NCBI RefSeq assembly: GCF_000315625.1
Contig: NW_005434538.1
Coordinates: forward strand, 113,865-149,793
DNA length: 35,929 nucleotides
From: Guillardia theta CCMP2712
Taxonomy: Eukaryota; Protista; Cryptophyta
Reading direction: 5' to 3'
This document shows, one piece after another, positions 1-35,929 of the stretch (position 1 is its first letter; every line of letters starts with the position of its first letter). Made by a program: the position numbers and the translations under genes. A model generated the notes under the pieces. The model was given only the letters and a program-made list of their open reading frames with translations, was not told the DNA's origin and made no database searches.

Positions 1-53
1 GGAGGAGGAGGAGGAGGAGAAATGTTCTCATCTCCTGACTTCGCATCCTGCAG

Positions 54-2436
54 GTATCAGGATGCAATTTCTTCCAAGGTCTGCCTCATCTAGAGCCAAC
101 CGTCCGCTACGCCTTCGCCAGGACGACTCACGACACCGCCATCTTCGCTGCCGTCATGGCGTCTGCCGCCCGTGCCTGGAAGCCATACAACAGCTCGCTG
201 AGCGACGCATACCTGCACGCGGCCGAGCTAGCCTGGGAATTCCTCCTCCTCCATCCCGAGAGCCCCGTCGGAGGCTTCAAGAATCCTCCCGGGAGCTGCG
301 GAGGGACGGGCGAGTACAACGATGAGTATGACGGAGACAACCGGCTGTGGGCGGCAGCAGAGCTCTATCGGACGACCGGGAAGGAGGGGTACCACACCTA
401 CTTCAAGGACTGGTACTCCAACAAGGTCTTCTACAACGGCAACAGCGGGAGCGGAACTGGACACTACACGGAGGTGTACTGGGCTTACGTCATGTCGGAC
501 CATCCCGACGTCGACAAGAAAGTCCAGCAGGATTTGACCAGCATCCTTCTCAGCTCTGCCTACAACCTCGCTCAGAGGCACGAGGCCTGCCCGTACCGCA
601 GCGCCTCGAGACTCGACGTCGCGTCCTGGGTCGGGTGGGGGTCCTTCACCTACGGTTCCCGGGACTCGCTGCAGATGCTCATGGGCTGGCGGCTCAACGG
701 CGATCAGAGCCTCCTCCTCACGGCGCTTGCCAACCTGGACAGCCAGTACGGCGCCAACCCACTCTCCTTCTCCTTCGTCACCGGGCTCGGCGTCAGGTCC
801 CCCCGGAGACCAACGTGCGTGACTTGCATGTACGACGACGAGGAGGAGCCGTACCCCGGCATCCCAGTCTTCGGGCCCTTCGCCCATCTGTCCAACGGTC
901 ATCCCTACTACTCCATCGTCCAGCACGACGCCAACAACTTCCCCTACTTGTGGAACCTCGACGACGCTGGTGACGCTAACCCCCAGCCCCCGTCCCCAGC
1001 CCCCATCCTTCTCTTTTCCCTTCCCTTCCTCTTCCTGTTGCTATTTCTCTTCCTCCCCATTCCTTTCCTTTCCTTTCCTTTCCTTCCTTCTCCTCCTGCT
1101 CCTCCTCCTCCTCCTCATTTTCTGTCGCTCTCCTCGCCTCGCTCTCCATCCTCTCCTCGCTTTCTCTGTCTCTGTCTCTCTCCCTTCTCACTCATTCTCT
1201 CCAGTTCCCATCCTCAGGAGGTACATCGACGAGCCCAAAATCATCCCGGAGAGCGAGTACTCCATAGGCTCCATCGCCCACACCCTCGTCGCCGTCAACT
1301 TCTTCGCGAGCTTCTCGGGCGGACCGAGGAGGTTTTTCTTCGACAGCGCCCTCCTCCTTAACCGAACCGACGTCCCCGCGGCCCTGAGCAGGAGGAGGCA
1401 GGCGGGGAAGCAGCGGCAGGGGAAGATGAGGAGTGTCAGCAGCGCCGTGACGCAGAACTGGATCGAGATCAAACTTGAACGTCCTGCTACCCGCGCGGCA
1501 TCAACTCACACGACTTGCACTGAAGTCTTTGACGACTCTTCCCTGCTGAAGCTCGGGACAGACGCTGCCTGCTACTGGAAGGTTGACCCCTGCTCCTTCT
1601 TCTGAAAGTCTCAACCCCCCCCCCTCTCCTCCTTCCTATTTCTCTGTGCTCCTTCCCATGATCCATCACTGTCTGTCTGCTCCCCTCTTCCGCCACCTCC
1701 TCCTGCCCCTCCTTCTCTTTCCTCTGGTCCGCGTGTCGCGCATGCTGTCTAAGACCGTTAACATTATCTCCAGGAGGACGGACTTTCCCTCTTCATCGGC
1801 CTCGGCAGCGATCACTCTCTGAGGATCGGAGACACGCTCTCCACCAGGAAGCCAGCAGTGGGTTTTGACAACAGCAACACGATGCTATGGGAGGAGAGAG
1901 TCTACCTGTGGGACGGTCGGGCAGACCCGTGCATCCTCCTCTCGTCATGGGTCGAGCTCGGGGCCCTGGCAAGAGCGATGGACCCTTCCTCTACCTGCGG
2001 CCTCTTCGTGACAGGAGGGATGGGAGCAGAAATGACTTCAGAGTTCGAAGTTTGGCTCTGCGCCGACGACGGACCGGGCCTCGCCGTCTGCCCCAGCACG
2101 GCCCTCTGCTCCTCTGCTCCCGTCAGCAACGTCTCTTACGCGTACCCCCTTCCTCTCAACACCCCGGACAGTCCTGCTCTCCCGGACGTTCCTCCTCCTC
2201 CCTCCTGGCGCAGCGTCGAAGGGCACAAGACGATGCGAGCACCGCTGAGCCTTGATGAGCACCGGGAGCAGGCGAGCAGGGAGGAGGTAAAGAAGCTGCG
2301 GGCAGTTACAAACGTTCCTGCGAGCAAGGAATGGGCATGCTTCAGGTATCATGAGCCGTCGGGGGAGTGGCGGTGGTGGGGTTTTAACTCCGAGCTTCAA
2401 CTAGTGAAGCAGGACGAGACAAGTGTTGTATCGTAG
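54..2436 (+). CDS. Glycoside hydrolase family 9 (endoglucanase/cellulase-like), 3' part, with C-terminal extension; 5' exons lie upstream of the window
   Basis: Exons 54-969, 1205-1581 and 1774-2436 join in phase across GT-AG introns. GH9-type motifs: TTHDTAIFAAVMASAARAW, EYNDEYDGDNRLWAAAELYRTTG, YGANPLSFSFVTGLG, and RRYIDE...ESEYSI (the GH9 catalytic-acid region). Confidence 0.85.
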
Positions 2437-2574
2437 TGAAGACAAGATTTTATCTTGCACGGTCCGAAAGATGTCATCCAAAACGCGCTTACATGTCAGA
2501 CAGAAAAAATGCGCAAGGGAAAAAAAACTAGCAAGAGCTCCAACTCTCTGCAGTATGAGCAGGGGCCGGTCAAG

Positions 2575-2867
2575 TTAGAAGGGGGATCGCTCAGCCTGCA
2601 GGTGCAGATGATGGTCGTCCTTGCAAGACGCGCTGCTCCCAGTGTGTCCTCCAAAGTCGCTACACATCACAGTGGCAAAACTCGCGGAATCCTTCTTGAT
2701 GGGAAAGCCGTCGACTCCGTTGAGGATGGTGGTGGCCGAGGACATCTACTTGCCATCACCATGGAGCGCTAGCAAAGGAGCGAAGCGCGTACCTGCTCGT
2801 AGCGTCCGGGGGTGTGACGGACGGAGTCGGAGTACGTCGCCGAGAAGTTGGTGAGGAGGGAGAACAT
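2575..2867 (-). CDS. Putative small spliced protein (~81 aa), unknown function
   Basis: ATG at 2867; exon 2867-2793; phase-0 47-nt intron (gtacgc...gtag) at 2792-2746; exon 2745-2575 ending in TAA. A further GT-AG intron-like segment lies upstream. No recognisable domain. Confidence 0.35.
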
Positions 2868-3487
2868 GGGAGGAGCTGTTGAGAAAGATGTCAATCAGAG
2901 CAACCAGCTGCTGTTGTTCTCCCTTTGCTGATCGTACATCTTTCACTACACTTCTAGAGACAGCGGCTTTCCAACCCGTCACTTCACTGATACTGTAAAC
3001 CCTGTGTTCACGTGTCCTGTTCCCTCCCTCCCTCCCTCTTTCTCCCTCCCTCCTTCCTTCCCTCCTTCCCTCCTGCTATCCGGCTCCACTCCCTGCCGCC
3101 CTTCCCTCCCTCCCTTCTCGACTCATGCAGCAGCCGAAAATAGCTCACGTCGAGTTTCACTCAATAAATGACTGCCAGTCAATGTTTTTTCCTGCGTCAA
3201 TTCTCGGTGACTTACTGAGGCTACTCTGGCAGTAGCCTAGAGACTGAGCCGGGCCTAGAGCCGGCGGCCCGCCGCAGCCCAGCGGCCGACCTTCCGAGTC
3301 CCCCCACCTCCGGCTCAGTGACGTGCCGTCCAGTTCGGAACACCAGACTTGTGAAATCATTTCTCAACTTCACTTCACCGTTCACTTTCACCTCCTCCTC
3401 CTCCTAGCTTCTTGGCCCGGGGCTCCTCCTCCTCCTCCCCCTTCCTCCTCCTCCTCCTCCTCCTCCTCCTCCTCCCCGATAGCGGCA

Positions 3488-6400
3488 TCATGATCGCAGC
3501 ACAGGGACGGTGTACCACACGTTGGACCCTCTCTTGTGGACGCTGAAGGAATTCTTGTCCAGCACCTGCCGCTGCTTCACGTGCTCAGCCTCCACCCTCA
3601 GGACGCGCGCAGTCTTGGCTGGAGGTCTCGATGTTGTAGCCCCTGGTGTAGAATTAGGTGGAGGGGTGAGGAAGGAAGAGGGAGAGGAAGAAGAGCGGGA
3701 CAGGAGTAGGAGGATGAGAGGAGGAGGGAGAGGAGGAGAAAGAGGAAGGAGAGACGGGGGAGCAGGGAAGTAGAGCAGTGAGGTAGAGTCAGCACCGTTT
3801 GTTCTTGGTCTCCTTTCAATTCGCATTGAAACACAGGTGTCAGAGCAGCAGCAGGGTGAGAGAGGAGAGGGAGGAGGAGGAGGAGGAGGAGGAGGAGGAG
3901 GAGGAGGAGGAGGAGGAGGAGGAGGAGGAGGAGGAGGAGGAGGANNNNNNNNNNNNNNNNNNNNNNNNNNNNNNNNNNNNNNNNNNNNNNNNNNNNNNNN
4001 NNNNNNNNNNNNNNNNNNNNNNNNNNNNNNNNNNNNNNNNNNNNCCCTCCCCTCCCCTCCCCTCCCCTTCCCCTCCCTCCCTCCCCTCCCTCCCTCCCTC
4101 CCTCCTCCTCTCTCTCCTTCACCCCCCCCCTTCCCTCCTCCTCCTCCTCCTCCTCCTCAACATCATTCGACATCCATGTCTTACTTTCTTGGGCTGGCTG
4201 GGTGGCTCGGGAGGAAGTGAATCTCGGGGTTTCGTTCTTGCGTCTCAACTCCTCCGCCTCCACCTCCTCCCTCGACTCCTCAATCAGCCGGTACAAGTCC
4301 CCAGCTGCTCGCCGCGAGACGGGCAGCGACTGGAGACGATGCCCAGTCAACAAGCTTGTCAAGCATAAAAAAAATGTCATCCCTCACCAAGATCAAGGCT
4401 CGTTCGTTCGTCTCCGACCCCTGCTCGCTCCACTGTGTCCCCACGTCTCGCGTCTCTACCGTTGCCGTCCTGCCTGTCTCCTGGACCCACAAGTCATCTG
4501 CCCCATCCCGACCTCCCTCCTCCCTCACCTTCTGCTCCCTCCTGCCTCCCCCCTCTCCTTCTCTCCTTGTGCCCTCGCCCTCCACGTCAACGCTCGCAGC
4601 AGTCTTGATTGCGTTCACTTCCATGGCAACGCGTTGACTGGCTGCTGTTCTCCCCCTGCTCTGCATCTGCTCCCGCTCTCTCTCCTGCTCCCGTGGGTCA
4701 GACCAGCTCCCCAGCATCCTCGAAGACCTTTCGCGCACTATGAGACTGTCTCTTCAACCTGCTACAGTATCCTCGGCTCTCAGAGTAGAGATTCTGAGTG
4801 ATGAGTCAGCAGCAGGGAAGGAAAGTGAGTGAGTGAGTGAGTGAGTGAGTGAGTGAGTGAGTGAGGGAGGAAGGAAGGGAGGGAGGGAGGGAGGGAGAAA
4901 GGGAGAAGGAAGGAGGGATGGAGGAGGGGAAATATTTTTCTTACCAACTCTCGCTCGAAAGCACGTGTGAATCGATCGCGCAGATCAAGGACTCCCTGAG
5001 TGACCACATAAGTATACCATGCAGCAATCATCATCATCATCATCACCACCACCACCACCACCACCACCACCACCACCATCATGATCATTATCATGATCGT
5101 CGTCGTCATCGTTGTCGTCATTATCACCACCACCATCACCACCACCATGACCATGATCAACATCATAATCATCACAGTAGCAGCAGTCACAGTACTAGTT
5201 GCCCTCCTCCTTTGCCTCACTCTCCTCACCAGCCAGACAGTGATTGGGATGACCATAGAAGGCGATTGATCGGAATCTTCGCTCATACTCCTTTCTGTTC
5301 AACATAATGAAATATTTCCACATCCTCTTCACTGCTTCCGCCTCCACTTGCCCCATCTCTCCCTTCTTCTTCGCCTCCAGTCCCCCGTATCTTTCTTTCC
5401 TCCTCCTTGAATTTGCCTCCTCCCTCCCTCCCTCCCTCCCTCTCTCCCTCCCTCCCTCTCTTCCTCTCTCCCTCCCTCCCTCCCTCCCTCCATGGACTTG
5501 GTCACCTTCTGACAGCAGAGTCACGAATCCTCCTTTCGAGCTCTGCGGTATCAAGAAAAAAAGACGTCAAGCTTGGGGCTCTCAAAGTTTCAGATCGATC
5601 AACCAGAACTTTGATGCGCCGAAAGGTTTCAGCCCAGACGAGAGAAATCTGTGCATGAAATTTTGTCGGCTCCTCCTGCTCCTCCTGCTCCTCCCCATTC
5701 TGCTCCTGCTCTTGCTCCTAAACCCTCCTTCCTCCTACTGCTCCTCCCCATTCTGCTCCTGCTCTTGCTCCTAAACCCTCCTGCTCCTCTCCCCCCTCCT
5801 CAATCTGCTCCTATTTGTCTTCGTCCCTTCTTACTCATCGACATCACCTGTGTCCCAACGTCGAGCCCGATGACCACTGAGTCGCTTGCCGGGTCGTACT
5901 GGCCGACCAGGGAAGGATAGGTGAAACTGAAAGGAAACTCAGAACGAGAGACAAGAGGAGAATGTCAGGCTAACGGCACAAGTTGAAGCTCTCGGGGGGA
6001 AGCTCCCTGCTTCGTCCCCTTCTCTTCCATCCGAGCTCTGATCTCGACGTCAGTTTCCCAGCCTTAAGGCTAACCTCAATCTCCCTCACAGCTTTCTTCG
6101 TCGCCGCTCCGAAGTAGCCACATCTGCTCATCGTGCGCAAGGTCAGCCTGCTGCTCGTCCTAGGGGTTTCAACCTTGATCACGATGAGAGGTGGTGGGTC
6201 TCGTTTCGTCCTCAATCCTCTCGAGTTCAATCTCTCCCGCCCCGTCTTGACCTTCTGCTGAGAGGTAGTCCGCAAGCATTGCCTTGAGTTCATCCTCCTC
6301 CTCCTTGTATGACGGGCGTTTCACGTTTGCTCCCTTCTCTTCATCAGCTCTGTCCAAATCATCGCCTCTAGTAGTCTCGTGCCAATCCACTGAAGCCTTG

Positions 6401-7085
6401 TGAGTAGTCGGATCTGATCTTGATGCAGGCATCTGATTACTGTCCCCATGCATGTCCGGTGTTTCCTCCACGTATGTATCATAGAGGATTGGATGACGCT
6501 CCTCCTGCTCGCGCAAGGACGGAACGTCGTCTTCTTCTGTCTGGGTGCTCATGGAAGCACAGACTGTCCTGACATTCTCACGAGACTCTTCTCTCTGAAC
6601 CACCTGAAAAAAATCCTCAGAGCACTTCTAGGCAAGAGTTCATGCCACATCGCTGACCTCGACGAGCTCGCTCGTGGGAGTGACAATCTTGAGGACCCTA
6701 GTGTCTCCCAGCCTGGCTGCTCCGTCCTACCTCAACCCCATCAGATCTTCTTGAACGCACCACACTCTCCTGACCGCATGCTTGGGGCTCGTCTTCCACG
6801 CTTTGGATCACAGTCAATATCCTCATGCAGAAGGTTCGACTTCGCACCTGACAGCTCCGGAGTGGGAGGAGTTGTGACTTTCCCTGCATCTCGTTGGATC
6901 CTTGGGACGGAGAATCTTGATCCTCCTGTCTTGCTGCTCATCAAGTTTCAGCCCCCTTGTCCAGTACCGAACAACGAAGTTCCTACCGAATACCTTGCGT
7001 CGGGTTCCAGCTCATGGCCGGCCAGAGCAAAGGAGGAGCTAGAAGGGACTAGACCGCTGGTGGAGGAGCAGCCAGTCAACATCAT
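3488..7085 (-). CDS. Hypothetical multi-exon, charged/low-complexity protein; exon structure uncertain and spans an N gap
   Basis: Exon-like open segments on the minus strand (for example 6603-6169 after a ttttcag acceptor, 4738-4390, and ~3645-3488) are separated by microsatellite-rich intron-like tracts. No recognisable domain. Confidence 0.4.
5028..5170. repeat. (CAT/CAC)n microsatellite tract; (GTGA)n at 4826-4864 and (GAG)n at ~3869-3943 lie nearby
   Basis: Simple repeats visible directly, in presumed introns. Confidence 0.9.
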
Positions 7086-8373
7086 GAGCTCCTCCTCCTC
7101 CTCCTCCTCCTCCTCTTCCTTCTCCTCCTCCTCCTCCTCCAGCGCTACTTATATCCTGCATACCTGCTATCGTTGAGCCATGGGTGGGACAGGAAAAAAA
7201 AAGTCATTGTCACCTCCACCGGTGACCGGAAGGTCTAGAGTGGGACAATCGAGGGGTGGGGTGGGGTCAGTAGTTCAAACGGTTGAAGTCAGTCTGGCAG
7301 TACCGAAGTTTTTACCCAACAGGGCCGGTGTAGTGTGGCCGGCGGTCGGCCGGGCGGGCCCGGCCCGGCAAGTCGACTCGCTGCCGCGGAGTAACCGGCG
7401 TGTAGTCCTGGCACTGGCAGGCTCAGTCGACGGACTCGACGTGACTCGGACGGTAACTGATCGATATATCCGATTATCCGTAAAGTTCATCCTCCTCCTC
7501 CTCCTCAGTCTTCCTCAGCCCGGGCCCGGCGCTTTCTCCTCAGCCTCCGGGTCTCGCCGGGCGGCTGAAGCCTCCGAAGCCTCGGAAGTTCTCCGACTCA
7601 GTGTTCACGGTTTGTACCCGTAGTTCCCTTCTCTTTACTCAAAGTTAAGTTAAAATCAGTACGAGCTACCGCATGATGTTAAAAGTTACTTTTGATGGGT
7701 ACAGTAGTACCAGGTTTTCTTTTTTGCTCAGTTTAGTACTACCGACTACCCTTTACTACCCAGTAAAATCACTCAATTTGATGTTACTTGCCTTGAGGGT
7801 GGGGTAGTTTGGAACGGTTCTTGGATGGGGTAAATAACCGGGTATTTGAAGGGTAATGAGGGGGTGGTTTGTCCGGGAAATTGAGGGGCACAGTTGCATG
7901 ATGGGTGGGGTACACGAGAAGTCGTAAATGATCTTGTTGCCAAATGCTCCAAATCTGTACTATAAAATTTGGAATATACAGTACCCAAGATTTCACATTT
8001 GAAGTTAGATAGAAATTAATCGTGAACGACTAGGGAGACAGACGGAGTGAGAGGGTGGAAGCGTTAGAGCAGAGGGACATCGAACCTGCGGCATGGCGAA
8101 GGCAGCAGCATATATTGAAGTGCGGCATGGCGAAGGCAGCAGCATATCATGAAGGCTAGGATGATGGCTCAGAAGCATAGATGAACCAGCAGAAACATCA
8201 TGACGATCGGGTCTTAGCAAGAAATACCTGCATTACGCACTTTTGTTCGATATCTGACGGAGCTTGAACAGGAACGTGCGTGCTTGAGTAAATTAGCCTT
8301 CACATTTAAAAAGGCAGGTGAAATATGCCAGGATAGCATTCAAACTCTTGCCACATATCGCCGTCGTACAACA

Positions 8374-11300
8374 ATGAGCAAGAGCGAAGAAACGAACCTG
8401 CACAGTTTGAGAACGATGGATCCAACAGATTACCAAGTCTCCATGCAGGCCCTTGACAGACAGCTGAAGGAAAATTTCACTCTGCTGTACATGATCAAGC
8501 CAGGAAACTATTTGCAATCGAAACTCAGGATGCAGGCCCTGTACCGCGATGGCTTTGTCTCTGCCCTGTTTCATGAAGAGAGTATAAAGGCACTGTACGC
8601 CATTCGAGGAATACAATTCATCTCCTTCACCGTCGGTTGGTATCTGGTCACCAGGACCTACCTAAATTCGTTGACTTACCGTTATCATGAGCACCGGATA
8701 GTCAAGGTGGAAACGTTTGTAGTGCAAACGGATTATCAACGACAACCCACTGCGATAGATTTCAGTCTAGCCAGCTGCAGCTGGAAGACCAATCTCCTGT
8801 TTGTGATTGACGTTGCACACGGAGTTTCTTACATTCTTGCCTCCATCTTCGGCTTCTTTGAGAAGACAAAAACCCCGAAAGCGGTAGGCAAATGCAAAGC
8901 GGGCTTACTTTTTTGACGCATTTTGAACTCATTTCAGGTGATTTGCCTGGGTGGACTGATTGCTGGGATCGGGCATATGATTCTTTTTCTTGGAAATGAT
9001 GAGAATTTTGTCAAACCAGCGAGTTATCACTGTTTGGTTTCAAGCCTTGTGGTGAGTGTTTCCATGAATGGCCTTCACTTGTTCTGATTCCTTTTTCAGT
9101 CATTTTTGGTCTTCCCGTGTCCGACTGTCTTCAAAGAATCTCTCACCTTGGAGTTGATGCTTTCTTCTCTTGTCATTCTATCCATCTCGCTTGGGGCAGG
9201 TGGCACTTTTGCAGTTGAGTTACTGACAGCGATTGGGCTGTTTTCTGCTATCTTGGTGACCAAATACGCCATCATGATCGCTGTGCGTATTGAAGCGAAG
9301 AAAGACACAAACGCTTTCGATGAAGCATGGCGCTCGATCACTCAAAGTTCATTCGTTCAGGCAGACCTAGGAACGACAGAGCAGATCTTGCAAAACTTTA
9401 TGTTGTCTTGTCCTGGGCTCAACTCGCAAGATGCGATACATACCTTTGTGATGCCTGACCGCCCGACCTCGGACATGATCGCAACAGACTCCTCTCACCT
9501 GAAAGTGTCGGGCAGCTACAGGTCTTCTGCGTTCTCGATGGAGTCGTCATTCTCTCTGTCCAATTCTTCCTTCTTTGCCGGATCTATGCCGACATTTCCT
9601 GTCGCAGATCTCGATCAGCTTTATGTCCGATCTGTCTTAGTACTTCCCATGTTTTTCCGTAAGCTGATTGCTATCGGAGGTGTGAGCAAGGGATATTGTT
9701 GTTGCATGGACGAGAGAGATGGATCAAAACAGTACATTCTCTACAAAGAATTAGGTCAATCCCCTGACATGTTCGCGAGCATTTACGACGCGAGCTTGAA
9801 GCGAGTTGATCGTGCGGTGGAGAAAGTCTTGATTCACTTGCAGGGTGAAGTTTGTCGGATCACCGACGTCGTTCGGCAGAACATGCTGTTTGACAACCTG
9901 CATGACTTGAACGTGGCGCTGAAGCACTGGCTAGAGGACCCGGAGGTGAGGGTGATGCATGTTCGAGACCGTCTCAGCAACGGACACAGCGGTTATCGCG
10001 ATATTACTCTCATTGTGTCGTTTGTCAACAGTGTGGCAATGCACAACAACGTGCTGGGGCACGTCTGCGAGGTTCGACTTTCCCTTATCTCTCTGCACTC
10101 CATCATCGTACTTGGCAAGCACACACAATACCTGCGGAGGAAGATGGTGTTGCGAAAAACCAACAAAGTCAAGAGAGGGAGCCGGAGAACTTTGCTGCTC
10201 GTCAACCTTCATTGGAAGCAATTCCTCCGAACTTTCTCGTTTGCCGTGCATCCTGCCGCCATCGAACGTTGTGCAGTGAACCAAAGCTCGTTGCTGGCCT
10301 CGTTCTCCCCTACCTCTTCTTCCTCTCCTCCCTCTCCTCTCTCTCCTCCCTCTCCTCCCTCTCTCTCTCCCCCCCCTCCACCCCTGTGCCCAGTGCTCAA
10401 CTTGAAGAGCATCTTGCCGGGAGGCTTCTTGGACCATATGGTGAAGTCAGCGGATGCGGGCGTGCACGACTCGAAGACGGCGAGTGTCATCTTCTCCTCG
10501 CGTCCTCTTACCAACGTGATCCACAAGCCCCTCTTTCAGCTCTGCCTGGTGTTCATCGGCTTCATGCTTGTGGTCAACTACGCCATCGACGACTACTACC
10601 CCGTGCGGGAGATGAGGACCCGGACCCTCTTCTCTGTCGCGCATGCTCGCGTCACGATAATCCGGCAGAGAGATCCCTCGCTCGCCGACCCCTCAGTGGT
10701 TCCCATCCAGAAGGTGAGCTTCCTCCGAGACTGCAAAAAGTTCTCTCCTTCGTTCGTAGGTAGGAACGGGTCTCAGCAGTTCTACTCGTTCTCCCGTCCT
10801 GTCTCTGCACATGGCTGGGAGTTCTACACCAATCCCGACGTCTCCTCCTACTACAGCGATCCCCTTGCCTTCGACTTGCACGTGCTGGGGGAGGACGAAG
10901 GAGTGAATGATCCCATTCGCGCCAACGAGACGCAGTGGGAGCTGAGGACAAGATTTGACTGCAGCATGAACCGTGCTACTGCTCTGTGTCACTCAGAGGA
11001 GGCCAACATCTCCCGCACGAGGGACGTTCGCTACTTCGTGGACCTGCGGATGGCCTGGCAGTGCGCCTTCGAGCTCGTGAACATCGGCCTCCGCTTCCTC
11101 GCCTGCTTCGGCACCGCCATCTTCGTCAACATGGGAAGGACGTACTGGGGTAAAACGGTCTGCGCCTGCGCATTCTTTGGCCCTGGGATCTTTGACCTGT
11201 TGAACCTTATGTTCACCCCCTTTACTGTGCTGGAGTTCCTGCACAGTCTTAGCTGGGTGGTGATCGAGTTGGGGTACGGGCTCGTGATGCAGTTCAAGGA

Positions 11301-12369
11301 GGAGTACGCGCTGACTTGTCTTCCTATCTTTGCGCTGAGTGGTTCATTCTTCAATACCCTCTTCACTGACTTGAGAGCACGGGAGGTCATCATAGACTCC
11401 AGCACGATCCGACTCAACCACGTCGTCCTCTTCTCCGTCTGGTTGTTCCTGTGGCTGTGGAGGAAACACCTGCTGTACAAGTCCTACAAGAAGGTCGAGA
11501 AGGACTTGGTGGAGTACGAGGAGCTCTGGAAGAAGGTGGCGGAGGATGAGGAGACAGTCTCTGCGCTTCGTGTGAAGTTTGCCAAGATCGCCCACAACCA
11601 CCAGTCCTCGTCTGCCCTCCAGCACGTGTTCCTGTGCCCAGGGCCAGCGCTCAAGAGATTTCTGCTCTGGATGGAGAGGACTCTGCATGTGCAGGTGGAA
11701 GATGAGTGGCAGCACGAGCAGGGTAGCAGCTCAAGGCTGGGCTCGCTGACAGACATCATGAGGCATCTGAACCCGCTGTCATCCCACCTGCGAATCTCTT
11801 CCCTCGAGCAGCTTTACGCGCAAGCACTGATGGTGCAGCCTATCTTCTTCAAGAAGCTACAGGAGATCGGGTCTCAGTGTAACTGCTTGTTCCCTGTCAG
11901 CGACAGGTCGAGGAGGGCGGAGCGGTACATCACGTGGGCCAGCGCCTATGAGGGCGGGGGTGGGGTACTCGCCGTGAAGCCGCCGATCCTGAAGAACGTG
12001 AACCGGGCGATACAGAAGGTGATCCGGTCCTACAACGGTGACGTGTCGCGGCTGGTGGACATAGTTCGCTATGCGCTGGTGTTCGAGGACATACGGGAGC
12101 TGTCGAGAGCGATCGATATCATCCTGGAGGACCCGCATATTGAAATCATGAGGGTCAAGAACAGGCTCGTGCAGAGTTACAACGCCTTGGCGTCTGTGGG
12201 ATACCGAGACATCTGCCTGAACATCCGCATCTCCAACGATGACACCAAGAGATTCTGCGTGGCTGGGTACCGCTGCGAGCTCCAGCTCGTCCTCAAGAGC
12301 TTCATGGACCTGAGAGTGGAGAAGGGGCACAAGAACTATCGGATCTTCCGCGATCAGAGGTGCGAGTAG
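8374..12369 (+). CDS. Multipass membrane protein with two tandem RelA/SpoT-like (nucleotidyltransferase) domains, ~1,300 aa
   Basis: Exons 8374-8883, 8938-9051 and 9100-12369 (54-nt and 48-nt phase-0 introns). The 5' end may extend via an exon at 8218-8275 and a 42-nt intron at 8276-8317. Domain 1 (~9600-10140): LKRVDRAVEK / DVVR / RVMHVRDRL / GYRDITL / CEVRL. Domain 2 (~11800-12366): LKNVNRAIQK / DIVR / IMRVKNRL / GYRDICL / CELQL / GHKNY. Each domain is preceded by a block of about 6 hydrophobic helices. Confidence 0.8.
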
Positions 12370-13104
12370 TGACGACGATGCTCTGCAATTTCCTTCAGAT
12401 TTGTTCTTGTCTGGTCACGAGCGCTGCCAAAAAGGACAACGTCAGCGCTGCTCGGGTGAGGATTCTTGAAACGAAGTTCACTGAATGGAAGGATTATGAG
12501 AATAGCTTACAATCTGAGGGAAGGAAGGAGGGCACAAGGGGGAGGAAAGGAAGAATCACAAGGAGGGTAGACGGTATGTAATTCGGGAGCCAACACCTTC
12601 ACATGAAGCAAATTCAACTGGAATCAGTGTGATGGATTTAACGAAAATAAGTGGCTATCAGTTTGAAATGACTGAACTGACTTTGCATTCTTGTTTTCTA
12701 GTAATTTTGCAATGATACAATATCCAGAAATTGGGTAGAAATTTTGTGCTTGATTTTCATTGGAAATGTCAAGCGTGTAAAGATAGTTAAAATTTTTCTT
12801 GTGCGCAGTACGAATAATCATGTTGAATGATTGAATCACTTTCTTCGTGATCGACATCTGATTTACCTTCTTCTTTCCACCCCCTCACTTTTGCATGATA
12901 CACCTTTTGACAGATTCAAGAACACAAAATGCCGTCCTCAAATTGAGCAACTTTGACATGCAACCCATTCATCTACCCGCCAACCCACCCACCCACCCAC
13001 CTGCTCCTACTCGTTCCTCTTGCTTCCCTCCTTGATTTACCATTCTGATATGACCGCATCTCTCCTGTCGACATAGGAAACAACCACACTTGTGCAAAAT
13101 CGTT

Positions 13105-13214
13105 CACGTTCGACTCCGGGGACGCGTCCTACAAGAGGAGTGTCCCTCAAGAAGGAGCGAGCTGTTCCGTCCAAACCCCACGAGGTGGAAGATCGGATGC
13201 TCCATTCTCAACAT
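13105..13214 (+). repeat. Diverged copy of ~110 bp of the phosphatase exon at 17116-17226
   Basis: cacgttcgactccggggacgcgtcctacaagaggag...gatgctccattctcaacat aligns with cacgtccgactccggggacgtgtccaacaagaggag...gatgctcccatcttcaacat. Confidence 0.9.
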
Positions 13215-13312
13215 AAACTTGTGGCATGATAAATGTTTTCACAGATGAACACAAAATTGTCGACCACACGGCAGGACTCCGTCCTCCTGGCACTCTCTTC
13301 CGCCATTGTGTC

Positions 13313-13481
13313 AACGAAAGTAACTTTGCCTTCACCTGCGACCTCGACTGGCACTACCTCGAAACTCTTGGTCCTTCCTATCAAGGCGCTGCCAGATTAT
13401 GCCTAGCCAACTTCCACCAGTGCCATCCGAAGTTCTACCAACATGAATCCGAAGCGAGGTGAAGGCAAAGTTACTTTCGTT
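13313..13481. repeat. Perfect 25-bp inverted repeat enclosing 119 bp
   Basis: aacgaaagtaactttgccttcacct at 13313-13337 and its reverse complement at 13457-13481. Confidence 0.9.
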
Positions 13482-15310
13482 AACTCCCAAAACGACATGT
13501 ACATACTTATGCACGCTGCTCTATTCGGAATAATCACTGATCGCACTTGTCCTCTGCTCCTAGTTCTGCTCGCTTTCCTCCAGCTTATCCTCTTCCCTTA
13601 ACTCCATTCTTCTACGTTGGTTGTTTTGCTGTACTTTCGTAGTCTTGTCTTTACTTTCCAACTCTTTGCTCATCGATCGTGCTCCATCCTCCCTCCCTTT
13701 TTCTAGCGGGGTTACATCACGCTTTCTCCCTCCCTCATCCTGACGATCCTCCTCTCTTCTCCTCCTTGCAAGCATACTCCTCCTACTCTGTCTTCGCTCC
13801 TCCTCCCAACATGCAGGATCCCAATCCACTTTGCAAATTTTAAAATTGTATTTTGATGATATTCGGTACAAACTACACTACCTGGAATATGAATTCATTG
13901 CTACGTTTCTCAGTTTTTATATAGTTTTATAAACAGGTACCACGTACAAAATTCCCCAACAGCTCAAATGTGGTATCGGAAAGTTAAAACACCCGGTACC
14001 ATAAACCTACTATATACCTTTTAGAGGCCGGGACCCGGTTCAAAATTTCCACGGAAAACTTGATATTTTTCATTTGCCTTCGTTGAATCATCAACTCACT
14101 TTTGAAATATTGAGATGAATTTTCAGTATTGGACTTCTGTATTGCTGCGAAAAAGTCCCGTTGTTGCTCGGGGCCCTGGACTTCATGGGGGGTAGGGGTG
14201 ATAGCCCTGCCATCCCATGGGTAGGGTGGGTTAGAAACACACGGGTCCTCTTCCTCTGATGATCGGTACCACAGCAGAGTCGGGAGGGTGGGGTACAATG
14301 CAAATCAAGGGTGTTTTGGGGAAGAACTCACAACCATTGGGGCAGAGGGTACTCTTTAGCAGTCACAAGGGGGTAGGGGTCATGAGCACTCGTGGAAATT
14401 CCGTGGTGGGGGTATAGGTTCGTTAGGGAACGAAGGGGTGGGGGGTCAGTTGCCGAAATCTGAACAGGCCAGGTACGGTAGTGCAATGTAGGGTAGGGTA
14501 TGGTGGGGTAGGGTAGGGGGCGATCGGTATGGTGTGCAGGCGGAAGTGGGGACGATGAAAGCAGGCGGAGGAAGGGGCAGAAGAGGAGGAGGGGATGAGG
14601 GAGGGATGAACAAGAGATGAAAGATCTAGTGTGGAACGGGATGCGAACCATGGAGATGGAGAAAGACGAGTCACGAAGCAAGCATAGGAAACGGCATCAG
14701 CCTGAATGTCATGTCGGATCAAGTATGGCAAAAAAGTGCAAAAGTCGATTGGCAATCAAGTAGAACAGATAGCATTCATAGATGCACAAAGGTTTCACGA
14801 TGTTTTTCTATTCGTTTCTTCAGGGTCTCGTGGTGATTTTTGTCAGTGATAGTTAGATTTCTGTGATGAGAGGATCGTGGGATGCGGGCACGGAGAGGTA
14901 GACAGAGAAGGGTCTTGTTGTTATCAGAATGTTGTGATCAGGTTCTGATCATCAAGATAATTATCAAATCGAAATGTTTTGTTTGTTTTCTCTTATGTAT
15001 TGTTGATATGTCTTGAACTTAAAACGGCATTTGTTGGCCGGGGAGACTAGTGAAACAGGTGCAACACAACACAGAGTTGCAATAAGATTCTCCTTCCCAT
15101 CGTTTCTTGACATGTTGATGTCTATAATGTGCAAAGATTGACAAATGCTTCACAGTCTGGCGCAATGCCACGAGTTAGGAATACATCGCGGGATTGAGCT
15201 TTGACAATGAGGTTTGGTAGTTGCTTGCATCGCAGAAGAGGTAAGTTGATGCCTGCTATTCTTTCCTGGTGCTCAATGTTGTGTTTGTCACAGAAATCTG
15301 ATTCTTAGAC

Positions 15311-18300
15311 ATGGGCTGTGATTGGTCCAAGGGTGCTGGAGGGTATTCCAACTACGATGAATTCCCCGACGGTCCCTACTCCCTCCTCAGTGTGTCTGTG
15401 GAGGATATCAGAATACCGAGGAAACTGAATTCGAAGCGCGGATCAGCCAAGAAAAGGTGAATAGAACATCATCAACATCGACGCAGCCCTTCCTTCTTTG
15501 CCGTCTGCCTCACCCTCGCGCCCTAGTTTTAGACTCGACGTCCCTCTCCTCTCTTAACTCCCCTCTCCTCTCATACCTCCCCTCTCCTCTCTTACCTTCC
15601 CGCCCCTCCTCTCCGTCTCCATCCCCCTACTTCCCCCCTCGTTGCTCTCCTTGCTACCATCCCGCCTTTCAAGTCTCCCCTTCCTCGCTGCCACCCGATC
15701 AAACTCGCTGTCGATGTAACCCTCGGCTATAGAGACAAACGGAAGAACAAGTCAGAAGGACCAGAGAAGGGGCGAAAACGAACTCTAGATGACGAGGTCG
15801 GTTTGATCCTGATTGTTTGAAACTCTGAGAGGCTGATTGCAGACTCCTGATCCTAACGTTAATGAGATCCCGAAAGGGTTCAAACTGAATCTCGGAAACG
15901 TCAAACCTGTTGTGGATGACAAAGACTGTGAGCACTGTGATGTTGACTGTCGATTTGTTATTCATCCTGTCTTCAGTCGCAAACAAGCACGAGAAAGATG
16001 TGCCTGCGAAGAAACCAGAGCCAGCAGCTCATCCAAGGTATCCATCTGATTATGCCCGGTTTGTGACAGACTTTCATGATGTCTCTTTACAGACTTGGCC
16101 TACCATCGATGGAAACGAAACTCAAACTGGACATATCGAAAGCACAAGAGATTCCTAGGGAACCCACTGAGAGGCAGCTGAGGAAGGAGAAGCTAGACAA
16201 GTACGAGAAGGAGTGTACCCGCATCACAGACTACCTGTATGTTGGAGGACTTCACGTGGCCCAGAACTTGGAGCTCTTGAAAGGAGTTGGTATCTCCCAC
16301 ATCATCAACTGCAGCAGAATCACTTCTGAGAACTTTTTCCCGGACTCTTTTACTTACATGTCTATTTACATCAACGATGCGCCATCTGAGGACATCTCCT
16401 GTCACATCTACGATGCTGTTCACTTCATCGACAAGGCTCGTAAGGCAGGAAAGAAAATTTTGGTTCATTGCACTCAAGGGGTGTCGAGATCCTGTTCAAT
16501 TTGTATTGCTTACACCATGTTGAAAGAGAAAGTCTCTTACGATGAGGCTTTTCAGCGACTGAAATTGAAAAGAGGCATCTGCAACCCAAACGCAGGATTT
16601 TGCAGCCAACTGGTGCGATGGAGTAAGAGAATTCTCGATGTACACGCTTGGAGCCCAGAGTCAGTTGCCGATGCCGCTCCTCGCCTGTTCAAAGTGGATT
16701 TTTATTATCCCAGCGTGAAGGAGGCTGGGATTTCTGCGATGTTGATAGAGAACAAGGGGAACGAGGACGTGGAGCTATCTCCGGACTGTGTCTACATCGT
16801 CGATGGTCCATTGGACATCCTGATTTGGATTGGAAAGTCATCAACGAACGCGCACGTTCAAGCTGCAAAGGAGGCTGTACAGAATTTTCAGAGGTATGAA
16901 GGATCGCCATCGGGGAGCGAGGAGGTGAAGCAGGGGGAGGAAGCTGAGCGGCATGTGGCGCAGCTGAGGAAGTTGCGATGCTTGCTGCCAGGAGGGGGAG
17001 AGGCGAAGGAGTACAGTCGATCTTCTGACAAGACCGAGAAGACCATTGTTCCCCTGTCATCAACGCGAGATCCGCAGTTGAAGGAGCCAGCAGTGCAGGA
17101 GACGTCAAGTCCGTCCACGTCCGACTCCGGGGACGTGTCCAACAAGAGGAGTTTCCCTCAAGGAGGAGCAAGCTGCACCGTCCAAACCCCACGAGGCGGA
17201 AGGTCGGATGCTCCCATCTTCAACATGAAGGTGAGGAGATGAGAACGAAGATGACGATGAGGAGGAGGATGAGGAGGAGGTGGGAGAGGGGGGAGGACTG
17301 TAATGATGCTCGAATGATCGTGATTGAGGACTTGATAATGTTGCCTATGCCGATGGAGATGAAGGAAAGAGGGATGGATGGATGGGTGAAATGGATGTGA
17401 GTTAGGTAGATGATAGATATCATGACGGAATGTTTCAGCTATCGTTGAATCTGCCGACTGCTCAAGTTTCTCCCGTGAAGGAGGCGGTAGAAGAAACCAA
17501 GACTTCTCCGACCCCTTCAAGTCCCTACAGTCAGGATGGTCAAATGATGCGGATGTTTGAGATTGCAGAGGATCACAGCAAGGTGAATTTCACGTCCATT
17601 CCTTTCCTCCTCCTCTCTCCCTCCTCCTCTCTCCCTCCTCCTCCCCTCCAAGTTCTCTGCTTGTCCATTGGTTTTTGGCAGTCGTTGCATATGGGTATCG
17701 TCTTTCCCGCCGCTCTCCTTCATCCTTCTTCCCCTCTCTTTCTTCACTCCTTCATAGCATGCCTGGTTTCTTCCTTGTGATTCATGATGATACCAGTGGG
17801 ATGAGCTCGACAACTTCGATTCCGATGACTTGTGGCCGAGCAAGGTTGGGAGGGGAGAGAGGGGGAGGGGAGAGAGAGGAGGATGAAGTGGAGCGAGAGG
17901 GGAAGGGGAGCGAGAGAAGGAGGTTCTGAAGGGGTACTAGGCCTTCATTCTCCTAGAGCGATCGGAGGATGCAGTGCCTGCGTACGTCTGGATCGGCAGC
18001 GAGTTCGAAGGGGTTGAGGTGAGGAGGAGAATCTCTTTGGGTTTTGCCCGCTCATTCTCCATGCGCAGGATGTCGATGATGAGGAGGAATGTCATGAGTT
18101 TGCAAGGAAGTCTGTCAAAACCTTCACCAAGGTGTCTCCTCTGCTCCTGCCACTCGACTCTCCTCTACCTCCTCCGTCTCCTGCTCCTTCGTGTTCATAT
18201 CCCCTCCTCGTCAGTCTTTCCTCTCTTAACGTCTCCTGTTTCCCTCAAGTCTCTCTTGTATGTCCTTCTTCGATGTCTCCTTGTGTCTCTCTCGAGCTGA

Positions 18301-18622
18301 CGATCGTGCAGGCTCTCGGCATCACCATCGAAGATCTTCATGTTGTAACCGAGGGACAAGAACCTGACTCGGTGAGACTCCTGCGCGCTCCACCAACTTA
18401 CTTGCAAGCTCCTCCTCTCCTTCCCCTCTCCTCCTCCTCCTCCACCACCACCATCTCCTCCTCCTCCTCCTCTTCCTCCTCCCTCCTTCTCGTCCTCGTC
18501 CTCGTCCTCGTCCTTCTCCCTACTCCTTTTCCTCCTCCTTCATCCTCCCGCTGCCCTTCATTTCCTCCGCTTCTTATGATCCTGTCTCTCTGCAGTTCTG
18601 GGATTTGTTCGAGCTTGGTTAG
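15311..18622 (+). CDS. MKP1: MAP kinase phosphatase 1-like dual-specificity phosphatase with gelsolin-like domains
   Basis: Eleven in-phase exons: 15311-15456, 15733-15796, 15843-15927, 15977-16037, 16093-17230, 17439-17582, 17797-17844, 17941-18018, 18069-18131, 18312-18371, 18596-18622. Motifs: ITDYLYVGG, catalytic HCTQGVSRS, CNPNAGF. Gelsolin-type segments CVYIVD..ILIWIGK..VKQGEE and FDSDDL..AYVWIG..EGQEPDSFW match the plant MKP1 architecture. Confidence 0.9.
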
Positions 18623-18650
18623 AGGTGTCCCGACACGTTATTGTTCTTCA

Positions 18651-18788
18651 TCTAACTCAATATCATGTTGAAAGTGAATCAACCCGTTAAAGTGTCACCA
18701 TGTAAAGACAACTCACAAAGTCTAACTCAATATCATGTTGAAAGTGAATCAACCCGTTAAAGTGTCACCATGTAAAGACAACTCACAA
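18651..18788. repeat. 70-bp tandem duplication between two convergent 3' ends
   Basis: tctaactcaatatcatgttgaaagtgaatcaacccgttaaagtgtcaccatgtaaagacaactcacaa starts at 18651 and again at 18721. Confidence 0.95.
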
Positions 18789-18967
18789 GGGCTCTGATAA
18801 CCTGCTCTCCCATGGTACCCTGAATGTTCCCCTCCCTTCTCGAATCTCCGCCCGGTTTCCCTCCACTTTGCTGTTCATGACCTCAACTCCCCCGGGTCCT
18901 TCCGGTCTTGCTGCTGCTCCTGTCATGAGCGAGCTTCTGCCGACGGCTCTTGCCCCTGCCATACGAG

Positions 18968-20141
18968 TCATCGCTTGCTCAAGACAGGCAGGAGGGCAAC
19001 CGTCTTTCTGCGGAGGAGGCTGATCTGCGAGGAGAGGAGACTCTGGTGCGTCTCTACTGACCTTCCAGGTACCTTGCAAGCAGAGTCAACAGATCGCAGG
19101 CTGAGAAGTAGGAGCAGGGGGGGGGTGGAGGAGGGTGAGTCCAGGAGGAGGAGGTAGTGGTGGTAGTAACACCTCCACGTTCCTCGGCGCATGCACTGAT
19201 GTTCCTCCGTCTAGTGTCTTGTCGGAAAGGAAAACTTTCATTCCCACACAGCAGTTCTCTCCGATCTGTCATTCAGCTTCATCAATGTCCTTTTCTCCCT
19301 CCCTCAGCCAATCTCCTCCTGCTCTTCCCGTTCCTATTCCAGCTCTGACTGTTCCCCTCTTCAACACTATGACTTCCTCCTCCTGCTCCTCCTCCTCCTC
19401 CTGTCTGCTCATCATTAATCCTCTTCCTACTCTTTTTCCTCTCCCATGCTATTTTCACCTTGCAATTCTCTATCGTCGCCATAGTTTCCACCGCAGAGAA
19501 GTTTCCGATGCAGCTGTCAGTGATCGATGCGCCGACTTCGAGGATGCACTCAGATCCTATCGTCAGCTCGCCATGCGTGGACCTGCTCGCGGTCATGAAC
19601 GAGCAGGGGAGAGGGAAGGGGAGGGGGAGGAGGCGGATGTTTTACCGTACTCGCACCCTCTCCTCTATGATCGTGTGCTCGCCAACTACGATGGTTGCTC
19701 CTGTTGAAGCCAGCAGTTCGCAGCGAGGATGGAGGAAAGTTCCATGCCCTATGATAACGTTGCCCTCGATTCTACATCGAAGCATGTCAGATCCTTGCTT
19801 CATCCCCCTCCCATCCCACTTCCTCTGTTCGCTGTTCCACTCCGTCATCCTCCTCCTCCTCCTCCTCCTCCTCATCCTCATCCTCCTCTGTTTCTTTCTC
19901 GTCTTGTTCCATTGCTTTCTATAAACCCTGTCCTGGTCCCTTCCTCGTGAATCAAGAGCCTGTTCAAGCTCCAGACCCACATCCAGATCCTCCTAATCCT
20001 TCTCTCTCTTTCTCTGCGTCTCTACCTCTGCCTCTGCCTCTGCCTCTGCCTCTGCCTCTACCTCTACCTCTACCTCTACCTCCCTCCCTCCCTCTTGCTC
20101 CTTCTCGCTCACCTAACATCTTGCGCCATGTTTCCTTCCAT
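18968..20141 (-). CDS. DCTN6: Dynactin subunit 6 (p27), left-handed beta-helix protein
   Basis: Exons 20141-20113, 19771-19646, 19582-19459, 19265-19173 and ~19072-18968 give MEGNMAQDVRIEGNVIIGHGTFLHPRCELLASTGATIVVGEHTIIEERVRVRSTHGELTIGSECILEVGA...IGENCCVG. This matches the p27 pattern (GxVxIG..T..HP...I.IGE..IIEE; IG..N.FEVG). Confidence 0.75.
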
Positions 20142-20549
20142 CACGCATTCGATAAACCCTCATTCAGGGACTGTTGAACCCCTCAGTGACTCGGTTCATA
20201 CTATCATAGCCGCCGGGCGGGCCCCCCGGGCCCGGGCCCCGGCCCCGGCCCGGGTTGACCTCCACTCGCGGCCTCTAGACAGAGATGAGTCACCCTGTTG
20301 TGAGAAGTCAGAAGAGCAGTAGTCGTTATCCGATCAGTGCCAGTGCCGTATGATCATACGATTGACTATTCCGTGGCAATCCGAAATCAGAGCAAGATAT
20401 AATCGCAGAGCTAAATTCCAGGTACGCGTTTGCAAGGGCAAGTGCTGGGGTAGGAGCATACAGTTATGTAACAGTTGACACTCCTTGTGTCTGCCATGAA
20501 ACACACTGCCCCGTTTCGCTGTTCAAGTATTGAGCACCGACCGGGTTGG

Positions 20550-22520
20550 TAGAGCCAGCGGCCACAACGGTCCGATCGAGTCGAGCTGGACTGGGCCGAG
20601 CCAGAGATCGAGAGCTTTCATCGCAGCTGAGAGGCCTTGAAAAGTTCAGCTGGGAGGCTGGTGAGGCGGTTGTAGCTCAGGTTCAGCAGCTAAGGCTTGA
20701 CGGGGTCTCAAACGTGCCTGAGAAGATGGCGGAGACGTCGTTGAAGCTGAGATTCAGCTTGTGGATGTTTGACATGAAGGTCGAGCAGCAGGGAGGTTGG
20801 GTTCCCTTCCAAGGTCCCAGAAGGAGAGCTGCTGAGGTAGTTGTAGCTGAGTTTTCACGACTGTAACCGGATGACACCGCTCAAGGATCGCAGAGACAGA
20901 GACTGCTAGTCGTTTGCGGCAAGGTGGAATATGTTCAACGTTGAAAGGCCCGCAAACAAGTCAGCCTGCACCTCTGAGGGGTAGTTGAAGCTCAGCCTGC
21001 ATCTCTGAGAGGTAGTTGAAGCTCAGCCTGCATCTCTGAGAGGTAGTCGAAGCTCAGTTCAACACCTGGAAAGCCCCTGGAAGGTCTGGGATGAGAGGTC
21101 CGTTAGCTGGTTGTGCTGAAGCTTCAGGGACTCCAACCTTGAAAGATTTCCAAACACGCCAGTTTGAATGTCGAGCATCTGATGGCTGTCAAGTTGAAGC
21201 ATCACCAAATATCCTGACGTTCCAAGTCTCTAGCTTGTTGTAAGACAGACTGAGATAGTTCAGGTTTTGAAGCTCCGCAAAGCTCCCAGTTGAGACACTA
21301 GGGCTGAGCTGATTGTTGTTGAGGTAGAGGCCCAACAGGTTGGTGAGGCCGGACAAGCATCTCGTTGGCAGTGCGGTGAAGCTGTTTGAGCCCAGGTAGA
21401 TGCGTTGAAAGTTCCCGCAGGGATACTTGTCAGCTGGTTTCCAGCAAGTGAAAGAAAAGTTTACATTGATGCGGTCAGAGGTAAAGAGATTGGTCAGGTT
21501 GTTGTTGTCCAGTGCGAGGGAAGAAAGACTTGAAAGCGAGTCAAGGATGGCGTCAATGCTTGTCAACTGATTGTTCTTTAATTTGTGAGTGAGCTCAACG
21601 CACTGAAAGTTCTGGTAAAAGATGTGTGAGATGGTTGTTGTTCAAGATCACTCCATTAAGTTTCGACCTCTGTCCATAAAGACTGTCCATCATTGAATCG
21701 CAGGCTCCGATCTCAACGGTCGTCAGCTTGTTGTTGCTGAGGTCCAGCTGATATAGACCGTTGGATGCGGTGAAAGTTCCAGGTTGTCGTCCACATAGAG
21801 ATACAACAGGCTCGAGAGCCCGTCAAACGTGTCTCCCAGCAGCGTTGAGATCAAGTTTGAGCTGATCGTTAAAGCTGCAAGACTCCGAAGCTTGTCAAAG
21901 CCTCTTGAAGCAAGGCTGGTAAGCTGGTTTGACGAGCCGGTGAGAAAGTTGGAGGAGAGAGAGAGACACTGCAAGCTCGAGAGACTGACGGAGGTGCTCA
22001 AGCTCAGTTGATCGATCACATTGTAAGAGAGATCAAGGCCTTGCAAGCTCGAGGGGTTGGCAACGAAACGCGAGGGGATGCTTGAGAGGTTGTTTGAAGG
22101 AGAGATAGAGAGTCTGCAAGCTCGGGAGACCGGCGAACGTCCCTTCGACGAGGACAGAGAGCTTGTTGTCTGACAGATCAAGATTTGTCAACCTAGTCAG
22201 CCCGCCGAAGGTGTCGAGGAGGATTGCAGACAAATCCTTGGATGAAAGATCCACAGATGAGAGGACAGTGAGGCTGTCGAATGTTCCTGGAACCACGTCA
22301 GAGAGCTTGTTTGAGGCGAGCGCTAGACCGGGTAAGCTTGAGAGACCGTTGAAGGTGCTCAAGCTGAGTTGATCGATCCTGTTGTAAGAGAGAGCAAGGC
22401 CTTGCAAGCTCAAGGGGTTGGCGAAGAGAGTCGAGGGGATGCTTGAGAGGTTGTTTGGAGGAGAGATAGAGATCCTCCACAGACCATCGAACGTCCCGGT
22501 TGAAAGGTTGACAAGCTTGC
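20550..22520 (-). pseudogene. Degenerate leucine-rich-repeat (typical extracellular-type LRR) pseudogene
   Basis: Many LxxLxLxxNxL units (LSYNRIDQL, LASNKLSDV, LSDNKLSVL, LNNNQLSP, LSYNKLET) are scattered over several frames with frameshifts and stops and no compensating introns. Internal duplication 21992-22110 vs 22353-22471. Confidence 0.8.
20961..21057. repeat. 31-bp tandem repeat x3 inside the LRR relic
   Basis: Unit tcagcctgcatctctgagaggtagttgaagc occurs three times with 1-2 mismatches; the unit length is not a multiple of 3. Confidence 0.9.
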
Positions 22521-22732
22521 GATGTTCATCCGTTTCAAGATATCATTGTTTCTCTTCTTTCATTTCATTCTACATGTCATTCATCAGAGATACCATTTCA
22601 TTCATGAATTTATTCACTGTTGTTCGTCAGATTCTGTTTTCAACATATTTATTCATTCCTTCAAGTTCACACATTCATTCCTGTCATCTCAGCCCAACCT
22701 CTTCGCCATAAATCGTATCCCCTCCCGCACTT

Positions 22733-23962
22733 TCATTCGAGTTCCTCCTGCACCAGCGGCATTACTCTGTTGGTCATAACCGTGACTGGCTCGCTGATGA
22801 AGATCCGCTGGGGCTGGGCCCCTGCTGGCTCGTCCTCCGGCCCCGTCGCCTCCGCAGAGTTGGCCCATCCTAGCTCTGTTGCCTTGCCCTTGGCGGCGCT
22901 GCTGAACTTGAGCTGGGGATCTCAGTGTCAGTGAACAAGGCGGGGCAGGGGAGGGAGGGGAGGGGAGGGGAGGGGAGGGNNNNNNNNNNNNNNNNNNNNN
23001 NNNNNNNNNNNNNNNNNNNNNNNNNNNNNNNNNNNNNNNNNNNNNNNNNNNNNNNNNNNNNNNNNNNNNNNNNNNNNNNAGGGAGGGAGGGAGGGAGGGA
23101 GGGAGGGAGGGAGAAGGAGCATGGAGACGCGAAGCAGGAGGAGGGAGAGAAGCAGGTACCTTTGAGCCGCCGAAGAGAGAGGTGTCAACGATGAGCGACT
23201 CGCCATGCTCCGAGATGTCAAGGCCTCTGCTCTCGTCCTCGGGGGAGCATCGGATCCCGTACCCCATCAGCTTGTTCATGACCTGTGCCGTCGTCAGGTA
23301 CCGGTTATCATGGCAGTGAGGGGGGGGGAGGAAGAGGAGGAATAGGAGGAAGAGGAGGAAGAGGAGGGAGAGGAGGAAGGGGGAAGTTAGCTACCAGATC
23401 TAAGAGCTTGAGCATGACAAAAGTCATGACAGCACAGTAACTGGCGATAACGACAACTCCGTACAGCTGGATGTAGATCTGAGAGAGACAGAGGTCACCC
23501 TTCCCCGCTTCTTGTTCAGCTGTACTCCACCTGGGAAGGCTTCCCGTAGAAAGCGCCATTGATCGCTTCAGACTTGGTCACTTTCTTGTTGGCAAAGAGC
23601 CCCGTCAGGAGGCAGCCGACCACACCGCCGATCCCATGCATGCCGAACGCGTCGAGCGCGTCATCGTAGCCCTGCCATGCTGTCAGTAAGGGAGGAGCTG
23701 AGTCGAGGGGTAGGCGAGAGCAAGGGGAGCGGGGAGAGCAGTGAGAGCTGAAGAGAAGAGAAGGAAGAGGGCGAGCAGGTTCAGGAAGCTGTCTCATTCA
23801 CCAGGACATGCTTGAGTTGGATGCTGAAGAAGCACACGAGACCTCCAATGGCTCCGATGATGACAGCCCCGGTCTGATCGACGTACCCGCAGCTAGGCGT
23901 GATGGTGACGAGACCCGAGATGGAGCCGCTGGGGACACGGTGAATAAAGATGGGGAGTGGAA

Positions 23963-24053
<91 letters not shown>

Positions 24054-24081
24054 GTGATGATGGTGATGGTGATGGTGATGG

Positions 24082-24133
<52 letters not shown>

Positions 24134-24220
24134 GGTGATGGTGATGGGGAAACCTGACGATTCCGACCACGGTAGTGGTGGTGATGATGGTGATGGTGAT
24201 GGTGATGATGGTGATGATGG

Positions 24221-24270
<50 letters not shown>

Positions 24271-25208
24271 GGATGATGACAGCTCTGTGGAAACCTGACN
24301 NNNNNNNNNNNNNNNNNNNNNNNNNNNNNNNNNNNNNNNNNNNNNNNNNNNNNNNNNNNNNNNNNNNNNNNNNNNNNNNNNNNNNNNNNNNNNNNNNNNC
24401 GCCAGGTCCCCATGCCCAGTGCGCGACGGGACAGTAGACGAGGAGATGCCACATGGCGATAAAGATGAGCATGGCGCTGTAGCGCATCCTCTCAGCGAAG
24501 GAACCGCAGATGATGGCGGCGCTGCCGTGAGGGTCAGTCATACTCTGCTGCTCGCTCCGAGCGGAACCTGATGACGGCAAAGGTCATCTGATACACCATG
24601 TACAGCTTCTCCGCGTCCTCTCCCACGTTGTGCCCGTCAACATGTGCCAGCCAAAAGTTGGTCGTGTTGCCCATGAACGCGTTCCCCTTAGCAGTCACCG
24701 CCATCAGCTCCACACGCCTTACACGCCTCCACACGCATCTTCACCTCGCTGAAGGCGATAGAGAATCCCATCGCAAACCAGAGGAAGCTCACGATGCACA
24801 TGATGGAGAAACTCTGCATCACAGTCGACAGGACGTTGGGGGCCTGCCATCTCCTCACTGTCTGCCTAACGATATGTCCACCTGCTCCCACTTGTGCCAA
24901 TCCACCGTAGAACATCGCGAGGCCGGGAACGGTCATCATGACTACCAGGATCGTAGCCACTGCGTCAGCATCAGTTGCTCCTTCGTCCCACAAAGCACAG
25001 AAGGGCATTTATTTCGCACTTAGCATCCACGCTGTATCGCCATGCGACGCTGTCTAGTGCATGCCTCGTCAGGACACAAGAGTGAGGGCCATGCTTGGAG
25101 AGCTCTTACCTCCTGCAGTGTCGATATGGCCGAGGCCTGCGCCGTCTTGAAGAGAGGCATGGAGTCAGCAGGGCTGGTGGCAACCAGCAAGGCAGGACAA
25201 CGACTCAT
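22733..25208 (-). CDS. amt: Ammonium transporter, AmtB/Mep (AMT2-like) type; middle exons hidden by an N gap; termini approximate
   Basis: Spliced segments give HGDTAWML, MTVPGLAMFYGGL, NVLSTVMQSF, YQMTFAVI, AIICGSFAERMRY, LVYCPVAHWAWGPG, GSISGLVTITPSCGYV, YDDALDAFGMHGIGG and EDESRGLDISEHGE. Confidence 0.95.
23962..24269. repeat. Long (GAT/GGT)n microsatellite in an ammonium-transporter intron
   Basis: About 300 bp of gat/ggt triplets adjacent to an N gap. Confidence 0.95.
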
Positions 25209-26534
25209 ACGTTCTGGACGGTGTAAGTGTCGATTTCATCTTGTTGCTGCCTGACTAGATCCTGGGATCGAACCCGTTAGTTCTCTCCTCTCACTCCACT
25301 CACACTCGAGATTACATTAGTTTGGTTCAGGGCTAGTGACAAGGTCGCCAATTGCTTCTTAATAGCCTGTAGCAAACTCTCCTCAAAGGCTGGGCACCAG
25401 CTCTCAAGGCAAGCGCACCTGCAGTTGCTGCTCAAGGCTAGCTGTGGACATGCTACCGAAGCGTTTCTATCCCGGAGAGGATTGCGAGATGGAGAGGGCG
25501 AACCTGAAAGGACAAAAGTGAGCTCACAGTACTCAACTGACATTTGATATTCAGAACGGCTGATCTGTTCATGTCTGTCGATATCCATTACACTGCATCC
25601 CACTTCCACCTCTACTTTTGTTTCTGCCCCTCCTTGTCACGCAAGAGTGGATTTCCTCGCAACAGCATCCTCTCTGAATGTTTCCATTTCGTTTTCCTTG
25701 CCCTCTCTTCTCTCATGATCTATCTCCTGTATTGTTCCTCCTTTGTTTGTCCCTTGTTTCTTCTCTTTGTATGCTTTCTTTCCTCCGCTGTACCAACAAA
25801 GATCCTTTCCGATGTAGTTCTCATATCTCCCTTCTATCCCCCCTCCTACATCTCTCCCCCTTCTCCTCTCTCTTATCTTCTCCTCTCTCATCTTCTCTCA
25901 TCCTCTCTCCCTCTTCTCCTACCCATCCTCCCTCCCCCATCACTGTCTCGCCCACTTCCTAACTTGCTCGCTTATCGCCCATTCGTTGGTCACTACGCTC
26001 CTGGTTCTATCTCTCGTCTTTTTTTTTGGTACAGGTAGGTGGGGGTGGTGGATAGAGGGTTCCGATGAGGTAGGGGTCATTGGGACGTAGCAACTGACAG
26101 GGTAGGTGTCGATACACTCGGAGGACGAGGGGGTGGTATGAGCATTCATGAGACAGCAATACGAATGAGGGGGTGATAAAAGGTCCTGGATAGGGGTAGA
26201 GAGCATGACATATGGGTGAAGGTGGTCATGTACCTGGGGGGGGTGCTATTTGCAGGGGTGGTCTAGATCAGTCGTAGGATGGGGAAGGATCTTGCAGGGA
26301 GGGGTAGTCGACCAGATCTTTAGAGCTCCAAGAGGAAACAAGAAGTGGGTAGGGGTAGTGACAGTGAGGGGAGGGGTGGTAGGTAGGGGTCCCAAGATTA
26401 AAATGGGGAAGGGTCGGTGGTAAATAATACGGGGGTAGTCAGAAGGGGAGGGTAGAGGTGAGATGAGAGTTGCATGACGCTGGACCATTTCGATCTTGAC
26501 AAAACAAGAAGAAATGAGGAGGTTGGGGGTAGGG

Positions 26535-26673
26535 GGGGGGGGGGGGGGGGGGGGAGTAGGTAGGTAGGTAGGTAGGGTAGGGTACGGGAACGGGTAAACG
26601 GGGTAAACGGGGTAACGGGTACGGGTACGGGGTACGGGGGTAACGGGGGTAAACGGGGGTAAACGGGGTAAAC
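26535..26673 (+). repeat. Poly-G run followed by degenerate (GGGGTAAAC/GGGTAC)n repeats at a gap edge
   Basis: ggggg...taggtaggtagggtagggtacgggaacgggtaaacggggtaaacggggtaacgggtacgggtacgggg... Confidence 0.85.
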
Positions 26674-27813
26674 NNNNNNNNNNNNNNNNNNNNNNNNNNN
26701 NNNNNNNNNNNNNNNNNNNNNNNNNNNNNNNNNNNNNNNNNNNNNNNNNNNNNNNNNNNNNNNNNNNNNNNNNTGGAGGAGATAGAGGGGTTTGAGCGAG
26801 GGAAACGGGTACATGCGGTGGGACAAGGGGGTACAGAGTCTGGTTAGGGCTGTAATGTTGGTGGGTAGTGGTCAGATCAGGTAGTGCCGAATGGATATGG
26901 AATTGAGACTCAGAGGTATGGGTAGGGTAGTCAAGATATCAAAAGACGGGTTAAAATGACCAGAGACGTCTATTTTTTGATAGGTGGGTAGTCGTCGGCT
27001 GAGCGGCTAATAATGGATTTACCCGCCGGACGTAACGCTATAATTGTTTTAAAATGCTCAGCAACAAGTCGACGTGCGGCCCTTTCGAAACTTGCGGGGG
27101 GCGTGGCGCCTGCTGCTCAGTGATCGGCCCAGTGACTGCGGCTGCCGCGGGGTCCGGGCCGGGCCCGGCCCGTGATCAGTGCCGCACCGTCACAGCGGCA
27201 CTGCGGCATGATCAGTCATTGAGCACTGGGCCCTGAGAGTCAGTAGCGGAGGCTTGACCCTGACACTGTCGCACAGGCCACACGGCGAGACTCTAAGAGA
27301 AAAGCCAGCGAGAACCACCGTGCCAGATTGACTCGGAAACCCCAGTGCCACGGTTTAGGATAGGGGACTCTGATGATCATTGGCCAGACGTCGGAACCGA
27401 TCCTTGCCGTGATTGAACTTCGGAACCGCGAGGCCGAGGGACCATCCGATGATCCAATGCTGTCACGGTTGTTTCCTTCAACTTTGCGGCGCCGAGCAGT
27501 CCGCCAGCCACCCTGGCACAGAAAGCGCACCGCGCCGTTTGTGAACTGCAGGAGGCCATGATGGCCATGATTGCAAATTTCTTTGCTCCTCCTTCAAGCG
27601 ATCAGACACCCGGAAGCCTGCCAGGCAAACTGTGGCACTGCCGGCGGCGGTCTATCGGTGGCCGCTGATTCGGTCAGAGTGCAAAGGCCCAACATGGCCT
27701 TGAACATGCAACTTAGTCCTTCATCACAGTCAACACTAATGATCTCCTAGCTTACACACATGTTTCGTCGTCATGGTTGATACAAGTGTATTCATATCTA
27801 TCTTACTGTACAC

Positions 27814-28290
27814 TCACGGGCGGCAACTGACTTCCTCGGGGCTTACTGCCCGTATGGCATCTAACTTGTCGTCCAGGCTTGCTCTCGGGAGCTTTGCCGA
27901 CGCGTGCTTGATATTCCCCAAGACCATGCTCCCGTCACTGACTACTTGTACTTTACTGCACATTTCTCGGTCGACCCGGGTAAACGCAGAGTGGCGGAGG
28001 AAGAAGCGTCGGGCAAGGAAGGCAGGTCTGTTCGAGTCGATGAGGATGCATTCGATCTTGATGATCGCACTACCCCCTGCCCTGAGCTCGCTGAAAGCAG
28101 GCTGCCTCCGCTCTCTCCTCTCCCCTCCTGCGTCATCCACACGCCGGCTCCCTCGCAATCCCTCTTCTTCCTTCCCCGCCGCTCCGTGCTCCACGTTCCT
28201 ACTCCGAGGATGCTGCTGAGTCCAGAGCTTGACGCAGAAGCCGACGATGGCGCATGTTCCATGGCCGCACTTGTTGTAGATAGAAGACAT
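27814..28290 (-). CDS. Hypothetical protein (158 aa), left copy of inverted pair
   Basis: cccaccATG start; MSSIYNKCGHGTCAIVGFCVKLW...DKLDAIRAVSPEEVSCRP*. No known domain recognised. Confidence 0.4.
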   Translation of the reverse strand: MSSIYNKCGHGTCAIVGFCVKLWTQQHPRSRNVEHGAAGKEEEGLRGSRRVDDAGGERRERRQPAFSELRAGGSAIIKIECILIDSNRPAFLARRFFLRHSAFTRVDREMCSKVQVVSDGSMVLGNIKHASAKLPRASLDDKLDAIRAVSPEEVSCRP

Positions 28291-29437
28291 GGTGGGGTAA
28301 GGGCAGGAGGAAGAAGAGAGGCACGAGATTCGAGGAGCAGATGAATAGAGGAAAGGATGCGGACGATTCTTGTGGTGGACAGAAGTAGTCGAAGAGCAGT
28401 GAACAGAGGTGCAAATGAATGGAGGAAAGGATGCGGATGGGACGTCGCGGACAGAGAGGTTGCGGGGAGATTGAAAGTAGGGGAATGTTCGGGAAGGGGT
28501 CAGTCGAAACCGAGTCATTTCAATTAACCCCTAGGATGGGATCGGACCCCACCCTCTCGTCGCAACACTACCCGATAGTAAAAGGAAGCAGGGGTAGGTA
28601 GTGGATTGAGTCGCAGATGCGACCCCAGTAATAAAACCCCAAGAGGTCAGCAGGGGTCACGCGGCAGTCATGGCCCGTGATGGTGGCGACTGAGACGGTG
28701 CATGATCGGACCCGGGCCCTCCGAGACACCGGGTGGGCCCGGGGGTACTAGAGGTTCAGCGGCAGTAGTTTCAAGTTAGGAGGGGTGCTCAACACTTTGA
28801 GTAACGATGAGGGGTCCGTATGGCCTGTGTGACTCCTCGTTCTGATTTAACTCAACTTTGAGTAAAACAGTTGATAGTGTGAAGGGCCTCAGTACTGATT
28901 TTTGACTTAACTTTGAGTAAAGGAAGGGCAGCATCCGACCATGTGACTGACACGGACTGTCAGTGTGACCGGCCGGCCCGGAGTAAACTTGTCGCAGGCG
29001 GAATCGGTCCGAGGCTGTAGTAAACCATGGATGAGGGGCCGCGTATCACAGAGGTCACAGAGACTCGTAATCTCGAGATTCCACATCAAGCGATGGGTCG
29101 CTGCTGCCATTACCCCACCCCCCTTCTACAATCTTCATTTAGGTCTTAGTAGGGGTACCTAGTTATCTCGAAGGAGTCACAACCACCTCAGGCCATGACT
29201 GTCCCATGACCCTCGCCGGGTGTTCCCCTCCCCGTCTTGCTCGTTCTCCTTGTTCTCCTTGTTCTCCTTGTTCTCCTCCACCTTCATCCTCCTCCTCTCA
29301 TCCTCCTCCTCATTCTCCCCGTCCAACCTGCCTTCCCCGTCCTCCCTGTCCTGTCCGTCTACCCCACCGTCCTCTCGTTCACCTTGACCATCCCTTGTTC
29401 CTCGTGCCTCCCTTCTTCCTCCTGCCCTTACCCCACC

Positions 29438-29827
29438 ATGTCTTCTATCTACAACAAGTGCGGCCATGGAACATGCGCCATCGTCGGCTTCTGCGTCAAG
29501 CTCTGGACTCAGCAGCATCCTCGGAGTAGGAACGTGGAGCACGGAGCGGCGGGGAAGGAAGAAGAGGGATTGCGAGGGAGCCGGCGTGTGGATGACGCAG
29601 GAGGGGAGAGGAGAGAGCGGAGGCAGCCTGCTTTCAGCGAGCTCAGGGCAGGAAGCTGCGGGGTCGACCGAGAAATGTGCAGTAAAGTACAGGTAGTCAG
29701 CGACGGGTGCATGGTCTTGGGGAATATCAAGCACGCGTCGGCAAAGCTCCCGAGAGCAAGCCTGGACGACAAGTTAGATGCCATACGGGCAGTAAGCCCC
29801 GAGTTGCCGCCCGTGAGTGTACAGTGA
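29438..29827 (+). CDS. Hypothetical protein (129 aa), right copy of inverted pair with in-frame deletion
   Basis: Same N-terminus as the left copy; 33 aa (GSAIIKIE...SAFTR) are replaced by SCG with the frame preserved. Confidence 0.35.
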   Translation: MSSIYNKCGHGTCAIVGFCVKLWTQQHPRSRNVEHGAAGKEEEGLRGSRRVDDAGGERRERRQPAFSELRAGSCGVDREMCSKVQVVSDGCMVLGNIKHASAKLPRASLDDKLDAIRAVSPELPPVSVQ

Positions 29828-30277
29828 GATAGATATGAATAACCATGAAGACGAAGCATGTGTGTAAGCTAGGAGATGATTTATGACCATGGTTAAAGAT
29901 GGAAATTTCGTCTTTCTCTGTGTCTCCCTGTGCCCCACCATCGCAGCACGTGAGAGATGGAGCAGGTACGAGAGATTCTTCGTGGCCTGTGACAGTCACT
30001 TGTCCCTTCCTTCTCAGGTCACAGGCACTTGTCCCTTCCTTCTCAGACCTTCCTGTCCTCCAACCCATCGAGAATTCACGGGAAATTCTTTCGATTCTGC
30101 CCGATCGTGCAAAATTCTTGCTGCCTCCTGCACCTCAACCTGTCCTGCATGCCGCATCTGAAACGATGTCCCATCGATTGCTCTTGCGAGTTTTTCATCT
30201 CCATCCCCTCCACAAAAGGACTATTTAGGTCTTTTTACTGCAAAATCCCATCATCTTCACACTCTAATCGTTCCAGC

Positions 30278-33021
30278 TCACTTGGCGGAGCCCTCAAGGC
30301 GAGCAAGACATCTCTTGATGATCTCGGGATCATCGCAGGCGTCGTAGTAGGAGCGCTGGAAGCAGAGGATGAGACAAAGAAGACAGAGGAGTGGGAGGAG
30401 CGAGGATGGGAAGAGAAGCGGAGCTGGTGAGCGAGAGGGCAAGAGAACTGAAGGAGGAGGATGGCTATAGGGAAGGGAGGAGATGGGGATGGGGCACAAG
30501 GAGACATTCTTACCATCTCCATGACATCATCGTAGGAGCCAGCGAGGAAGGGAACGCGCTGGTGAACCTTCTGGGGGACGAGATCCTGCGTGACAGTGAT
30601 CAGCCGACCATACCAAAGAGAAAAACAGAGGAATGTGTTTGATGACACATGAGGAGGGGATAAATAGGAAATAGAGGAGGAGGAGGTGGAAGAGGAGGAG
30701 GAAATAGAGGAGGAGGAGGAAGAAGAATACGAGAAGACGGAAACAAGGAAGAGGATGGGGAGGGCTTACCATGATGCGGGTCTTGCCGGTCAAGGAGAGA
30801 CCGCCAGCCTGCTCCATGAGGAAGGACATGGGGGCAGCCTCGTAGAGGAGGCGGAGCTTGCCATCCTTGTTCTGCAGCAAGGATCAGTGAGAGCTAGCAC
30901 AAGGTAGCAGAACCAAGGAAGAGGAGCAAGAGGCAGTGAGAGGAGGCAGGGGGAGAGTGAGGATTGAAGCAGGAAGAGCCGTGAGGACACGAACCTTCTT
31001 GTCGGCGGGGTATCCGAAGATTCCTCCGTAAAGGAGAGTGCGGTGGACGTCACCAACCTGAAACGTTCCCACAGTGTCAGCAACCTCAACGGAGAAGGCA
31101 GAGAAGGTGAGGAGCGAGTGGAGAGGAAGTGGGGTGGGAGGAAAGAAGGAGTATGAGAGGGAGACCATGGATCCGATGTAGCGGGAGGAGTACTTGGCCT
31201 TGGTCTGTCCCTGGCCAGTCTGGATGGCAGTGACGTAATCCTGCGGGACACGGTAAGTGAGGGAAACAACGAGGAGGAGAGAGGAAGGAGAAGAAGTGAG
31301 AGCAGGTGAAGTGGAGTGCAGAGGGGAGGAGCGGAGGACGGGAGGTAAGAGAGCGAGCAGCGCGTCCTAGAGCAGACCTGGAGGGGCTTGTCCCAGTCCC
31401 ATCGGTTGGCCTCGTTCATCGAGTAGATCTTGCCGCGCTTGGGGAGCTGAATGTTGGGGTGGGTGAGGACGAACTCGCCGATGGAGCGATCGTAGGTGAA
31501 GCCTACTGTGCGTCAGCTGCCTCCTCTTCCCCTCTGCCATCCTCACCGTTGACTCCAGCTCCGATGGTGAAGACGAACATGCAGGAGGAGGAGTAGAGGC
31601 AGTAGCCGGAGGCCACGAGCGCATCACCCTGTTGCAATATGAGGACGCTGAACGTTGGAGGTAGTGGTGAGGGAGAAGGAGAGGAGGGAGGAGAATGAGA
31701 ATATAATCACCGGCTGGAGGGTGTTCAAGAGGCAGGAGCCCTCAACGCTGTCATCTGCTTTCGTCTCAGTCGCCTCGCAATCTCTCGCCTCCTCTGCCCT
31801 CACCATTGACCATGCAGTTCTCCATGCTCTCGGCCTCCTCGTAGACGCCGAAGATGGTGCCGGTGGGGATGTTGGCATCGACGTTGGAGGAGCCGTCGAG
31901 GGGATCGAACACGGTGACGTACTTGCTGCCGATGTCGACGGTGACGTCCTGGTACTTGCCCTCACCTCCCGGGACTTTGTAGGCATCCTTGTTGAACACG
32001 GGGACATCCTCCTCCTCGGAAGCGATGATGCCAACCTTGCCGGTGAAGCGCAGGGCGCGCTTGAGCACGTCGTTGGTGACGACATCGAGCTTCTTCTGCT
32101 CCTCTCCCTGGACGTTGATCGATCCTCCTCCGTTAGCATACCCGACCTGCGATGCCCATGTCAGTCTATCGAAGCTAGCGCGAGCTTCTCTCCCACCATT
32201 CCGGTGATGGTGGCGCGGTCAACCAAGCTGGAGATGGTCTTGCAAGCCTGAAACAAGCAGGGATGAGAATGAGCCTTGCAAGAGAGCGAGCGAGGAGGAG
32301 GGCGTGGGGTGGAGCGGGTGGAGGCAGCGGACAGAAGAAGGTGTGGAGGAAACTGATGGGAGCATCGAACCTGCTGGATGCCGCTGATGAGAGACTCGAG
32401 ATCGCGGAGCTCGGGGTTGGCGCGGGAAACCTCCATCATGTAGCGCGTGAGGGTGATGCCAGTCTGCTCGCAGACCTCGTCGAAGACGGGAGCGCGAACA
32501 GTCCTCTCCTTGATGTTTGCCATCATGACCGGGGAGGCGCGAGGGACTCTGACGGCAGCAGAGCGAGACTGCGACAGACGGAGGGGCCTGGGGAGAAAGT
32601 TAAGTTCAGAGACAAGGAGGATTATCAATAAGAGGAGCAGCAGAGGAGACGACACGGAGCACAAGAACAAAAACAAAGGCGAAGGCTCATGAAACGCAGG
32701 GGGTCGCAGGAGTGAGCATAGACAGCTACGAGCAGAGAAAGCCGTCAGAGACTTCTTGCTGTGAAGGGATAGAGTAGATATCAGGAGCTCAACGCAACAG
32801 CAGGCAGCTCATTCTTGCAACCCAATGCAGGGGGCCACTCTTGTTACAACCATTGCCCCACCATTCCTGGCTAGCAGCATGGCAAAGAGGGTAACGGATG
32901 AGGGAGGAGGAGGGAAGTGCATGAGCGCGACGTTTCTGTACCTCCTGGAGAGAGAGACAGGGGAAGGAGCCATGAACGCCGACGCGCATGTGGCGGCGAC
33001 AGCGAGGAGAACTGCGCGCAT
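30278..33021 (-). CDS. FBP: Plastid-targeted fructose-1,6-bisphosphatase class I (Calvin cycle)
   Basis: Leader [15 protein letters not shown]|FMAPSPV (signal peptide + ASAF + Ser/Arg-rich transit peptide). Spliced motifs: [98 protein letters not shown]. About 13 exons with GT-AG introns. Confidence 0.97.
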
Positions 33022-34412
33022 GATGGGGGTCGCGCTATTGGGAGCCTGAGGGTGGGGGTTATAAGCAGAATTGATGAGGGTGGTGAAGCCCGCATAATGG
33101 TACCATGAATAATTAGTCTAATAAATAATTGAGAAATTTAGTACTAGTATCAGTAAAAGTAGCTTAATAGATTGGGGGATGATATGGACCCCCTAGTTTC
33201 ATGTAGCACCGGCGTAGGTGAAACAAGTGGGGTAGCCTGTGCAAGTCGGGGTAGGGGTTGAAGGAAAGGAGGTGGGTAGTTTAGTACCAGGAAGGATTGA
33301 ATTAAACCGGTACTTTTCCATCAGAATGGGGGCTGAGGACAGAGAGGGGGTAGGGTAGTACCATGCTAGGAAGATCTCCGTGTTGGGTATATGAGCACTA
33401 AGACCAAGAAGCCAACATATGATGTCGGTGGGGTCGTATTGTTCCAAGGTGGGGTACTTGAAGGGTAAATATGGGGTACTGATCATAAATGTGGGTGAAC
33501 ATTTAGTACATCTCAAAGGGGTGGGGTAGTCAATTTTAAAAGTTGAATAATAGTTTTACCTCAACCCCTGCAATTGCCCCACCCCTACCCTCTCTATCCC
33601 TCTTTCTACACCACCCATCCACATCCACCCCTAATACCCCTTCCTCCCTATGATACCCACCCTATATCGTAAAAGTGTGTACCCCAACCACACCATCTCC
33701 TTCTTTTTACCCCCTCATATTCCCTTGACAACAAGACACGGTTACAAAGGTACCCCTACCCTCATTACCACCCACCTTCTTGTATTGATCTTATTACTAT
33801 CCACCCCACCTCGTTACACCACCCATCCCTCCTTACATCCACCCTACACCTCCCTGACCCTTGCGGTACCCCTGCATCCCCACCACCAGCCCTCAACATA
33901 CCCCCTTGTACCATCACAAGTTTTGTTACCCCAAAGTCAAGTACCCCCACCATACTTTTTCCCACTATATACCCCATGTTTATTGTTCATTACTCTGCTT
34001 TCTTCCCACCCCCACTCCCCTATCATTAGCTGTGTCGCGATGGGTCATAACTAGTCACTACCCCCACCCCCCCAAGTCAAGAGCCCCGAAATGTAGCTCA
34101 TCCCCCTCATCTTTACGTCATCCCCCTCATTCCCATCTTTTTCACTTATCAGTATTGATGTTCGGGCCTGCCTCAGTCTCTTCCGGCTGCTCGCTCGACC
34201 GCTCCTCCCTCCCTCCTTCCTTCCCCCCCCCTTCCCCCCCTCCCTCCTCCCTCTTTCCTTCTCCTTCATGACCCCCCCTTCCTGAGAGCTCTCGGTGTTA
34301 CAAGACGTCAGGGCCCTTGCCCCCACTCCCTGCCTTCGCTTTCTTCTCTTAAACTCTCCTCCTCGCTTCTGCCGCCCATAATCAGCCCGTCCATGGACTA
34401 ACGTTGAGTGAG

Positions 34413-35820
34413 ATGGCAGCAGCATGTATGGAACGAGTGAGCTTCCTCGGAACTGGGTCAGGATCCGGGGAGGGAGGGAGGAGGGGGTTCTCCTCCCTGG
34501 TCCTCACTACCAAGAAGGGGTCCCTGGTCATGGTGGACTGCGGCGAGGGGACGCAACTGCAGATGAGGAGGACGTATTTTCAAGGTCCTCCAGGAACAAA
34601 GTGCATCCCAGCTCTGAAGATGAGCAGAGTTCGCGCCGTTCTGATCACACACCTCCATGGCGACCACTGCTTCGGCCTCTTCGGGCTGCTGACCACCATC
34701 AGTATGCAGAGGATGAGGAGGAGGCTCGTCCTGGTGGGGCCAACAGGGCTGGAGAAGCTGGTTACCTCTGTCCTCAGCGTCTCTGGGAACTCCGACGAGG
34801 AGCTCGCCCTGAGGTTCATAGAGCTGGACCCGACGGTCCCGCATGAGCTCGAGCTCGAGCTGGAGGGGGAGGAGGGGAAGGAGGGGCTCGCAGTGCACGC
34901 GACTCCTCTGCAACACAGCATGCCTGCTCTGGGGTACATCCTGCTGGAGAAGGAGCAGCCAAGAGAATTGGACGCGAGGAAGGCGATGGGGATGGGAGCC
35001 AAGGGGAAGGAGCTGGGGCTGCTCAGGGCTGGGCAGGACGTGACGGTCAACGACATGCTGATCCGAAGTGAGGACGTGCTCCTTCCTGCGCCGCGGAGGT
35101 AGAGCGCCGCCCACTGTCTGCTCCTGCTGTCTTCTCCTGATGTTCCTCGTCTCTCTATCCTTCTCCTCCTCCTCTTTCTCCTCCTGTATCTGCTTCTGTC
35201 CCTGTCCCTGCTCATTCCCTTCAAATACTCCCCGTCTCCATCCTACTCCCTCGTTTCCTTCCTCCCAACCTCTGGTTTCTCCCCCTTCTCCTCCCCGGCT
35301 TCCAACACCGCCGTCCCCTTCCCTTGACCTCGAGCATGGCAGGAGAATGATTGCCGTCCTTCAAGACACGTGCGGGTCCGAGGAGGCGCTAGAGTTCCTG
35401 CGGCAGAGGAGGAGAGACTTCGACTTTCCCGTCCTCATCCACGAGGCTACCCACGAGGCAGCCCTGCGCGAGCTGAGCCTGAGCTGGGGTCACTCGACCT
35501 CGGAGATGGCAGGAGAGTTTGCGGGGCGTTGTGGGGCGCAGCAGCTGGTCTTGACGCACTTCTCGCCCCGATACTCGTCCTGTCCCATGAGGGAGTTTCT
35601 GCGATCCGGCGGCGAGGAGGAGGAGGAGGAGGAGAAGAAGAAGCAAGGAGAGGAGGGGCAGGTGATAGATGAGAAGAGCACAAGGAAGCTTGCGGAGGAG
35701 GCGCTTGCAGCGGCGCTGCGGTGCAGGGAAGAAGGAGGGAGTTTCGGCGTGCTGTGCGCAGAGGATTTGATGAGCCTGAGCGGGAGAGACTTTTCGGAAG
35801 TTTTAATAGATGAGAGATGA
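34413..35820 (+). CDS. rnz: Ribonuclease Z, short form (ELAC1/rnz-like tRNA 3' endonuclease)
   Basis: Exons 34413-35098 and 35343-35820 (phase-2 intron). Motifs: FLGTGS, VDCGEGTQ, ITHLHGDHCFGL, flexible arm GAKGKELGLLRAGQDV, QDT, HEAT, GHST, LTHFSPRY. Confidence 0.93.
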
Positions 35821-35929
35821 GAAGAAGCAGAGAAGAAGAAGAGAGGAGAGGAAGGGGGGAGGATGGGGAGAGGAACGGGGGAGGAGGTCTATTTCTTTTT
35901 GCGATCCTCGTCCTTCTCTTGCGAGCTCT

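Follow-up and report, generated by a model that had tools for sequence, protein, structure and literature searches.

The characterised alarmone synthetases of eukaryotes are plastid enzymes. These long RSH proteins of plants and algae (RSH1-4/CRSH) belong to the same synthetase superfamily as the protein described here and are likewise nuclear-encoded in the alga. Animal adenylyl cyclases with 12 transmembrane (TM) helices are arranged as (6TM-C)x2, and their two catalytic domains are unequal. Among microbial proteins, comparison was made with the small synthetases RelP/RelQ (SAS2/SAS1) and with the toxins Apk1/Tas1 (P. aeruginosa T6SS, PDB 6OX6) and Apk2 (MuF-fused phage toxins). Outside plastids, eukaryotic RelA/SpoT domains have been predicted in fungal NLRs (Dyrka et al. 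2014, PMC4986451), their activity likewise being a prediction. According to a 2022 review, there is no report of (p)ppApp from plants or algae (PMC10107265).

The gene analysed here lies in a window of 35,929 nucleotides (the whole stretch of DNA that was analysed) from the cryptophyte Guillardia theta, and encodes two synthetase-like domains, C1 and C2, each placed behind membrane helices. Our tentative explanation is that the product is a receptor-enzyme, namely a stimulus-gated pyrophosphokinase that may make (p)ppApp and in which C1 would be regulatory. Like the fungal NLRs with a RelA_SpoT effector and the sensor-fused CapRel, it would join a sensor to a synthetase-only RSH domain outside the plastid; those proteins, however, are soluble cytosolic sensors, whereas the present one crosses the membrane many times and carries an outer domain. 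Unlike the plastid long RSH enzymes, it is membrane-embedded and cytosolic-facing. As the earlier note on this DNA had reported, no HD domain was matched in this gene and no plastid leader was seen. The N-terminus was hydrophilic and colinear with relatives, also without a signal leader (judged without a dedicated targeting predictor). A plastid RSH was ruled out. The likeness to adenylyl cyclases drawn in that note holds for topology but not for the catalytic fold, as no class III cyclase was found among the structural matches of C2. The ectodomain here also lies between TM1 and TM2, and an active site shared by C1 and C2 is not expected because a single RSH domain contains the whole active site.

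A three-exon gene with an internal duplication

The computed gene model comprises three exons encoding a 12-helix membrane protein of 1,297 aa (Table 1), and the protein was searched against databases exon by exon, not as the joined sequence. All three exons map contiguously on P0003, a transcript-derived protein of Hanusia phi (residues 6-168, 170-202 and 206 onward, compared singly), which supports both the splice model and the ATG start at 8374; a transcript-derived Hanusia orthologue is 74% identical across the C2 region. Two copies of one module follow each other, each in the order TM1, outer loop, five further TM helices, coupling helix and catalytic domain. The internal duplication, anticipated earlier as a product of about 1,300 aa, was recovered by a BLASTP self-match (E 1e-27, 26% identity, 293 aa), and the membrane regions of modules 1 and 2 aligned with hhalign (99.2%, E 6e-19) when module-1 sequences from close relatives were used. 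The ten motifs quoted in the earlier note were all in frame and in place, and the module order it gave was correct; its "loop", however, is a folded beta-sandwich of about 140 aa in module 2 and a remnant of about 45 aa between TM1 and TM2 in module 1. As both catalytic domains share one uninterrupted exon, this is a single gene and two separate genes were ruled out. Readings as a pseudogene or as bacterial contamination were also rejected.

Table 1. Features of the gene, in window coordinates
Feature	Position	Strand	Description
Exon 1	8374..8883	+	hydrophilic N-terminus, module-1 TM1, outer loop, TM2; 48% identity to P0003 residues 6-168
Module-1 TM1	about 8593-8664	+	in exon 1
Module-1 TM2	about 8794-8859	+	in exon 1
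Intron 1	8884..8937	+	54 nt, GT-AG, phase 0, in-frame stop; junction at P0003 168/170
Exon 2	8938..9051	+	module-1 TM3 (8938-8994), first half of TM4
Intron 2	9052..9099	+	48 nt, GT-AG, phase 0, in-frame stop
Exon 3, whole	9100..12369	+	holds both catalytic domains
Exon 3, start	9100..9345	+	rest of module-1 TM4, TM5, TM6, coupling helix 1
Coupling helix 1, D..F...W	9298-9330	+	follows module-1 TM6
C1, altered RSH-synthetase domain	9589..10158	+	motifs, diagnostic residues
Inter-module linker	10159..10500	+	contains Ser/Pro low-complexity stretch
Module-2 amphipathic helix and TM1	10501..10590	+	TM1 about 10528-10587; AF2 model, pLDDT 92
Module-2 extracytoplasmic beta-sandwich, ~140 aa	10630..11043	+	three N-glycosylation sequons; putative sensor
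Module-2 TM2-TM6	11056..11544	+	TM6 passes unbroken into coupling helix 2
Coupling helix 2, D...Y..LW	11497-11529	+	continuation of module-2 TM6
C2, intact Tas1/Apk-type RSH-synthetase domain	11779..12369	+	ends with stop codon
C2 motif residues	K75 11992; D97 12058; GYRD 12199; E170 12277	+	motif alignment

Fold, motifs and likely product of C2

The RelA/SpoT synthetase fold proposed earlier was borne out for C2 by its predicted structure. The model (pLDDT 93) matched B. subtilis RelP with a VIA Z of 14.3 (rmsd 2.8, 150 aligned), structural ranks 1-11 were taken by RSH synthetases only (next unrelated fold, Z 6.5), and the top 40 Foldseek matches were all RSH. RelP/RelQ gave the best scores, at Z 12-14 (14.3, 12.7, 12.3), followed by CapRel (11.5), Tas1 (10.8) and FaRel2 (5.4), and a family profile matched only Tas1 (E 4.6e-5) and RelP (E 1.8e-4) in the PDB. 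No exon or domain of the window protein gave a Pfam match or reached the cut-off for PF04607, which was weakly matched by 33 of 109 relatives (best E 1e-5). C2 is a compact domain of 200 aa with named predicted catalytic residues. The Syn1 lysines (K75, K83), Syn2 Asp (D97), Syn3 Tyr (Y145) and Syn4 Glu (E170) are present in C2 and C1 alike, C2 further having R79, R86, R100, Q172 and H187, and K75, K83, D97, R100, R146 and E170 are invariant in the 109 domains (23-76% identity). There is a strong likelihood that C2 is catalytically active.

Judged by sequence, the motifs are of the Tas1/Apk type and not of the ppGpp-RSH type. As in Apk1/Tas1 and Apk2 (Tas1 motifs: K..RA..K, D-x-x-R, GYSGVN, EIQVN, GHKYYE), with which the RSH synthetase fold is shared (Z 10.8), Syn1 is K..RA..K and has no Arg at the second position ahead of the Lys, Syn2 is D-x-x-R, S-x-H and ExQxR are missing, a C-terminal GH..Y helix is present, and no HD domain occurs in cis. 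The Syn1-Syn2 spacing of C2 is identical to that of Tas1, and Syn2 reads D-I-V-R-Y-A against D-L-A-R-N-T in Tas1, with Arg at Asp+3 and the Thr at R+2 partly kept. Because Syn1 and Syn2 are Tas1-type, an adenosine nucleotide is favoured as acceptor for C2, a proposal that we regard as evenly balanced. Neither YxSxH at Syn3 nor ExQxR (Arg at Q+2) at Syn4 was found in any of the 109 family domains. Nor is their Syn3 the G-x-N of the tested Apk enzymes, the family having Y-R-D-x-[C/A/L/N] (Asn at Y+4 in 14 of 109, Gly never among the common forms), which counts against a (p)ppApp product. The earlier observation that GYRD replaces GYxSxH was correct as to the missing S-x-H, but GYRD is no private oddity, being usual in the phage Apk-like group. 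We know of no GYRD enzyme that has been assayed. Unlike the Apk toxins, this gene has GYRD in place of GYSGxN and an extra R-x-K-N-R; it is eukaryotic, intron-containing and multigene, with no immunity or Aph1 gene found, and in its product, which is duplicated, the domain follows an ectodomain and six TM helices.

With RelP/RelQ, the domain shares G-Y-R at Syn3, E-x-Q and a His in the helix past Syn4, but it is without the Syn1 R-x-K, Syn2 G-x-R, Syn3 S-x-H and Syn4 ExQxR, and the protein is neither soluble nor single-domain. The higher scores of C2 against these ppGpp makers than against Tas1 also speak against a (p)ppApp product. Another acceptor, whether GTP/GDP (giving cytosolic ppGpp), the 3' end of tRNA/RNA (a CapRel/FaRel2-like translation shut-off) or a new small molecule, would agree with the top structural scores being those of RelP/RelQ and CapRel (Z 14.3, 12.3, 11.5) and with the extra near-invariant family residues (R-x-K-N-R at 128-132, R146, N151, R194). 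Nor does clade membership fix the product, as the Apk1-like clade also has the ppGpp-only or dual makers VpEAS, AaEAS and SaEAS (PMC12691689). Such an acceptor nevertheless appears rather unlikely, with the guanine-recognising S-x-H missing in 109/109 domains, Syn2 and Syn4 not of RSH type (xVR/GxR and ExQ-IR), and FaRel2 a weak match (Z 5.4) whose two adenine-stacking arginines have no counterpart by motif-spacing mapping. The RSH-type signatures YxSxH and ExQxR set ppGpp apart from ppApp enzymes, and motif swaps between enzymes did not switch specificity (PMC12226406).

Topology, outer domain and unequal catalytic domains

N-glycosylation sequons were counted at 1.77 per 100 aa in the beta-domain versus 0.23 in the catalytic domains, and K/R-rich loops lay on the catalytic-domain side of the membrane. 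By both measures the two catalytic domains face the cytosol in a 6+6 helix layout; the same-side placement put forward earlier thus held, and a luminal one was not seen. The beta-sandwich is of fixed length and not built of repeats. Fold searches gave Z 6.6 for a galactanase beta-domain and Z 6.1 for a C2/PLAT domain (run on the beta-domain as modelled together with the membrane helices), F5/8 type C (PF00754) was weakly matched in 2 of 64 members (best E 0.006), and lactadherin C2 gave E 0.7, amounting to a weak F5/8-type C/CBM likeness. No positive selection was detected on it, dN/dS being below 1 in every pair with measurable dS. Its lack of a clear fold match or ligand, its loss in module 1 and its absence from dinoflagellate relatives count against a sensor role; we still consider gating from outside fairly likely.

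No clear match was found for the membrane part by fold search. If both domains were non-catalytic nucleotide binders, they could gate a channel, transporter or scaffold from the inside out, and the alteration of C1, the 12-TM tandem arrangement typical of transporters and the scores of the helix bundle against TMEM45A (Z 9.8), the urea channel UreI (7.6) and SatP (7.2) would be in keeping with this. Those Z values, however, are within the chance range for helical bundles, conservation of the TM segments is poor, alignment A2 lacking any invariant column there, and the Mg-binding Asp and Syn4 Glu are 100% kept in C2 and in single-module members, making inside-out gating highly improbable.

C1 is homologous to the synthetase domain by sequence (BLASTP with C2; C2 alone was modelled). 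The earlier description of two RelA/SpoT-type domains was accordingly right about homology but not about equivalence, as C2 keeps 20 of 20 diagnostic positions whereas seven of them in C1 differ from the family consensus (R86I, R128H, K130R, N131D, N151I, Q172R and R194K, C2 numbering). Both Syn1 lysines, the Syn2 Asp (9865), GYRD (9991) and the Syn4 Glu (10069) are retained in C1. Genome-wide, mean departures were 4.1 for C1 versus 0.1 for C2, the detailed analysis comprising 20 paralogues and leaving aside most of the single loci and about 9 of the tandem ones. In 16 paralogues gene conversion has made C1 and C2 DNA nearly identical but has spared segments with C1-specific changes, and so the asymmetry looks selected. 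The two spared segments, one after K83 and one from Q172 onward, mark exactly the residues that set C1 apart. With dN/dS below 1 for both domains, the asymmetry is under purifying selection, and decay of C1 was rejected. Probably one domain is the catalyst and the other a regulator; for C1 in particular, a regulatory role seems somewhat the better assignment. In P0019 the asymmetry is reversed at Syn4, which counts against this reading.

In the proposed mechanism, a receptor-enzyme of the secretory pathway, probably at the plasma membrane, would sense a cue through its outer beta-sandwich or its membrane bundle and TM6 would move; running unbroken into the cytosolic coupling helix, TM6 would then release the catalytic domain. 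With ATP as donor, C2 would pyrophosphorylate an acceptor at its 3'-OH, an adenosine nucleotide being the likeliest acceptor, and the resulting cytosolic (p)ppApp would serve either as a brake on metabolism or as a regulated signal. C1 would be a retained, re-purposed copy with an altered donor-ATP site, regulating C2 by nucleotide binding or docking. The earlier reading of a membrane sensor with a synthetase is supported, enzyme activity and signalling being inferred.

Family, phage relatives and possible roles

The family has about 54 loci in G. theta, about 30 of them tandem (two-module). Relatives are spread across the cryptophytes, and the domain is matched by 1,732 clusters at 50% identity. 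No description of it was found in the literature searched, most subscription journals lying outside. The alga also has two separate canonical HD+synthetase genes. A stand-alone HD hydrolase was not found in the genome, although intron-split genes and Nudix enzymes could escape the search, and this counts against a reversible messenger. No Aph1-like gene was found in the genome either, and where the Apk toxins have a PAAR or MuF domain for delivery and genes for immunity and Aph1 alongside, there is here a membrane module with unrelated neighbours.

The product might instead serve immune execution, in which a virus, parasite or damage cue would trigger toxin-level (p)ppApp, ATP drain and death or arrest, with C1 as a safety catch, as in toxins of the Tas1/Apk2 kind or the NLR-RelA_SpoT receptors predicted in fungi. 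This would suit the phage toxin-like kin, the growth of the family within this lineage to about 54 loci (among them clusters, mosaic paralogues and copies that are broken), the missing cognate hydrolase and the fungal NLR precedent. It is nonetheless unlikely, given the fixed length and non-repeat build of the beta-domain and its dN/dS below 1. Assemblies resembling culture transcriptomes also contain the gene, as fits routine expression, though a silent armed state is still compatible. Signalling rather than killing is what we infer.

Coupled to an outer sensor domain in so large a family of one alga, the domain would, if active, represent a new eukaryotic class of receptor-second messenger or receptor-executioner, and an instance of signalling having co-opted a toxin domain from phage. 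It is possible, if doubtful, that cryptophytes recruited a phage or bacterial Apk-type toxin domain as the output of surface receptors, with (p)ppApp, or a similar nucleotide pyrophosphorylated at the 3' position, as cytosolic messenger, and that tandem members became adenylyl-cyclase-like, pairing a catalytic domain with a regulatory one and keeping the two distinct in the face of gene conversion. The family tree was a quick one without ppGpp outgroups and therefore does not give the direction of transfer. Searches of plasmids and phages with a family domain (tblastn) gave no match, and neither prokaryotic genomes nor viral contigs yielded one in back-translated scans. Phage domains were retrieved with a hand-made Syn1-Syn2 pattern and, as the set was selected on Syn1-2, only motifs downstream of Syn2 are independent evidence; GYRD was present in 39 of the 52 domains retrieved. 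In this pattern survey, with bacterial chromosomes outside it, the closest non-eukaryotic kin found are phage toxin-like domains sharing GYRD. One of these, L096, is followed downstream by a small ORF and then an HD hydrolase, the order of apk2-iapK-aph1.

Gene structure and membrane organization

The receptor-like protein is encoded by a single gene of three exons, with two intervening introns (54 and 48 nt), both phase-0 GT-AG and each interrupted by an in-frame stop. When the gene model was compared with the databases one exon at a time, residues 6-168, 170-202 and 206 onward of a transcript-derived Hanusia phi protein (P0003) were found to match the three exons in the same order. Several 20-44 Mb assemblies presumed to be RNA contain as much as 95% of the words of the region, indirect evidence that the gene is expressed.

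Features of the window, in window coordinates
Feature	Position	Strand	Remark
Glycoside hydrolase 9	156-1361		neighbour, unrelated
Direct repeat, ~27 nt	8088-8150		two copies, ~250 nt 5' of the start codon
Tandem receptor-like gene	8374-8883, 8938-9051, 9100-12369	+	1,297 aa
Dual-specificity phosphatase	16076-17242		neighbour, unrelated
Ammonium transporter exon	23798-24580		neighbour, unrelated
Metallo-beta-lactamase-fold protein	34404-35102		neighbour, unrelated

The internal duplication of a transmembrane and catalytic module, claimed in the earlier note, was borne out by an alignment of the two halves at E 1e-27 and by the presence of the same six helices in each. AlphaFold modelled the membrane part of module 2 (pLDDT 92) as TM1 followed by a beta-sandwich of ~140 aa and five helices, the last of which continues unbroken into the coupling helix (D...Y..LW) ahead of the catalytic domain (C2). 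The membrane parts of the two modules also align when module-1 sequences of relatives are used (hhalign, 99.2%), and module 1 has its beta-sandwich shortened to ~45 residues; the full beta-domain is present in both modules of other tandem paralogues. The beta-domain carries 1.77 N-glycosylation sequons per 100 aa and the catalytic domains 0.23. Loops rich in K/R are located before TM1, between TM2 and TM3, between TM4 and TM5, and after TM6. On both counts, C2 and its module-1 counterpart (C1) are predicted to lie on the cytosolic side, as had been proposed, with the beta-domain facing the lumen or outside.

Catalytic fold and candidate acceptor

The window protein had no Pfam match. When a profile of 109 family domains was compared with solved structures, Tas1 and Bacillus subtilis RelP were the only matches. 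The C2 model (pLDDT 93) matched RelP with a Z of 14.3, and ranks 1-11 of a structure search with this model were all RSH synthetases (next match, Z 6.5), in agreement with the RelA/SpoT synthetase fold originally claimed. K75, K83, D97, R100, R146 and E170 (C2 numbering) are invariant in the 109 family domains. Judged by motif spacing, C2 K75, K83, R86, D97, Y145, E170 and Q172 would correspond to FaRel2 K66, K74, R77, D90, Y128, E145 and Q147, whose ligands are the donor ATP, Mg and the acceptor base (PMC11782079). The catalytic domain is of a known kind, and receptor-fused RelA_SpoT domains have been predicted in fungal NLRs (PMC4986451); no description of membrane-embedded or tandem forms was found in the literature searched. 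Added here are the Apk-type motif assignment, with phage relatives that share GYRD, and the segments spared by conversion. Domains of similar structure were also seen in fusions with TPR repeats (631 aa) and with a phage Peptidase_S78_2 domain.

Makers of ppApp (Apk) and ppGpp are distinguished by RYT versus AVR at Syn2, GxN versus SxH at Syn3 and YH versus IR at Syn4 (PMC12226406). The family's Syn1 and Syn2 have the form and spacing seen in Tas1, and ppGpp-type forms were absent from it (YxSxH, 0/109; Arg at Q+2, 0/109). A DNA pattern covering Syn1-2 alone retrieved 103 phage contigs, whose non-redundant domains carried, outside the search pattern, GYRD in 39/52, ExQ in 50/52 and H..Y in 46/52. 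Phage Apk-like domains with a GYRD Syn3 form a large group, known from sequence. In these phages (contigs L036-L115) the domain lies within large proteins of 300-3700 aa, including fusions with a portal domain (L071) and a ParB-like domain (L041); in L096 and L070 it is followed by small ORFs and then an HD hydrolase, the same succession as in apk2 operons. A long, fully supported branch separated the eukaryotic family from the phage set in a quick tree. Given the Tas1-like motifs, the absence of ppGpp forms and the GYRD phage kin, an adenosine nucleotide is the best guess for the acceptor. It is not a safe one, however, as the C2 structure is nearer to RelP/RelQ than to Tas1, Syn3 is not the GxN of Apk enzymes, and ppGpp makers occur in the Apk1-like clade (PMC12691689). 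According to a review, (p)ppApp has not been reported in plants or algae (PMC10107265).

Asymmetry and probable gene conversion between C1 and C2

Among 35 tandem proteins from the databases, 13 diagnostic residues were conserved at 100% in C2. In C1 of the same proteins, K83 and D97 were retained in 100% and E170 in 97%, versus R86 in 26%, Y145 in 40% and Q172 in 49%. Mean departures in 21 G. theta tandem genes, paralogues that are not independent, were 4.1 for C1 and 0.1 for C2; C1 of the window gene has seven. Decay of C1 was ruled out by a dN/dS well below 1.

In 16 of the 21 genes (L142-L156 and L158), C1 and C2 DNA of the same gene was 96-100% identical across long blocks, even at synonymous sites, a sign of intragenic gene conversion. 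Such blocks may instead be an assembly artefact, but their gene-specificity and a similar case (P0019, 94%) in independent metagenome assemblies speak against this. Conversion leaves out two stretches: about ten codons after K83, with near-identical DNA on either side in L152, L153, L154 and L158, and all sequence from ~Q172 onward. These carry the C1 signature (R86 lost, Q172 replaced by R, last helix altered). Exceptions were L150, whose C1 was converted as far as Q172; L154, whose C2 gained R172; and P0019, in which the asymmetry is reversed at Syn4. The window gene, whose C1 and C2 are 31% identical, comes from a clade free of conversion, yet shows the same C1 signature.

Proposed activity and distribution of the family

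Most simply, the protein can be read as an outside-in receptor-enzyme of predicted activity: a cue would reach the ectodomain or the bundle of helices, the signal would be relayed inward by TM6 together with its coupling helix, and C2 would transfer pyrophosphate under regulation by C1. The product may be a messenger, as favored by an ectodomain without diversifying selection and by the apparent expression in culture. Alternatively, the enzyme may act as an ATP-draining toxin, for which its toxin ancestry and the failure to detect a stand-alone hydrolase in the genome speak. The genome also has two canonical HD+synthetase RSH genes (contig C47, 131263-132737; contig C24, 131220-132315).

Domain matches fell into 1,732 clusters at 50% identity, with the best 150 listed; named relatives were from Hanusia, Rhodomonas, Cryptomonas and Hemiselmis, and the C2 region was 74% identical to the Hanusia orthologue P0001. 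Transcripts attributed to dinoflagellate strain TGD (P0211 and P0212) encode a multi-helix membrane part, without the beta-sandwich, and the same catalytic domain, and another relative (P0195) has an additional N-terminal domain of ~500 aa, without a Pfam match, ahead of the membrane module. The G. theta genome (87.1 Mb, 669 contigs) gave 86 domain matches, which were counted as ~30 tandem genes and ~24 single or partial loci. The reading frame shifts between module 2 and C2 in L148 and L157 (intron or frameshift), a split single-domain copy lies upstream in L152, L154 has an inverted partial copy, and the copy at C72:221316-221804 contains four stops. Paralogues L142 and L143 are mosaic, with identities of 61% in TM2-6, 96% in the beta-domain and 98-99% in the catalytic domains.
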